Positions 1 to 64,000 of a DNA stretch of 64,000 nt are shown piece by piece (position 1 is the first letter of the stretch; each line of letters starts with the position of its first letter). The position numbers were made by a program, and so were the translations under genes. The stretch covers positions 133,453-197,452 of the forward strand of contig JAFVTS010000008.1 in the NCBI GenBank assembly GCA_017503105.1, given 5' to 3'. A model generated the notes under the pieces. That model saw nothing but the letters and a program-made list of their open reading frames with translations. It was not told the origin of the DNA and searched no databases. The stretch comes from Clostridia bacterium. GTDB taxonomy: Bacteria > Bacillota > Clostridia > Oscillospirales > CAG-272.

Positions 1-138
1 GGTGACGTTGATTTTAACTCAGTCAAGGAAAAGGCTTCCTTCATAACTCCCGTGCCGGGCGGTGTCGGTCCTATGACCATCACGATGTTGCTCGCAAATA
101 CTCTCACCGCGGCTCAAAAACAGGTAAAAATTTACTGA
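1..138 (+). CDS. folD: C-terminal fragment of methylenetetrahydrofolate dehydrogenase/cyclohydrolase FolD (5' end outside window)
   Basis: Frame 1 reads [45 protein letters not shown]. The [13 protein letters not shown] block is the conserved FolD C-terminus. TGA at 136-138. Confidence 0.75.
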
Positions 139-173
139 TTTAAAAAAAAATTACAGAAATTCAAAAAAATCCC

Positions 174-202
174 TTGACAAATGAGTTTGTTTCATATATA
201 AT
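174..202 (+). promoter_or_regulatory. Sigma-A type promoter for rpsU
   Basis: TTGACA (174-179), 17-nt spacer, TATAAT (197-202), about 58 nt upstream of the rpsU ATG. Confidence 0.55.
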
Positions 203-259
203 TATATAGTAAAAAATATGAGATTTAATCTCTTTGCACAGCGAGGGGAGGGGAAATAG

Positions 260-436
260 ATGGCAGAAATCAGAGTTAAGGACAACGAGACTCTTGACAG
301 TGCGCTTCGTCGTTTCAAGAGACAGTGCGCAAAGTCCGGCGTTCTTGCAGAGCTTCGTAAGAGAGAGCACTACGAGAAGCCCAGCGTAAAGCGCAAGAAG
401 AAGTCCGAAGCTGCAAGAAAGCGCAAGTATAAGTAA
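260..436 (+). CDS. rpsU: 30S ribosomal protein S21
   Basis: 58-aa ORF missing from the ORF track (under 60 aa): [58 protein letters not shown]. Typical S21 sequence, with GGGGAGGGG RBS upstream. Confidence 0.92.
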
Positions 437-446
437 TTTATACGAA

Positions 447-550
447 AAAAGAACAAGCCCTACGGCATATTCAAAAACGTTCGTTCGATCAGCGTAAGCT
501 ATCGCGGTTGACGGTTTTGTATCACGCCATCGGCTTGTTCTTTTATTTTT
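447..550 (+). terminator. Terminator-like long-range helix downstream of rpsU enclosing a 72-nt insert
   Basis: AAAAGAACAAGCC (447-459) pairs perfectly with GGCTTGTTCTTTT (532-544), followed by a T-rich run to 550. The interior contains a GNRA hairpin, GATcAGC-GTAA-GCTATC (about 487-504). Confidence 0.4.
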
Positions 551-635
551 GGAAAAATCAGCTTTCACAGGTCATAATTTTCACGTTTTATATCTTAAGA
601 AAAGTGAAAATATAAAACAGAAGGGATGTGAATCT

Positions 636-1412
636 GTGAAAAAAATATTTATCAGAGCTACGGCGCTTTTTCTCGTTCTGTCAGCTCTCGTCAGCGTGCC
701 TGCTTCGGCGGCGGAAAAATCGTTTTCTTGGTCAACCGTAAGAAACGGAAATCTTCAGCCGAAATTTCCTCCCGAGCTCAGTGCCGTAGAAAACTACGGC
801 GGATATTACCTTGATAGATCTCACGGCGACGATTCCGACGATAAAGTGCTTTATCTTACCTTTGACGCGGGATATGAAAACGGCAATATAGCAAAAATAC
901 TTGACGTAATGAAAGAAAAGGGTGTGACGGGAGCGTTTTTCGTGCTCGATCACTTGATAATCAAAAACCCCGAGCTCATTAAAAGAATGAAAAATGAAGG
1001 ACATCTCGTTTGCAACCATACAAAAAATCACAAAGACCTTTCTTTCGCAACGAAGGATGAGATAAAAAACGACCTCGAAGCTCTGGAAAAAATATGTCGC
1101 GACAGGGTGGGGTTTGAGCTTGATAAGTATTTCCGTTTTCCCGAAGGAAAATACTCGCTCTCTGCATTAAAGCACGTTCGGGATCTTGGGTATAAAACCG
1201 TATTCTGGAGCTTTGCCTATTACGATTGGGACAATAAAAATCAGCCAAAGAAGGCGACGGCAATTAAAAAGATACTTTCGAACACGCATAACGGAGCCGT
1301 CATTCTGTTGCACCCGACGTCCGAGACGAATGCCGCTATTCTCGGAGAGCTTATCTCTGCTTGGCAAAAATCGGGCTACCGCTTCGGAACGCTTGACGAA
1401 TTAACGAAATAA
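636..1412 (+). CDS. pdaA: Polysaccharide deacetylase, PdaA-like (muramic delta-lactam de-N-acetylase family), secreted
   Basis: ORF 549..1412. Probable GTG start at 636 gives the signal peptide VKKIFIRATALFLVLSALVSVPASA. Motifs LYLTFDAGYENGN, NHTKNHKDL and LLHPTSETNA align along the length with B. subtilis PdaA as I recall it. Confidence 0.75.
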   Translation: MKKIFIRATALFLVLSALVSVPASAAEKSFSWSTVRNGNLQPKFPPELSAVENYGGYYLDRSHGDDSDDKVLYLTFDAGYENGNIAKILDVMKEKGVTGAFFVLDHLIIKNPELIKRMKNEGHLVCNHTKNHKDLSFATKDEIKNDLEALEKICRDRVGFELDKYFRFPEGKYSLSALKHVRDLGYKTVFWSFAYYDWDNKNQPKKATAIKKILSNTHNGAVILLHPTSETNAAILGELISAWQKSGYRFGTLDELTK

Positions 1413-1487
1413 ACGAAGAAAATAAAAAAGAGGAAAAGCTAAAGTTTCAAACCTCAGCTCACCTCAAAAACGTGTTTAAATTATAAA

Positions 1488-1523
1488 GGTACTGTGTTTT
1501 TCCACAGTACCTCTCGTTTTTTG
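1488..1523. terminator. Bidirectional rho-independent terminator (pdaA / ybaK)
   Basis: GGTACTGTG (1488-1496), loop TTTTTC, CACAGTACC (1503-1511), then TCTCGTTTTTT. An almost identical hairpin recurs at 7088-7125. Confidence 0.7.
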
Positions 1524-1544
1524 TTTTCTATGCCTAACAGCCGC

Positions 1545-2027
1545 TTATACCGTTATATCGGACAGACTGAAGGGAATGACCTTTTTAAGATCAGACGTCG
1601 AAAGCTCTACTTGATATCCGATCCTTCCTGCGCTGAAATATATCGTATCAAAGCTTTCTGCCGTAATATTTATCACGGTTTTGAAGAATTTCTTCATTCC
1701 GATCGGTGAGCACCCACCGTGAACGTAGCCCGTAAGAGGCAATAGCTCTTTAGATTTCAGCATATCTACCGATTTCTCCGCAACGGCTTTTGCCGCTTTC
1801 TTCAAATCCAATTCACGGTTAACGGGGATAACAAAAACGTATTTATTTCCGCTTTTTCCGACCGTAACGAGCGTTTTAAAGCATCTGTCGGGATCTTCTC
1901 CGAGTCTTGCTGCGATCTCCATTCCGTTGGTTTCACCCGTGTCTGAGTAAATATGGGGTATATACGGTATCTTTTTTTGCTCAAGAATACGCATTACGTT
2001 AGTTTTTTCATCATTCTTTTGTGCCAT
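1545..2027 (-). CDS. ybaK: Cys-tRNA(Pro)/Cys-tRNA(Cys) deacylase YbaK/EbsC
   Basis: 160 aa with CFKTLV, LTGYVHGGCSPIGMKK and YFSAGRIG motifs typical of the YbaK trans-editing domain. Confidence 0.85.
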   Translation of the reverse strand: MAQKNDEKTNVMRILEQKKIPYIPHIYSDTGETNGMEIAARLGEDPDRCFKTLVTVGKSGNKYVFVIPVNRELDLKKAAKAVAEKSVDMLKSKELLPLTGYVHGGCSPIGMKKFFKTVINITAESFDTIYFSAGRIGYQVELSTSDLKKVIPFSLSDITV

Positions 2028-2028
2028 T

Positions 2029-3081
2029 TTACTCTATACCGTTCCGCTTTTTTATTTCTTCAAGAAGCTCCTTGTCGGTAACGTCATCACGCATAATGAC
2101 ATCGGTATCTTCCTCGGTGGGGCGCTCCTCGGGATGCTCCCGGTAATAAGGCTCGATCATCAGCTCCTCGATCTTGAAATACGCCGCGTAAACCTTCATA
2201 TAAGCAGAGCTTGCGAAGAAGATAAGCAAAGGCAAGGCAATAGCAAAGGAGATCAGAACACCGCCAAAAGCGAAGATGAACAGAAATTCAAAAAGAAGAA
2301 ATACCGCAGTGCCAAGGAGGGGGAATATATTTCTTTTCATTCCGAGAAGACAGAAGATCAAAGAATTCTTGATTATTTTGAAAATCGAAAGCTTGAACGT
2401 GACCATCTGAACGTAAATATAATATCTCATAATGAAATATAAGATGAATATTATCACGTTAGCCCAGAACATCATCGAAGCAATAAACTTAGCCTCTCCG
2501 AAAACGAGATTGTATATGTTGAAAATCAGAACGGCGTTTATGGCAACGTCTATTATACCAAACGGAATAGCTTGCTTTAAATTACGTTTGACCGCATACC
2601 AGAAATCGCTCCAAAGGAACACGGGCTCGCCCTTCGCTATATTTCTGAGAATATACGCGGTGCCAACGTTCACGATACCGAACGTAAACACGGTGAGTGC
2701 TCCTATCGCGTAGAATACGTACGTGAGCGCCGTGGGTATCAAAACGCGCTCCTGAAGCCCCACGAGAGCGAAGACCGACATCGTATCGGGCGCAACACCC
2801 TCCACGGCAAGCATATTTCCGTAACCGTGGAAAATATCGGAGAAGGGAAGAAATCCCTCAGCTTTCGTATATCCCGCCAATGCCGCGATAAGGAAAAACA
2901 AGGGGAAATTCCCGAGAACCATAAAAATGTTTACGGAAACGATCTTACCGATATTGTCTTTATAGGTAATAAAGAAACGTTTAAATCCGGAGCGGCTCAT
3001 CGTTGGCTTTTTTCCAAGTCCTCTGCCGTCCTTTGCTATATCGAAAAGCTTAAGCTTTCCTTTTTTATCCTTCTTGTTCAA
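2029..3081 (-). CDS. Polytopic membrane protein, DUF624/YesL-like (tentative)
   Basis: 350 aa with multiple hydrophobic segments. N-terminal FFITYKDNIGKIVSVNIFMVLGNFPLFF resembles DUF624. Acidic C-terminal tail. Abuts ybaK. Confidence 0.6.
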   Translation of the reverse strand: MNKKDKKGKLKLFDIAKDGRGLGKKPTMSRSGFKRFFITYKDNIGKIVSVNIFMVLGNFPLFFLIAALAGYTKAEGFLPFSDIFHGYGNMLAVEGVAPDTMSVFALVGLQERVLIPTALTYVFYAIGALTVFTFGIVNVGTAYILRNIAKGEPVFLWSDFWYAVKRNLKQAIPFGIIDVAINAVLIFNIYNLVFGEAKFIASMMFWANVIIFILYFIMRYYIYVQMVTFKLSIFKIIKNSLIFCLLGMKRNIFPLLGTAVFLLFEFLFIFAFGGVLISFAIALPLLIFFASSAYMKVYAAYFKIEELMIEPYYREHPEERPTEEDTDVIMRDDVTDKELLEEIKKRNGIE

Positions 3082-3240
3082 AATACTAAAAAGCTCCTTC
3101 TAATTCACTGTATTTAATAATAGCATAAACGGAGCTCATTTTCAAGTGATATGCAATAAATATTTACAAATAAAGCGAAAAACCTTGTATTTTTTATCAT
3201 TTTTTGTTATAATTTTAAAGGTAAGGAAGGAAGTCCGTCA

Positions 3241-3801
3241 ATGAACATTCAAGATTTTGATATATTTAAAAAAATCCCGAGCTTAAAAACCGAGCGACTG
3301 ATATTGAGAAAAATAGAAAAAAGCGATTTAGACGATATTTTTGAATACTCCTCTGATCCCGAAATTTCAAAATATCTCCTCTGGTCAAAGCACGAAAACA
3401 AAAGAGTGACGAAGAGATACCTCTCGGACGTTTTGAAAAAATATAAAAACGGGCAATTTTACGATTGGGCAATCGAGCTTGACGGTAAAATGATAGGTAT
3501 ATGCGGCTTTTCCCGTATCGACGTTTTAAACGACAGCGCGGAAGCGGGCTATATCGTAGCGCGTCCGTATCAGGGCAGAGGCATCGCCTCGGAAGCCCTT
3601 AAGGCGGTTTTGGAATTCGGATTCAACGTCCTTCAGCTGAGCGTGATAAAGTGCATCTCTTTTGAAGAGAACGCCGCGAGCAGAGCGGTGATGAAAAAAT
3701 GCGGAATGAAGGAAGAGGGCGTAATAAAAAATTACACGTTTCAAAAAGAAACGGTAAGAAACGCCGTTATAGCCTCTATAACAAAAGAAGAAATGCCGTA
3801 A
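3241..3801 (+). CDS. GNAT family N-acetyltransferase (RimJ/RimL-like)
   Basis: 186 aa. The core YQGRGIASEALKAVLEFGF is the acetyl-CoA binding Q/RxxGxG/A motif. Confidence 0.8.
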   Translation: MNIQDFDIFKKIPSLKTERLILRKIEKSDLDDIFEYSSDPEISKYLLWSKHENKRVTKRYLSDVLKKYKNGQFYDWAIELDGKMIGICGFSRIDVLNDSAEAGYIVARPYQGRGIASEALKAVLEFGFNVLQLSVIKCISFEENAASRAVMKKCGMKEEGVIKNYTFQKETVRNAVIASITKEEMP

Positions 3802-3888
3802 GTTTTTTAAAAGAGCTCATCAAAACGAGTCATATTGAAATCGTTTTTTTCATACCTATTAACAGAAAGTTTTTTCCGGAGGGGTAAA

Positions 3889-5079
3889 ATGAAAAAAACG
3901 ATTTCTTTATTTTTGGCAATGCTTTTCATCAGCATCGCCGCAGTACCGATTTATGCAGAAAACGCACAAAAAACAGAGGCAGAATATTGGGACGTATACG
4001 TTCCGAGCACCGACGCCGAGCTTGACCTCGGTGTAAAATCGGCGATTTTGGTAGAAGCGAAAACGGGTAAAGTTCTTTACGAGCACAACGCGCACGAGCC
4101 GCTCGCACCCGCATCAGTCACGAAAACGATGACCTTACTTTTAGTGGCGGAAGCCGTTGCGTCGGGACAAATATCACCGAGCGATGAGGTTATTATAAGC
4201 GAATACGCAGCTTCTATGGGCGGCAGCCAGGTCTTTTTAAAGGAAGGCGAGGCTATGAGCGTTGAGGAGCTGATAAAATGCACGGTGATAGCAAGCGCCA
4301 ACGACGCCGCCGTAGCTTTGGCTGAACATATTTCGGGGAACGAAAGATCCTTCGTTTCGGCAATGAACGAAAAGGCAAAAGCACTCGGTCTTAAGGGCTC
4401 CGTTTTTGAAAATACGACGGGCCTTGACGACGACGTCACGGAGCATACTATGTGCGCGTCCGATATTGCGACAATATCGAGAGAGCTCTTAAAGCACGGG
4501 ATAATAACGAAATATTCGTCCGTTTGGCAGGATTCCATACGAAACGGAGAATTCACCCTTACCAACACGAACCGCCTCGTAAGATATTACGAGGGCTGTA
4601 CGGGTCTGAAAACGGGTTCGACGGATAAGGCGGGATTCTGCGTCAGCGCGAGCGCAAAGAAGGGAAACACCGAGCTTATCGCCGTAATTATGGGTGCCGA
4701 GACGGGAAGTGCGAGAAACGAAGCCGCAAGAGGTCTTTTGGATTTCGGATTCTCAAATTACGCTTTATATAAATGCGCTCCGCACGACGCAGGACTGATA
4801 AAAACGATGGGTGCTAAGGTAAAAGACGCTCCGATAACGGCGCCCGATACGTTCTTCGCGGTAGTCAACAAGGCGGATCTGAACAAAGTTAGCGTATCGT
4901 ACGAATTGCCCGACAAAATTTGCGCACCTCTTTCCTCGGGCACTTGCGTCGGAAGAGTTATATACAAGGTCGGCGATAAGATAATAGGAAGCTCAGCCGT
5001 AATTTTAAAAGAAGATATTGAAAAAATAAGCTTCATCAACGTATTTTTCAACACGCTTTTGTCTTCGTTTACCGAGTAA
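3889..5079 (+). CDS. D-alanyl-D-alanine carboxypeptidase (PBP5/DacB/DacF class)
   Basis: ORF 3835..5079. ATG at 3889 follows a GGAGGGG RBS and gives the signal peptide MKKTISLFLAMLFISIAAVPIYA. SVTK (SxxK), SAN (SxN) and KTGST (KTG) motifs are present. Confidence 0.88.
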   Translation: MKKTISLFLAMLFISIAAVPIYAENAQKTEAEYWDVYVPSTDAELDLGVKSAILVEAKTGKVLYEHNAHEPLAPASVTKTMTLLLVAEAVASGQISPSDEVIISEYAASMGGSQVFLKEGEAMSVEELIKCTVIASANDAAVALAEHISGNERSFVSAMNEKAKALGLKGSVFENTTGLDDDVTEHTMCASDIATISRELLKHGIITKYSSVWQDSIRNGEFTLTNTNRLVRYYEGCTGLKTGSTDKAGFCVSASAKKGNTELIAVIMGAETGSARNEAARGLLDFGFSNYALYKCAPHDAGLIKTMGAKVKDAPITAPDTFFAVVNKADLNKVSVSYELPDKICAPLSSGTCVGRVIYKVGDKIIGSSAVILKEDIEKISFINVFFNTLLSSFTE

Positions 5080-5122
5080 AAAAATATATTTAAAAAATTA
5101 AAGAATTTTCTTGATTTTTCTA

Positions 5123-5151
5123 TTGAAAAACGTCTTCAATTGTTGTATAAT
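5123..5151 (+). promoter_or_regulatory. Sigma-A type promoter for pgi
   Basis: TTGAAA (5123-5128), 17 nt, TATAAT (5146-5151). Confidence 0.5.
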
Positions 5152-5186
5152 AGTATAAATTATTTATAATATTTGGAGGCAAATAA

Positions 5187-6527
5187 ATGGCAATCAAGCT
5201 TAACGACAAATTTTTGACTTCGTTTATCCGCAAAGAAGAGCTTGCTAATATGCAGAGTGCCGCAAGCAGTGCATACGAGCTCTTGCTGTCAAAGAAGGGG
5301 CCCGGTTCGGATTTTCTCGGCTGGGTCGATCTTCCCGTAAATTACGATAAAGCGGAGTTTTCGGCAATCAAGGCTGCCGCAGAAAAAATCAAAAAGTCCT
5401 GCGACATACTCGTTGTTATAGGTATAGGCGGCTCATACCTCGGCGCGCGCGCCGCAATTGAGTTCGTGAAGAGCCCGCTTTATAACAATTTGAAAAAGGA
5501 CACCCCCGATATATATTTCGCGGGAAATAATATTTCTCCGACCGCGCTTTCCGAGCTTATCTCCATTTGCGAGGGTAAGGATATTTGCGTAAACGTTATT
5601 TCCAAGTCCGGTACGACCACCGAGCCCGCAGTCGCTTTCAGAGTCTTCAAGGCGATGCTCACCGAAAAGTACGGTGAAGAGGGCGCAAGAGAGCGTATAT
5701 TCGTTACGACGGATAAATGCCGCGGAACGCTCAAGCAGTTCTCCGACGATGCGGGATACCAGACCTTCGTCGTGCCCGATGACGTTGGAGGACGCTTCTC
5801 GGTACTCACCGCCGTCGGACTTCTTCCTATCGCTTGCGCGGGAATCGATATTGACGATATGATGAAGGGCGCGGAGGACGCAAGAGCCGCATACTCTTCG
5901 CCGTTGATAGATGAGAACGACGCGATAAAATACGCGGCGCTCAGAAACGTCCTTTACAGAAAGGGCAAGTGCGTCGAGATCCTCGTCGGTTACGAGCCTT
6001 ATATGCTGATGCTCAACGAGTGGTGGAAACAGCTTTACGGCGAGAGCGAGGGCAAGGACGGGAAGGGCATACTCCCCGATTCCGTAGTATTCTCCACGGA
6101 TCTGCACTCTCTCGGACAGTATATCCAAGACGGTCAGAGAAATCTCTTTGAAACCGTTATAAGCGTGAAGAACCCCGGTGCGGAATTTATCATTCCGAAC
6201 GATCCCGCAAACGTAGACGGACTCAATTTCATATCCGGTAAAAGCCTTGACTTCGTTAACAAGACCGCGATGCTCGCGACTCTTATGGCGCATAACGACG
6301 GAGGCGTGCCAAACATTCTTCTCGAGCTCGATGACAGAAGCGCTCACTCGTTCGGATATACCGTTTATTTCTTTGAGCTTGCTTGTGCCGTTTCAGGTTA
6401 TATGCTCGGAGTTAACCCCTTCGACCAGCCCGGTGTTGAGGCATACAAAAAGAATATGTTTGCTCTTCTCGGCAAGCCCGGTTACGAAGATATGAAAAAA
6501 GCTCTCGAAGAAAGAATTTCGAAGTAA
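5187..6527 (+). CDS. pgi: Glucose-6-phosphate isomerase
   Basis: 446 aa of the Firmicute short-type PGI. Motifs [33 protein letters not shown] and [12 protein letters not shown]. Confidence 0.93.
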
Positions 6528-6669
6528 AAAATGTACAAAATTACTTGTATATATTCAACAAATCTTATATTTTTGGATATTTTTCACTAAAAGCTATTGC
6601 TTTTTTTAAGCTTTTAGTGTAGAATATATATAGAGATATATACATCTCAAAACACAGGAGGACAAAACA

Positions 6670-7071
6670 ATGATAAAATTATTCATCGGCGGCAAGGGCT
6701 CGGGAAAAACTAAGACCCTCATTGAGCTTTCCAACAATGCTGCAAACACGAGCAAGGGCTCTGTAATCTGCATAGAAAAGGGAAGTAAGCTCAAGCACGA
6801 AATTACATATAAAGCAAGACTTATCGACACTGACGCGTACGCGGTTTGCGATGCAGAAGCGCTCTTTGGATTCATCGCAGGTATCCTTGCATCGAACAGC
6901 GATATCACGGACATCTTCGTTGATTCCGCACTTAAGATCGTTGGCGGCGACACCGCTTCGTTTGAAGCAATGCTCGGAAAGCTCAAGGCTATTTCGAACG
7001 ACGTTAATCTTGTAATGACCGTTTCCATTCCCGTTGAGGAATGCCCCGACGGTATCAAGGCATACGTTTGA
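6670..7071 (+). CDS. Stand-alone mini P-loop NTPase, function unknown
   Basis: 133 aa. Walker A GGKGSGKT at residues 7-14 and a Walker-B-like IFVDS. AGGAGGA RBS, own promoter-like TTGCTT-17-TAGAAT upstream, and its own terminator. Confidence 0.7.
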   Translation: MIKLFIGGKGSGKTKTLIELSNNAANTSKGSVICIEKGSKLKHEITYKARLIDTDAYAVCDAEALFGFIAGILASNSDITDIFVDSALKIVGGDTASFEAMLGKLKAISNDVNLVMTVSIPVEECPDGIKAYV

Positions 7072-7087
7072 TTTAACTTTAATAGAG

Positions 7088-7125
7088 AAGAGGTACTGTG
7101 CTTTTACACAGTACCTCTTTTTTAT
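7088..7125. terminator. Bidirectional rho-independent terminator
   Basis: AAGAGGTACTGTG (7088-7100), loop CTTTTA, CACAGTACCTCTT (7107-7119), T-run to 7124. Same core as the hairpin at 1488-1511. Confidence 0.75.
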
Positions 7126-7144
7126 GTCCGAAAGTGAAGGTCTT

Positions 7145-8173
7145 TTATCTTACCAATTCATCCTGTACGCCCGTTGCGTGATGGGATTTTATTACGGAAT
7201 CGACCTCTTCGATCGAGCTTATCGACATATCGCCCGAAACGGTATTTTTTATGGCGCTGAGCGCATTGCCGTATGACATAGAGCTTTCTATATCCTTATC
7301 CGAAAGAATACCGTACAAAACTCCCGCAACGTAAGCATCTCCGCTTCCGACGCGGTCGATGACCTCGATATTCCTATAATGCGGCTCCTCGTAAAACTTA
7401 CCGTCGAAATATATCCGTGAGCCGAAATTATGCCTCGTGGGGCTCACAGCCTCGCGTCGGGTCGTCGCAACGATCTTACATCCGTAAATATCCGAATAAG
7501 ACTTCATAATCTCATCAAGCGTTCCCGTTTTTTGCATCATACGTCTGGACGTTTCCTCCGAAACGAAGAGAATATCCACGAGCGGGAGTATCCACTCCAC
7601 GACCTTACGCGCATCGTCCTCGCTCCAGAGCGCAGCACGGTAATTTACGTCAAAGCTGATAGCGACACCGTTCTTTTTCATCCGTTTAATGACGTCAAGG
7701 GCGGTGGAGCGCAGGGTAGGGCTCAGTGCCAAAGAAATAGAGCTTATATGAAATATCCTTGTTTTTTCGTATATATCATCGGGTATCTCAGAGAGCTCAA
7801 GCGAACACACCGAGGAATTTCTTCTGTCATAAACGACTGCTGATTTTCTTGGATAAACGCCGCTTTCGTAATAATAAACGCCAAGACGCATATCATCGGT
7901 ATCATCCCAAACGATATAATCGTCAGAAACGTTACCGTATCTCACGCGCCTTGCTATAAAATGACCAAGCTTGTTTTTGGGAAGCTTGGTTATAAGTGCG
8001 GAGCGAACTCCGAGATTGGCAGCGCCCGAAGCCACGTTGAACTCCGAGCCGCCGCAATTTTTCTCAAATATTTCACTTTGCGAGATCTTATCCTTATCGG
8101 GAGGGGAAAGCCTGAGCATAACCTCACCGAAGCTTATAAGATCAAATTCCGCCTTTGGTTTTATAAAATTCAT
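7145..8173 (-). CDS. PfkB-family sugar kinase (2-dehydro-3-deoxygluconokinase-like)
   Basis: ORF 7145..8230. The ATG at 8173 (MNFIKPKAEFDLISFGEVMLRLSP) removes the overlap with the upstream gene. C-terminal DRVGSGDAYVAG is the PfkB signature. Confidence 0.82.
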   Translation of the reverse strand: MNFIKPKAEFDLISFGEVMLRLSPPDKDKISQSEIFEKNCGGSEFNVASGAANLGVRSALITKLPKNKLGHFIARRVRYGNVSDDYIVWDDTDDMRLGVYYYESGVYPRKSAVVYDRRNSSVCSLELSEIPDDIYEKTRIFHISSISLALSPTLRSTALDVIKRMKKNGVAISFDVNYRAALWSEDDARKVVEWILPLVDILFVSEETSRRMMQKTGTLDEIMKSYSDIYGCKIVATTRREAVSPTRHNFGSRIYFDGKFYEEPHYRNIEVIDRVGSGDAYVAGVLYGILSDKDIESSMSYGNALSAIKNTVSGDMSISSIEEVDSVIKSHHATGVQDELVR

Positions 8174-8174
8174 T

Positions 8175-8597
8175 TTAAGCAAGAGATGCTCTGATTTCGC
8201 CCGCCCACTTTTCAACAGCGGCAATTTCATCGGCAGAAACAGACTTCAAGAACTTGAAGGGAAGCCCTCCGTTGACGTAAAGAATGTTATCGTCAATAAC
8301 GTTACAGTTGCTGGTCTTCGCCATTTCTACAATCTTCTTTGCGTTTTCCTCACTTCCGTCGATAACGAAAGCGATATTCGCTGTGTTGTTTCTCGAAATC
8401 GTGCGAAGGAAGCGACAGAAGCTATCGGGCATAGTAGGCTTAGCCGTGGCAACTATGATAATAAGTCTTTCGCCGTCGCAGGGATAAGCGGGCATTATAA
8501 CGTCCGTATCCTTATCTGCCTCGATAAGCTTGGTAAGACGGTCAGCTATTGCAAGCATCTTTCCTTTCGAAGTTTGAGTAAGTACGCGCATTCTCAT
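8175..8597 (-). CDS. Hypothetical protein (possible flavodoxin-like fold), co-transcribed with the sugar kinase
   Basis: 140-aa ORF with a GGAGA RBS. Its stop is 1 nt from the kinase start. An extended -10 promoter (TTTACT-17-TGgTATAAT) lies on the minus strand at about 8640-8672. I recognise no motif. Confidence 0.55.
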   Translation of the reverse strand: MRMRVLTQTSKGKMLAIADRLTKLIEADKDTDVIMPAYPCDGERLIIIVATAKPTMPDSFCRFLRTISRNNTANIAFVIDGSEENAKKIVEMAKTSNCNVIDDNILYVNGGLPFKFLKSVSADEIAAVEKWAGEIRASLA

Positions 8598-8942
8598 TGG
8601 TTTAAAATCTCCGTTTCTTTATTATTTTTTTAAATAACAGAGATATTATACCATATTAAAAGAAAAAAGTAAATAGTATTTTAAGAATAATAACGAAAAT
8701 CCGAGAAAGAAATCGAATTTTAAAAAAATGATATAGGGAAGAGCGTTGCGAATTTTATTTAAAGCACGGAAAAAGAATGAATATCAAATCAATTACCGAT
8801 ATGCGCCGCGAAACCGATATTAACAAAAGCAAGTTTGTAACAACAGTAAAAAAAGCGTGGCGGGCAGAAAGACGGTCAGGGGCGCGCGCTTCCGAATACC
8901 CCGCGCGAGCGTTACGGATATAATCCCCCAAAAAACAGGGCT

Positions 8943-8971
8943 TGACACGGCGCCGAAAGGGCAGTAAAATG
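8943..8971 (+). promoter_or_regulatory. Orphan sigma-A-like promoter inside the ORF-free gap
   Basis: TTGACA (8943-8948), 17 nt, TAAAAT (8966-8971). No downstream CDS. It is followed by a 12-bp AT hairpin, AATTATACAAAA/TTTTGTATAATT (9001-9030). Confidence 0.35.
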
Positions 8972-9384
8972 GAAATGAAGAGAATCTCTCAACACAAGCA
9001 ATTATACAAAAGAAAAATTTTGTATAATTAAGGGAAGTAAAAATAGCTAAAATAAGGGGTTTTACCGTGTATTTCGCTATAATTTATCAAAATACGGTTT
9101 GTTTGATCTTTTTACCGTGCTGCTATGCGTACGCTCTTTTGCCGCTTTTCTGAATATCGTCTAATTAAATAAGCGTGTAATACGCACCGTACGCCATAAA
9201 AAACAAAATAGCGCGTACGGTGAGCTGTACACAAAAGTTTTATAAAAAAGTCAAAGGGTGAGTATCGTGCAGTGTAACTTTTAAAAATTTTCACGGTACA
9301 CACTTCCGTAAATAAAAAATAACAAAAATCCTTTATCTATCGTCCTATTATGAAAAAGACGCGCAAAAATGATTACAAAGCTCT

Positions 9385-9413
9385 TGATTTAACGTCGCTG
9401 ATGATATATAATA
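9385..9413 (+). promoter_or_regulatory. Orphan sigma-A-like promoter (candidate sRNA start)
   Basis: TTGATT (9385-9390), 17 nt, TATAAT (9408-9413). The terminator at 9494-9518 lies about 100 nt downstream, with no ORF between. Confidence 0.35.
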
Positions 9414-9493
9414 GATATAATAGAAAAAGAAGAAATACGAAAAAAAGAAAGAAAAGCCCGAGATAAAGGCTGAAAAATCACGAAAAAAACGGA

Positions 9494-9518
9494 GTAGGGG
9501 ACTCTTCCCTGCTTTTTT
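9494..9518. terminator. Bidirectional terminator (spoIIID on minus; candidate sRNA on plus)
   Basis: GTAGGG (9494-9499), 7-nt loop, CCCTGC (9507-9512), T6 (9513-9518) on plus. A7 (9483-9489) supplies the U-tract for the minus strand. Confidence 0.5.
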
Positions 9519-9560
9519 CTCTCGATTTTGCGTTTTTAAGCCGAGCTTCCCTATTTTTAA

Positions 9561-9830
9561 TCAAAAAATACGGCTTTTGTGCGATTTTAGGTACTTTTTC
9601 CGCGTTGCTTCCCCGCCCCTCAGATGCCTTTCCGACTTGTTTTTTTCAAGAACGAGCTTTACTTCACTGTATAACCCGGGATTTATAGCCTTTAATCTTT
9701 GCGTCAGATCCTTATGTACCGTACTTTTGCTTATTCCAAAGCGTGACGCCGCAGCTCTCACGGTCATATTGTTTTCAATTACGTATTCTCCCAAGGTTTC
9801 ACAGCGCTCTTTTGTAAACGTGCGTTTCAT
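9561..9830 (-). CDS. spoIIID: Stage III sporulation protein D (mother-cell transcription factor)
   Basis: ORF 9561..9851. From the ATG at 9830: MKRTFTKERCETLGEYVIENNMTVRAAASRFGISKSTVHKDLTQRLKAINPGLYSEVKLVLEKNKSERHLRGGEATRKKY. This is the SpoIIID HTH signature (GISKSTVHKD, ERHLRGG). Confidence 0.9.
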   Translation of the reverse strand: MKRTFTKERCETLGEYVIENNMTVRAAASRFGISKSTVHKDLTQRLKAINPGLYSEVKLVLEKNKSERHLRGGEATRKKYLKSHKSRIF

Positions 9831-9907
9831 CTCTCCGTTGCCCTCCGACAAACTATCTCTTACTCAGTTTCTGCTTTAGTAAAATATATGAAGGACGTAT
9901 CATTTTA

Positions 9908-10681
9908 ATGCGAAAAGAAAGTTTAAATTTTAAAGATTCTACCATTTTTGAAGGTATGACGTCTATCCGCGCCATTCTTAAAGCACGCGATGAAGGAATA
10001 AACGACCGCTCCATCGAAAAAATACTTTTCGACAAATCAAATTTGAAAAAAATTGCAAAAGACGTCGGATATTTAAGAGCAGTTTCGTCAAAATTCGGTT
10101 TTGAGCTCGTTGAGTCTAACGCCCAAGAAATCGAAGAAATCGCCATCGGAAACACGCACGGAGGCTTGATAGCCATAGCAAAAGAAAGGACAATTCACGC
10201 ACTCTGCCGAGAAATAATACGTGAAAATGAATTTTACGTTATGATACAAGGTATCGAGGACCCCTATAACTTCGGTTACGCACTGCGCTCACTCTACGCC
10301 TGCGGCGTTAGCGGTGTCATTTTACCCGAAAGAAATTGGATGAGTGCTGCAGGTGTTGTCGCAAGAAGCTCCGCGGGTGCCTCCGAATCCCTGCCGATGT
10401 TCACCGCAGAGCCCTCCGACGCTATCGACGCATTCAAAAGCGTCGGCTACACGGTCGTGTGCGCCGATCTTGACACCGACGAGGTGCTTGGAGAATGCGA
10501 GTTGAAATATCCTTTATTTCTTATCGTCGGCGGTGAGCGCCGCGGAATATCAAAGGACGTTCTTCTGAAAGCCGATAAAAAAGTCAAGATAGAATACGCA
10601 AGGGAATTTCGCGCTTCCCTTTCCGCCGCCTCGGCAACCACGATGTTCGCCTACGAAATAATGCGGCAAAATAAAAACTGA
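9908..10681 (+). CDS. TrmH/SpoU-family RNA 2'-O-methyltransferase (RlmB-like)
   Basis: 257 aa. DPYNFGYALRS, LFLIVGGERRGISKDVL and SLSAASATTMFAYE match the three SpoU methylase motifs. Confidence 0.85.
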   Translation: MRKESLNFKDSTIFEGMTSIRAILKARDEGINDRSIEKILFDKSNLKKIAKDVGYLRAVSSKFGFELVESNAQEIEEIAIGNTHGGLIAIAKERTIHALCREIIRENEFYVMIQGIEDPYNFGYALRSLYACGVSGVILPERNWMSAAGVVARSSAGASESLPMFTAEPSDAIDAFKSVGYTVVCADLDTDEVLGECELKYPLFLIVGGERRGISKDVLLKADKKVKIEYAREFRASLSAASATTMFAYEIMRQNKN

Positions 10682-10766
10682 TCGTTTTTTCCACTTCTTT
10701 ATCAAGAAACAAAAAGCGCCGTAAGGAGTACCTTCCATAAAGCAGGTTTTACCTTCCGAGAAAATC

Positions 10767-10802
10767 AAAAGGAGTACGAGCAATTTCGTTCGTACTCCTT
10801 TT
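10767..10802 (+). terminator. Rho-independent terminator of the TrmH-family gene
   Basis: AAAA-GGAGTACGA (10771-10779), 10-nt loop, TCGTACTCC (10790-10798), TTTT. Confidence 0.7.
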
Positions 10803-10810
10803 CACGCGCC

Positions 10811-10839
10811 TTGCCCTGCAAGGTATAGTGTGTTATACT
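10811..10839 (+). promoter_or_regulatory. Sigma-A-like promoter (extended -10) facing the repeat element
   Basis: TTGCCC (10811-10816), 17 nt ending in TGt, TATACT (10834-10839). No CDS follows on the plus strand. Confidence 0.45.
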
Positions 10840-10861
10840 TTGTATTTCGGGTGGTAAAAGA

Positions 10862-11027
10862 GGTGAAGTTTTTGCTATCGCAAAAGTGAAGTTGCTTTGC
10901 AGTGAAGTTTGGACTTGTATCCAAGTGAAGTTAAGTTTACCCACTTTGCCGAAGGCAAAACTTCACTATCCGCAGGATAACTTCACTTACGCAGTAAACT
11001 TCACTTGCCCCTTTGGCAAACTTAGTT
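10862..11027. repeat. Array of eight 9-mers: 4 direct (A/G)GTGAAGTT followed by 3 AACTTCACT plus one degenerate AACTTAGTT, each spacer a mini-palindrome
   Basis: Direct copies at 10862, 10885, 10901 and 10924. Inverted copies at 10959, 10979, 10997 and 11019 (degenerate). Spacers: TTTGC-TATC-GCAAA, GC-TTT-GC, TGGA-CTTGTA-TCCA, TTTGCC-GAA-GGCAAA, ATCC-GCA-GGAT, TAC-GCA-GTA, TTGCC-CCTTT-GGCAA. Confidence 0.92.
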
Positions 11028-11055
11028 GGGGCACCTGCTTTATCGCAGGTGCCCC
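11028..11055. terminator. Strong GC hairpin closing the repeat element, just past the stop of the Cys-rich gene
   Basis: GGGGCACCTGC (11028-11038), loop TTTATC, GCAGGTGCCCC (11045-11055). There is no adjacent U-tract on the minus strand. On plus, T6 starts 10 nt later. Confidence 0.5.
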
Positions 11056-11083
11056 AAGACGGCGCTTTTTTGCTTTTAAAAAA

Positions 11084-11938
11084 TTATTTACCGTTTCCGC
11101 AGCCGCAGCCGCCACCGCCGCCGTTACCCGTAGGCAGCTCTCCGAGAGGTGTTGTGGTTCCTCTGAACTGAGAGGTCGGGAACGCCATAGTTCTGAACAT
11201 AGCACAGGGATTTTCATTGCTTTGCGCGGGAGGACACTCCTTGTCGGGAACGCTGTAGTCGGTAGCCTGAATGAGAAGCTGAGTGGGACGCTCCACTCTT
11301 ATTACCGAGAAGATTCCAAGCGAAACATAGAGATTATGACCCGTATCCGCGGTGTTGAACGTGCCGTTGAAGTAGTTGCTTACGACATCGGGGATCTCGG
11401 AGCAGCAATCACAGCAGGGTGTGCAAGGACACGAGCAATCAACAACCTTAGAGCCGAGTATAATGGGCTCAACGGTTTCCACGATAGCAATGGGATCGTT
11501 GGTCTTCATATTGTCGGTATTGCCTATTGAACAGTAGTTGTTCTCGGGGTCCGACGAGAAGGAGATCGCCCTGCCCTCGCCGCCGTAAAGAACAACTTCC
11601 TTTTGAAGAACTACAAGACCGTTAAAGCATTTGCTCTTTCCGATACCGACGCAGCCCTCAAATCCTACCTCTATATAATATCTGACCGTGATGCGGTAGA
11701 ATCCGCAATTGAACGGAACCTCTTCCACTCCGACAAACGCCCAGAGCGTTTTCGCGTATTTAGTTCTGATATTCGTGCCGCTTGCGAGCATTTGTTCGCC
11801 GTCCTCGCAAAGATACACCCTGACGTCCTCAAAGCAATCTCTGTCCTTGCAGCAATCAAGAACGACGTTGGTATCTATGCAAACGGTGCCGCGCCCGTCA
11901 CAGCGTGACGTAAACTGTGTATTTCTGTTTTCTTGCAT
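11084..11938 (-). CDS. Cysteine-rich protein of unknown function (possible spore coat/exosporium protein)
   Basis: ORF 11084..11959. The ATG at 11938 follows AAAAAGGAGAAAAATA. 284 aa with about 20 Cys, including DCCKDRDC and CSCPCTPCCDCC clusters and a C-terminal GNGGGGGCGCGNGK tail. I recognise no known domain. Confidence 0.75.
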   Translation of the reverse strand: MQENRNTQFTSRCDGRGTVCIDTNVVLDCCKDRDCFEDVRVYLCEDGEQMLASGTNIRTKYAKTLWAFVGVEEVPFNCGFYRITVRYYIEVGFEGCVGIGKSKCFNGLVVLQKEVVLYGGEGRAISFSSDPENNYCSIGNTDNMKTNDPIAIVETVEPIILGSKVVDCSCPCTPCCDCCSEIPDVVSNYFNGTFNTADTGHNLYVSLGIFSVIRVERPTQLLIQATDYSVPDKECPPAQSNENPCAMFRTMAFPTSQFRGTTTPLGELPTGNGGGGGCGCGNGK

Positions 11939-11997
11939 TATTTTTCTCCTTTTTAGCATATACGGCTAAAGACGCTTATCACGTTGCGTCTCGTTAT

Positions 11998-12024
11998 TAT
12001 GTTATGCCGTTTATAAAAAAAGGT
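11998..12024 (-). promoter_or_regulatory. SigK-like promoter candidate for the Cys-rich gene
   Basis: Minus strand reads AC (12024-12023), 16 nt, CATAACATA (12006-11998). This matches the B. subtilis SigK pattern AC-16/17-CATAnnnTA and lies about 60 nt upstream of the ATG. Confidence 0.35.
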
Positions 12025-12067
12025 TAAAAACAAATCCCGCACGTTAAAAAACTTAAAATCGGGCAAA

Positions 12068-12100
12068 TAAAAAGGAGCAGTTTTAACTACTCCTTTAAAA
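12068..12100 (-). terminator. Terminator of aspartate kinase gene
   Basis: Minus strand AAAGGAGTAGT-TAAA-ACTGCTCCTTT (one mismatch) followed by TTATTT. Confidence 0.6.
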
Positions 12101-12102
12101 AT

Positions 12103-13416
12103 TTATTTTACGAATTCATCGTAGATCGCCTGAAGGGCTGTGATATAGTCGTTCGAATCAACGCCGACGATGATGTTGAGCTCACACGAGCCCTGATCTA
12201 TCATACGGATATTTACGCCTGCGTTTGCAAGTGCCGTGAAGATCCTTGCGGCAGTTCCCTTCGTTTTTACCATACTGCGTCCTACTATCGCGATAAGAGC
12301 GAGGTTTTCCTCAACGGAAATATTCTCGGGGTTGACGACCTTGCAAATTCCCGACATAATGTCGGCTCTCTTGTTCGCAAGCTCCTTTGACGATACTACG
12401 ACGGACATAGTGTCGATGCCCGAGGGAAAATGCTCAAAGGAAACGCCGTTTTCTTCGATTACCTGAAGAACGCGTCTGCCGAAGCCGAGCTCGGAATTCA
12501 TCATATCCTTTTCAATAGTGATGGTCGCAAATCCCGTCTTACCCGCAATACCGGTAATCGTGTCTTCGCTTATGTTATCGGTTTCGGGCACGATGAAGGT
12601 TCCCTTGTCCTCGGGGCGGTTGGTGTTACGAATGTTGATCGGTATTTTGGAATATCTTACGGGGAAAATTGCGTCCTCGTGAAGAACGGTTGCACCCATA
12701 TAGGAAAGCTCACGGAGCTCTCTGTACGTGATTATTTCAATGGGCTTAGGGTTATGGATGCATCTCGGGTCAGCCATAAGGAAGCCTGAAACGTCCGTCC
12801 AATTCTCGTAGAGCGTCGCGGAAGCAGCTCTTGCCACGATAGAGCCCGTAATGTCGGAACCTCCGCGCGAGAAGGTCTTGATGGTGCCGTTGGGCATCGA
12901 GCCGTAGAAGCCGGGGATAACGACGTACTCGTGCTTGGAAAGATAATCACGGAGAACTTCGTTCGTTTTTTCGGAATCAAAGCTTCCGTCGTCCTTGAAG
13001 AATATCACCTTCTTAGCGTCAACGAAATCGAATCCGAGATATTTTGCGAGGATCATCGCGTTGAGGTACTCGCCGCGAGATGCGATGTAATCGCGTCCTG
13101 CGTTATGTACGAACGAACGCTTGATCTTCTCATAGATCTCCGAAAGATCGAGGTCTATACCAAGTCCTGCGATAATATCGTTATACCTTGATTTGATCTG
13201 TTCAAAAATGTCGGTGATGTCCTCATCGTTGAACAAAAGCTCGTAACATTCGTAGAGCATATCCGTGACCTTCGTGTCACCGCTCGTACGCTTACCGGGT
13301 GCCGACGCTACTACATACCTTCTCTCGGGCTCGCTCTTGATTATTTCCGCGACCTGGCGAAAATGCTCAGCATCGGCAAGCGAGCTCCCTCCGAATTTCA
13401 AAACCTTTAAACTCAT
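12103..13416 (-). CDS. Aspartate kinase
   Basis: 437 aa. N-terminal LKVLKFGGSSLADAEHF is the amino-acid-kinase KFGG motif. C-terminal ACT-like repeats (LALIAIVGRSM, ELNIIVGV). Confidence 0.9.
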   Translation of the reverse strand: MSLKVLKFGGSSLADAEHFRQVAEIIKSEPERRYVVASAPGKRTSGDTKVTDMLYECYELLFNDEDITDIFEQIKSRYNDIIAGLGIDLDLSEIYEKIKRSFVHNAGRDYIASRGEYLNAMILAKYLGFDFVDAKKVIFFKDDGSFDSEKTNEVLRDYLSKHEYVVIPGFYGSMPNGTIKTFSRGGSDITGSIVARAASATLYENWTDVSGFLMADPRCIHNPKPIEIITYRELRELSYMGATVLHEDAIFPVRYSKIPINIRNTNRPEDKGTFIVPETDNISEDTITGIAGKTGFATITIEKDMMNSELGFGRRVLQVIEENGVSFEHFPSGIDTMSVVVSSKELANKRADIMSGICKVVNPENISVEENLALIAIVGRSMVKTKGTAARIFTALANAGVNIRMIDQGSCELNIIVGVDSNDYITALQAIYDEFVK

Positions 13417-13469
13417 CTGTCTTACTCCTCTGGTTCGTTTTGGTTTAGTATAAAATTTATACAGTATAT

Positions 13470-13498
13470 ATTATATTTGAATTTTGATATTTTGTCAA
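13470..13498 (-). promoter_or_regulatory. Consensus sigma-A promoter for aspartate kinase
   Basis: Minus strand TTGACA (13498-13493), 17 nt, TATAAT (13475-13470). The leader is only about 50 nt, so there is no room for a lysine riboswitch or T-box. Confidence 0.6.
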
Positions 13499-13541
13499 GT
13501 GGAAATATTAAAAAAATGAAGCAAATGAGACCTAAAACACC

Positions 13542-13570
13542 AAAAAAACGGTCGCTTTAGCAACCGTTTT
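13542..13570 (-). terminator. Terminator of the 52-aa ORF
   Basis: Minus strand AACGGTTGC-TAAA-GCGACCGTT (one mismatch) followed by T7. The hairpin starts 11 nt after the stop codon. Confidence 0.65.
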
Positions 13571-13579
13571 TCCAAGAAA

Positions 13580-13738
13580 TCACAAGTCATCCGCATCTTG
13601 CACGGGTTTTTCGTAAGGATCGCTCGGAACTCCCGTATACATTCCGAGCGGGTCAGTCTCGATAGAATCGTCGTTTTCGAGGCGAAGCTCTACCGCCTTC
13701 TGAGAAGTGCGATCACGCTTTTTATCTTTATTTTTCAT
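13580..13738 (-). CDS. Small acidic protein (52 aa), uncharacterised
   Basis: Not in the ORF track (under 60 aa): MKNKDKKRDRTSQKAVELRLENDDSIETDPLGMYTGVPSDPYEKPVQDADDL*. It has a GGGGGA RBS 7 nt upstream and its own terminator. Confidence 0.55.
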   Translation of the reverse strand: MKNKDKKRDRTSQKAVELRLENDDSIETDPLGMYTGVPSDPYEKPVQDADDL

Positions 13739-13916
13739 TTTTTCATCCCCCTTCCCTTGACTTTATTTTGCTCTTCGGCCGTACCGTTTAAACGTAATTT
13801 TTTTAAAATCGACTTTATATTGTTAAAATTCGACTTCTTCATTAAAAGGCTTGACTTTTGAAAACCGTTTGTTGTATAATTTAATTGCCGATATATCGGT
13901 TATGAAAGGAAACGAA

Positions 13917-15221
13917 ATGAACGTTTTACATTACGATATTACAAAAGCAGCGGGCGATTTCAAGGTGCTCAACGCCACCAACGGCGGTCCTTGGCATACG
14001 AGGCACACGGCGACGCATTTCAGATCAAACCTTGAAGACTACAAGGCTGCGAATTTGAGATATTCAAGAAATCACGACTCTAACTTTCTTGACGTATACG
14101 GCGGTCCGTACGCGCACGATATAACCGCTATTTTTCCGAACTTCGATGCCGATCCCGACGACCCCGAGTCCTACGACTTCGCCTGCACGGACGAATCCAT
14201 ACTGACGACTCTGGACGCCGATGTGGAAACGTTCTTCAGACTCGGTCAATCCATTGAGCATCAGATAAAAAAACACGGCACGTTACCGCCTAAGGACTTC
14301 AAAAAATGGACCGTTATTTGCGAGCATATAATCAGACACTATAACGAGGGCTGGGCTGACGGGTATGAGCTCGGTATAAAGTATTGGGAGATATGGAACG
14401 AGCCCAATCTCGATAAAGACGACGCGCCGAATAAAAGGTGCTGGGGCGGAACTGCGGCACAGTTCTACGATTTCTACGAGATCGCGGCAAAGCACTTAAA
14501 GGCACGCTTCCCCGAGCTTAAGATCGGCGGACCTTCCTTCGCTCACAGGGATATTGCGTGGGCTGATGCGTTTCTTCACGAGATGAGTCAGCGACGCGTT
14601 CCGATAGATTTCTTCTCCTGGCACGCGTATACGCCAAAAGTCGAAGTGATCACAGAACGTGCCGCCGAGATAGACGAGCTCCTTATAAAGTACGGATACG
14701 GTAACGCCGAAAGCATTTTGAACGAGTGGAATTATACGAATAAAGCTCTTCCTTACGTATGCACGCTTGAGGCTATCCACGGAGCGAAGGGAGCGGCGTT
14801 CGTAATGGCGTCGATCTCCGCTGCCGAGCCGACGAGCATAGATATGATGATGTATTACGACACCCGTATATCGGTCTATTGCGGCGCTTTTGATTATTAT
14901 ACCTACAAGCCCCTTCCCACGTATTACGCCTTGAAGTGGTACGGAGAGCTCTACGGCTTTGAGGTCGTAAGGACGGACGATACTATCGAAAACGTCTACG
15001 CGCTCACGGGAGTAAAAGACGGCAAAACCGTCACGATTCTCACCTACTATTCCGATGAAGACGGACTTCAGGACGTTACGGTCAAGCTTGATTACGGAAA
15101 GCGCGGCTCTTACGAGATATATCTCGTTGACTCTGATAAAGGTGGCGAGCTCGTTCAAAAAACGCAAGATCCGACAGTTACTTTGAAGCAGAACACGTTT
15201 GTAAAGATAGCAGAAGTATAA
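13917..15221 (+). CDS. Glycoside hydrolase, GH39-like clan GH-A TIM-barrel enzyme
   Basis: ORF 13851..15221. ATG at 13917 follows an AAAGGAAA RBS (MNVLHYDITK). WEIWNEPNL carries the acid/base Glu typical of GH39/GH-A. No signal peptide. Confidence 0.75.
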   Translation: MNVLHYDITKAAGDFKVLNATNGGPWHTRHTATHFRSNLEDYKAANLRYSRNHDSNFLDVYGGPYAHDITAIFPNFDADPDDPESYDFACTDESILTTLDADVETFFRLGQSIEHQIKKHGTLPPKDFKKWTVICEHIIRHYNEGWADGYELGIKYWEIWNEPNLDKDDAPNKRCWGGTAAQFYDFYEIAAKHLKARFPELKIGGPSFAHRDIAWADAFLHEMSQRRVPIDFFSWHAYTPKVEVITERAAEIDELLIKYGYGNAESILNEWNYTNKALPYVCTLEAIHGAKGAAFVMASISAAEPTSIDMMMYYDTRISVYCGAFDYYTYKPLPTYYALKWYGELYGFEVVRTDDTIENVYALTGVKDGKTVTILTYYSDEDGLQDVTVKLDYGKRGSYEIYLVDSDKGGELVQKTQDPTVTLKQNTFVKIAEV

Positions 15222-15234
15222 AATCAACCGAAAA

Positions 15235-15277
15235 AGAAGCAAGAGTTCTCTCTGACAGAAAGCTCTTGCTTCTTTTA
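15235..15277 (+). terminator. Terminator of the glycoside hydrolase gene
   Basis: AGAAGCAAGAG (15235-15245) pairs with CTCTTGCTTCT (15263-15273), followed by TTTAT. Confidence 0.65.
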
Positions 15278-15391
15278 TGTATATCAATATTGTGAAAAAA
15301 CAGGTCAATATAGTCGTTGAAAAACAAGCACAAACGGGATATAATATAGATAGCGATATTACTTTTATCACTATAAATAAGAGGTATAAAA

Positions 15392-16651
15392 ATGAACGGC
15401 GATAAAAGAAGAAGCAAAGGTACCTCCGACTACAAATGGGTCATAATACTTCTATGCTTTTTTATGGTATTCATTTCACTCGGCTTTGCGAGCTATACGA
15501 AATCTCTCTTCCCCGACGAGATCGCAAAAGATCTCGGCACTGAGCGCAGCCTCGTTTCTTTGGGAGAGAGCTTCAGATACATATCCACTGCTGTCATAAA
15601 CATTTTCTTTGGGGCTTTTATAGCAAAATTTGGAGCTAAAAAGATGATATGCGCAGGTTTTGTCGCTCTTGTATTAGCAACGTTTCTTTACGGTATCGCG
15701 GACAGCCTCGCAGTTATATACATAGGCGGAACGCTGCTCGGTATCGGCTTTTCTTGGACGGGAACGGCTATGGTAGGACACGTAGTCGGGCTTTGGTGCA
15801 AGAAAAACAGAGGTACCGTTATGGGATTCATCCTCGCCTCAAACGGGATCGGCGGCGCCATTGCTGTACGAATTGTCGGCTCGCTCATAGACCCCAACGT
15901 TGTCGGAAGTTACAGAAGAGCTTATTTCTTCATTTCCGCTCTAATTGCAGCTATGGGTATCGTTCTTTTGATTTTCTTTAAGGATAAAAAGAAATCGGAT
16001 GACACCGACGAGTATTACGATAAACAAATCGACGAATCTTTGTGGCAAGGAATCGAAATATCGGTCGCAGTACGGAAATTTTACTTCTGGGGCGCCGTTG
16101 TTTGCGTATTCTTCTCGGGGCTTATTCTTCAAGGAACGTTCGGCATTGTCGCAATGCATATGAAGGACGTGGGAATCGACTATTCGAAGGTCACTACCCT
16201 TTTGACCTTCGGCTCTTTGATACTCGCCGGCGCTAAATTCCTCACGGGCTTTTTATACGATAAATGCGGTCTGCGTGTCACGGCAAGTATTTGCACTCTC
16301 ATCGCAACTGTTTCCTGCTTTACGTTAGCCTCTGTCACAAACACGAAAACGGGCTTTATACTCGCTATAATTTACACCGTCATATCGCAGTTTGCAATGC
16401 CGCTTGAAACGGTTATGCTTCCGATATACGCAGAGCATTTCTTCGGCGAGCGTTCATACACACAGGTGCTCGGTATTTTCGTTTCGGTCAATACCGCAGG
16501 CTTTGCCGTCGGAGCACCGATTTTAAACCTTTGCTATGATATTTTCGGAAGTTACCGTTACGCGCTTATAGCGGTCGGCAGTATATTTATATGCGTATTC
16601 ATACTTTTGCAAATAGTAATTTCCTGTGCAAATAAAGAGCGTCTGAAGTAG
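15392..16651 (+). CDS. MFS transporter
   Basis: 419 aa with about 12 hydrophobic segments. TTGAAA-17-TATAAT promoter at about 15317-15345. Confidence 0.8.
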   Translation: MNGDKRRSKGTSDYKWVIILLCFFMVFISLGFASYTKSLFPDEIAKDLGTERSLVSLGESFRYISTAVINIFFGAFIAKFGAKKMICAGFVALVLATFLYGIADSLAVIYIGGTLLGIGFSWTGTAMVGHVVGLWCKKNRGTVMGFILASNGIGGAIAVRIVGSLIDPNVVGSYRRAYFFISALIAAMGIVLLIFFKDKKKSDDTDEYYDKQIDESLWQGIEISVAVRKFYFWGAVVCVFFSGLILQGTFGIVAMHMKDVGIDYSKVTTLLTFGSLILAGAKFLTGFLYDKCGLRVTASICTLIATVSCFTLASVTNTKTGFILAIIYTVISQFAMPLETVMLPIYAEHFFGERSYTQVLGIFVSVNTAGFAVGAPILNLCYDIFGSYRYALIAVGSIFICVFILLQIVISCANKERLK

Positions 16652-16774
16652 AATTCAGCCATCTCGTGAGCGAATGCCTTTCGCTCTTCGGGCTATCCAT
16701 TCTGTTTAAGTCTACTATCTTCTTTGCCACGCTCGGCTTATTGTAAATAAATTCAATTAAACTTTTTTCACTTT

Positions 16775-17518
16775 TTATACTATGGCGGTGATTATATTCG
16801 TAATTCCGCTGAGTGCCATTACTGCGTAGACGGATCTCTTTATGACCGTTTCATTTACGTGATTTCTCGTAAGCTTGCCGAGCAGCGTTCCGACTGTCAT
16901 AACCACCGCGCCTACCGCAAGACCTATTAGCACGTTCGTCGTGATAAAGCCGTTTGCCGCTTTTACGACGGTCGAGAACGTGCCGGAAAGAACGAAATAC
17001 GCAGAGATCGTCGCGAGATAATGATCGGTATCTCGCTCCGAGTGAATGTAATAAACTACGACAGGCGGTCCGCCGATGGCAAACAGTCCGCTCATAATTC
17101 CTGATATGATACCGGCAATAAGACCTGCATACCACGTGGGGCGAATTTTTATCTTTCCCGAGAAGAAGAAAAAGTAAATGCTCAAAATCACGAGCATAAA
17201 ACCGAGCAGAAGTATTAAAACGTCGTTCTTCGCAGACTTGACGAACAGGACTGCCAAATAGTTTGCCACAATACTTCCAAAGAGCGGGAAAAGCAAATTT
17301 CTAAAGCTTATAAGCTTGCGAAGCTCAAAAGCTATAAGAAGTGAGCCGAGTCCGCCGAGTATGCCTGAGAGCACGTTTGCTTCTGTAAATAAAAGAAACG
17401 TCGGCATAAATATCATCGCAACGATTCCGAAGCCGAAACCCGTTATCCCTTGCACGTAGCTTGCGCCAAGAGTCACGACGGCGATAAGCAAAAGCGTGGT
17501 TATAAATTCCGCGTCCAT
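16775..17518 (-). CDS. TauE/SafE family sulfite/anion exporter-like membrane protein
   Basis: 247 aa with 7-8 TM segments. The GITGFGFG and GGPPVVVY motifs are typical of TauE/SafE (DUF81). Confidence 0.78.
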   Translation of the reverse strand: MDAEFITTLLLIAVVTLGASYVQGITGFGFGIVAMIFMPTFLLFTEANVLSGILGGLGSLLIAFELRKLISFRNLLFPLFGSIVANYLAVLFVKSAKNDVLILLLGFMLVILSIYFFFFSGKIKIRPTWYAGLIAGIISGIMSGLFAIGGPPVVVYYIHSERDTDHYLATISAYFVLSGTFSTVVKAANGFITTNVLIGLAVGAVVMTVGTLLGKLTRNHVNETVIKRSVYAVMALSGITNIITAIV

Positions 17519-17588
17519 AAAAGAAGCTCCAAAAATTAGTATTACTTATATTTTAGCACAAGCAAAAGTATATTGCAATATTATTTAA

Positions 17589-17614
17589 GAAAAAAGCACC
17601 GCTTTTGCGGTGCT
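17589..17614 (-). terminator. Terminator copy L (after the tRNA-like element)
   Basis: Minus strand AGCACCGC-AAAA-GCGGTGCT followed by T6. Near-identical to copy R. Confidence 0.7.
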
Positions 17615-17621
17615 TAGCTTG

Positions 17622-17735
17622 TGGCGGAGAGAAAGGGATTGCGACTCTCGCGCGAACTGCGCGCTCGGTCATTCGCGGCTCTGACAGCCGTTTAGGCTGT
17701 CATTCACTACCGCTCCTACTTCGAATCCCTTTCTC
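17622..17735 (-). other. tRNA-like element built from the tRNA-Ser 3' end (possible pseudo-tRNA, att-site remnant or ncRNA)
   Basis: 17622-17640 repeats the last 19 nt of tRNA-Ser (..AATCCCTTTCTCTCCGCCA). 17719-17735 is an inverted copy of the same T-arm/acceptor segment. The two form a 12-bp helix, GAGAAAGGGATT/AATCCCTTTCTC, around an 83-nt core. The core holds hairpins TGACAGCC/GGCTGTCA and CGCGC/GCGCG. There is no 7-nt anticodon loop or D arm. Confidence 0.45.
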
Positions 17736-17743
17736 TTTTTTTG

Positions 17744-17770
17744 TAAAAAAAGCACCGCTATTGCGGTGCT
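17744..17770 (-). terminator. Terminator copy R (after tRNA-Ser)
   Basis: Minus strand AGCACCGC-AATA-GCGGTGCT followed by T7. Confidence 0.75.
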
Positions 17771-17777
17771 TAACTCG

Positions 17778-17868
17778 TGGCGGAGAGAAAGGGATTCGAA
17801 CCCTTGATACCGGTTAGGGTATACACGATTTCCAGTCGTGCGCCTTAGACCAACTCGGCCATCTCTCC
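17778..17868 (-). tRNA. tRNA-Ser (anticodon GGA), CCA encoded
   Basis: Minus strand GGAGAGATGGCCGAGTTGGTCTAAGGCGCACGACTGGAAATCGTGTATACCCTAACCGGTATCAAGGGTTCGAATCCCTTTCTCTCCGCCA. It has a 7-bp acceptor, anticodon stem CACGA/TCGTG with loop CTGGAAA, a long variable arm, and T arm AAGGG-TTCGAAT-CCCTT. Confidence 0.95.
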
Positions 17869-17880
17869 ACGGACCTTTAT

Positions 17881-17909
17881 ATTATATCAAATAAATTTCC
17901 AAAAGTCAA
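17881..17909 (-). promoter_or_regulatory. Consensus sigma-A promoter for tRNA-Ser
   Basis: Minus strand TTGACT (17909-17904), 17 nt, TATAAT (17886-17881), about 12 nt before the tRNA 5' end. Confidence 0.6.
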
Positions 17910-18013
17910 TAGGTTTTCATAAAAAATTTATGCTTTTTTATTCCCGTTCATACGAAGGGAGAAAGCGTCTGCTCGCGGGAACGATAACAGACGCTTTCCG
18001 TATTATTTATATT

Positions 18014-20077
18014 TTACTGATCGCGCTTTGCCTCTGCGATGATCTTATCGGTCAGGTTTTGCGGAACTTCATCATATCTTATGAAGTCGAAGTCGAAGCG
18101 TCCTCTGCCCTGCGTTGCGGCACGGAGTGCTATAACGTAATCAGTCATTTCAGCAAACGGAACCTCGGCAAGAACCACCTGAGTTCCCTCCTCTGCGGGA
18201 TCAATGCCCATTACTCTGCCGCGGCGCTTATTAAGATCGCCCATAACGTCACCAACGTAGTTATCGGGGATATAAACCTTAAGCGCGCCAACAGGCTCAA
18301 GGAGCACGGGATTCGCCTGAGGAAGACCCTCACGGTAAGCGATCGCCGCTGCAAGCTTGAAGGATATTTCGTTAGAGTCAACGTCGTGATACGAGCCGTC
18401 GTAGAGATTAGCGGCGAGGTTTACAACGGGATAGCCCGCAAGAACGCCCTTTTGCATACATTCACGGAGTCCTGCTTCGACTGCGGGGAAATAGTTCTTC
18501 GGAACCGCTCCGCCAAAGACGCTCTCGGTAAACGTGAGCCCCTCTTCCGTACCGGGGGAGAACGTGATCTTTACGTGACCGTACTGACCCGAGCCGCCTG
18601 ACTGCTTCTTGTGCTTTCCTTCCACGTCGACCTTTTTCTTAATGGTTTCTCTGTAAGCGAGTCTCGGCTTTGCAAGCTCAACGTTCGCGCCAAATCTGTT
18701 CTTGAGCTTCGAAACGACTATATCAAGGTGGATGTCACCAAGACCCGAAACGGTAAGCTGCTTGGTCTCGGAATTATTTTCATATTTAACGGTAAGGTCT
18801 TCCTCAAGGATCCTCGCCATACCCGAGGAAATTCTGTCCTCATCGCCCTTTGCCTTGGGAGCGATCGCCATAGTGTAATAAGGACGGGGATATTTTACGG
18901 GAGCGTACTTAACGTCGCCCTGCGCCGTGGTAAGGGTGTCGTTGGTGTTAGTGTTGACGAGCTTGGCAACGACTCCGATGTCACCGCAGGAAAGCGCGTC
19001 AACGTCGATCTGCTTTTTGCCGCGAAGAATGAATATCTTTCCGAGCTTTTCACTCTGACCCGTCGTTGTATTACGAAGCGTCATATCCTTCTTCACTTCA
19101 CCGTTCATAACCTTGAAGAACGACATCTTTCCAACGAAGGGATCGGCAACGGTCTTGAATACGAGAACGGACGCGTCGGAAGCCTCGGGATCAACGGCAA
19201 CCTCAGTACCGTCGGCAAGATGCTCCACCTTGCGGGCGGTAGGTCTCGGGAAGGACTCCGCGATAGTATCAAGGAAGGTCTTGATACCCCAATTCTTAAT
19301 AGCGGCACCGCAGAAGACGGGAACGATGTCACCCGTTATGATTCCCTGGTGGATAGCCTCAAGCGCTTCCTCACGGGAGATGGGCTCTTCGTTAAAGAAC
19401 TTATCCATAAGCTCGTCGCTCGTCTGAGCGATAGCTTCAAGAAGAATATTGTGATATTCCGCGCAAACGTCGGCAAATTTCTCGGGAATAGCGCTTCTGA
19501 TATATTCGCCCGTCGCCTTTTCAAACGTGTAAACGCACATTTCGACAAGGTTGCCGAAGCCGATAACGGTATCGCCGTCTATGATAGGAATCTGTATCGG
19601 GCAGACCGTAAGTCCGTACTTTTCTCTGATAGCACCGAATACCTTATAAAATCTCGCCTCTCCGTCGTCGAAGCGGTTAATAAAGAACGCTTTTGGGATA
19701 CCTGCTTCGGCAGCCATATTCCAAGCAAGCTCCGTGCCAACCTCTATACCCGCTTTTCCGTCTACCACTATAATAGCGGCATCAGCAGCTCTTACGCACT
19801 GACGAGCCTCAGCCTCAAAGTCAAAGAAGCCCGGTGTGTCAAGTATATTTATTTTGGTTCCGTTCCAAAGCATAGGCGCCATAGCGGCACTTACGGAATA
19901 TCCGCGCTTTATCTCCTCGGGGTCATAGTCACACACGGTATTTCCGTCAGCCACGTTTCCAAGACGGTCGGTGAGTCTTGATATGTAGAGCATTGACTCT
20001 GCAAGCGAAGTTTTTCCGCCGCCTGAGTGACCGAGGAGCGCTACGTTCCTTATTGCTTTTGTGTAAACCTGTTCCAT
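18014..20077 (-). CDS. Elongation factor G family GTPase (EF-G paralog)
   Basis: ORF 18014..20128. The ATG at 20077 follows AAGGAGAA (MEQVYTKAIRNVALLGHSGGGKTSLAE). G-domain motifs GHSGGGKT, DTPG and NRFD, plus EF-G domains II-V. The non-canonical G1 (not AHIDAGKT) suggests a second EF-G-like paralog. Confidence 0.85.
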   Translation of the reverse strand: MEQVYTKAIRNVALLGHSGGGKTSLAESMLYISRLTDRLGNVADGNTVCDYDPEEIKRGYSVSAAMAPMLWNGTKINILDTPGFFDFEAEARQCVRAADAAIIVVDGKAGIEVGTELAWNMAAEAGIPKAFFINRFDDGEARFYKVFGAIREKYGLTVCPIQIPIIDGDTVIGFGNLVEMCVYTFEKATGEYIRSAIPEKFADVCAEYHNILLEAIAQTSDELMDKFFNEEPISREEALEAIHQGIITGDIVPVFCGAAIKNWGIKTFLDTIAESFPRPTARKVEHLADGTEVAVDPEASDASVLVFKTVADPFVGKMSFFKVMNGEVKKDMTLRNTTTGQSEKLGKIFILRGKKQIDVDALSCGDIGVVAKLVNTNTNDTLTTAQGDVKYAPVKYPRPYYTMAIAPKAKGDEDRISSGMARILEEDLTVKYENNSETKQLTVSGLGDIHLDIVVSKLKNRFGANVELAKPRLAYRETIKKKVDVEGKHKKQSGGSGQYGHVKITFSPGTEEGLTFTESVFGGAVPKNYFPAVEAGLRECMQKGVLAGYPVVNLAANLYDGSYHDVDSNEISFKLAAAIAYREGLPQANPVLLEPVGALKVYIPDNYVGDVMGDLNKRRGRVMGIDPAEEGTQVVLAEVPFAEMTDYVIALRAATQGRGRFDFDFIRYDEVPQNLTDKIIAEAKRDQ

Positions 20078-20256
20078 GTGTTTTGTTCTCCTTGTGATGA
20101 ATTTTCTGCAAATGCGGAATACGCACAAACATTATACTTAAATTATACACTATATTTTTTCCGATTTCAAGTAATTTTCTTGAAGAATTTCAACACCGAG
20201 TGTAGAAAAAAAGAGCCCCGTTTTATGCACATTGTACAAAACAGGCTCTTTTCTTT

Positions 20257-21639
20257 TTATTCAGCGGCTCTCGTTTTCATATGAACGAGGACCTCGTAAA
20301 TATTTCCTACACCGCAAAGCTCGACTCCCTTTGGCACGGACAAGTGCTTCGCGAGGTTCTTCTTCGGGATAATAATTTTAGTAAAACCGAGACGTACCGC
20401 TTCTTTTACGCGGTAATCTATATGTGACACCGCGCGAACCTCACCCGAAAGACCGATCTCTCCGAAGGCTATAATATCATCGGAGATTATCCTGTCCGTG
20501 ATTCCGCTGATGAGCGCCATAGCTATGGAAAGGTCAGCGCTCGGCTCGTCAAGATGAAGACCGCCCGCGACGTTCAGGTATATGTCGTTTTCATAAAACT
20601 TGAGTCCCATACGCTTCTCAAGCACCGCGATCAAAAGACACATTCTGTTGTAGTCAAAGCCGTCCGAGGTCCTTTTCGCCGTCGGGTAAACGCTTTTCGC
20701 CACGAGCGACTGTATTTCCGTTATTATCGGTCTCGTGCCCTGGATAACGCACCCCGCGCACGAGCCGCTGGTGTTTTTCGGGCGCTCAGCCATAACGACC
20801 TCACTCGGATTAGGTATCTCGATAAGCCCCGCATCGCCCATTTCGAACACGCCTATCTCGTTGGTCGAGCCGTAACGGTTCTTTATCGCGCGTATTATTC
20901 GGTAAGAATTTGTGCGCTCGCCTTCGAAATAAAGCACCGCGTCAACCATATGCTCAAGGAACTTCGGACCCGAAATTCCGCCTTCTTTATTGACGTGACC
21001 CACGAGAAATACGGCAGCCCCGTTCGTTTTCGCGTAATTTATGAAGGTCATAGCTCCCTCGCGCACCTGCGTTATGCTTCCGGGTGCCGATGAAAATTTG
21101 TAGCTGCAAAGCGTTTGGACCGAGTCGATAATAATAACGTCGGGCTTAATCCTCTCGCACTCGGAAAGTATAGACTCCGTGTCCGTTTCCGTCTGAAGAT
21201 ATAAAGACTCGCCTTTTATCCTGAGTCTTTCGGCACGCAGCTTGAGCTGTCCCTTCGATTCCTCACCCGAAACGTAGAGGACCCGTCTCGTTTTAGCAAG
21301 CTCGGATGAGATCTGAAGAAGAAGCGTTGATTTTCCGATCCCCGGCTCGCCCGAAAGAAGAACCGCAGATCTGTCAACGAGTCCGCCACCGAGCACTCGG
21401 TCAAGCTCATCCATTCCCGTCTTGGTCCTCATAAAATTCGGAAGTTCAAGCTCGGATAACAGCTCAGCCTTGCTGTATTCAGTCACTCTGCTCTGTTTTA
21501 TCCCTTGTTTTTCGTTTTTTTCTTCAACTATCTCTTCGTCAAAGCTATCCCACGCCTGACAGTCGGGGCATTTTCCGAGCCATTTCGGACTCGTGCTCCC
21601 GCATTCTCTGCAAACGAATATTTTCTTAGGTCCCTTCAT
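20257..21639 (-). CDS. radA: DNA repair protein RadA/Sms
   Basis: 460 aa. N-terminal zinc ribbon CRECGSTSPKWLGKCPDC, Walker A GEPGIGKST, KNRYG motif and a Lon-like C-terminal domain. Confidence 0.93.
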   Translation of the reverse strand: MKGPKKIFVCRECGSTSPKWLGKCPDCQAWDSFDEEIVEEKNEKQGIKQSRVTEYSKAELLSELELPNFMRTKTGMDELDRVLGGGLVDRSAVLLSGEPGIGKSTLLLQISSELAKTRRVLYVSGEESKGQLKLRAERLRIKGESLYLQTETDTESILSECERIKPDVIIIDSVQTLCSYKFSSAPGSITQVREGAMTFINYAKTNGAAVFLVGHVNKEGGISGPKFLEHMVDAVLYFEGERTNSYRIIRAIKNRYGSTNEIGVFEMGDAGLIEIPNPSEVVMAERPKNTSGSCAGCVIQGTRPIITEIQSLVAKSVYPTAKRTSDGFDYNRMCLLIAVLEKRMGLKFYENDIYLNVAGGLHLDEPSADLSIAMALISGITDRIISDDIIAFGEIGLSGEVRAVSHIDYRVKEAVRLGFTKIIIPKKNLAKHLSVPKGVELCGVGNIYEVLVHMKTRAAE

Positions 21640-21653
21640 TTTAAGTCTCCGTT

Positions 21654-22406
21654 TTAAATTACTTTTCCTTCATTATATTCTATAATACCACAAACTATCG
21701 CAAAACTCAACTGCTTTTGATATTCTTTTTCGCAAAGTTTTTTGCATTCGGCATCATTCGTGAGAAATCCGCACTCAACGAGCACGGAAACGGGCTCGGT
21801 GTTTTCAAGAACGTATATCCCCTCGCCTTTTTTTATCTGTCTTTTGTTATCGTTTTGCAGACGGCTTCTCACGTTTGTCTGTATCTTTCCCGCAAGCGCG
21901 GAGCTCTCGGGGCTTGACTCGGCGTAATAGACCTGCAAGCCTTGATATTTCGCCTCGGAATACGAATTCATATGAATGCTTATGAATATCGCGTCAGGAT
22001 AGGAATTGGCGATCTTACAGCGATTTTTAAGATCGGATATCTTCCGTAACCCCTTGATATTTTCCGCGGAGGTATAAAGAAGCTTATCCTCAGTCCTCGT
22101 ATACACGACCGTATAGCCGCGCGACTTCAAAGCCTCGCCGATCTCAAGGGATATCTGCATATTCAGATCCTTTTCGTAGACGCCCGTCGTGCCTATGGCA
22201 CCGCAGTCCTCACCGCCGTGACCCGCGTCTATCACGACGAGGCGCGAAGGCTCCCCCGCCCCCGCTGCCTCAATAAAGAGCTCTCGGTCGTATCTCGCCT
22301 CCACGACTGATACCGAAAAGGCAACGAGCAAGAGCGTGATGAAGAGCACCTTGACGACGCACCGCGTTCTGTAATACGCTTTTCTTCCAATAATATACCA
22401 GCGCAT
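21654..22406 (-). CDS. cwlD: N-acetylmuramoyl-L-alanine amidase, CwlD-like (germination-specific)
   Basis: 250 aa with an N-terminal TM segment. Amidase_3 motifs VIDAGHGGEDCGA, FISIHMNS and LVECGFLTN. Size and architecture match CwlD. Confidence 0.75.
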   Translation of the reverse strand: MRWYIIGRKAYYRTRCVVKVLFITLLLVAFSVSVVEARYDRELFIEAAGAGEPSRLVVIDAGHGGEDCGAIGTTGVYEKDLNMQISLEIGEALKSRGYTVVYTRTEDKLLYTSAENIKGLRKISDLKNRCKIANSYPDAIFISIHMNSYSEAKYQGLQVYYAESSPESSALAGKIQTNVRSRLQNDNKRQIKKGEGIYVLENTEPVSVLVECGFLTNDAECKKLCEKEYQKQLSFAIVCGIIEYNEGKVI

Positions 22407-22473
22407 AAAAAACCTCCACGTAATTATACCAAATCAGCGTTCGTATAACTATATGGAGGATTTAATTAAAATA

Positions 22474-23067
22474 TTACTTTCTTTTTGCGTCCATAGCACC
22501 GCCGAAGATCTTCTTTTCCTTAAATCCGAAGGAATAACCGAACTGCGTAATAGCGATGGATATCACGGGAACGAGGAAGTAGCCCAAAGATATGACAACG
22601 GCGTTGTCAACGACCGACCAACCGTTTGAGAAGGATGCCGCCGCGTGAACTATACCGTGGTAAATAGCCATAGTAAATTTCGTTAAGGTGATCATAGCCG
22701 TTCCCGCGCTGAACATCGCCTCGGAGCCCGTTTTGGATATCAGAAGGAAGACCGCGGCAAGCAACGAGAGAAGAAAATTAGGAATATTGGCAAAAAGCGA
22801 AAGAATAAGTCCCTTTAAAGGGCAAGCCGCGCATCTGCCGCTGTCACAGCTGATCCTGTCCTTGGCTCCCATATCCCACGCGGTCGTATACAAAATAAAA
22901 CCGAAGAAAAGGGTCGTAAAGACGGAGAGGGCGAGCTGAACGCCAATGGAGCTCGAAACGGAGCCGATAGCGAAAATGAGGATAAGAGAAAATACGTTTA
23001 TTCCTATTTGATCTATATAAAGCTTTACAATATCATAAGAATGCCGTTTTAAGATTGACATACTCAC
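22474..23067 (-). CDS. Integral membrane protein, unknown function
   Basis: 197 aa with 5-6 hydrophobic segments and a short CDSGRCAAC loop. I recognise no family. Confidence 0.6.
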   Translation of the reverse strand: MSMSILKRHSYDIVKLYIDQIGINVFSLILIFAIGSVSSSIGVQLALSVFTTLFFGFILYTTAWDMGAKDRISCDSGRCAACPLKGLILSLFANIPNFLLSLLAAVFLLISKTGSEAMFSAGTAMITLTKFTMAIYHGIVHAAASFSNGWSVVDNAVVISLGYFLVPVISIAITQFGYSFGFKEKKIFGGAMDAKRK

Positions 23068-23219
23068 CTCTTAAACATATTTTTTCTTTATTGTAACATA
23101 TAAATATTAAAAAACAAGCACAAATACAAATTGTTTACATTTTATCCACTAAAATTATAATAAATTTTGTATAATAGAAGTATGAAGATCCACTACTCTT
23201 GGTAAGGAGGTATGAATAT

Positions 23220-24260
23220 TTGTCTGTTTTAACGTTTAAAAGCGCGGAATTTAAAACCTTCCCCTCCGTCTTGCGCGACTACGCGTCCTATATGTCGGCG
23301 ATAAGAGGCATAGCTGAAAAAACGGTTTGTGAATACCTGCTTGACCTTCGTACGTTCTTCAGATTCACTAAAATGCAAAAAAGCGGCGAGGTGATGGATA
23401 ACGCCGACTTTGAAAAGATATCGATCTCGGACGTCACTATCGACGACGTGCGCGAGGTCACACCGCAGCTTATCATAGACTTTCTGATGTTTGCGGGATT
23501 TCAGCGTGAAAACAACCCGACGACGCGAATGCGCAAGCTGAGCTCTATTCGTTCATTTTTTAAATATATGTATGCAAAGCGGCACTATATAGACTCCAAT
23601 CCCGCGCAGGACATAGACGCACCGAAGAAAAAAAGTGCTCTTCCGAAATTTCTGACGCTCGAAGAGGCAGTTAAGCTCCTTGAAACGGTAAAGAACGACA
23701 GCTATTCAAAGACCGCCGTTCGCGATTACGCCATAATTACCCTCTTCCTTAATACGGGAATGCGTCTTTCCGAGCTCGTAGGTCTTAATCTTGAAAGCTT
23801 TGATTCCAATCTCACGATGGTAAAGGTGCTCGGTAAAGGCAATAAGGAGCGGATAATATATCTGAATAAGGCCGCAAAGGACGCACTCGTAGCGCATTTG
23901 CGCCAAAGACTCGATCCGAAGTACGTGAGGACGGGCATAAACGCGGTATTCCTCTCAAGGAGAGAACAAAGGATCTCGGAAAAGACCGTTCAATGGATGG
24001 TATACAAGTATCTGGATCTCGCAGGACTCGGGGCAAAAAAGCTGTCCGTTCATAAGTTGCGTCATACAGCCGCCACGCTTATGTATCAATCGGGAAAGGT
24101 CGATATACGCGTTTTGAAGGATATTCTCGGCCACGAGCAATTGAACACCACCCAGATCTACACCCACATCGTAAACAGAAACATCGAGGAGGCAGTGGAA
24201 CAAAATCCGCTTGCTGACGTTAAGATAAAAAAGGCAGATGCTTTTTCTGCCGAAGATTAA
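23220..24260 (+). CDS. Tyrosine recombinase XerC/XerD family
   Basis: ORF 23199..24260. A TTG at 23220 lies 9 nt after AAGGAGG. C-terminal catalytic residues are present: R (NTGMRLSE), HKLRHTAAT, LGHEQLNTTQIYTH. Confidence 0.85.
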   Translation: MSVLTFKSAEFKTFPSVLRDYASYMSAIRGIAEKTVCEYLLDLRTFFRFTKMQKSGEVMDNADFEKISISDVTIDDVREVTPQLIIDFLMFAGFQRENNPTTRMRKLSSIRSFFKYMYAKRHYIDSNPAQDIDAPKKKSALPKFLTLEEAVKLLETVKNDSYSKTAVRDYAIITLFLNTGMRLSELVGLNLESFDSNLTMVKVLGKGNKERIIYLNKAAKDALVAHLRQRLDPKYVRTGINAVFLSRREQRISEKTVQWMVYKYLDLAGLGAKKLSVHKLRHTAATLMYQSGKVDIRVLKDILGHEQLNTTQIYTHIVNRNIEEAVEQNPLADVKIKKADAFSAED

Positions 24261-24287
24261 ATCTCGTTTTTTGGAGTTTTTATCAAA

Positions 24288-25130
24288 ATGACTTTAGGTG
24301 AAAAAATCAAACAAGAAAGAAAAAAACGCAAGCTTACCCAAGCTGAACTTGCGGGATCGCGTATAACCAGAAATATGATAAGTCTTATTGAAAAGGATTC
24401 CGCAAATCCGTCGTTTGAAACGCTGAAATATATCGCCGAGCGCTTGGGATTGCCGCTTTCATATCTCATATCAGACGGCGACGACGCCTTTTACTTCGCA
24501 AAGAAAGAAGCCTTTGAAGGCATTAAAGCCGCTTACGTCGCAAGGAATTTCCCCGTCGTTGTATCAAGAATAGAAAAGCTTGAAAAGACCGACGACGAGC
24601 TTGCTTTTCTTCTTGCGGACGCTCACCTGCAAATAGGCAAGCGTGCGCTTGCGGGCGGCTCGCTGTTTACCGCAAATAAGCATCTTGCCAAATCACTGTC
24701 GTTTTGCGAGAAGACCTGCTACGACACGAAACGGATAGAGGCGCTTGCAAATATGTATATAGCGGTTTCCAAAAACATACAGTCCCCCCTGCTTGAGCTT
24801 GATACGGATTCATTCAACCGCACGGTGCAAGACGATTTTGATATTGAATTCTACAAATATCTTACTTTAGATTTTGATTACGCTTTCACCAATCCCATTT
24901 TTATCAAGCACCTCGAAGCAAAGAAGCTTATGAAGGATAAGGATTTTGAAAGCGCCGCGCGCATACTTTCCGAGATCGACCTTTCCTCTCGTAAGGACGA
25001 ATACAATTCTTACGCGGTCTTTGGCATCTACGGTGATCTTGAGCTTTGCTACAAGCAGCTTTGCGATTTTGAAAAAGCATATAAATATTCAAGCAAGCGA
25101 TTTTCCCTGCTTGAAGGATTTAAAACTTAA
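24288..25130 (+). CDS. XRE-family HTH regulator with TPR-like C-terminal domain (RRNPP-like architecture)
   Basis: 280 aa. N-terminal LGEKIKQERKKRKLTQAELAGSRITRNMISLIEKDSANPSFETLKYIAERLG is an XRE HTH. The remaining roughly 210 aa are helical-repeat-like. Confidence 0.8.
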   Translation: MTLGEKIKQERKKRKLTQAELAGSRITRNMISLIEKDSANPSFETLKYIAERLGLPLSYLISDGDDAFYFAKKEAFEGIKAAYVARNFPVVVSRIEKLEKTDDELAFLLADAHLQIGKRALAGGSLFTANKHLAKSLSFCEKTCYDTKRIEALANMYIAVSKNIQSPLLELDTDSFNRTVQDDFDIEFYKYLTLDFDYAFTNPIFIKHLEAKKLMKDKDFESAARILSEIDLSSRKDEYNSYAVFGIYGDLELCYKQLCDFEKAYKYSSKRFSLLEGFKT

Positions 25131-25139
25131 TACCAGGGA

Positions 25140-25180
25140 AGCACGGCGTTTTTGACTTTAATGCCGTGCTTTTTGTTTTT
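25140..25180 (+). terminator. Terminator after the XRE-TPR gene
   Basis: AGCACGGC (25140-25147) pairs with GCCGTGCT (25163-25170), then TTTTTGTTTTTT. Confidence 0.65.
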
Positions 25181-25214
25181 TATGAGAATATTTTAACTTT
25201 TTTGTCAAATTTGC

Positions 25215-25243
25215 TTGACTTATTTTCGATTTGGTGGTATAGT
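25215..25243 (+). promoter_or_regulatory. Sigma-A promoter (extended -10) of the decarboxylase operon
   Basis: TTGACT (25215-25220), 17 nt ending in TGg, TATAGT (25238-25243). Confidence 0.55.
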
Positions 25244-25322
25244 ATAGTAGGTGAAATTTGGGCTATTTTCAAAAAATCTCCCGAATTGAGCCAAAACAAG
25301 TTATTTTTAAGGAAGGAGAGAT

Positions 25323-26789
25323 TTGCTGAAAAAAGCAAATCGGGAATTCGTTTTGGACAAATACACAAAACCTCAAATCTGTGCCCTTCCCGGGGCGGCA
25401 GAGCTCCGCGCAGCACTTGCAGAGAGCGAAGGCTCGGACGTAAGAGCAGAGCTTGCTCTTCTTTTCGACAAAGATACCTTCGTTGAAACAAGCGCGTACA
25501 CCAAACGCGGTTTCTCCGAGTTCTTGGCTACGGAGAAATCCAATGAATTCGAGAGCGTCATAACAGGCTACGGCGCGATAGACGGAAAGCTCGTCTTCGC
25601 CTTTGCAGAGGACGCTTCGAGGATCGGCGGCTCTATCGACGAGCGCCACGCAAAGAAGATCACCGATCTTTACGCGCTTGCCGTAAGCAACGGCGCACCC
25701 GTGATCGGAATTTTCAATTCCAACGGAACTGACGTCTTTGCAGGCACCTCGGCACTCGCGGCGTACGGAAAGATAATGGCAGCGGTTAATTCCGCATCGG
25801 GCGTAGTTCCGCAGATCGCTTTGGTAGCGGGAAAATGCATCGGCACGTCTTCCGCCATCGCTTCTATGTTCGACGTAACCGTCAAGGCTGACGGCGCTCA
25901 GCTTTACGTTACCTCCCCCGAGCTTACGGGAGCTGACGGTGCGCAGGACGCAATAGTCGCTTACAAGGGCGAGCTTAAGAACTGTGCAGGTTATATCAGA
26001 AGCCTTGTTTCGTTCCTTCCCGTTAATTCCTCCGTCGGAATAGACGTGATCGACTGCCCCGATAACCTTTCAAGAAAGCTCGGTGACGTTGATCTTACGG
26101 GTGATGCACTCACCGCCATTTCCGCAGTAGCCGATAACGGCATCTTCTACGAGCTCTCTTCCGCATATGCTCCCGTCGTTGCTACGGCATTCACTTCTAT
26201 CGGCGGAGTTAAGTGCGGTATCGTTGCTACCTCTCGTGCAAAGGACGACGGTAAACTTACCGCCTCCGCGGCAAAGAAGATAGCTAAGTTCGTTAATTTC
26301 TGCAACGCATTCTCTCTTCCCGTAGTAACGCTCGTTGATTCTATGGGTCTTGCTATTGATAAGGAAAACGAGTCTGAGTTCGCTCCCGCCCTCGCGAAGC
26401 TCGCGTTTGCTTACGCGGGTGCTGACGTTCCCAAGGTTACCGTAATTATGGGTCGTGCGATCGGCGCTTCCTTCGTTCTTCTCGGCTCCAAGTCCCTCGG
26501 CGCGGATCTCGTATACTCCCTCGATACGGCGGAGATCGCAGCTCTCGCAGCTGACAGCGGCGTAGCCTTCGCTTGGGATAAGTACATAACGGAAGAAAAG
26601 ACGAGAGACGAGCTCGTTTCCGAGTGGAAAATGACCGTTTCTTCGCCCGCAAACGCTGCGGCAAGCGGAGAGATCGACGATATTATCGATACCAACGAGC
26701 TTCGCGCAAGACTCTGCTCCGCTCTGCTTATGCTCTCGGGCAAAAGCGCGGCTTACGCCAAAGCTTGCCGCAAAGTTCTTCCTCTTTAA
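25323..26789 (+). CDS. Acyl-CoA carboxyltransferase subunit (12S/MmdA/PccB-like, divergent)
   Basis: 488 aa with a TTG start after GGAGAG. Two crotonase-like CT halves (AIDGKLVFAFAEDASRIGGSIDERHAKKI and VVTLVDSMGLAIDKE). The positions I remember as the conserved Gly-Gly oxyanion motifs read CIGTSSA and RAIGASF here. Confidence 0.82.
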   Translation: MLKKANREFVLDKYTKPQICALPGAAELRAALAESEGSDVRAELALLFDKDTFVETSAYTKRGFSEFLATEKSNEFESVITGYGAIDGKLVFAFAEDASRIGGSIDERHAKKITDLYALAVSNGAPVIGIFNSNGTDVFAGTSALAAYGKIMAAVNSASGVVPQIALVAGKCIGTSSAIASMFDVTVKADGAQLYVTSPELTGADGAQDAIVAYKGELKNCAGYIRSLVSFLPVNSSVGIDVIDCPDNLSRKLGDVDLTGDALTAISAVADNGIFYELSSAYAPVVATAFTSIGGVKCGIVATSRAKDDGKLTASAAKKIAKFVNFCNAFSLPVVTLVDSMGLAIDKENESEFAPALAKLAFAYAGADVPKVTVIMGRAIGASFVLLGSKSLGADLVYSLDTAEIAALAADSGVAFAWDKYITEEKTRDELVSEWKMTVSSPANAAASGEIDDIIDTNELRARLCSALLMLSGKSAAYAKACRKVLPL

Positions 26790-26807
26790 TATAGGAGGAC
26801 GGTAAAT

Positions 26808-27143
26808 ATGAATTATTTGCTTGATATAGATTTTACCAGCAGAACGAACGACTTTGGTGAAAAGATGGCGTTCGGCGCTACGACCTTTATAATAGGATTG
26901 CTTGCCGTTTTCTCCGTTCTTATCATCATCTGGCTCTGTTTGGTTTTGCTCAAGGTCTGCTTGCAAGGCGTTTCGACCGGCAAAAAGACGGAGAGCGAAA
27001 AAGCTCCCGTGCAGGTCGTCACTCAAGCTCCTACGGCTTCTAAAGACGATGAAATCATCGTAGCAATCGCGGCAGCCATCGCTGCGGCGGAGAGCGAAAG
27101 CTCAGGACTCAAATTCAGAGTCGTATCCTTCAGAAGAAAATAA
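26808..27143 (+). CDS. OadG/MmdD-like small membrane subunit of Na+-translocating decarboxylase
   Basis: 111 aa. One TM helix (TTFIIGLLAVFSVLIIIWLCLVLL) followed by IVAIAAAIAAAE, typical of the OadG family. GGAGGA RBS. Confidence 0.75.
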   Translation: MNYLLDIDFTSRTNDFGEKMAFGATTFIIGLLAVFSVLIIIWLCLVLLKVCLQGVSTGKKTESEKAPVQVVTQAPTASKDDEIIVAIAAAIAAAESESSGLKFRVVSFRRK

Positions 27144-27172
27144 TTACAATACTTGAAAGGAACTGAAATAAA

Positions 27173-27556
27173 ATGAAAAAGTATAATATCACCGTAAACG
27201 GTACGACTTACGAGGTCGTTGTTGAAGAAGCAGGCTCCGCTCCCAGCGCAGCTCCCGTATATACCGCACCCGCTGCTGCTGCTCCCGCACCTGCTGCCGC
27301 TCCCGCAGCTCCCGCAGCCGCACCCGCCGCTGCTCCCGCAGGCTCAAACTCCGTAACCGCTCCTATGCCCGGAACTATCCTTGATATAAAGGTTTCTCAG
27401 GGTCAGGCGGTCAAGAAGGGTGACGTTATCTGCGTTCTTGAGGCTATGAAGATGGAAAACGATATTCCCGCTCCCGCTGACGGTGTTATAGCCTCCATCA
27501 ACGTTCAAAAGGGTGCTTCCGTTAACGCAGGCGACTTAATCGCTTCCCTTAATTAA
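27173..27556 (+). CDS. Biotin carboxyl carrier protein (1.3S/MmdC-like)
   Basis: 127 aa with an Ala/Pro linker followed by the biotinyl domain. The attachment motif is LEAMKMEN. Confidence 0.92.
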   Translation: MKKYNITVNGTTYEVVVEEAGSAPSAAPVYTAPAAAAPAPAAAPAAPAAAPAAAPAGSNSVTAPMPGTILDIKVSQGQAVKKGDVICVLEAMKMENDIPAPADGVIASINVQKGASVNAGDLIASLN

Positions 27557-27586
27557 CCGTTGACCGAAAGGTACAGGTAAATTATA

Positions 27587-28849
27587 ATGGGCAATATCGG
27601 CGAATCAATACTTAAGTTTCTGGAAACGACGGGTATAGCGAAGTTGTTCGGACTCGGAGAGGAAAATGCCGCCGCGTACCAAACCGAATGGTGGAAGTAC
27701 CTTATAATGTACGCAATAGTCGGTGTCCTCTTCTATCTCGCTATTGTCAAGAAGTTTGAGCCCTTGCTCCTTATGCCTATCGCATTCGGTATGCTTCTTG
27801 CAAATCTTCCCGGCGCAGAACTTATTCACACAGAATTCTTCTTTGACGATTATTACATCAGCACGTACGGTCCCGGTATACTCGTCGACGGACACGTTCC
27901 AATGTCACGAATGGCAGCCGAGGTCGTCACGGAGGGCGGTCTTATAGACATACTTTACCTTGGAGTTAAGCTCGGAATCTATCCGTCGCTCATCTTCCTC
28001 GGCGTCGGCGCTATGACGGACTTCGCTCCCCTGATCGCAAACCCGAAATCCCTTCTTATGGGTGCGGGAGCACAGCTCGGCGTATTCGTTGCGTTCTTCG
28101 GTGCTCTCTTCTACTTCAGCCCCGCTGAGGCAGGAGCAATCGGTATCATCGGCGGTGCCGACGGTCCTACCGCTATTCTCGTAACGAAGGAGCTTGCACC
28201 TCAGCTTCTCGGTGCTATCGCTATCGCGGCATACTCGTATATGGCGCTCATACCGATCATTCAGCCTCCGTTTATGAAGCTTCTGACGACCAAGAAGGAA
28301 AGACAGATAAAGATGACGACTCTCCGCCCCGTTTCCAAGGTGGAAAAGGTCGTGTTCCCCATCGTCGTAACTCTCGTTGTTTGTCTTCTCGTTCCCGACG
28401 CGGCACCCCTTATCGGCTTCCTTATGCTCGGTAACCTCTTTAACGTTTCGGGCGTTTCCGACAGACTTTCCAAGACTGCTCAGAACGAGCTTATCAACAT
28501 CGTGACCATCTGTCTTGGCGTTTCCGTCGGTGCTACCGCTAACGCAGAAAACTTCTTGAGACCCGACACACTGTTAATTATCGGTCTCGGTCTTTGCGCG
28601 TTTGCGATTTCTACCTGCGGCGGTCTTGTCGTCGGTAAGATCATGTGCAAGCTCACGGGCGGAAAGATCAACCCCCTTATCGGCTCCGCAGGCGTTTCCG
28701 CAGTTCCTATGGCAGCGAGAGTTGCACAGGACGTCGGACGCAAGGAAGATCCTTCGAACTTCCTTCTTATGCACGCTATGGGACCGAACGTCGCAGGAGT
28801 TATAGGCTCTGCCGTTGCGGCAGGCGTATTCCTCTCTATCCTCAGATAA
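27587..28849 (+). CDS. Na+-translocating decarboxylase beta subunit (OadB/MmdB/GcdB family)
   Basis: 420 aa polytopic membrane protein. Conserved blocks GADGPTAI, SYMALIPIIQPP and GSAGVSAVPMAARV. Confidence 0.9.
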   Translation: MGNIGESILKFLETTGIAKLFGLGEENAAAYQTEWWKYLIMYAIVGVLFYLAIVKKFEPLLLMPIAFGMLLANLPGAELIHTEFFFDDYYISTYGPGILVDGHVPMSRMAAEVVTEGGLIDILYLGVKLGIYPSLIFLGVGAMTDFAPLIANPKSLLMGAGAQLGVFVAFFGALFYFSPAEAGAIGIIGGADGPTAILVTKELAPQLLGAIAIAAYSYMALIPIIQPPFMKLLTTKKERQIKMTTLRPVSKVEKVVFPIVVTLVVCLLVPDAAPLIGFLMLGNLFNVSGVSDRLSKTAQNELINIVTICLGVSVGATANAENFLRPDTLLIIGLGLCAFAISTCGGLVVGKIMCKLTGGKINPLIGSAGVSAVPMAARVAQDVGRKEDPSNFLLMHAMGPNVAGVIGSAVAAGVFLSILR

Positions 28850-28868
28850 TCAAGAAAGGATCACTAAA

Positions 28869-30269
28869 ATGCCAAAAGTATTGATAACAGAAACAGTCCT
28901 CCGTGACGCGCATCAGTCCCTTGCGGCTACGCGTATGACCACCGAGGAAATGCTCCCCATCCTTGACGATATGGACAAGGTGGGATATTACTCCCTCGAG
29001 GCTTGGGGCGGTGCTACGTTCGACTCCTGCCTTCGTTTCCTCCACGAGGACCCTTGGGACAGACTTCGTAAAATAAAGGACCACTGCAAGAACACAAAGC
29101 TTCAGATGCTCTTCCGCGGTCAGAACATTCTCGGTTACCGCCACTATGCTGACGACGTCGTTGAATACTTCGTTCAGAAGTCCATCGCAAACGGTATTGA
29201 TATAATCCGTATCTTCGACGCTCTCAACGACGCAAGAAACCTTGAGACCGCTATTAAGGCAACTATAAAAGAGGGCGGTCACGTTCAGGCGGCTATCTCC
29301 TATACCACCTCTCCTTTCCACACCAACGAGGGCTTTGCACAGTACGCAAAGCAGCTTGAGGAAATGGGTGCTCACTCCATTTGCATTAAGGATATGTCGG
29401 GTCTTCTTAAGCCCTACGAAGCATATCAGCTTGTTAAGACGATAAAGAACACGGTCGACATTCCGATCCAGCTCCACACTCACTACACCGCAGGTCTTGG
29501 CTCGATGACGCTCCTTAAGGCTATCGAGGCAGGTGTCGACGGCGTTGATACCGCTATTTCGCCTCTTGCTATGGGTACGTCCCATACTCCTACGGAATCG
29601 CTTGTCGCTACCCTTCAGGGCACTCCCTACGACACGGGTCTTGAGCTTGAAAAGCTCGACGTCGTAGCAAAGCACTTCAACAAGATCCGCGAGGATTACC
29701 TTGCATCGGGTCTTATCGACCCCAAGGTACTCAAGGTAGACGTAAACGCTCTTCGTTACCAGGTTCCCGGCGGAATGCTCTCCAACCTTATCAGCCAGCT
29801 TAAGATGGCAGGCAAGTCGGATAAGCTTGACGAGGTTCTCGAAGAGGTTGCAAACGTACGTCAGGACGCGGGCTTCCCGCCTCTCGTGACCCCCACCTCT
29901 CAGATCGTCGGTACTCAGGCGGTAAACAACGTTCTCTTCGCAAACGAAGGAAGATACGCAAGAGTTACCAAGGAGTTCAAGGGTCTTGTCCGTGGCGAAT
30001 ACGGCAGATGCCCTGCCCCCGTTTCCGATGAATTCAAGAGCAAGATAATCGGCGATGAAGAGGTCATCGATTACCGTCCCGCAGATAAGATCGCTCCCGA
30101 AATCGATTCTCTTCGTCAGAGAGTCGCACCCTATCAGGAGCAGGACGAGGACCTTCTTTCCCTCGCGCTGTTTGAGCAGGTTGCTATCAAGTTCTTCGAG
30201 TGGAGAAAGCAGCAAAAGTATAACCTTGATGCAAACGCAGACGTTGCAAACGGGGTTCATACCATTTAA
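28869..30269 (+). CDS. Oxaloacetate decarboxylase alpha / transcarboxylase 5S-type carboxyltransferase, lacking a biotinyl domain
   Basis: ORF 28815..30269; ATG at 28869 (MPKVLITETVLRDAHQSL..). HMGL-like TIM barrel (LRDAHQS, EAWGGATFD, HTHYTAGL) plus the conserved carboxylase C-terminal domain. It ends without an xMKM biotin domain. Confidence 0.9.
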   Translation: MPKVLITETVLRDAHQSLAATRMTTEEMLPILDDMDKVGYYSLEAWGGATFDSCLRFLHEDPWDRLRKIKDHCKNTKLQMLFRGQNILGYRHYADDVVEYFVQKSIANGIDIIRIFDALNDARNLETAIKATIKEGGHVQAAISYTTSPFHTNEGFAQYAKQLEEMGAHSICIKDMSGLLKPYEAYQLVKTIKNTVDIPIQLHTHYTAGLGSMTLLKAIEAGVDGVDTAISPLAMGTSHTPTESLVATLQGTPYDTGLELEKLDVVAKHFNKIREDYLASGLIDPKVLKVDVNALRYQVPGGMLSNLISQLKMAGKSDKLDEVLEEVANVRQDAGFPPLVTPTSQIVGTQAVNNVLFANEGRYARVTKEFKGLVRGEYGRCPAPVSDEFKSKIIGDEEVIDYRPADKIAPEIDSLRQRVAPYQEQDEDLLSLALFEQVAIKFFEWRKQQKYNLDANADVANGVHTI

Positions 30270-30290
30270 GGCTTTTCTATCATATAAATA

Positions 30291-30326
30291 CAAAAAAAGG
30301 AACTCTTAACGAGTTCCTTTTTTGTA
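30291..30326. terminator. Bidirectional terminator between the decarboxylase operon and ftsH
   Basis: AAAAAAAGGAACTC (30292-30305), loop TTAAC, GAGTTCCTTTTTTG (30311-30324). Confidence 0.8.
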
Positions 30327-32639
30327 TTATTCTTTTTTGTCTTCGTTGTTTTTCTCTTTGGAATTCTCATCGGATTCCGACGCATCAGCTTCATCGGGAG
30401 AATCGGTGTCGTTACTGTCGGACTCCTTTTCCTCACTTTCGTCCGATCCGCCTTCTTCAACTATTTTTCCCGAATCCCAAACGCTCGCAAAGAAATCGTC
30501 TCCAAGGAATCCGCTGCCTTCGCCTTTTGCTTTTTCGGCTTCTGCCTTAGCTTTTTCCTCGGCTTTTGCTTTTTCCTCAGCTTCACGCTTGAGATTATTC
30601 TCGTGAGCGGTCTTATTTTCCTCAGCACTTCTGCGCTTTCTTTCGGTCTCGATAGCCTCGATTTCCTCCATCGAAGGATCTTCAGCCGCCATAGCAGCCT
30701 CAAACTGTTCCTCGTCCATAGACTCGTTTTTAAGAAGGAACTGCGCAACGAAGTGAAGCTTATCTATATGCTCGGTGAGAATATTCTTGCACGTTTCATA
30801 AGCGTCACCGATGATCGTGCGTATTTCGTCATCAATTTCTGCCGCGGTTTTTTCCGAATAATTCTTGCCCGAAGAGAAATCGCGTCCAAGGAATACCTCG
30901 TCGTTCGAATGCTCGGAGCCGTAAAGAACGGTGCCGAGTTTTTTGCTCATACCGTATCTCGTTACCATTTTGCGGGCAACGGAGGTTGCCTGTTGGATAT
31001 CGTTAGACGCACCCGTGGATATATCGTCAAGAATTATCTCCTCTGCGACGCGACCTCCGAGAGAGAGAACGATCCTGTCAAACATCGCGTTTCTTGACGT
31101 GGTCATTCTGTCCTCCGTCGGAACGCTGACGGTAACTCCGCCCGCAGAGCCTGCGGGAATTATGGTGATGTGCTTAACGGGGTCGGTATTTTTACAGTAA
31201 TACGAAGCGACCGCGTGTCCTGCCTCGTGATAAGCGCAGAGCTTATTGTCAGCATCCGTTCTTACCTTGTTTTTCTTCTGCGGACCGAGAATGAGCTTCA
31301 TATAAGAATCCTCGATGTCATTCATACCGATAAGAGATTTGTTTCTCTTAGCCGCAAGAAGTGCTGCCTCGTTCATAAGGTTAGCAAGCTCGGCACCCGT
31401 AAATCCGATAGTAGTCTGCGCGATCTTTTTGAGATCAACGGTTTCTTCAAGAGGCTTGTTACGGCAATGAACCTTGAGTATCTCTTCTCTGCCCTTAATA
31501 TCGGGATAATTGACCGTTACCTGTCTGTCAAATCTTCCGGGTCTCAAAAGCGCGGGGTCAAGTATGTCGGGACGGTTGGTAGCAGCTATGACTATAACGC
31601 CCGAATTGGTACCGAAGCCGTCCATTTCAACGAGAAGCTGGTTAAGAGTCTGCTCTCTTTCGTCGTGACCGCCTCCGAGACCTGCGCCTCTGTGACGTCC
31701 GACCGCATCTATTTCATCTATGAAAATAATACTTGCGGGAGTCTTTCTCGCGTTATCGAAAAGGTCACGCACTCTCGAGGCACCGACACCGACGTACATT
31801 TCAACGAAATCAGAGCCCGAAATTGAGAAGAACGGAACGCCCGCCTCACCTGCCACAGCCTTGGCAAGCAAGGTCTTACCCGTGCCGGGAGGGCCAACGA
31901 GAAGGACTCCGCGAGGGATCCTCGCTCCGAGCTTAACGAATTTGTCGGGGTCCTTCAAGAACTCGACGACCTCTTCAAGCTCCCCTTTTTCTTCATCAGC
32001 ACCTGCAACGTCCGCAAACTTTACGGCGTTTTTATCATCAACGGTGACCTTCGCCTTGGATTTGGAGAAGGAATTCATCTTGCCGCCAACGCCCGAAGCA
32101 CTCTTCATAATGAAGAATCCGAGCACGACGATTATCAAAATCGATATAATATAAGGAAGATAAGCAACGTACCAGGGCGTTTCTGCCGCAGGCTCGATGT
32201 TAAAGCTCTTAAGCCGACCGTCAGGATCGGTATAATTATCTTCCGCAAGCTCGCTGATACGCTCAAGCTGGAAGCTGTATACTGCTCGAAGCTCGTGTTC
32301 CTTGATCAGCTTTTCATCGGTATTTACCACCCAACCTTTTTGGTACGCCTCGACAGGATTGCCCTCGGCATCGAGTTCGGGATTTCCGTCCTTATCAAGC
32401 ACGGGCACCTTAGGAAGATCCGTGCGATCGCCGTACGTATAGCTAAACACCTTGACGACGACCGTCGATTCTCCGTTGACGGTCAGCTCCTTTACAGCGT
32501 CAGCTTCAAGTGCTTCAACGAGATTGCCGTAGAGGAATTGATCCTCTTCGCTTTGTGAGCTCGTAAAGGTAGAGACCGCAAAGACGACCACGGCGACCAT
32601 TAAAACGAGCATCAAAATGCTCTTAAAATTACCCTTCAT
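30327..32639 (-). CDS. ftsH: ATP-dependent zinc metalloprotease FtsH with long charged C-terminal tail
   Basis: 770 aa. Walker [12 protein letters not shown] region, HEAGH zinc site. The C-terminal roughly 120 aa are KAEE-repeat and Asp/Glu/Ser rich. Confidence 0.95.
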
Positions 32640-32649
32640 TAAGTAACAT

Positions 32650-34110
32650 TCAGCCTTTCTTTTTGTTTTTACTCATAAAACGCTGCGGCAAATAAAAGCT
32701 TTGTGCCGCATTGGAATTTGTACTTATCTTAATATAAAGATCTTGTTTTCCGCCGTCATCTCTGACGCCGAAGCCCGGAACCCAGACGACTCCGCACTCG
32801 TCGCAAAGAACGGGAATGCGCCCTCGCACATCGGTCGGGATCTTTTTATCGTTAAAAAGTTTTTTCAGCCTTCTCGTGATCCCGCCCCAACGGCAGGTGT
32901 CACCGTCACGCTTATTTCTTACGTACAAACCGCCTTTAATTATAGCAGAGCCAAGATTTACTTGTGTTGAAATATTGTAAACATTTGAAAAATTATCGTC
33001 AAGAGGTGCGCGGGAGATAACTATCTTTGCGTTAAAATCAGCGATATGCGTGATTTCCGAGTCTAATTTATAGTTAAAATCGCCCGTTTCTCCCCGTGAG
33101 CCGCCGGGTTCAAAGCCGCAAAACTCACCCCGTGCGACGAAATTTACACCGCTTGGCATACTGAGCGAAAAATCGCCGTCAGAAGCAAGCCTTTCTTTGA
33201 TAGCCCTGACGTGCACCTCCGAAAGAGTTGCGGAAGACACTTCGTTAAAGTAAAGCTTCAACGCCCTGAACAGTATGGCCTTGGGAAGAGCCGCAAGTTC
33301 ACGTCGCAAAACAGCTCCGTTCTTATGCGCCCTCGCAAATTCAAGCGCGTATAAATTCAGGCAATCGTCGTCCTCGCGAAGATTTCTGCACATTCGCTCA
33401 AGAGAAGTATAAGCGGTAGCGAACGTATCGGTAAGTCGGGGAATCACGTTATGCCTTATATAGTTTCGCGTATAATCGTCCGATTCATTCGTGCTGTCGG
33501 TAACAAACGGTATATTTTCTTCAGTCAATGCCGCCGTTATATCCGCCTTGCTCACGTATATAAGCGGACGGATGACGTTATCCCGCCTTGCCGATATTCC
33601 CGAAACACCGCGAGTACCTGCGCCGCGCATCATATTTATCAAGACGGTTTCAAAATTATCGTCCGCATTATGAGCGACGCAAATCACAGAAATATCATTT
33701 CTGCCATCAATTATATCCGTAAAAACGGAATATCTTACGTTTCTTGCCGTTTCCTCCAAGGATGTGCCGCTTTCTTTCGAGAGCGCGGGAACGTCTATTC
33801 TGCGTGAGATGAACTCAACTCCGAGGCTCTCGCAAAGCTCGCGCGAAAACTCTTCGTCGCGGTCAGCTTCTCCCCCTCTTATCATATGATTGACGTGCAC
33901 GGCCAAGATCGGAAATTCCGCGCGAAGCACACGCCTGTATTCGATCAGAAAGAGAAGAAGCATAACGGAATCGGCACCGCCCGAAAGCCCGACGAGAACT
34001 CCGCCCGAAAGAAGCTCGCGCATTTCGAAATCGTTAATAGCCCGCTCCCCCTCCGAGTATATGCGCGCGCCGCGTTCGGAAGAAAACAGCCCCTCAAGCT
34101 TATTACGCAT
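32650..34110 (-). CDS. tilS: tRNA(Ile)-lysidine synthetase
   Basis: 486 aa. PP-loop SGGADS at the N-terminus ([11 protein letters not shown]) and HNADDNFET. Lies immediately upstream of ftsH, as in many Firmicutes. Confidence 0.88.
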
Positions 34111-35476
34111 TCTGTATCATATCGGATTCAAGCGTGCGGAACTTGGTAAACTTACCTATCCAGCCCATCTTGACGTTTCCGACCTCTCCGTGTCTGTTCT
34201 TAGCTATTATTACCTCTGCAGTATTGGCGCTGTCCTGCGCGCCTTCCGTATCCTCAGCACCCGATATATCCTTATAATACTCATCACGGTAGAGGAAAAG
34301 AACGACGTCCGCGTCCTGCTCGATAGAACCCGAATCACGAAGATCGGCAAGCGTCGGACGCTTTCCCGCACCGGGACGCGACTCCGTTCCACGGTTAAGC
34401 TGAGCGCAGCAAACGATCGGTATGCCGAAGTCCTTCGCCATAATTTTAAGGTTTCTTGAGATCTCTCCGACCTGTTGAGCTCTGTTGTCGGAATTGGACG
34501 TGGACTGCATAAGACCGATATAGTCTATCACCACAAGACCGAGATTCGGAATTCTGCGAAGCTTGGATTTCATCTCCGTGCTCGTTATTGCCGAGGTGTC
34601 GTCGATGTAGATCTCACATCCCGAAAGAGAGCTTGCGACGTCTGCGATATTGTCCCAATCCTCAGGACGTAAATTACCCGTAGCAAGAGTCTTGGAATCT
34701 ATCATAGCCTCACTCGAAATAATTCTTGACACGAGCTGCTCGCCCGACATCTCGAGTGAGAATATCGCGACGCCTTTTTTGGTCGCTTTGGCTACGTTCG
34801 TTGCTATATTAAGCGCAAACGAGGTCTTTCCCATACCAGGTCTTGCTCCGACTATTATAAGATCGCCCTTGCCCATTTTAATAAGCTTTTGGTCAAGACC
34901 CGAGAAGCCCGTCTTGGTCTCGGAAGACTCGCCCTTTTCGGCAGAGCGCACCTCAATATCCTTATATACGTTCTGAAGGACGTCCCTTATGTGACGGAAC
35001 TCCTTCGTTTCGTTATTATGGGAAATATCGAATATTTTCTGCTCGGCACTGTCGACTATCATCCGCACCTCGGACGCCTCGTCGTACGCATCCTTGCTTA
35101 TCTCATCACAAACGGTAATGAGTCTGCGTAGAACGGATTTTTCCTTTACGATGCGAGCGTAATCCTTAATGTTGGCTACCGTGGGAACGGAATCCGCAAG
35201 AAGCGAGATATACTGAATGCCTCCGCTCTCGTCCTTGTCCCCTTGCTCGACCAAAGCGTTTACCAGCGTTACCGCGTCGATTATTTTACTTTGGGTATAC
35301 ATACTGACGAACGCGGAATAAATGTGCTTATGCTCTTCAAGATAAAAATCTTCTACCTTTATCATTCCGCCGATCTGATCAAACGCCTCGGGTTTTATAA
35401 TTATTGAGCCGAGCAAAGCCTGCTCCGCTTCTACCGAAACGGGCATTTGCTTTATCAAAGTGTTGTTAACGTCCAT
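34103..35476 (-). CDS. dnaB: Replicative DNA helicase (DnaB family; DnaC in B. subtilis nomenclature)
   Basis: 457 aa. N-terminal PVSVEAEQALLGSII, Walker A GARPGMGKTSF, and the QLNRG arginine-finger region. Its stop overlaps the tilS start by 8 nt. Confidence 0.95.
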   Translation of the reverse strand: MDVNNTLIKQMPVSVEAEQALLGSIIIKPEAFDQIGGMIKVEDFYLEEHKHIYSAFVSMYTQSKIIDAVTLVNALVEQGDKDESGGIQYISLLADSVPTVANIKDYARIVKEKSVLRRLITVCDEISKDAYDEASEVRMIVDSAEQKIFDISHNNETKEFRHIRDVLQNVYKDIEVRSAEKGESSETKTGFSGLDQKLIKMGKGDLIIVGARPGMGKTSFALNIATNVAKATKKGVAIFSLEMSGEQLVSRIISSEAMIDSKTLATGNLRPEDWDNIADVASSLSGCEIYIDDTSAITSTEMKSKLRRIPNLGLVVIDYIGLMQSTSNSDNRAQQVGEISRNLKIMAKDFGIPIVCCAQLNRGTESRPGAGKRPTLADLRDSGSIEQDADVVLFLYRDEYYKDISGAEDTEGAQDSANTAEVIIAKNRHGEVGNVKMGWIGKFTKFRTLESDMIQNA

Positions 35477-35517
35477 TACAGTCCCACTTTTCTTAAAAAA
35501 GTTAATTTATACTTAAA

Positions 35518-35961
35518 TCACTCGCGGACAAGCACCGTGAATTTTGCGCAAATATCGCCGAGTATCTTGATTTCAACGGAATAATTGCCGTAAGCCTTGA
35601 TATTATCCTTCAAAAGTATCTTTCTCTTATCTATCTCCATTCCGAGCATAGCGCCAAGGCGCTCGGCAATGTCCTTTGACGTAACTGAGCCATAAAGCCT
35701 TCCGTCCTGACCGTGACCCATAACGATCTCTATCTGCTTTCCGTTTATCTTATCGGCGAGCGCCTGCGCCGCCTTTCTGTCCTCGCTGATCTTATACTGC
35801 TGAGCAGCTTCCTTGCTTTTGAGCTCGCTCGTCGCCTTTGCGTCGGCGGGAACGGCTTTCTTCTGAGGGAAAAGGAAATTTCTCGCGTAGCCGTCCGAAA
35901 CGTCTACTATCTGATCCTTTTTTCCCTGTCCTTTCACATCACAAAGTAAAATTACCTTCAT
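35518..35961 (-). CDS. rplI: 50S ribosomal protein L9
   Basis: 147 aa. [37 protein letters not shown] is the canonical L9 N-terminus. Confidence 0.95.
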
Positions 35962-35979
35962 TATTATGTCTCCTTAAAT

Positions 35980-37998
35980 TTAAACTGTTTGTTGCCTGTC
36001 AAGATATTCGTCGATGCTCGCCTTCAGCGTTTCAAGAACCGCGATAACGGAAGCTGACTCGACCTGCGCGCCCGCAACGTCGAAATGTCCGCCGCCGTGC
36101 AATTTTTCAAGTATGAGCTGAACGTTGATGGTTCCGTTGGAACGTCCCGAAATGTGTATCTGCTCACCTATTCTTACGAGCGCGAACGCTGCGTCTATGC
36201 CTTTGAGCGTAAGCATCTTATCCGCCGCCTTGGATGCAACGACGCGGTATGAAGCGTCCGTATCTCCGTCGCACGAGGATATGGCTATATTGTTTCTGTA
36301 AGTCGTAATGTTCGTATGGAATCTCGACTCCTTTGAAAGCTCGGAGGCAGAGGTCTTGAACATCGAATAAACGTCAGCGGGATCCGCGCCCGCACCGCGC
36401 AGATACTGAGCCGCGCCGAACGTTCTCGTTCCCGTATTTCTCGTGAGCTGCTTCGTGTCAAGAATAATTCCCGCAAGGAGCATATCCGCTTCTTCTTTGA
36501 GAAGGCTTCTTGAGCTTATTGCGTTTTCAAGCATTTCCGTAACGAGCTCACAGCTGCTCGAGGCGGAGGGCTCAATGAACGAGAGCTCGACCGTGGGATC
36601 CTCAACGCTGTCGATTTTTCTATGGTGGTCGATTATGGCAACCGACGTGACCTTTTTGGCGATGTCGGCAAACTGCGCTCTTGATTTGGAGTTATGGTCA
36701 ACGAGAACGAGAAGCGTGTCGGGTCCTACGAGATCAAGCCCCTCAGCGTTATCCACGAAGACCGTTGCGTACATAGACGTTTTTTGCATCATCTCAATGC
36801 AAGGTGCCAGATTTCGGTCGCGCATATCGACGGCTATATTGGTTTTAGCACCGCAGAGCATAGCAAGCCTTGCCACGCCGACGGACGCTCCGAACGAATC
36901 GAAATCACCGTATCTGTGACCCATTATAATGACGTTATCCTTACGCGCGAAGAGCGCCGTAAGCTTATTTGAGAACGTACGGGAGCGAACGTTCGAACGC
37001 TTATAGACCGACTTCGTTTTACCGCCGTAATACGCCGTCTCGGTCTCGGTTCTGTAAACGACCTGGTCACCGCCTCTTTGAAGAGCCGTGTCTATGGCGT
37101 CTTTCGCCACAGCCTCGCGCTCGGCAAGCGAGCCGCCAACCGCGGCAATTCCTATCGAAACGGTTATGGACACGCTGTCACCGACTCTGGCGTCGCGCAC
37201 CTTATCAAGAATGGAAAATTTATCTTTTATAAGCCCTTCAAGATGCACGCAGTCAAAGAGCATTATAAATTTATCGTTCTCGTAGGGTCTGATTATAGCT
37301 CCGATAGACGCCGCCCATTCTTTAAGCTTCTCTTCTACCGAAGAAACGGCATCGACCACGTTGTCGTGCACGTACTGAAGAACGTCTTCAATATTATCAA
37401 TAGCGATATAAGCGACCGCAAGACGCTCGTCGTTATACTTTCGCTCAAGCTCGGCAAGCTCGGTCATATCGTAAAGCATTATTACGTAAAGTCCCGGGGC
37501 ATCCGACGTTATCTCAAACGTTTCCACGTTGTAAACTCTTCCGAGAAAATCAAGCCTCTTATTTTCGCTGAACGCTTCTACGTATTCCTTTCCGAAAGCT
37601 TCCTCCAAGCTCTTACCGACGTAATTCTCACCAAGTGCGCGTCCTTCAAACGCCTCGTTATACCAAACTATCATATCGCGGGAATCAAAGATCAAGGTAG
37701 GTATCTTGGAATCCTTAAATATTTTGCTTCCTTTCTCGGAAAGCAGATCGTGAACGTTCTTTACGGGCTTTATTTTAGATGAAATGCCCTTTTTGTAGCT
37801 GACAAAGCACACTTCGGCGAGGTAAAGCAAAAGTCCTATTGCCGCGGTAAAGACCGCAGGGATAGACAATATCTCAACAAAAACCGCAACAAGGATAAGA
37901 TTCAGGCAGCCAAGCGCCGCGTACAGAACCATTTCAAACCTTGAGGCTATTGGAATATTACCGCTCTCGCCCGTTCTGTTATTATTTTTCATCGTCAT
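35980..37998 (-). CDS. gdpP: c-di-AMP phosphodiesterase GdpP (YybT family): 2 TM + PAS-like + degenerate GGDEF + DHH/DHHA1
   Basis: ORF 35980..38043. The likely start is ATG at 37998 or 37992 (MTMKNNN), overlapping the upstream stop. It has a DHH motif (IIDHHRK), DHHA1 GGGH (LHGGGHFDVAGAQ), and conserved yybS-gdpP-rplI-dnaB synteny. Confidence 0.85.
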   Translation of the reverse strand: MTMKNNNRTGESGNIPIASRFEMVLYAALGCLNLILVAVFVEILSIPAVFTAAIGLLLYLAEVCFVSYKKGISSKIKPVKNVHDLLSEKGSKIFKDSKIPTLIFDSRDMIVWYNEAFEGRALGENYVGKSLEEAFGKEYVEAFSENKRLDFLGRVYNVETFEITSDAPGLYVIMLYDMTELAELERKYNDERLAVAYIAIDNIEDVLQYVHDNVVDAVSSVEEKLKEWAASIGAIIRPYENDKFIMLFDCVHLEGLIKDKFSILDKVRDARVGDSVSITVSIGIAAVGGSLAEREAVAKDAIDTALQRGGDQVVYRTETETAYYGGKTKSVYKRSNVRSRTFSNKLTALFARKDNVIIMGHRYGDFDSFGASVGVARLAMLCGAKTNIAVDMRDRNLAPCIEMMQKTSMYATVFVDNAEGLDLVGPDTLLVLVDHNSKSRAQFADIAKKVTSVAIIDHHRKIDSVEDPTVELSFIEPSASSSCELVTEMLENAISSRSLLKEEADMLLAGIILDTKQLTRNTGTRTFGAAQYLRGAGADPADVYSMFKTSASELSKESRFHTNITTYRNNIAISSCDGDTDASYRVVASKAADKMLTLKGIDAAFALVRIGEQIHISGRSNGTINVQLILEKLHGGGHFDVAGAQVESASVIAVLETLKASIDEYLDRQQTV

Positions 37999-39016
37999 TC
38001 TCACTTTCGTTATTGTTGATGTGGGAACCGCCCTTCGGTCCATTACCGCTCAGAGATCTGTTTGATACAAACGAAAATACCGCGCCCGCTACCGCAAGGA
38101 ATTGGATCGCAAGTGATGAAAGAAGCAAAACTCCGATAATCACCGCCATAGCGGCAACACCGCGCCTCCAGCGCTGTGCAAGCATTGCCGTTACGAAATT
38201 ATATCCGATATAAGCGTATACAAAATTAAAAATAGAATAAAGATTGGCGACCGAAACCGAAAATACGTTAGTTTCCGTGGCAAACGCGTTCACAAACGCG
38301 AGCAAGATATAGAAGACAACGAAAACGTTAGACGTAGTAAAGCGCCACGCAAGAAGATAGGAGTCGTCCTCGGAAAATCTGCGCATCAAAAAAGTAAATA
38401 TCTTAAACGCGCACCCCGTTATTACGAGCGCCGCAACAACGAGCAAGGACGGCAGAAGAAGCGCGTAGGCGTTAAGATACGTCTGTGCCTCGGAGAGCGC
38501 GAGCCCAAGCTGATCGGCAGGAACCGAGGACGCAAGCGAGCGCTCCGCGTTTTCTAAGAAAAATATTTTAAACTCGTAGAGCTTCGCTGCGTAGAAATCT
38601 TTGACGTCTGAAAGCTGAAACGTTCCTATGCTCCTCGCAGCACCGATCCAAAGTGCCACGAGAGTCAAAACGATAGCGACCGTAATTACCGCAACGACGG
38701 ACTCGGTCTTACTCCTTTTATAAACGTAAGTAACGCCGATAACGAGTCCGCAGACCGAGGACAAAACGGCGCAAAAGAAAGCAAGCGGTCCTATAAAATA
38801 ATTAAGCACGCATATCCCCGCGCAAACAAGCGCAAGAATTACGGCACCGTGGCGCTTCGGAAAAGACACCGCGAAAAGCGCGGCAGTAAAAGCCGCCGAC
38901 AGCGGAACGGCGATGAAATCGAACGTAGAATTTAAAAGTCCGAAAAAGGCAGCCGCAAACGCTAAAAAGACAACGAGCTTACCGTAATTATATTTTTTAT
39001 TTAATTCAAAAACCAT
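37982..39016 (-). CDS. YybS-like membrane protein (DUF2232)
   Basis: ORF 37982..39028; the ATG at 39016 follows GGTGA. About 10 hydrophobic segments. Positioned directly upstream of gdpP, as B. subtilis yybS is. Confidence 0.7.
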   Translation of the reverse strand: MVFELNKKYNYGKLVVFLAFAAAFFGLLNSTFDFIAVPLSAAFTAALFAVSFPKRHGAVILALVCAGICVLNYFIGPLAFFCAVLSSVCGLVIGVTYVYKRSKTESVVAVITVAIVLTLVALWIGAARSIGTFQLSDVKDFYAAKLYEFKIFFLENAERSLASSVPADQLGLALSEAQTYLNAYALLLPSLLVVAALVITGCAFKIFTFLMRRFSEDDSYLLAWRFTTSNVFVVFYILLAFVNAFATETNVFSVSVANLYSIFNFVYAYIGYNFVTAMLAQRWRRGVAAMAVIIGVLLLSSLAIQFLAVAGAVFSFVSNRSLSGNGPKGGSHINNNESENDDEK

Positions 39017-39218
39017 AATTTTCACCAAAATATTTTTATACTTATATAGTATAACATAATTATGACAATTTGTAAAGAGAAAAGGCGCATAAACTTTTAA
39101 ATAAATGTTAAATTTATAAAATAAGCGTCCGAATTTAAATTATTTTTAAGTTTATTGTTGAAATATCAGACAAAATCGTGTACAATATATACGTAAATAA
39201 CAAATGAGGTTGAGTAAA

Positions 39219-41354
39219 ATGAATACCTATACCCTCGAAAGTTCGGTTTCCCTGCTTTTCGGAGTCGGTAAAACGAAGGCTGACGCGCTCTCAAGGCTCG
39301 GCATCAACACCGTTGGCGATCTTATATATTTTTTCCCTCGCGCATACGAAAAGCGCGGTGACGTGCGCCTCGTCGGAGAAGCCGAATACGGCATACCTCA
39401 CGCGTTCATCCTTACCGTCGCCTCAGAGGTCAGAAGCGTTAAAATAAAAAAAGGAATGACGCTTTCGACCTTCAGAGCCTTTGACGACTCGGGATCTATC
39501 GAAGTCACGTTTTTCAATTCCCCCTTTGTAAAGGATATTTTTCACACGGGCTCCGCGTTCAGATTTTACGGAAAGCTCGATTACGCAAAAAATCACGTAA
39601 GACTCACCTCTCCGAAGTACGAGCCGTATATCAAAGACAAGCCTCTTGTCGATTTTATTCCGATATATCCGTTAAGAGAGGGACTCAGCTCAAAATTCAT
39701 CGGAGGGCTGATAAAAAACGCTCTCAATTCCGTATTGAACACGGTAAAGGATCCCTTGCCCGAGGACGTTCGTTTGAGAAACTCGTTGTGCACGCTTAAT
39801 TTCGCGCTTCTTAATATCCATTTTCCCGAAAACGAGGAGTCGCTGAGAAAAGCAATAGACCGTCTGGCATTTGATGAAATGCTGCTTTTCGGACTTGGAA
39901 TTTCCCTGTCCGCAAAATACAAAAGCGGAGCGAAAGCGCTCGGCTTCTCCCCCTGCTCTTTAGATCCTTTGACAAGCCTTTTGCCGTACGAATTAACGAG
40001 AGCGCAAAAGGACGCGATAAACGATATTTACAAGGATACCGTAATTGCCCCGAAAGAAAAAAGCGCTCAGCCGATGGCAAGAATAATCGTTGGTGACGTA
40101 GGATGCGGAAAAACCGTTTGCGCCGCGGCGGCTATCTACATAGCGGCAAGCTCAGGCTTCCAGAGCGCTTTGATGGTGCCCACCGAAATTCTCGCAAGAC
40201 AGCATTACAAGGAGCTCTTGGAGCTCTTTGCAAAATTGGGATACAAGACGGAGCTCTTGATAGGAGCAACGTCGCAAAAAGACAAAAAACGCATTTATGG
40301 CGATTTAAAAGAAGGCAGAACGACTGTCGTTATAGGAACGCACGCTCTTCTTTCGGACAAAGTCGAGTTTTCAAATCTCGGTCTTGTAATAACAGACGAG
40401 CAGCACCGCTTCGGCGTGGCGCAAAGAGCGGTTCTGAAAGACAAATCAAAATCGGCGCATCTTCTCGTTATGAGCGCGACGCCTATCCCAAGGACCCTCG
40501 CTCTCGCTCTGTACGGAGATCTCGACATTTCAAGGATAACCGAAATGCCTAAGGGCAGAATGCGCGTTGACACGTACGTCGTGAACGAATCTTACAGAGA
40601 AAGGCTCAATACCTTTATCGAAAGACAGGTATCCCTCGGCGGTCAATGCTATATCGTTTGCCCGTCGATAGAAGCGGATAAAAGCGAGGCGGAAGGAGAG
40701 GTTTACGAGCTCGGAGCTTTGCAAGATACGGAAACGGAGCTCAAAAACGCGACCGAATATTCCGAAGAACTTAAATCTGCCCTTCCAAACCTCAGAATCG
40801 GTCTTTTACACGGCAAAATGAAGCCTTCGGAAAAAGATCAGATAATGCACGCTTTCTCGGACGGCGAATACGACGTTCTCGTTTCAACCACGGTAATAGA
40901 GGTCGGCGTCAACGTCCCAAACGCATCATTGATGATAGTGGAAAATGCGGACAGATTCGGTCTTTCACAGCTCCACCAATTGAGAGGACGCGTTGGACGC
41001 GGCACGCGTAAATCGTTCTGCGTGCTCGTTTCGGATTCAAAATCGGAAAAGGCAAAGGCTCGTCTTGAGGTAATGCGCACGCTTTACGACGGTTATGAGA
41101 TAGCCGATAAGGACCTTGCACTAAGAGGCCCAGGAGATTTCTTTTCTCTCGAATCAGGCAATAATTTAAGGCAGAGCGGTGGATTTGAGTTCAAACTCGC
41201 TACGCTTTGCGACAACAAGGACTTGTTTGATTCCGCGTTTTCAGAGGCAAAAGGCATAATGAGCTTGGACCCCGAGCTCGCCTTGCCCGAGCACGCCGAT
41301 CTCGCTCGCGAGCTCGGTTCAAAAATGAAGCTGACAACAAGCACGATATCTTAA
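39219..41354 (+). CDS. recG: ATP-dependent DNA helicase RecG
   Basis: ORF 39204..41354; ATG at 39219. Wedge domain followed by SF2 helicase motifs GDVGCGKT, DEQHRFG, SATPIPRT and QLHQLRGRVGRG. Confidence 0.93.
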   Translation: MNTYTLESSVSLLFGVGKTKADALSRLGINTVGDLIYFFPRAYEKRGDVRLVGEAEYGIPHAFILTVASEVRSVKIKKGMTLSTFRAFDDSGSIEVTFFNSPFVKDIFHTGSAFRFYGKLDYAKNHVRLTSPKYEPYIKDKPLVDFIPIYPLREGLSSKFIGGLIKNALNSVLNTVKDPLPEDVRLRNSLCTLNFALLNIHFPENEESLRKAIDRLAFDEMLLFGLGISLSAKYKSGAKALGFSPCSLDPLTSLLPYELTRAQKDAINDIYKDTVIAPKEKSAQPMARIIVGDVGCGKTVCAAAAIYIAASSGFQSALMVPTEILARQHYKELLELFAKLGYKTELLIGATSQKDKKRIYGDLKEGRTTVVIGTHALLSDKVEFSNLGLVITDEQHRFGVAQRAVLKDKSKSAHLLVMSATPIPRTLALALYGDLDISRITEMPKGRMRVDTYVVNESYRERLNTFIERQVSLGGQCYIVCPSIEADKSEAEGEVYELGALQDTETELKNATEYSEELKSALPNLRIGLLHGKMKPSEKDQIMHAFSDGEYDVLVSTTVIEVGVNVPNASLMIVENADRFGLSQLHQLRGRVGRGTRKSFCVLVSDSKSEKAKARLEVMRTLYDGYEIADKDLALRGPGDFFSLESGNNLRQSGGFEFKLATLCDNKDLFDSAFSEAKGIMSLDPELALPEHADLARELGSKMKLTTSTIS

Positions 41355-41389
41355 ATTAAACGCAAAAGCCGAAAGGAATATATTTGACA

Positions 41390-42634
41390 ATGCCCATACA
41401 GCCATTGGCAGACAGACTGCGCCCCCAAAACTTCGATGAGATAGCAGGACAAGCTCACCTCGTCGGAAAAAACGGTATTTTAAGAAAGCTCGTGGAAAAC
41501 GGCAGGATTCCGAATTTGATTTTCTACGGTCCTCCGGGAACGGGAAAGACCACCGTTGCCAATATTATCGCAAAAATGTCGGGTATGCAGCTTTATAAGC
41601 TTAACGCCACGACAGCCTCGCTCTCCGACGTCAAGGACGTGATCACTTCAGCGACGGACGATAATATGTTTTCAGACGGCGGAACGCTCCTCTATCTTGA
41701 CGAGATACAGTATTTCAATAAAAAACAGCAACAATCGCTTCTTGAATATATGGAAAACGGAAAGATCACGCTCATTGCGTCTACTACCGAAAATCCGTAT
41801 TTCTGCGTTTACAACGCCCTGCTCTCACGTTCCTCGGTCTTTGAGTTCAAGTCACTGAAGCCCGATGACTGTATACCGACGCTGAAGCGCGCGTTAGATA
41901 CGCTCAATTCGGATTTTAACGACGGAAAAACGGTCAAGGAAAGCACGCTCCGCGCCGTTGCCGCAAGCTGTGGCGGAGACGTCCGTATGAGCATCGGAGT
42001 AATAGAAAACGCATTTTACATAAGCGAAAAAGAGATAACCGAAGAAACGGCAGAAGAACTTCTTCCTTCGATCGTCGGTCATTTCGACAGAAACGGCGAC
42101 GTGCACTACGACCTGCTCTCGTGTCTTCAAAAATCAATACGCGGCTCAGACCCCGACGCCGCGATATTTTACCTTTCTAAAATACTTGCCTCGGGAGATC
42201 TTCTTTCAGCCTGCAGACGAATCCTCGTTATCGCAAACGAGGACGTCGGATGCGCGTATCCTATGGCGGCGGTGGTAGCTCACGCTTGCACCGAAAGCGC
42301 AAAAGCCCTTGGGCTTCCCGAAGCGGCTCTTCCGCTTGCAAACGCCGTTTGCATACTCGCGACCGCGCCAAAATCCAACAGCGCGTATTCTGCGTATCAC
42401 GCAGCCTCGGCAGATGCCGCGGGAGGCTTGGGAATTACGCCGCCCGAGCATCTCAGATCGCCCTTGTTCAAGGGATATAAGTACCCGCACGATTATCCCA
42501 ATCATTACGTAGAACAGGATTATCTTCCCGCCGATCTTAAAGGACGTAAGTATTATAATTTCGGAGAAAACAAGACCGAGCAAGCGGCAAAGGCTTATTA
42601 CGAAATGATAAGACGGGATAAAGCGGTCAAATAA
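41390..42634 (+). CDS. rarA: Replication-associated recombination protein A (RarA/MgsA AAA+ ATPase)
   Basis: ORF 41384 (TTG)..42634; ATG at 41390. LADRLRPQNFDEIAGQAHL, Walker [10 protein letters not shown], Walker B LYLDEIQ, and the MgsA C-terminal domain (SIRGSDPDAA). Confidence 0.92.
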   Translation: MPIQPLADRLRPQNFDEIAGQAHLVGKNGILRKLVENGRIPNLIFYGPPGTGKTTVANIIAKMSGMQLYKLNATTASLSDVKDVITSATDDNMFSDGGTLLYLDEIQYFNKKQQQSLLEYMENGKITLIASTTENPYFCVYNALLSRSSVFEFKSLKPDDCIPTLKRALDTLNSDFNDGKTVKESTLRAVAASCGGDVRMSIGVIENAFYISEKEITEETAEELLPSIVGHFDRNGDVHYDLLSCLQKSIRGSDPDAAIFYLSKILASGDLLSACRRILVIANEDVGCAYPMAAVVAHACTESAKALGLPEAALPLANAVCILATAPKSNSAYSAYHAASADAAGGLGITPPEHLRSPLFKGYKYPHDYPNHYVEQDYLPADLKGRKYYNFGENKTEQAAKAYYEMIRRDKAVK

Positions 42635-42665
42635 TTTATATTATACGCGCATATTATACTTTTAC

Positions 42666-42694
42666 TTGACAAAACGGACAATATTTGGTATAAT
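42666..42694 (+). promoter_or_regulatory. Consensus sigma-A promoter (extended -10) for the lipid kinase / comEC unit
   Basis: TTGACA (42666-42671), 17 nt ending in TGg, TATAAT (42689-42694). The leader is about 95 nt. Confidence 0.6.
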
Positions 42695-42793
42695 GATTTT
42701 ATTGATAAATAAGGCACTCCGTTTTTTTACGAAACGCATATTCCTTACCCGCAAAACGCCATCAAAAAATCATCTTGCATTTCGGAGATATTT

Positions 42794-43708
42794 ATGATCT
42801 ATCACTTCATATTAAACCCCAATTCGGGTAAGCGAAAAGAACAAAAGGCGATGGAAGATACCATAAAATCCGCTTGCAGAAAGCGTCGCCTCGATTATCA
42901 CATATATTACACTACTTGCCCCGGGGACGCTACCGAATACGTGCGTTCTATGGTCAATTCCTTCAAGGACCGTCAAAGGTTTATTTGCGTTGGCGGTGAC
43001 GGTACTATAAACGAGATCGTAAACAGCGCGCCTTGCAATCCGAGAGTCGAGTTTGGCGTTATTCCGCGCGGCTCGGGAAACGATTTCGTCAAAAATTTCG
43101 GTGATATAGATAAGTTTTATGACATTAACGCTCAGCTTGACGGCACTCCCGTTTCCCTTGACCTGATCAAATGCAACGAGCACTACTGTGCCAATATGAT
43201 CAACATAGGCTTTGACTGTGCCGTTGCCAAGGAAGCCCAGAAGTTAAAATTCATATCACCGAGATTCTCATACATCCTCGGCGTCGTAAAGGTATTTTTC
43301 AGAAGGATCGGCACTCAAATGAAGCTCACCTTCGATGACGGCACCGTTATAGCAAACAACCTCACCCTCACCGCGATAGGAAACGGAAAATTCTGCGGCG
43401 GCGGCTTTATGGCAGCACCCCAAGCAGATCTTGAGGACGGACTGTTTGACGTTTGCGTGATCAAGAAGGTGTCACGCAGCCGCCTGCTCTCTCTTATAGG
43501 CATCTATAAAAAAGGTCAGCACGTCGGAAATCCGAAGGCTGAAAAATACATAACCTACCGCAGGTGCTCGCATTTGAAAATGGAATTCAACGCACCCGTG
43601 CCGATTTGCATCGACGGCGAGATCAAAGGTGCTAAAACGGTCGATCTTACTGTGATCAGAAACGCCTTTAATTTTGTTATACCGAAAGAAAAAGACCTTA
43701 TTCAGTAA
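42794..43708 (+). CDS. Diacylglycerol/lipid kinase family protein (YegS/BmrU/DagK-like)
   Basis: 304 aa. Catalytic-domain motifs GGDGTINEIVN and IPRGSGNDF. Confidence 0.85.
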   Translation: MIYHFILNPNSGKRKEQKAMEDTIKSACRKRRLDYHIYYTTCPGDATEYVRSMVNSFKDRQRFICVGGDGTINEIVNSAPCNPRVEFGVIPRGSGNDFVKNFGDIDKFYDINAQLDGTPVSLDLIKCNEHYCANMINIGFDCAVAKEAQKLKFISPRFSYILGVVKVFFRRIGTQMKLTFDDGTVIANNLTLTAIGNGKFCGGGFMAAPQADLEDGLFDVCVIKKVSRSRLLSLIGIYKKGQHVGNPKAEKYITYRRCSHLKMEFNAPVPICIDGEIKGAKTVDLTVIRNAFNFVIPKEKDLIQ

Positions 43709-43728
43709 ATAATACAAGGCAGAATGAT

Positions 43729-45990
43729 ATGAATATATTCAACAAGAGGCCGCTTTGCTTAATACTCTGTGTTATGCTGGGCGGCTTCACCCTTTTCTCC
43801 GTCGGCTCCGACACGGTGAAACGCTATTTAATATTTACCGCCCTTTCCGCTTTGATCATATCGTTTTCCGTATCTCACGCCGCGAGAGTGCGCACGGGAT
43901 TTTTCAAGCTCTTATCGCTTCTTTTGCTTTTGTCTTGTCTTCTATCTCATTTTTATTTTGTACGCTTCGACCCTTCGACACGGTATGATGAAGAAGTAAA
44001 AATAAGCGGTCAGGTGGTAGAAACGGACGATTCCTCATTGTACAAAACAAGTCTGGTCATAAGCGCCTTCTCCATCGAAAACGGCGAACTCGGAAAAGAA
44101 AAACGAATACTTGCACGAATATCGAAATCGGACGCGCAGTACATATACAAAGGTGCCGTCATAACCTTCAAAGCGAAGCTGAAAAGCATCGAAAGCTCCG
44201 AGGATTTTGATGCAAGATCTTATTATTATTCAAACGGAATTTGCGCTGAAGCCGTCGACTTTAAGCTGACGGACGTTTCTGAGCCGCCCGAAGAAACCGT
44301 CGGATTAAAGCTCTCGCTGATCAGGGAAAACATATCGCGCCAAAGTATGCTTACTATGGGCGAGGATGCGGGCTCACTCTTCGCAGCCGTCTTTATGGGT
44401 CAACGCTCTTACCTCTCTCCGAGGCTTTCGCTCGACTTCGGGCGTATCGGCATATCTCACATTCTTGCCCTCAGCGGTATGCATCTCGCAATTCTCGCGA
44501 TAGGGCTCACGAAGATTTTGTCACTGTTCGGTATTTCCAAAAAGCCGAGAACCGTCATCATAATTTTTCTTATTGTGTTTTATATGGCGCTGACGGGCTT
44601 TTCCGTTTCCGTGGTGCGAGCGGGAATAATGCTGATCATTTCATCTCTCCTATACCTTTTCGCCTCGGCAAAGGATCTTCCGACGAATCTCGCGATTTCC
44701 GTATTCCTGATATGCCTGATCACTCCGTACGCCGTGTTTGATATTTCCCTTTGGCTTTCGGCCTTCGCAACGTTCGGTATCGTTGCTATGACGGATATAG
44801 CTTCGCAAAAGCTACGGAAGAAGAACGTATTTATAAAGCTTCTTTCGACGGTAGGTGCATCATTCGCCGCATCGTTTTTTGCCATAAGCGCAACGATGCT
44901 GATAACTACGGCTATATCGGACAAAACTTCTCTTCTTGGAGCGTTCTCAACTCTTATCTTCTCGTTTTTGATAGAAGTGTTTATATACGTCGGACTTTTG
45001 ATTCTTGCCGTAGGATTTATTTTTCCCATAGGTGCCTACGTTATGGAGCCGCTGTATTCGGCGATAGATAAGCTTTCGTATGCCCTATCTTCGCCGCGGT
45101 GGATAATAGTTTCGACGGACGAAGTGCAGATCAGAGCGCTCATAATCGTATTCACCGTCATTTTCTTCGCGTTTATAGTTTTGAAAATAAAACGTATCAA
45201 GCTCGCCCTTTTGCTTTTAGTATGTTCGTTCATAGCCGTTCACGGATTTGCCGCCGCGCAAACTTACGCCGATGCTTTTTCGGACGGAATAACTTACGGC
45301 AAAGACGCAAATCACGAGATATTCACACTGAAATCGAACGGCACGACAGCCGTACTCGACTTTGGGTCTTATACCGAGAACACGGCGTATGAAACGGTGG
45401 ATATGCTGAGCGAGCAGAATGTATTTTCGCTTGATGCTTACATTACGACAAATTATTCATCCCGTATGGATGAAAGTATAAAAACTTTACTTTCACGGAT
45501 AAAAACCGAGGCAGTTTACGTGCCGGAGGCTGTGGGCGAAGATGAAGAAAGGCTTCTTGCTCTTACCGAGCTCGTGACTGACGAGTTTAAAACCGCCCTC
45601 GTCACCTATTCGGTCGACACCGTTATAAAGATCGGCAGTATCACGGTAGAGCAACCAAGCACCTCGGTCCTCAACGCTTCGACCGCAGGCTCGGTATTCA
45701 GAATCGCCTGCCCGGGTCACGTTATAACGTATATATCCTCGGGGGCACTCAAGAATATGACAAAAGAGCAAGTAGGAGAGCTTACCCTAAATTCAAACAC
45801 CCTGATCTTCGGCTCACACGGCAAAAAATACTCCGTGCCTTACGTTTACGCTAACACGCATTCGGCGGTAAAAAGAATTATAGTATCGGGTAAGAGCCTT
45901 TCGTTAGATGACGACGCCCTTTCCTTTTATAAGAAAAACGGCACCGAGATCATAACCGATCTCGGCACCGCCATAAAGCTTATACATTAA
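43729..45990 (+). CDS. comEC: DNA internalisation-related competence protein ComEC/Rec2
   Basis: 753 aa. N-terminal OB/DUF4131-like part, a central polytopic competence domain (ISHILALSGMHLAIL), and a C-terminal metallo-beta-lactamase-like region. Confidence 0.85.
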   Translation: MNIFNKRPLCLILCVMLGGFTLFSVGSDTVKRYLIFTALSALIISFSVSHAARVRTGFFKLLSLLLLLSCLLSHFYFVRFDPSTRYDEEVKISGQVVETDDSSLYKTSLVISAFSIENGELGKEKRILARISKSDAQYIYKGAVITFKAKLKSIESSEDFDARSYYYSNGICAEAVDFKLTDVSEPPEETVGLKLSLIRENISRQSMLTMGEDAGSLFAAVFMGQRSYLSPRLSLDFGRIGISHILALSGMHLAILAIGLTKILSLFGISKKPRTVIIIFLIVFYMALTGFSVSVVRAGIMLIISSLLYLFASAKDLPTNLAISVFLICLITPYAVFDISLWLSAFATFGIVAMTDIASQKLRKKNVFIKLLSTVGASFAASFFAISATMLITTAISDKTSLLGAFSTLIFSFLIEVFIYVGLLILAVGFIFPIGAYVMEPLYSAIDKLSYALSSPRWIIVSTDEVQIRALIIVFTVIFFAFIVLKIKRIKLALLLLVCSFIAVHGFAAAQTYADAFSDGITYGKDANHEIFTLKSNGTTAVLDFGSYTENTAYETVDMLSEQNVFSLDAYITTNYSSRMDESIKTLLSRIKTEAVYVPEAVGEDEERLLALTELVTDEFKTALVTYSVDTVIKIGSITVEQPSTSVLNASTAGSVFRIACPGHVITYISSGALKNMTKEQVGELTLNSNTLIFGSHGKKYSVPYVYANTHSAVKRIIVSGKSLSLDDDALSFYKKNGTEIITDLGTAIKLIH

Positions 45991-47074
45991 ACAAGAACTC
46001 AACGACGTCGCCGTCTTTCATAACGTATTCCTTGCCCTCGCTTCTGAGAAGACCCTTTTCCTTGACCTTATTCCTGTCGCCCTCGCGAACGAGATCGTCG
46101 AAGGCAACAACCTCTGCACGAATAAACCCGCGCTCGAAGTCGCTGTGAATCTTTCCGGCTGCTCCGGGCGCTTTTGTTCCTTTTTTAATGGTCCAAGCGC
46201 GTACCTCCTTGGGTCCCGCGGTAAGGAAGCTGATAAGACCGAGGAGCGTGTAGCTCGACTTTATGAGCTTATCAAGTCCGCTCTCCTCAATGCCCATATC
46301 CGCAAGGAACGAAGCCTTCTCTTCACCTTCAAGCTCGGCGATCTCCGCTTCTATCTGTGCGCTGACGGCAATAATTTGGCTGCCCTCCGATGCGGCGTGA
46401 GCGCTGAGCGCCTGATAGCCCGCGTTGTTTTCATAATCTCCGCCGACTTCGTTTTCGGAAATGTTCGCAACGTAAATTATCGGCTTCAAGGTAAGGAAGC
46501 GCGATTCGTCTATCATAGCCGCCTCATCCTCGTCAAGCTCAACCGTACGTGCGCACTTTCCTGCCTCAAGCGCAGCCTTGACTTTTTCAAGCACCGCAAC
46601 CTTTTCAAGAAGCTTTTTATCGCTCTTGGCAGCCTTCGCGGTTCTTTCGATCGCTCTTTCCGCAACCTCAAGGTCGGAAAGAATGAGCTCAAGATTTATC
46701 GTTTCCACGTCGCGAAGAGGATCGACCGTTCCCTCAACGTGGATTATATCTCCGTTTTCAAAGCAACGAACGACGTGAACTATCGCGTCGACCTCGCGAA
46801 TATTTCCGAGAAATTTGTTTCCAAGTCCCTCGCCCTTTGACGCGCCCTTTACGAGTCCTGCGATGTCCACGAACTCGATTATGGCGGGCGTATACTTTTC
46901 GGGCTTGTACATCTCGGCAAGCTTGTCAAGACGGCTGTCGGGAACGGCGACCACTCCGACGTTCGGGTCAATCGTACAGAACGGATAATTTGCCGACTCC
47001 GCACCTGCGTTTGTAAGAGCGTTGAAAAGCGTACTCTTTCCAACGTTCGGAAGTCCTACGATACCAAGTTTCAT
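45980..47074 (-). CDS. ychF: Redox-regulated ATPase YchF (Obg-like)
   Basis: 364 aa. [31 protein letters not shown], and a C-terminal TGS-like domain ([13 protein letters not shown]). Confidence 0.95.
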
Positions 47075-47267
47075 TTATGTCTCCTTAACTGCCGCCCGTG
47101 CGGCTCTTTTATTTGCAACAATAGTATTCTACCATAAATTTTACGGTTTGGCAAGTATTTTGACAAAAATAAATCCTCGCTTACGTATTTACTTAAATAT
47201 ATTAACGCTGTTTTTCACAAAATCGTATAGTTTTTGAAAAATGGAACAAAAAATTCATAAAAAGTTC

Positions 47268-47296
47268 TTGACAAGAACACTCTTTAACTGTATAAT
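47268..47296 (+). promoter_or_regulatory. Consensus sigma-A promoter of the response regulator gene
   Basis: TTGACA (47268-47273), 17 nt, TATAAT (47291-47296). Confidence 0.6.
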
Positions 47297-47352
47297 GTAA
47301 TTGTTAAGATTTAATATTTTTTAACAAAGTTAACAATTGGAGGTTGAAAATA

Positions 47353-48042
47353 ATGGAAACTAAGCTTCTTGTAGTAGACGATGACGTGAATATTTGCGAT
47401 ATGCTCAAACTCTACTTCGAAAACGAAAATTACAAGGTAAAGACCGCTTGCGACGGCGTTGAAGGTCTCAAGGCGTTTAAGCTTTACGAGCCCGATCTCG
47501 TTTTGCTTGACATTATGATGCCTAAAAAAGACGGCTGGCAGCTTTGCCGTGAGATAAGAGAGATCTCTTCCAAGCCCGTTATTATGATAACCGCAAAAGG
47601 CGAGGTGTTCGACAAGGTTCTCGGCCTTGAGCTCGGTGCTGACGATTTCATCGTTAAGCCCTTTGATATGAAGGAGCTTTCCGCAAGAATAAAGGCCGTT
47701 CTTCGCAGATACAACGCGCACACGAACAATAACGACGAAGAGGCTGTAAGGTTTGAGAACATTGAGATCAGCCTTCAAAGATACGAGCTTAAGCTCAACG
47801 GCAAAGCCATCGACGTTCCCCCGAAGGAGCTCGAGCTTCTCTACTTCCTCGCATCTAACTGTAACAGAGTTTTCACCCGCGATCAGCTTCTTGACAAGGT
47901 CTGGGGCTTTGATTACCTCGGTGACTCAAGAACTGTCGACGTGCATGTAAAAAGACTTCGCGAAAAGCTTGAAGGCGTGTCGGACAAGTGGTCTCTCAAG
48001 ACCGTTTGGGGCGTTGGATACAAATTTGATACGGTTATATAA
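47353..48042 (+). CDS. OmpR/PhoB-family response regulator (no adjacent histidine kinase)
   Basis: ORF 47344 (TTG)..48042; the ATG at 47353 lies 9 nt after GGAGG. Receiver domain (LLVVDDD, LVLLDIMMP, ITAKG) plus a winged-helix output (RVFTRDQLLDKVWG, VDVHVKRLREKL). Confidence 0.9.
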   Translation: METKLLVVDDDVNICDMLKLYFENENYKVKTACDGVEGLKAFKLYEPDLVLLDIMMPKKDGWQLCREIREISSKPVIMITAKGEVFDKVLGLELGADDFIVKPFDMKELSARIKAVLRRYNAHTNNNDEEAVRFENIEISLQRYELKLNGKAIDVPPKELELLYFLASNCNRVFTRDQLLDKVWGFDYLGDSRTVDVHVKRLREKLEGVSDKWSLKTVWGVGYKFDTVI

Positions 48043-48046
48043 AATC

Positions 48047-48080
48047 AAGGCTTCCCTACACCACGGGAAGCCTTTTTTTT
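48047..48080 (+). terminator. Terminator of the response regulator gene
   Basis: AAGGCTTCCC (48047-48056), 8-nt loop, GGGAAGCCTT (48065-48074), T-run to 48080. Confidence 0.8.
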
Positions 48081-48115
48081 CATTTTCAGCGAGAGTATTA
48101 TCGGTTAAAGTTTTT

Positions 48116-49168
48116 TTACACCGCTATCCAGCAGCCTTTTTCGGAGGATTCAAGTATCGCGTCTACTATCTTCTGACTGAAAGCTCCGTCGGAGAGCGAG
48201 GGGAAAAGCGGGTCGCGCTTTCCGAGCACGGCGTCAACAAACGTCTCTTCCTGCGTTACGTAAAACTCCTCGGGGACCTTTACCGTTTCGCTCTTATAAT
48301 TTTTAGGATCCCCTTCGCCTTTGCAGACCGTCAACACGGTAGGGTCGTTCAGATCGAAAGAAATCGCTCCGCGATCGCCGTAAACGTCGTAACGAATGGT
48401 ATTATTGTGCCCTATCGCGCACCTCGTTATATGGAAGCTGCCCTCTGCGCCGGAAGCAAAACGCGCGATAAAGCTACAGCTGTCATCCGTGCCCACCGCA
48501 CCCATTCCCGAGCCGTCCAGCTTCGGTCTTTCTTTTACGACGATCTGCTTCGTCGCCGTGAGTTCTTTTATATTTCCCGCCAAAAGCTGCGCAAGATCTA
48601 TCAAATGAACGCCGAGGTCACCGACGACCCCCGAGCCTGCCTTTTCTTTTTCAAATCTCCATTCAAGAGCTCTGCCTTCCCAAAAGCCGCTGTTTTTAAG
48701 ATAAGCTACGTTGAGCCCTACGATATTGCCGATATCCCCCTTATCGACGATGAACTTAGCGTATCTTACGGCGGGCTTAAATCTGTAGCTGAAGCAAGTC
48801 ATTCCAAACGTTCCGCTTTCCTTCTCTGCGTCCAATATCGAAACTGCCTCATTATAACTCATCGAAATAGGTTTTTCAAGATTAACGGGCTTTCCTGCGG
48901 AAAGTGCCGCCTTTGCCATTTCGGCGTGCAAATAATTGGGTGTACATACCTCGACGGCATCAACGTCGGGATCCGATATAAGTTCCTTGTAATCCTTATA
49001 GCACTTCTCTGCCTTTACACCCGAATGCTCTTTTGCACGCTCAAGAGCCTCGTCGTCAATATCACATATAGCAACTATCTGAGCGTTCTTGCACTCGATA
49101 AGCTCTTTGACGTGCTTAAAATTACCTATGCCGCCGAGTCCTATTACGCCGACTCTTACCTTTTTCAT
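48116..49168 (-). CDS. Gfo/Idh/MocA family NAD(P)-dependent oxidoreductase
   Basis: 350 aa. N-terminal Rossmann VRVGVIGLGGIGNFKH and an EKP motif (VNLEKPIS). Confidence 0.85.
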   Translation of the reverse strand: MKKVRVGVIGLGGIGNFKHVKELIECKNAQIVAICDIDDEALERAKEHSGVKAEKCYKDYKELISDPDVDAVEVCTPNYLHAEMAKAALSAGKPVNLEKPISMSYNEAVSILDAEKESGTFGMTCFSYRFKPAVRYAKFIVDKGDIGNIVGLNVAYLKNSGFWEGRALEWRFEKEKAGSGVVGDLGVHLIDLAQLLAGNIKELTATKQIVVKERPKLDGSGMGAVGTDDSCSFIARFASGAEGSFHITRCAIGHNNTIRYDVYGDRGAISFDLNDPTVLTVCKGEGDPKNYKSETVKVPEEFYVTQEETFVDAVLGKRDPLFPSLSDGAFSQKIVDAILESSEKGCWIAV

Positions 49169-49184
49169 ACTTCACTTACCTCCC

Positions 49185-49943
49185 TTACGGATGAAATTCA
49201 TCGCTTCTGTCAACGAGCTTTACGTTTTCGTAAGGAGTCTTTACGTTACCGAGCGTAGGTTTCGGACCGCAGGACGGCTTTGCCCAATCTGCGGCATTTT
49301 TCAAGACCTGTCTTATATCCTCTCTGTAAAACGTGGGATACGCCTCGTGTCCCGGGCGGAAATAGAAGATCTTGCCAAGTCCGCGCTTCCAGCAAGCGCC
49401 CGATCTGAATACCTCGCCGCCGGAGAACCAGCTAACGAAAACGAGCTCGTCGGGTGTGGGTATCTCAAAGCGCTCGCCGTACGTTTCTTCGCACGGAAGC
49501 TCGATAAATTCAGGCAGACCGTGTGCGATCGGGTGTGCAGGTTCGATTATCCATATGCGTTCCTTCTCATCGTTCTCACGCCATTTCGAGCGACAGCAGG
49601 TGCCCATCAGCTTAACGAACGGCTTACAAAGATGTGAAGAATGAAGTACGATAAAGCCCATACCGTCAAGCACTCTCGTTCTGACTCGCTCAGCTACCTC
49701 ATCGGGGATCTGAGCGTGCGCAAGATGCGACCACCATATGAGCACGTCGGTATTCTCAAGCGTGTTTTGATCAAGACCGTACTCGGGCATATCCATAGTT
49801 GCCGTTTTTACGTCAAATGAATCGCACTCCCGAAGGCCCTCGGCAATAGCTTCGTGAATGCCGCTCGGATAAATCTCGCGGATCTTTTCACTTTCCCTTT
49901 CGTGGATATTTTCATTCCACACCATAACTCTTGTTTTTCTCAT
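49185..49943 (-). CDS. ThuA-domain (trehalose-utilisation-like) protein
   Basis: 252 aa. Starts VMVWNENIHE, with later blocks VLIWWSH and FIVLHS typical of ThuA. Co-oriented with the oxidoreductase. Confidence 0.72.
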   Translation of the reverse strand: MRKTRVMVWNENIHERESEKIREIYPSGIHEAIAEGLRECDSFDVKTATMDMPEYGLDQNTLENTDVLIWWSHLAHAQIPDEVAERVRTRVLDGMGFIVLHSSHLCKPFVKLMGTCCRSKWRENDEKERIWIIEPAHPIAHGLPEFIELPCEETYGERFEIPTPDELVFVSWFSGGEVFRSGACWKRGLGKIFYFRPGHEAYPTFYREDIRQVLKNAADWAKPSCGPKPTLGNVKTPYENVKLVDRSDEFHP

Positions 49944-49949
49944 AAAGCA

Positions 49950-50789
49950 TCATACCTCTCTTTTATATTTATCAAGAAAACCTTTTTTATATTCCGTAGG
50001 AGTAAGCCCCGTCATCTTTTTAAACGCACGGCAAAAATAGGACGGATCGTTGTAGCCAAGTGTTTTTGACAGCTCGTCAACAGAAATATCCGACCTCTCG
50101 ATAAGCTCCTTTGCTCTTTCGATCTTTCTCGAAATACGGTATTCCTGCGGAGATATTCCCGCATATTCCCTGAAAAGTCTGCGAAAATACGACGGCGTGA
50201 CGAAGCACATTCTTGCTATCTCTTCAATGGAAAGCTCCTGCTTTTCATCCTTTTGCAAATATTCTATACCTTTTTCTATGGTTTTAAGCCCTTTGACGTC
50301 TATTCGCTTTTTACTTTCTTCATCGAATATATATGAAAGAAGTCCGAAAATATCGCGTATTAGCTTCAAGCGGGATTTGGACGGAAGCGAATACTCGTAA
50401 ACGAGCCTTTCAAGAAGCGCGGTTATCCTTACATTCTCAAGGCAGTCGTAAATTATTCTGATACCGTCGGACAAAATGAAACTCTCATCGTCGAATAACC
50501 TGAATTCAACGAGAACCGTGGATACCTCCTCCGTGCACTCAAAGAAGCGAACTTCGTACTGCGCCGATTCGGGGATGTAAACGAGTGCTCCGCGAGGCAC
50601 TTCTATCATCTCCCCACCCCGTGGTATAAAGGCTCCCGACGCACCGCGAAACCATAAAAACGCGCTCTGCGGGCGTGGATTCTTCATAACGAATACCGAC
50701 CCCGAAGTCCACCTTTGATTGATGGCGAACACGGAATTTATTTTTATATCCGCACATTCGGAAAGCTCGATCATATCTATAACCTTCAT
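49950..50789 (-). CDS. AraC-family transcriptional regulator
   Basis: ORF 49950..50816; the ATG at 50789 follows GGAAGGAGAGG. Cupin-like N-terminus and C-terminal double HTH (SIEEIARMCFVTPSYFRRLFREYAGISPQEY, LGYNDPSYFCRAFKKMTGLTPTEY). Confidence 0.88.
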   Translation of the reverse strand: MKVIDMIELSECADIKINSVFAINQRWTSGSVFVMKNPRPQSAFLWFRGASGAFIPRGGEMIEVPRGALVYIPESAQYEVRFFECTEEVSTVLVEFRLFDDESFILSDGIRIIYDCLENVRITALLERLVYEYSLPSKSRLKLIRDIFGLLSYIFDEESKKRIDVKGLKTIEKGIEYLQKDEKQELSIEEIARMCFVTPSYFRRLFREYAGISPQEYRISRKIERAKELIERSDISVDELSKTLGYNDPSYFCRAFKKMTGLTPTEYKKGFLDKYKREV

Positions 50790-50884
50790 TATAAGCCTCT
50801 CCTTCCACAAAAACAATTATAACATTTCGTTCTGCTCTTGTAAAGTTATAAAACGCTACTTAATCGGTACTTTTCGATACAAAT

Positions 50885-50929
50885 AAAGAGAAAAATCCGC
50901 AGAAGAGCTTTCGTAGGTCCTCTGCGGAT
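50885..50929 (-). terminator. Terminator of the topoisomerase A-subunit gene
   Basis: Minus strand ATCCGCAGA, 17-nt loop, TCTGCGGAT, followed by TTTTTCTCTTTATTT. Confidence 0.7.
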
Positions 50930-50935
50930 AAGTTA

Positions 50936-53164
50936 TTAAATATCGAACTGAAGCTGACCTATGAGAGTTCCCGCAGACGGAATGGCAAGCTTTTTGCATT
51001 TTGCCGCTTCCTCGCCTATAAGATCGATGCGCTCAGTCGCGATATCGACCTTTACGTTGCCCTTTTTAGGAAGCTGCAGAAGCTGAACGCCCGCTGCCGT
51101 TCTCGTCGTTTTTTCGGGTATCAGCGAGCTCTTGATAAGCATTGCCTTATTGGCGTCGCTCCTGATAAATACCTGAATGGGTTTATCACCCTCGTATATC
51201 GCTCCGACTGGCTTTGACGCCGTGGAGAAAGCTCCTGTTATCTTTTTTCTGCGGCTCTTCGCCTCGTATACGCTCATCGGGACTCGCACGCCCTTGCCGT
51301 TCTCAAAAACGTAGATCATATGATGTGTGGGAACTATATCGTAGATCATCTTGCAATTTATGACGTGCTCGTCATCGTCCATTCCGAGCTTTGAAGGAAT
51401 GTAATCACCCATATTGGACGCCTTCGAAAGATCGAAATCGGAAACTCGCGCGCGATAAATCTGCCCCTTGTCGGTAAAGAACAGCACGTCGCCTCTGTTA
51501 TCGGTGTCCTCCTCGTAAATAACGAAGTCACCCTCCTTGAGCTTGTGCTCGTCGGCAGACCTCGCCGCTTGCACGGACAGCTTCTTGAAATATCCGCTCT
51601 TGGTCATAACGAGACGGCAATTATAATTCTCGAAGAATATGTCTTCCTTGGGAAGTGCGTCTTCGGTCTTTTCGACTATCTCGGTCTTTCTCGGTTTACC
51701 GTACTTCTTTTTGATCTCTTGAAGCTGGGCTATTATTTTCGCCTTGAGCTTAAGCTCGTCCTTGAGCGTTGCCTTGATATCCTCTATCTCCTCCGTCAGA
51801 GATTTTATCTCCTGGATCCTATTGAAGATATACTCGCGGTTGATGTTTCTGAGCTTTATTTCCGCTATATATTCAGCCTGCGGCGTGGTAAGTCCGAAGC
51901 CTGCTGCAAGATTAGGAACAACGTCCTCATCCTTTTCGGTATGCCTAATTATCCTTATAGCCTTGTCGATATCAAGCATAATAGTCGCAAGACCGCGCAA
52001 AAGCTCACACTTCGTTTCTTTCTTATCAAGATCGTATTTCAGCTCGCGCGTAACGCACTTCATTCTGAACTTTATCCACTCGCCGAGTATCTCGCGCACG
52101 CCAAGCTGCATCGGCGTTCCTTCGACGAGAATATTGAAATTGCAGTCAAAGTTATTTTCAAGCTCGGTAGCGGCAAAGAGCTTTTGCATAACGAGCTCGG
52201 GATTTGCTTCCTTTTTAAGATCAAAGGTAAGCTTAAAGCCGTTGAGATCTATCGCGTCACGAACGTCCGAAACCTCTCGAAGCTTGCCGACTTTTATCAT
52301 ATCGGTAGCTTTTTTCATTATGGTTTCGATGCACGAGGAATACGGGATCTCAAGAACGTCAATGCAGTTTTCCGACTTTACGTACTCGTATTTCGCACGC
52401 ATTTTGAAGCTTCCGACGCCGGTTTCGTAAATCTTTTTCATCTGCTCCCTGTCGTATATGATCTGAGCACCGCCCGGGAAATCGGGAGCCTTTACTATAT
52501 CAAGCATTCGGTCCACGGTCGTGTTTGGATTTTTAAGGAGCGCGATAGTTCCGTCGCAAATTTCGGAAAGATTGAACGAGCATATCGAGCACGCCATACC
52601 GACCGCAATTCCGAGATTCGGAGAAACGAGAATATTCGGGAAGCTCGTCGGAAGAAGTGCGGGCTCCTCTTGGGTGTTATCATAGTTCGGAACGAAATCG
52701 ACCGCATCTTTGTCAATTCCCGTAAATAATTCTTGGCAGAACGGGTCAAGCTTTGCCTCGGTATAACGCGATGCCGCGTATGCCATATCACGCGAATACT
52801 GCTTTCCGAACGAGCCCTTGGAATCAACGAACGGATGAAGGAGAGCTTCGTTTCCTCTCGTAAGACGCACCATCGTTTCATATATCGAAGCGTCGCCGTG
52901 CGGATTGAGCTGCATCGTGCGTCCGACGATATTTGCGCTCTTTACTCTGTCCCCCTTCAAGAGCCCCATTTTATACATAGTGTAAAGAAGCTTTCTGTGA
53001 GACGGCTTAAATCCGTCTATCTCGGGAAGAGCGCGCGAAATAATGGCGCTCATCGCATATGGCATATAGTTCTTTTCAAGTGTTTCGGTTATTGGTTGCA
53101 GAGTCGCCGCCGACTCATTTTCTTTAGGATTCAGTACTTCGTCTTTTTTCTTTTTTCTTGCCAT
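50936..53164 (-). CDS. Type IIA topoisomerase subunit A (ParC/GyrA-like), no adjacent B subunit
   Basis: ORF 50936..53179 (GTG). An ATG at 53164 (MARKKKKDE..) is an alternative start. Motifs RALPEIDGFKPSHRKLLY, HPHGD, active-site AASRYTEAKL, and a beta-pinwheel-like C-terminus. Confidence 0.85.
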   Translation of the reverse strand: MARKKKKDEVLNPKENESAATLQPITETLEKNYMPYAMSAIISRALPEIDGFKPSHRKLLYTMYKMGLLKGDRVKSANIVGRTMQLNPHGDASIYETMVRLTRGNEALLHPFVDSKGSFGKQYSRDMAYAASRYTEAKLDPFCQELFTGIDKDAVDFVPNYDNTQEEPALLPTSFPNILVSPNLGIAVGMACSICSFNLSEICDGTIALLKNPNTTVDRMLDIVKAPDFPGGAQIIYDREQMKKIYETGVGSFKMRAKYEYVKSENCIDVLEIPYSSCIETIMKKATDMIKVGKLREVSDVRDAIDLNGFKLTFDLKKEANPELVMQKLFAATELENNFDCNFNILVEGTPMQLGVREILGEWIKFRMKCVTRELKYDLDKKETKCELLRGLATIMLDIDKAIRIIRHTEKDEDVVPNLAAGFGLTTPQAEYIAEIKLRNINREYIFNRIQEIKSLTEEIEDIKATLKDELKLKAKIIAQLQEIKKKYGKPRKTEIVEKTEDALPKEDIFFENYNCRLVMTKSGYFKKLSVQAARSADEHKLKEGDFVIYEEDTDNRGDVLFFTDKGQIYRARVSDFDLSKASNMGDYIPSKLGMDDDEHVINCKMIYDIVPTHHMIYVFENGKGVRVPMSVYEAKSRRKKITGAFSTASKPVGAIYEGDKPIQVFIRSDANKAMLIKSSLIPEKTTRTAAGVQLLQLPKKGNVKVDIATERIDLIGEEAAKCKKLAIPSAGTLIGQLQFDI

Positions 53165-53175
53165 TTTCCTCACCG

Positions 53176-54213
53176 TCACAATTTTATTATCGTATGCGCT
53201 GCCGCGCGAATCATTCTGTTATAAAGGGCAAGACCTATGCCCTCGGTTCGCGGAAGCGGCGCGTATATTACGGAGTGTCCGCACTCATCCGCCTCTCTCA
53301 AAAGCGCAAAAAGCCTTTTTGCTTGCGATTCCTCGTCAAGCCTCGGACCAAGCCTGTAAAGCGTGACTCCGAGCAATCTCGAAAAATACGTTTCATCTTC
53401 GTCATATACAAAAAATGCCGTGTTCTGCCCCGTTTTATCGCCAAGAAAATCAAAAATTTTCTCTTTTTCGCCGTCCAAAAGAACGAAGGTGGCGCGGGGA
53501 GCATAATGCTTATATTTCATTCCCGGCGAAATTGCAGTTTCGCCTTCCCGAAGCCCCTCGGTCACCGCCGACGCAAGCTTCACGTCAAAAGAAGCGGCAA
53601 GAAGATCCTCTCGCGTGATCTTACCGGGTCTTAAAAGCACCAGACTGCCGTCATTCTCGATTTTAACGATAGTGGATTCAAGACCGAAATCCGACGAGCC
53701 GCCGTCTATTATCATATCTACTCTGCCCATCATATCGTCTATGACGTGTTTGACGTTCGTAGGTGACGGCGAACCTGAGAGATTTGCCGAAGGTGCGGCA
53801 ATTGGCCTTCCCGACAGAGCGATAAGCTTGTTGGCAATAGGATTCTCAGGGCACCTTACCGCAACCGTAGGGAGTCCGCCGCGCGTTTCGAGCGGAACGG
53901 TGTCCTTCGCCGTCATCACAACGGTAATAGGACCGGGCATAAACAGCTTGGCTATTTTATAATAAGTATCGCTCGTGTAGGTATACGCTTCGGCTTCGTC
54001 GGGAGAAGAAATATGTATTATCAAGGGATTATCCGAGGGTCTGCCCTTCGCGGCGTATATTTTTTTTGCCGCTTGGGAGCTGAGAGCGTCAGCGCCGAGA
54101 CCGTAAACGGTCTCGGTAGGAAAGACCACAAGGCCGCCCGACCTTATGACCGCGGCGGCATCCTCAAGCAGAGGCGAGCTCGGAGAATCTACCTTCAAAA
54201 TCTTAGTTTCCAC
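53176..54213 (-). CDS. tsaC: L-threonylcarbamoyladenylate synthase (Sua5/TsaC type, with C-terminal Sua5 domain)
   Basis: 345 aa with a GTG start overlapping the prfA stop. YrdC-domain motifs VVFPTETVYGLGADA, KGRPSDNPLIIH and APSANLSG. Confidence 0.9.
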   Translation of the reverse strand: METKILKVDSPSSPLLEDAAAVIRSGGLVVFPTETVYGLGADALSSQAAKKIYAAKGRPSDNPLIIHISSPDEAEAYTYTSDTYYKIAKLFMPGPITVVMTAKDTVPLETRGGLPTVAVRCPENPIANKLIALSGRPIAAPSANLSGSPSPTNVKHVIDDMMGRVDMIIDGGSSDFGLESTIVKIENDGSLVLLRPGKITREDLLAASFDVKLASAVTEGLREGETAISPGMKYKHYAPRATFVLLDGEKEKIFDFLGDKTGQNTAFFVYDEDETYFSRLLGVTLYRLGPRLDEESQAKRLFALLREADECGHSVIYAPLPRTEGIGLALYNRMIRAAAHTIIKL

Positions 54214-55285
54214 CGCTCTCTCCTTTCAAGCGTTCAGCCGTTTCGTAAGCTATCAGCTCGTTGACTATGGGGTTCATATCACCGTTAAGAAAGGCGTCAA
54301 GCGAATATACGGTTTTATTGATTCTGTGATCGGTAACGCGGGATTGCGGATAATTATAGGTCCTTATTTTCTCACTTCTGTCACCCGTTCCGACCTGGCT
54401 CTTGCGCTCCCCTGCGATCTTTTCGGTCTGTTCGCGTTCCTTCATATCGTAAAGCTTGGTATAAAGGATCTTCATAGCCTTTTCCTTGTTCTGAAACTGG
54501 CTCCTCTCCTGATCGCACTCGATAACTATACCGGAAGGAATATGAGTCAAGCGTACGGCAGACTCGGTCTTATTTATGTGCTGACCGCCCGCGCCGCTCG
54601 ATTTACACGATTCTATCTTAATATCGGACGGATTGATATCGACCTCGACAGCCTCAGCCTCGGGGAGAACGGCAACCGTTACCGTCGACGTCTGAAGCTT
54701 TCCGTTAGACTCCGTCACGGGAACTCTTTGAACTCTGTGTACGCCGCTCTCAAATTTAAAGCGCGAGTACGCACCGTCACCGCTGACGGTAAACGTAACC
54801 TCTTTGATTCCGCCAAGCTCCGTATCGTTGAGATTCATAACCTCCGTCTTGAAGCCAAGAGATGCGGAATACATAGAAAACATTCTGTAAAGCTCCGCGC
54901 CGAAAAGTGCAGCTTCCTCACCGCCCGCGCCCTGCCTGATCTCAACGACAACGTTCCTCGAATCATTGGGGTCACGCGGCATAAGCATAATCTTGAGCTC
55001 TTCGGTTATGGCTTCCTTAGCCGCCTTTGCCGACTTGTATTCATCCTCCGCAAGCTCTTTAAGCTCCGCGTCCGCATCCTTGTCGTGCATAAGCTCTTCG
55101 GCATCGGCTAACTGCTTTTCTGCCGAATTATATTCTCTGAATTTTTCAATAATCGGTGAAAGAGAGCTGTATTCCTTCATTAGCTTAGAATACTCTTTAT
55201 TGTTGGAGATGACCTCGGGAAGCGTGATCATCTGCTCTATCTCTCTATACCTGTCTTCTGCTTTTTTTAATTTTTCAAATATCAC
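54203..55285 (-). CDS. prfA: Peptide chain release factor 1
   Basis: 360 aa with a GTG start after GAGGTG. GGQ motif (SGAGGQHINKTESAVR) and an RF1-type PVT tripeptide (RVPVTES). Confidence 0.95.
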   Translation of the reverse strand: MIFEKLKKAEDRYREIEQMITLPEVISNNKEYSKLMKEYSSLSPIIEKFREYNSAEKQLADAEELMHDKDADAELKELAEDEYKSAKAAKEAITEELKIMLMPRDPNDSRNVVVEIRQGAGGEEAALFGAELYRMFSMYSASLGFKTEVMNLNDTELGGIKEVTFTVSGDGAYSRFKFESGVHRVQRVPVTESNGKLQTSTVTVAVLPEAEAVEVDINPSDIKIESCKSSGAGGQHINKTESAVRLTHIPSGIVIECDQERSQFQNKEKAMKILYTKLYDMKEREQTEKIAGERKSQVGTGDRSEKIRTYNYPQSRVTDHRINKTVYSLDAFLNGDMNPIVNELIAYETAERLKGESGGN

Positions 55286-55335
55286 CTTATCACCTCAAAA
55301 AAGTTATTTTAACACAACGTTTTTTGAAGTATAAG

Positions 55336-56736
55336 CTATTTTATAAATGCTCTGAACGCCTCGTAGGTCATATAAACGTCTGCCTTGGACACGACCTCGT
55401 AGGGTGCGTGCATAGATATAACGGGAACGCCGAGATCGACCGTTTCAATATTATGATTTGCAATATACGTAGCGACCGTTCCACCGCCGCCCTGATCGAC
55501 CTTTCCGAGCTCTGCGGTCTGCCATACTATACCGTTTTCCGTAAAGAGCCGTCTTACGAAGCCAACGAATTCGGCCGAAGCGTCATTGGTCGAAGACTTG
55601 CCGCGCGCCCCCATGAACTTGCTCATACAGGTTCCCGAGGATATGATAGCACTGTTGCGCTTTTCGTAAACGTCGGGGAAATTGGGGTCATAAGCCGCGG
55701 TAACGTCCGCGCTTAAGCACTTCGACTTACTTCTGACAACTATTTCGTTCTTGCCAAGGGACGAGCTGATCTCTCTTATAACGTCTACGAGTATATCCGA
55801 CTGCATACCCGTAATTCCAACAGAACCTATCTCTTCCTTGTCCGCAAGAACGACCATTACGGTACGCTTCGTATCAGCTTCATCAAAGAGAGCTGTGATA
55901 GCGGGATAGGAACAAACCCTGTCGTCGTGACCGTAAGCACCGATAAGCGCCCTGTCAAATCCAATGTCACGTGCTTTAAAAGCAGGCACAAGAGAAAGCT
56001 CCGCACTGAGGAAATCTTCTTCAGTCACACCGTACTTATCATTAAGAAGAGAAAGCGCCGTGAGCTTGATCTTTTCGGAAACGTCGGGATCATCGTAAGG
56101 AAGTCCGCCTATAAGAATATTGAGCGTCTCGCCCGAAATCGCGGTGCCGAGAGGCTCGGTCGACTGACGCTGAGCGAGGTGCGGGAGCAGATCGTTGATG
56201 TAGAAAACAGGGTCGGTGTCATCTTCGCCGATCTTGACGTTAACGACTTCGCCGTCTGCCTTCACCATCACGCCGTGAAGTGCGAGCGGGATGGTCGTCC
56301 ATTGATACTTCTTCACACCGCCATAATAATGGGTCTTAAGAAATCCCATACCCGAATCCTCGTACATAGGTACCTGCTTAAGATCTATTCTCGGAGAATC
56401 TATGTGCGATGCGAGAATTCTTATTCCGTCCTTCTCTACGTCGTTTTCACCAACGCGGAAAAGAATAAGGCTTTTACCGTGATGATTCAAATATTTTTTA
56501 TCGCCTACGCAAATCTTTTCGCCGAGCTTATACTCGGTAAATCCGGCTTTCTTTGCAAGAAGGATAGACGCCTCGGTAGCTTCTCTTTCGGTTTTCGCGT
56601 CATCAAGATACTTCATATATCCAACGGAATAATCGTATATCGACTTAACTCGTTCTGCGCTCGACTCCTCGAAAACATTCTTCTTTTTGTAGGAAAGCTT
56701 TTCAAGCATCTCCTGCCCTTTACTCTTTTCTGCCAT
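55336..56736 (-). CDS. M18-family aminopeptidase
   Basis: 466 aa. Blocks ASHIDSPR, AYGHDDRVCS, LADKEEIGS and PVISMHAPYE are typical of M18/M42-type aminopeptidases. Confidence 0.82.
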   Translation of the reverse strand: MAEKSKGQEMLEKLSYKKKNVFEESSAERVKSIYDYSVGYMKYLDDAKTEREATEASILLAKKAGFTEYKLGEKICVGDKKYLNHHGKSLILFRVGENDVEKDGIRILASHIDSPRIDLKQVPMYEDSGMGFLKTHYYGGVKKYQWTTIPLALHGVMVKADGEVVNVKIGEDDTDPVFYINDLLPHLAQRQSTEPLGTAISGETLNILIGGLPYDDPDVSEKIKLTALSLLNDKYGVTEEDFLSAELSLVPAFKARDIGFDRALIGAYGHDDRVCSYPAITALFDEADTKRTVMVVLADKEEIGSVGITGMQSDILVDVIREISSSLGKNEIVVRSKSKCLSADVTAAYDPNFPDVYEKRNSAIISSGTCMSKFMGARGKSSTNDASAEFVGFVRRLFTENGIVWQTAELGKVDQGGGGTVATYIANHNIETVDLGVPVISMHAPYEVVSKADVYMTYEAFRAFIK

Positions 56737-56739
56737 TGT

Positions 56740-57357
56740 TTATATCTCCTTTTTATTATTTTTTATCTTATTTGCTATGTCGGCAACGTCGTGCTCAAGC
56801 TCTTCCTCGGTGCCGTTGTTATATATTACGTAATCGGATCTTTGAATCAAAAATTCATCACTCAGCTGCGCATCAATTCTTTTGACAGCCGCATCACGCG
56901 TAATATTATCCCTTTCCATTATACGTTTTATACGTGCATTTTTTTCAGAAATTACGCATAAAATAATATCACATTCTTTATCAAATCCCGACTCAAATAA
57001 AAGAGGCGCATCAACCAATACGGCATCGTATCCGCTGTCGGAAAGCGATTTGATGATGTTCCTGACTTCATCCAACACAAAATAATGCGCGATCTTGTTC
57101 AAGCGCTCACGCTTTGCAAAACCGTCCTCGGCAAAGACTATTTTTGCAAGCTCAGCCCTATCTAAAATTCCATCGGAATTTATTACGCGTTCTCCAAACT
57201 CGGATATCAAAGCGTTCAAGCAAGGAGAATTTACCGTGGAGGTAAGCTTGTGATATACGTCATCGGTATCGATCGACGTAATATTATATTTTTTAAAAGC
57301 AGCACAAACGGTACCTTTTCCCGTACCGCTTCCGCCTGCAAGACCTATCACCTTCAA
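56740..57357 (-). CDS. coaE: Dephospho-CoA kinase
   Basis: ORF 56740..57402. A probable TTG start at 57357, 8 nt after GGAGGA, gives (M)KVIGLAGGSGTGKGTV, the CoaE P-loop N-terminus. Confidence 0.85.
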   Translation of the reverse strand: MKVIGLAGGSGTGKGTVCAAFKKYNITSIDTDDVYHKLTSTVNSPCLNALISEFGERVINSDGILDRAELAKIVFAEDGFAKRERLNKIAHYFVLDEVRNIIKSLSDSGYDAVLVDAPLLFESGFDKECDIILCVISEKNARIKRIMERDNITRDAAVKRIDAQLSDEFLIQRSDYVIYNNGTEEELEHDVADIANKIKNNKKEI

Positions 57358-57482
57358 GGAAAAGTCCTCCTTTCTAATAGATCTAATTAAAATCGATCTC
57401 AATATTATTTGATTATTTGCAGCAAAATGAGCGTCGTCTCATTTTGCTCGTAAAATTTCTGTTTTTCGATAATTTTTTATTC

Positions 57483-57511
57483 TTGAAAAATTACATACAC
57501 ATTATTATAAT
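57483..57511 (+). promoter_or_regulatory. Sigma-A promoter in repeat copy A
   Basis: TTGAAA (57483-57488), 17 nt, TATAAT (57506-57511). Copy B has TTAAAA-18-TATACT (57631-57660). Confidence 0.5.
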
Positions 57512-57596
57512 TACCGAGGGAGAGCGTCAGCTTGCTAGCGCGCGACCGATGGTGATTTCAATATTTGTGGCAAAATGAGCACTGCCTCATTTTGCT

Positions 57597-57626
57597 CGTA
57601 AAGCTTCTGCTTTACGGTAATTTTTT
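57597..57626 (+). terminator. Terminator/attenuator-like hairpin in repeat copy B
   Basis: CGTAAAGC (57597-57604), loop TTCT, GCTTTACG (57609-57616), then GTAATTTTTTATT. Copy A has the same helix with an A-T pair where B has G-C. Confidence 0.5.
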
Positions 57627-57724
57627 ATTCTTAAAAAATTACATACACATATATTATACTAAACTCTCTCAAAAATGTCAAGTTATGTATACGTGAATTT
57701 TATAATGCGGAGGAATTAAATTTT

Positions 57725-58789
57725 ATGCAAAAAGCGACAAACGACGGTATCGTGCTCGATTTTTTCGGTGCTGCAAACGGATATCACGGCTTCAAAAGCT
57801 ACTTTAGGGAAATTTTCAGTTCGGAGCGTTACGAGCGTATATTCGTGCTAAAGGGCGGCCCCGGAACGGGAAAAAGCAGCTTAATGCGAAAAACGGAAGA
57901 ATGTTTCAGAGAAAACGGCTTCACCTACGAGAGAATTCTCTGCTCCTCAGACCCACATTCGCTCGACGGAGTTATAGCCGAAAAAGGCGGCAAGTACGTT
58001 GCCATTCTTGACGGAACGGCGCCGCATACCCGTGACGCCGAGATCCCCGGTGCCATCGACGAAATAATATATCTCGGTAATGCCTGGGAATCCGAGCGCC
58101 TCACCGAAAATAGAAAAATAATCTTGGAATTAAACAAAAAGAAGCAAAGCAACTATCGCTTAGCATACGAGCATCTTTCATTTGCGGGTGAAATAAAAGG
58201 AATAAAGCGGACGCTTGAATCCAAGTCCATCAATCAAAAAAGCTTGTTTTCCTCGGTAAAAAGCTTGGCAGAATCCTTATCTAAGGATGAACGATGCGGA
58301 GATTCCGAAGTTCGCCTCATAAGCTCCTTCGGTAGATTCGGCAAATACTGCACGGGCAGCTTGGAGCGACTCGCCGACTCAAAAATCAAAGTCAAAGATT
58401 GCGGCACGGCATCGGAAATATTCCTGAGCGCTTTGAAAGAAGAACTCGAAAAGCGAGGAATTAAAATAACCGCATTTCCGTCCGTATTTGATCCGAATAT
58501 TACAGAAGCAATTTTTCTGCACGAGAGCGCGAGGGCTATAATATTATCAGATTCGGACAGCTCCGATATATTCCCCGAGGAATTTATATCTAACGACCCT
58601 AACATAAGCGTACCCGAGGAAACCGAAAAGCTTTACGACTCGTTTTTGAATAAAGCCCGTCACTTTTTCACTTTTGCATCAGACCTTCATTTTGAGCTTG
58701 AAAAAATATATATATCGTCAATGCACTTCGATAAAAACGAAGAGCTTTATCAAAAAGTCGAAAAATGTGTAAAAAATATTGCTATTTAA
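57725..58789 (+). CDS. Uncharacterised P-loop ATPase
   Basis: 354 aa. Walker A LKGGPGTGKSS at about residue 43 and a Walker-B-like VAILDGTAPH. The rest has no motif I can name. Confidence 0.7.
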   Translation: MQKATNDGIVLDFFGAANGYHGFKSYFREIFSSERYERIFVLKGGPGTGKSSLMRKTEECFRENGFTYERILCSSDPHSLDGVIAEKGGKYVAILDGTAPHTRDAEIPGAIDEIIYLGNAWESERLTENRKIILELNKKKQSNYRLAYEHLSFAGEIKGIKRTLESKSINQKSLFSSVKSLAESLSKDERCGDSEVRLISSFGRFGKYCTGSLERLADSKIKVKDCGTASEIFLSALKEELEKRGIKITAFPSVFDPNITEAIFLHESARAIILSDSDSSDIFPEEFISNDPNISVPEETEKLYDSFLNKARHFFTFASDLHFELEKIYISSMHFDKNEELYQKVEKCVKNIAI

Positions 58790-58849
58790 AGTCGAATTTG
58801 CTCCTATTTCTTGACTTATTAAAATATTTATGGTAAGATAATAAGGTAA

Positions 58850-58883
58850 AAACAAAATTGCAGGGTTAAACCACCCTGCAATT
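58850..58883 (-). terminator. Terminator of ackA
   Basis: Minus strand AATTGCAGGGT, loop GGTTTA, ACCCTGCAATT, followed by TTTGTTTTT. Confidence 0.65.
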
Positions 58884-58890
58884 AAGCATA

Positions 58891-60099
58891 TTATTTATTC
58901 TCGGAAACGATTCTTTCCGCGTCTGCGGCAATAACCAATTCCTCATTGGTCGGTATCATATATACCTGAACGCGAGAATCGTCAGCGGAGAGCTTTACGG
59001 GTACAGACGAATGACCGAAGGTGTTCCTCTCTTTATCGAGCTTGACCCCGAGGAATTCAAGACCTTCAAGAGCGTTTTCGCGTATATAAGGAACGTGCTC
59101 GCCGATTCCCGCCGTAAAGACTATGGCGTCAAGTCCGCCCATCGCCGCGCTGTAAGAGCCAACGTATTTTTTGATCTGATACGAAAGCATATCGAAAGCG
59201 AGCTTTGCTCTTTCGTTACCTGCTCTCATAGCGCTTTCTACGTCACGCGAGTCTGAGCCTACGCCGCTGATGCCGTCAAAACCGCACTTCTTATTGAGAT
59301 AGTTATCGACCTCTTTTGCGGTCATATTTTCCTTCTCCATAATGTAAGTGACGATAGCGGGGTCGATAGAGCCGCATCTCGTGCCCATCATTATACCGTC
59401 AAGAGGCGTGAAGCCCATAGAGGTGTCAATACACTTACCGTCTTTAACCGCGGTGATGGACGAGCCGTTTCCTATATGACAAGTAACTATCTTAGTTCCC
59501 TCCGCCTTACCGCCGAGGAGCTTTATCATTTCTCCGCTGACGTAGCGATGCGAGGTTCCGTGAGCGCCGTAGCGGCGGATCTGATACTTTTCGTACATAT
59601 CGTAAGAAACTCCGTACATATACGCTTCCTTCGGCATCGTCTGATGGAACGCCGTGTCAAATACAAGAACCTGCGGTATACCGGGCATTGCCGTGGCGCA
59701 ACCCTTTATTCCCATTATAGCGGCGGGTGTATGAAGAGGCGCGTACGCGACGCACTTTTCAAGGATCTCCATAACCTCGTCGTCAAGAAGCACGGACTCG
59801 GACACGTAAGCTCCTCCGTGAACGACTCTTTGACCGATAGCCTCGATCTCATCAATGGAATCAAGGCAGCCAACCTTTTTGTCAAGCAACGTTTCAACCA
59901 AAAGCTTCGTTGCCGCCGAGTGATCGGAGAGTGCCTTTTCACAGACGTACTCCTCTTTTCCGGCAGTCTTATGTACTATCCTTGAGCCCTCGATGCCTAT
60001 GCGCTCGCAGTTGCCCTTGGCAAGCACTTCACCCGAAACCGTATCAAAAAGCTGATACTTAAGCGAGCTTGAACCCGCGTTTGCGACTAAAACCTTCAT
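58891..60099 (-). CDS. ackA: Acetate kinase
   Basis: 402 aa. MKVLVANAGSSSLKYQLF, RVVHGG, YGAHGTSH and FTAGIGE are canonical AckA motifs. Confidence 0.96.
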   Translation of the reverse strand: MKVLVANAGSSSLKYQLFDTVSGEVLAKGNCERIGIEGSRIVHKTAGKEEYVCEKALSDHSAATKLLVETLLDKKVGCLDSIDEIEAIGQRVVHGGAYVSESVLLDDEVMEILEKCVAYAPLHTPAAIMGIKGCATAMPGIPQVLVFDTAFHQTMPKEAYMYGVSYDMYEKYQIRRYGAHGTSHRYVSGEMIKLLGGKAEGTKIVTCHIGNGSSITAVKDGKCIDTSMGFTPLDGIMMGTRCGSIDPAIVTYIMEKENMTAKEVDNYLNKKCGFDGISGVGSDSRDVESAMRAGNERAKLAFDMLSYQIKKYVGSYSAAMGGLDAIVFTAGIGEHVPYIRENALEGLEFLGVKLDKERNTFGHSSVPVKLSADDSRVQVYMIPTNEELVIAADAERIVSENK

Positions 60100-60219
60100 T
60101 TCAAGTCATCTCCCTTTAATTTGATATATACCATTATACAACAAAACTCAAAAATTATCAACCGATATTTAACAAAATTATAGATTTTTTCAGAGATTTT
60201 ATTTAAGGAGGAAACGGAT

Positions 60220-61410
60220 TTGAAGGTTGTCGGAATAATCGCTGAATATAATCCGTTTCACCTCGGACACAAATATCAGATAGATAAGATCCGCGAGATA
60301 TATGGTGACGATACCGCTATCGTCGCGGTTATGAGCGGCAACCTCACGCAACGCGGCGAGGTTGCGATTTTCGACAAAGGCGATCGCGCGAAGGCTGCCG
60401 TGATGTGCGGAGTAAATTTAGTGCTTGAGCTACCCTTTCCGTACTGTTGTTCGGGGGCTGAATACTTTGCAAGAGCCGGTATCGGAATCCTCGACGCTTT
60501 AAAGGTCGTTGATATTCTTTCCTTCGGCTCGGAATGTGCCGATATATCTAAACTCGAAGAGGCGGCTTCTATTCTTGAAAGCGCCGCTTTGCCAAGATCC
60601 GAAACTCACGACGCCAAGGGCTACGCCGAGAGATGTGAAGAGCTTTACAACTCAAAAACCGAAAACGGCGAGGGCATCTTCTCACCTAACAATATACTTG
60701 GCATTGAATATATAAAAGCAATAAAGGCTCTTGACAGCTCAATTATCCCCACCACCACAAAGCGCAAGGGCGACGGATATTTATCGGGCAATATTGAATC
60801 GAGCTTTGCAAGCGCTATGGCGATTCGCGCAAAGCTGATGAGAAAAGACGGTTCTGCCCTTGATTATATCCCGAAAGAAGCAAAAAACATCTTTTTATCC
60901 GTTCTTCAAGAAGGACGTGCGCCGTGCAGCGCTGAAAGGCTTGACGCGGCAATTATTTCATCACTTCGTTTAAACACGTCAGAAAGCAACGCGAAAAAAA
61001 TTCACGATGCCGACGGCGGTTTATATAATCGCATATTGACAGCAAGTCTTAATGCGAACAGCATTTCCTCTTTAATCGAGCTTGCAAAAACGAAAAAGTA
61101 CACCACCGCAAGAATAAGACGTGCCGTGTGGTATGCATACTTCGGCGTTACCTCCTCCGAAGTCAAAAGCAGACCCACTTACACGCAGATTCTCGCAATG
61201 GACACTGTGGGAGCGGCTCTTTTAAAAAGAATAAAAAAGCTTTCCGACTTCCCTGTTCTCACAAAGCCAAGCGCGCACGAGGCACTCTCGCCCGATGCAC
61301 TCAAGGCAAAGAAAAGTGCGGACAGAGCAGATTCGGTGCTCCAGCTTACGAAGCCCTGCTTCGTAAGAGGAGATGAGGGCTTGCGTTTTTCTCCTTTTGT
61401 AAAAAAATGA
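60220..61410 (+). CDS. tmcAL: tRNA(Met) cytidine acetate ligase TmcAL (YlbM/DUF795 nucleotidyltransferase)
   Basis: 396 aa with a TTG start after GGAGGAAA. The N-terminus (M)KVVGIIAEYNPFHLGHKYQI matches the YlbM/TmcAL HxGH-type signature. Confidence 0.82.
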   Translation: MKVVGIIAEYNPFHLGHKYQIDKIREIYGDDTAIVAVMSGNLTQRGEVAIFDKGDRAKAAVMCGVNLVLELPFPYCCSGAEYFARAGIGILDALKVVDILSFGSECADISKLEEAASILESAALPRSETHDAKGYAERCEELYNSKTENGEGIFSPNNILGIEYIKAIKALDSSIIPTTTKRKGDGYLSGNIESSFASAMAIRAKLMRKDGSALDYIPKEAKNIFLSVLQEGRAPCSAERLDAAIISSLRLNTSESNAKKIHDADGGLYNRILTASLNANSISSLIELAKTKKYTTARIRRAVWYAYFGVTSSEVKSRPTYTQILAMDTVGAALLKRIKKLSDFPVLTKPSAHEALSPDALKAKKSADRADSVLQLTKPCFVRGDEGLRFSPFVKK

Positions 61411-61542
61411 GATATTCTGCGATATTTTAACAAACGGATCTTTTGTCGAATCTATTTACAAAGACGATTCTATTTGTTATTATATAAGCGGAATGGACAA
61501 GCGCAGCCGTCATTTTCAAAACTATCAGAAAGGAGTTTAATA

Positions 61543-61833
61543 ATGTTAGACGTCAAAGGCGTAAATTCCGACGAATTCCTTGAATACAAAGGAAGACCCC
61601 TGGTTCGTCAAGGCGATGATATTTACTACGGCGACTTGTCAGATAAATATCACGTTTATATGATGATAATGACCGAAAAAAACTCATCCAAGAGCACGGA
61701 AACCGTGCCCGGAACCATAATGGTTCAGCTTATTAACGGTGCCACGAAAGCACCCGAAAAGCAGCAAATAACGAACGGACTTGCCGAAGCATTCGAATTT
61801 GCAGAGGCTTGGCTCGTGCGTTACAACAAATAA
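61543..61833 (+). CDS. Hypothetical protein (96 aa)
   Basis: ORF 61474..61833. The ATG at 61543 follows AAAGGAG (MLDVKGVNSDEFLEYKGRPLV..). I recognise no family. Confidence 0.55.
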   Translation: MLDVKGVNSDEFLEYKGRPLVRQGDDIYYGDLSDKYHVYMMIMTEKNSSKSTETVPGTIMVQLINGATKAPEKQQITNGLAEAFEFAEAWLVRYNK

Positions 61834-61883
61834 CGTTTTTTAAGCGTGCGCATCTTTTCTTACAGGTGCGTAAGGAGGTAAAA

Positions 61884-62987
61884 ATGAAAAAGTCAACGGC
61901 GAACAGACGCCCCGCGCGGCTGGTAGCATTTATGATGATTGCCACTATACTGCTTTGCATTATCGCGTTTTCCGCAGGCGGGTGGCAATCAATGACTAAC
62001 GCCCAAAAGGGCGATGAGAGTGACTTTTCAGATAACATCTACGCAAATAACAATATAATCATACCGCAAGAAAATATCACACAACAGATAACGAAATACT
62101 ACAACTATCTGACGGGAGCGGAGATAGAAAAGGACAAGCTTCTTTTAAGAAAGACCGCTTTCGTGATGAGCACGAAAACACCGCTCTTCGGAATATCGGC
62201 GGCCGATATCGTTATCGAAATGCCGACCGAGAGCTATGAAAACAGGCTTTTGGTTTATACCGATTCTATCAATACCGTAGGAAAGATAGGTTCCCTCGCC
62301 CCCACGCGCTCTTATATTTCATCTATGCTCGCGTCCTTCGGCGGTCTGCTCGTAGCAAACGGAAACGACGATACGATAAAGAAGGATTCCGTTATTCTTG
62401 ACGGCAAGTTTATGGACCTGTCCAAGCTCACCGAGTATTCCTATAAAGAAAAAAACGACTGTGTATACACGAACAACGATTTGATCAAATCGGGAATTTC
62501 AAACGAGGGCTTTGCCTCTCACGAATCATCCGTACCGACCGTTCCGTATATTATTTCAACCGATGAAAAATACGCGACGTCGGGCGACGTTTCCGCCCAA
62601 AATATACATTTAGTATTTTCGGAAGGTGAAAAAAGCACCCTTTCCTATTCCACCGAGAAAGGCTGTTATACCTTTTTCAAAAACGAAAAGGCTCTGACGG
62701 ATATTCTTTATAATACAGAGCTGACTTATAAAAACGTATTCGTCCTCTTTGCAGACAGCGTTACGTATGAGAAAGAGGACAAAACAGAGCTCGTAATGAA
62801 TACTGCGAGCGGAGGTCGCGGTTACTACGCGCGTGACGGCGTTGCCGAAGAAATAACGTGGACGTGCGACGCATCGGGTAAAATGACGTTCAAAAACCGA
62901 GAAGGCGCGATCTTGACCGTCGGTAGCGGTAACAGCTACATCGGATTTATGAAATCCTCACAGATAGATAATTTTTCAATTAAATAA
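61884..62987 (+). CDS. DUF3048 (YerB-like) secreted/membrane-anchored protein
   Basis: ORF 61809..62987. The ATG at 61884 follows GGAGG (MKKSTANRRPARLVAFMMIATILLCIIAF, a signal/anchor). The pattern YLTG..(R)KTAFVMS..ADIVIEMPTE..RLLVYT..APTRSY parallels B. subtilis YerB as I recall it. Confidence 0.65.
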   Translation: MKKSTANRRPARLVAFMMIATILLCIIAFSAGGWQSMTNAQKGDESDFSDNIYANNNIIIPQENITQQITKYYNYLTGAEIEKDKLLLRKTAFVMSTKTPLFGISAADIVIEMPTESYENRLLVYTDSINTVGKIGSLAPTRSYISSMLASFGGLLVANGNDDTIKKDSVILDGKFMDLSKLTEYSYKEKNDCVYTNNDLIKSGISNEGFASHESSVPTVPYIISTDEKYATSGDVSAQNIHLVFSEGEKSTLSYSTEKGCYTFFKNEKALTDILYNTELTYKNVFVLFADSVTYEKEDKTELVMNTASGGRGYYARDGVAEEITWTCDASGKMTFKNREGAILTVGSGNSYIGFMKSSQIDNFSIK

Positions 62988-62995
62988 TTATAATT

Positions 62996-63034
62996 AAAAT
63001 GGAATTAAGGCACGCTTGACCTTAATTCCATTTT
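62996..63034. terminator. Bidirectional terminator (DUF3048 gene / spoVT)
   Basis: AAAATGGAATTAAGG (62996-63010), 9-nt loop, CCTTAATTCCATTTT (63020-63034). Confidence 0.8.
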
Positions 63035-63036
63035 AG

Positions 63037-63591
63037 TTAGTTTTCCATCTGTTTCCCAAGAAAAACTCCGGCAGTTTGAATAAGCTTCGATTCTATGGCG
63101 TCCGAGATCTTTTCTTTTTCGGGCGATTGATGATTCCAAGCGGAAACCACGCAACCGATAACGTCCCCTTCACTTATAATGGGCATCGCGCAGTTTACAT
63201 AGTGATCCGAGGTCCCGTTTATTATCGGTATTTCCTCTTGCGCGTCCCCCTTCAGGTAAAGGCTTCTTTTATCAATAATTTCTTCAAGCTCCGTCGAGAT
63301 CTTTCTTTCAAGATATTCCTTTTTAGACGCCCCTGCAACGGCTATCACACTGTCGCGGTCACAGATAAAAACGGGCAACGCCGCTGTTTTTTGCAACGTG
63401 TCCGCATATTCCGCTGCAAAATTCTGAAGCTCTCCTATCGGAGAATACTTTTTAAAAATAACCTCGCCGTCACGGTCAGTAAAGATCTCAAGCGGGTCGC
63501 CCTCACGAATACGCATAGTTCTTCTTATCTCTTTTGGAATTACGACGCGCCCGAGATCGTCAATACGCCTGACAATTCCTGTTGCTTTCAT
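63037..63591 (-). CDS. spoVT: Stage V sporulation protein T (AbrB-family forespore regulator)
   Basis: ORF 63037..63696. The ATG at 63591 follows AAGGAGA. MKATGIVRRIDDLGRVVIPKEIRRTMRIREGDPLEIF is the SpoVT/AbrB swapped-hairpin N-domain, and the GAF-like C-domain length fits SpoVT (184 aa). Confidence 0.9.
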   Translation of the reverse strand: MKATGIVRRIDDLGRVVIPKEIRRTMRIREGDPLEIFTDRDGEVIFKKYSPIGELQNFAAEYADTLQKTAALPVFICDRDSVIAVAGASKKEYLERKISTELEEIIDKRSLYLKGDAQEEIPIINGTSDHYVNCAMPIISEGDVIGCVVSAWNHQSPEKEKISDAIESKLIQTAGVFLGKQMEN

Positions 63592-63802
63592 ATATATAAT
63601 CTCCTTATCACATTTGGCAGGGGACGGCGTCCTCGACGTCCCGTTTAAAATTTGAAGAATTGTTGCGGGCTGTCGTGGACTCCAGCCGTAACACATAAAA
63701 CTTCAACCGTGATGTTAGTATTTGTCGTTCCAAGAAAATTATACTGCAAGGATTTACTTTTTCCTGAATATATGGTATAATAAAATAAAGGTGGTGGTTT
63801 TG

Positions 63803-64000
63803 TTGAACGAAGAACTTAAATTGCATATTAAAAAGCTTCAAATGCGAACAATGCTTTATTCAATCGCAGAATTATCTGTTGTCATTTCAATCGGATTTGG
63901 AATTTTGTTTTTGTTTGTTCCGTCTGTTATTTCCACTGCCTTTTTTGCTGTTGCTTCTGGTGGTATTATATATATCGTACACGTAACCCGTGTTACAAAA
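63803..64000 (+). CDS. N-terminal fragment of a membrane protein (continues beyond window)
   Basis: Open frame from TTG at 63803 (or ATG at 63842) to the window edge: LNEELKLHIKKLQMRTMLYSIAELSVVISIGFGILFLFVPSVISTAFFAVASGGIIYIV.., with two hydrophobic segments. AAAGGTGGTGG lies upstream. Confidence 0.4.
   Translation, partial: MNEELKLHIKKLQMRTMLYSIAELSVVISIGFGILFLFVPSVISTAFFAVASGGIIYIVHVTRVTK

Follow-up and report, generated by a model that had tools for sequence, protein, structure and literature searches.

Gut-1 family elements of uncultured gut Clostridia have two arms of complementary linkers and behave like dispersed intergenic repeats

The repeat array found in the window, that is, in the whole 64-kb stretch of DNA that was analysed, is most safely read as an element of the Gut-1 family (Rfam RF01706), a family whose element is longer than its catalogue entry and behaves as a repeat dispersed among intergenic regions. 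Gut-1 has had an Rfam entry since 2010, described in one sentence; the paper behind it lists the motif as a confident non-coding RNA confined to human-gut metagenomes, and describes it no further (Weinberg et al. 2010, PMC2864571). Our literature search on Gut-1 found no description besides this 2010 paper, and a search for the 8-mers of the array returned primers and siRNAs only. The data presented here indicate that what has been catalogued as Gut-1 makes up just the 5' half of an element with two arms, whose linker code is self-complementary. This element is widespread in major uncultured lineages of gut Clostridia, has several diverged copies per genome, and is gained and lost between congeners. 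The hairpin P0, the long-range helix P1, the complementary 3' arm, the dispersal in multiple copies and the gain and loss all lie beyond published Gut-1; also absent from the published account are the GUGAAGUU linker variant, the two-arm architecture as such, the spread across MAGs of gut Clostridia and the presence/absence polymorphism.

Architecture of the window element and its Gut-1 relatives

The array lies between the convergent 3' ends of a SpoU-type methylase gene (9908-10681, + strand) and of a Cys-rich ORF of 291 aa (11084-11959, - strand), the latter giving no match in a Pfam search. Sequence reading and a repeat search recovered the ladder of 9-mers with mini-hairpin spacers exactly as listed in the original prediction: on the + strand, the direct copies GGTGAAGTT at 10862 and AGTGAAGTT at 10885, 10901 and 10924 are followed by the exact complement AACTTCACT at 10959, 10979 and 10997, and by a degenerate AACTTAGTT at 11019. 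Palindromic spacers of 7-18 nt are found throughout the array. Exact GTGAAGTT/AACTTCAC occurs 7 times in the 64-kb window when both strands are counted, always inside 10863-11004, compared with 1.83 expected for GTGAAGTT in the window, and 0 of 100 shuffles reached this count. Both strands form much more stable folds than shuffled sequence does, with z scores of -6.2 and -6.8. The features of the element and of its surroundings, ordered along the - strand, are the following:

11028..11055, - strand: P0, an 11-13-bp GC-rich clamp hairpin (13-bp arms 11026-11057) that abuts the 5' end of the element
11019..11027, - strand: X0, or AACUAAGUU, a degenerate linker copy and the first part of the Gut-1 model
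11005..11019, - strand: hp0, a hairpin UUGCC...GGCAA whose 5' half can pair instead with the centre, giving P1
10959..11005, - strand: 5' arm with three GUGAAGUU(A) linkers, between which lie hp1 (10988-10996) and hp2 (10968-10978)
10955..11028, - strand: Rfam Gut-1 (RF01706) match, 43.3 bits, E 3.7e-7, model positions 1-77 of 77
10946..10958, - strand: hp3, a hairpin UUGCC UUC GGCAA, all 5 pairs of which are changed on both sides in some sequence
10933..10945, - strand: centre, AGUG + GGGUAAACUU, the 3' strand of P1, with its partner AAGUUUGCC at the 5' end
10862..10932, - strand: 3' arm with four AACUUCAC(U/C) linkers, between which lie hp4 (10910-10923), hp5 (10894-10900) and hp6 (10871-10884)
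10809..10839, - strand: two small hairpins, CCTTGC/GCAAGG and GTATA/TATAC, kept in the closest copies among the matches listed
10767..10802, either strand: bidirectional intrinsic-terminator hairpin with 13-bp arms, A-tract and T-tract, part of a block common to loci L092, L041, L078 and L052
10731..10750, - strand: degenerate second P0 stem-loop ACCUGCUUUAUGG, the far end of that block, common to the window, L052, L092 and L078
10690..11093, no strand: intergenic segment of 404 nt that finds no match in the collinear congener L239, where 171 nt of unrelated sequence occupy the site

A pattern scan over one genome per species recovered at least 120 loci. Among the matches listed, at least 61 loci have both arms, 43 complete copies were parsed and 31 were aligned, and most relatives are MAGs of Oscillospiraceae, Acutalibacteraceae, Christensenellaceae, Ca. 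Scatosoma and unclassified Clostridia. The same architecture thus recurs in more than 60 loci from uncultured gut Clostridia. On the strand equivalent to the - strand of the window, copies run from P0 through AACUAAGUU, hp0 (UUGCCC...GGGCAA), the 5' arm and the centre to the 3' arm. In a typical copy, three (A)GUGAAGUU linkers alternate with hp1-hp3 in the 5' arm, the centre reads AGUG-GGGCAAACUU, and four AACUUCAC(U) linkers, complementary to GUGAAGUU, alternate with hp4-hp6 in the 3' arm. P0 is a strong hairpin of 9-19 bp, ending 0-4 nt ahead of AACTAAGTT in 38 of 42 copies. The earlier view of the array as a real structured element, and not an operator of either flanking gene, is supported, and the element is conserved.

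At the Rfam gathering threshold, the whole window yielded one tRNA only, and no RNA family had been recognized in the original prediction. A permissive scan nevertheless matched the window copy to Gut-1, with the whole model covered on the - strand and a score of 43.3 bits, below the Gut-1 gathering score of 50 bits. The other Rfam families gave weak, chance-level matches only in the same scan (BjrC68 on the P0 hairpin, M23 and others). Six relative copies pass the gathering score, with 50.6-57.3 bits (L080, L071, L093, two in L040, and L092), and L092 is 86% identical to the window across 302 nt. Since L092 and these other relatives pass the cutoff, the window element is a Gut-1 family member by homology, sub-threshold as it is by score. 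Gut-1 matches always fall on the strand equivalent to the - strand of the window and in the same register. Gut-1 and the window family have in common three or four consecutive short covarying hairpins with a conserved GUGAA-type 7-8-mer between them (GUGAAGUU, which is invariant, in the window family), a degenerate linker and a UUGCCC...GGGCAA hairpin at the start, and a confinement to uncultured gut bacteria; almost all two-arm relatives are MAGs from human or animal guts.

The Gut-1 consensus consists of three hairpins with GUGAAAU between them, whereas the linker of the window is GUGAAGUU, which has 0 occurrences in the 2010 alignment and is a new variant relative to the Gut-1 seed. The Rfam model and the 2010 paper cover the 5' half only, from AACUAAGUU to the third linker, and a full copy is about twice as long as the model. 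When the 2010 Gut-1 alignment was extended by its flanks, it contained 33 AUUUCAC and 52 AUAUCAC versus 54 GUGAAAU and 21 GUGAUAU, again with no GUGAAGUU, and GUGAUAU copies were followed by AUAUCAC copies. The two arms therefore co-vary between lineages, and a complementary 3' arm is a general feature of classical Gut-1 as well. Within one genome, all copies carry the same linker.

Hairpin covariation, predicted folds and strand

In the aligned copies, hp1-hp3 are 95-97% paired: hp1 and hp2 reach 97%, with 19-21 of the 31 sequences changed on both sides of the stem, and hp3 reaches 95%. In the 3' arm, anchored pair counts showed that the outer two stem pairs are Watson-Crick in 94% and 93% of cases versus 45% with shuffled partners. 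The small hairpins covary freely while the linkers stay invariant.

Nested pairing of the left and right 9-mers into a rod of identical helices, as put forward in the original prediction, is what thermodynamics predicts: at least two linker-linker helices are present in the minimum-free-energy folds of all 31 sequences, with a mean gain of 20.5 kcal/mol, and the RNAalifold consensus fold is a rod too. Covariation does not support this part of the prediction. Among the aligned copies, no compensatory change was found for linker-linker pairing, the linkers being nearly invariant; the variant linkers of L084 are unmatched in the nested order, and single-sided linker changes are disruptive as often as wobble. 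The rod also competes with P1, a mostly invariant long-range helix between 5' AAGUUUGCCC and the centre GGGCAAACUU, the cells of which (pairs 5-15/95-105) comprise 8 G.U, 3 compensatory and about 10 broken pairs. Short of a pseudoknotted fold, P1 and the nested rod are topologically incompatible. In addition, the hairpin loops are mirror-symmetric between the arms, with GNA/GNRA-like loops on the AACTTCAC-bearing strand of each arm, a symmetry left unexplained by a single-strand RNA model.

The tandem copies with a 240-nt period in the 2010 data, the support of P1 by G.U pairs and compensatory changes, and the conservation of the linkers as sequence rather than as pairs would suit a multivalent RNA scaffold or sponge, in which P1 closes the 5' domain and GUGAAGUU is displayed single-stranded, binding a protein or AACUUCAC in trans. 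The use of one linker in all copies of a genome points the same way, as a common trans partner would enforce it. However, an RNA with both arms is predicted to zip in cis, we know of no candidate binding protein, and the 8-mer is not enriched elsewhere in the 64-kb window; we consider such a scaffold improbable. CsrB and RsmZ carry GGA motifs mostly in loops, and their binding protein is known; they resemble the window element in repeating a short motif within a hairpin-rich RNA, but have no complementary block. The 8-mer also resembles GUGAAGUC of 16S rRNA helix 44. This helix was rejected as a target, since the rRNA does not share the variation of the linker between Gut-1 lineages.

The - strand is probably the strand of the element. 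G.U pairs number 23 on the - strand versus 8 on the + strand (p ~0.01, with cells that are not phylogenetically independent), and where the neighbouring genes are in tandem, the minus-equivalent strand of the element points in their direction by 10:3. On this strand, a gene ends at a median of 47 nt from the AACUAAGUU end, and in four loci (L036, L076, L094 and L109; distance -6) an ORF runs through P0 and has the UAA of AACUAAGUU as its stop codon. At the far end of the element, about half of the copies display canonical T-tract terminators on this same strand, and elsewhere a ribosome-binding site and a gene follow. Whole-element folding energy did not separate the strands (-62.2 versus -61.7 kcal/mol), and no promoter enrichment beside the array was detected on either strand across 40 copies.

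One point against the minus reading is a good sigma-A-like promoter on the + strand, directed towards the array in the subfamily to which the window copy belongs. The bases of the two small hairpins at 10809-10839 read on the + strand as TTGCCC-17-TGnTATACT (10811-10839), and a T6 run lies beyond P0 at 11066-11071. The original prediction had assembled promoter, array, GC hairpin and T6 into a + strand gene, which would correspond to a free-standing, trans-acting sRNA of ~225 nt ending at P0, a small hairpin and T6 (11047-11071). The promoter-like site, which has an extended TG, scores 9/12, L092 and L041 retain both of its hexamers (-35 and -10) at the same spacing, a terminator-like hairpin and T-run follow P0 in the window, L092 and L078, and the upstream terminator at 10767-10802 would insulate such a gene. 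Family-wide, however, promoter scores upstream of the array equal those of the controls (7.26 versus 7.26), a terminator abuts the first GTGAAGTT in many copies and leaves no room for a promoter, and most copies have no T-tract after P0 on the + strand. The -10 hexamer is itself without its last T in two of the five closest copies among the matches listed, TATACC in L078 and TATACA in L052, and in both the promoter-like bases still form the two hairpins, via G.U pairs on the - strand. The wobble asymmetry, the gene context and the Rfam model, which fits the opposite strand in every copy, favour the - strand over this promoter-and-terminator reading. The family has no conserved promoter and terminator of its own, the candidate promoter being present in the window's subfamily only, and we consider a + strand sRNA gene unlikely.

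Dispersal, gain and loss

Among the matches listed, the genes around the copies are unrelated to one another, and most copies lie next to gene 3' ends (15 convergent, 13 tandem and 4 divergent contexts). No recurrent neighbour gene emerged from Pfam searches on the neighbours or from all-against-all clustering of 1009 ORFs located within 2.5 kb of 61 copies; no transposase or recombinase was found within 2.5 kb in the 61 loci, and no RAYT-like gene was seen near any copy in these neighbourhoods. A PF05635 four-helix-bundle gene comes after the array in five related loci only, among the matches listed. An association of the element with phages was rejected, as only one viral contig among the 118 pattern matches contains a two-arm element. 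A second copy is present within 8 kb in about 12 of 75 loci. Copies from the same genome differ strongly in stem sequence (L041 versus L099), and copies a and b of L040 have one half in common, with shuffled modules.

The Cys-rich gene adjacent to the array has about 1000 homologues. In four congeners (L239-L242), the gene order is collinear and the element is absent, the intergenic regions of 171, 76, 79 and 51 nt holding a single ordinary terminator. Between L239 and the window, DNA identity in the collinear sequence is 85-93%, interrupted only at window positions 10690-11093. The closest copies of the block, in L092, L041, L078 and L052, are next to different genes (among the matches listed). 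The block common to these four loci extends from P0 to past the terminator at 10767-10802, with the degenerate P0 at 10731-10750, and P0 is kept together with the block in L092, L041 and L078. Given the absence of the element from collinear congeners and the presence of block copies beside different genes, these sequence comparisons indicate that the block was either acquired at the window locus or lost repeatedly elsewhere.

No target-site duplication was seen in the comparison with L239-L242, in which filled and empty intergenic regions are not alignable. The original prediction had proposed a REP- or MITE-like dispersed palindrome and terminal duplications as a check. A dispersed repeat is indeed among the best fits, but the MITE part was discarded: filled and empty sites show no target duplication, the sole end-repeat is the degenerate second P0, and the stems of same-genome copies have diverged. 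We likewise rejected an insertion between a host terminator stem and its T-tract, as the far end of the element has no consistent T-tract and P0 differs from the terminator at the empty site of L239.

Presence/absence polymorphism between congeners would also be expected of an element that acts at the DNA level, with incidental RNA, either as an array of 8-9-bp protein sites in two inverted blocks or as single-stranded DNA hairpins recognized by a HUH-type or REP-associated transposase, which would account for the spread as well. The linkers are invariant within and between copies and lineage-specific (GTGAAGTT, GTGAAAT or GTGATAT), and both arms shift together, as a co-evolving protein-site pair predicts. 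Many copies lie directly behind a terminator, the module shuffling in L040 fits as well, and the loops on the AACTTCAC-bearing strand of each arm are often C-GNA-G, a loop class that is unusually stable in DNA. On the other hand, the sites are spaced variably, at 16-26 bp centre to centre, which is awkward for a double-stranded DNA array, the 61 loci revealed no transposase, recombinase or recurrent gene within 2.5 kb, and terminal duplications are not visible. The strand-asymmetric wobble needs a single-stranded form, and the stems of the L041 and L099 copies, although strongly different, stay paired, suggesting long-term selection for structure at each site. We hold a primarily DNA-level role to be rather doubtful, at somewhat better odds than the scaffold or the sRNA gene.

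Candidate functions and comparison with known repeats

With a probability of roughly 45%, we propose that the element is a REP/BIME- or BOX-like structured 3'-tail element, the complementary linkers of which zip into a rod that caps or insulates transcript ends. In the window, the - strand transcript of the Cys-rich gene would carry the element as its 3' tail, in agreement with the 3'-UTR alternative of the original prediction, which is among the best-fitting ones. The complementary linkers would zip the arms into a rod of 8-9-bp helices with hairpins at each junction, at a predicted gain of ~20 kcal/mol. By shielding transcripts from exonucleases or reinforcing termination, this stable 3' structure could then act as a cap and insulator where convergent or tandem units end, and the family would meanwhile spread to new intergenic sites. 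Efficient termination at P0 would let little transcription enter the element. The P1 support, the loop mirror symmetry and the linker invariance do not fit this 3'-tail model neatly, and keep the DNA-level, display-scaffold and + strand sRNA readings alive.

Linker invariance calls for a shared trans partner, be it a protein, other copies or a mobilisation machinery. The linkers might constitute shared 'sticky' sites, with copies assembling as RNAs through GUGAAGUU/AACUUCAC while P1 holds the 5' linkers open, or with linker-plus-hairpin units serving as mobilisation modules of an undescribed single-stranded DNA system, which would explain the gain and loss between congeners. We give this proposal a low likelihood, but if it is true, Gut-1 is a new kind of element and not an ordinary small RNA.

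REP/BIME elements of enterobacteria combine a conserved palindrome with a 5' tetranucleotide, are present in hundreds of copies in genomes with a RAYT gene, and are transcribed as mRNA tails able to stabilise the upstream mRNA. Like the window family, they form intergenic arrays of small palindromes at gene 3' ends, especially those of convergent genes, with a variable number of units and many copies per genome. In REP, however, the palindromes are conserved and the linkers vary, whereas in the Gut-1 family it is the stems that vary freely, between invariant linkers; unlike REP, the Gut-1 family has two complementary linker blocks and no RAYT-type gene seen near its copies. Compared with REP/BIME, its palindromes are not conserved in sequence, and its copy number is a rough estimate, with second copies in ~12 of the 75 8-kb loci. 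BOX elements of Streptococcus pneumoniae consist of sequence-conserved modules of ~45-60 nt. They resemble the window family in being modular, dispersed and intergenic, with a variable number of internal modules, predicted stable RNA structures and no transposase of their own, but belong to a different phylogenetic group and are devoid of a short invariant linker alternating with covarying hairpins.

Several other systems were considered and rejected. CRISPR repeats measure 23-47 nt, have one orientation and unique, non-palindromic spacers, and are usually accompanied by cas genes; the array has repeats of 8-9 nt in opposed blocks with palindromic spacers, and no cas genes among its neighbours. 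When compared with the Rex, CRP and parS consensus sequences, the GTGAA/TTCAC cores were found to sit in direct-repeat blocks, spaced at 16-23 bp, and not as short-spaced inverted half-sites, in line with the earlier remark that the spacing is wrong for a Rex or CRP operator, and the blocks face away from the arrangement of parS, which is a contiguous 16-bp palindrome.

These comparisons turn an orphan motif into testable ideas, namely a 3'-end cap, a DNA-level or mobile element and a multivalent RNA, and the coordinates given here can serve directly for metatranscriptome mapping. They also bear on annotation: as the original prediction had stated for the window, ORFs called across such arrays are artefacts, none of those crossing the array having any support, and the element can supply the stop codons of upstream genes.

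Genes around the element

Beside the two-armed Gut-1 family copy, which is probably read on the minus strand, the window has these features:
11084-11959, minus strand: Cys-rich ORF of 291 aa, with the C-terminal end GGGGGCGCGNGK
17781-17868, minus strand: tRNA gene, the sole Rfam match over the gathering score in the window

The Cys-rich ORF (11084-11959) yielded no Pfam domain, and about 1000 homologues were retrieved at E <= 1e-10, the few named ones being from Clostridia. In the window and in four related contigs, this ORF is convergent with a SpoU methylase gene, with SpoIIID lying beyond.

The relatives' copies, located by a genome pattern scan and designated by L-numbers, have neighbors of their own. 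At L036, L076, L094 and L109, the upstream ORF runs across the clamp hairpin P0 (window 11028-11055, minus strand) and stops at a UAA within the degenerate linker start AACUAAGUU (window 11019-11027), and the stop codon of these four ORFs is therefore supplied by the element. Three of the four appear to encode RumA/TrmA-type methyltransferases, an assignment based on three such matches among the neighbors and on inspection by eye of the C-termini at L076 and L036. On the other side, in L040 (521-3274), L036, L076, L086 and L109, a gene of 117-121 aa on the anti-W strand, which corresponds to the window's minus strand, begins about 20 nt past the array. The L040 product was confirmed at E 6e-25 as a PF05635 protein (four-helix-bundle, 23S rRNA intervening-sequence). 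In L040 and L036, the next gene is HTH plus T5orf172; in L040, this pair is flanked by two copies of the element, with an RNA methyltransferase gene upstream. Finally, L118 carries a 6S RNA gene (RF00013, 58 bits) at 3880-4071, about 60 nt from its element copy at 3653-3818.

Sub-types and tandem copies

The L008, L084 and L161 sub-types share the same two linker blocks but lack the start AACUAAGUU, and their center is longer and different (60-75 nt), with additional hairpins. L161 comprises two element copies on a contig classed as viral. Classical Gut-1 (2010 alignment) forms tandem arrays with a 240-nt period in BAAZ01000130.1 and BABA01009772.1; one of these contigs has four copies, the other two.

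Sequence variation within the block

The P0 loop (window 11039-11044) reads TTTATC in L078 versus GATAAA on the same strand in the window and in L092, which is 86% identical to the window, while the stem is retained. Judging from these close copies, the inverted loop looks like a flip within the palindrome. Further along, AAGGAGTAC at 10718-10726 duplicates part of the 5' arm (AAAAGGAGTACGA) of the downstream terminator stem (10767-10802), and could therefore compete for its 3' arm. This stretch, kept in L052, L092 and L078, could be either an alternative pairing or a remnant.
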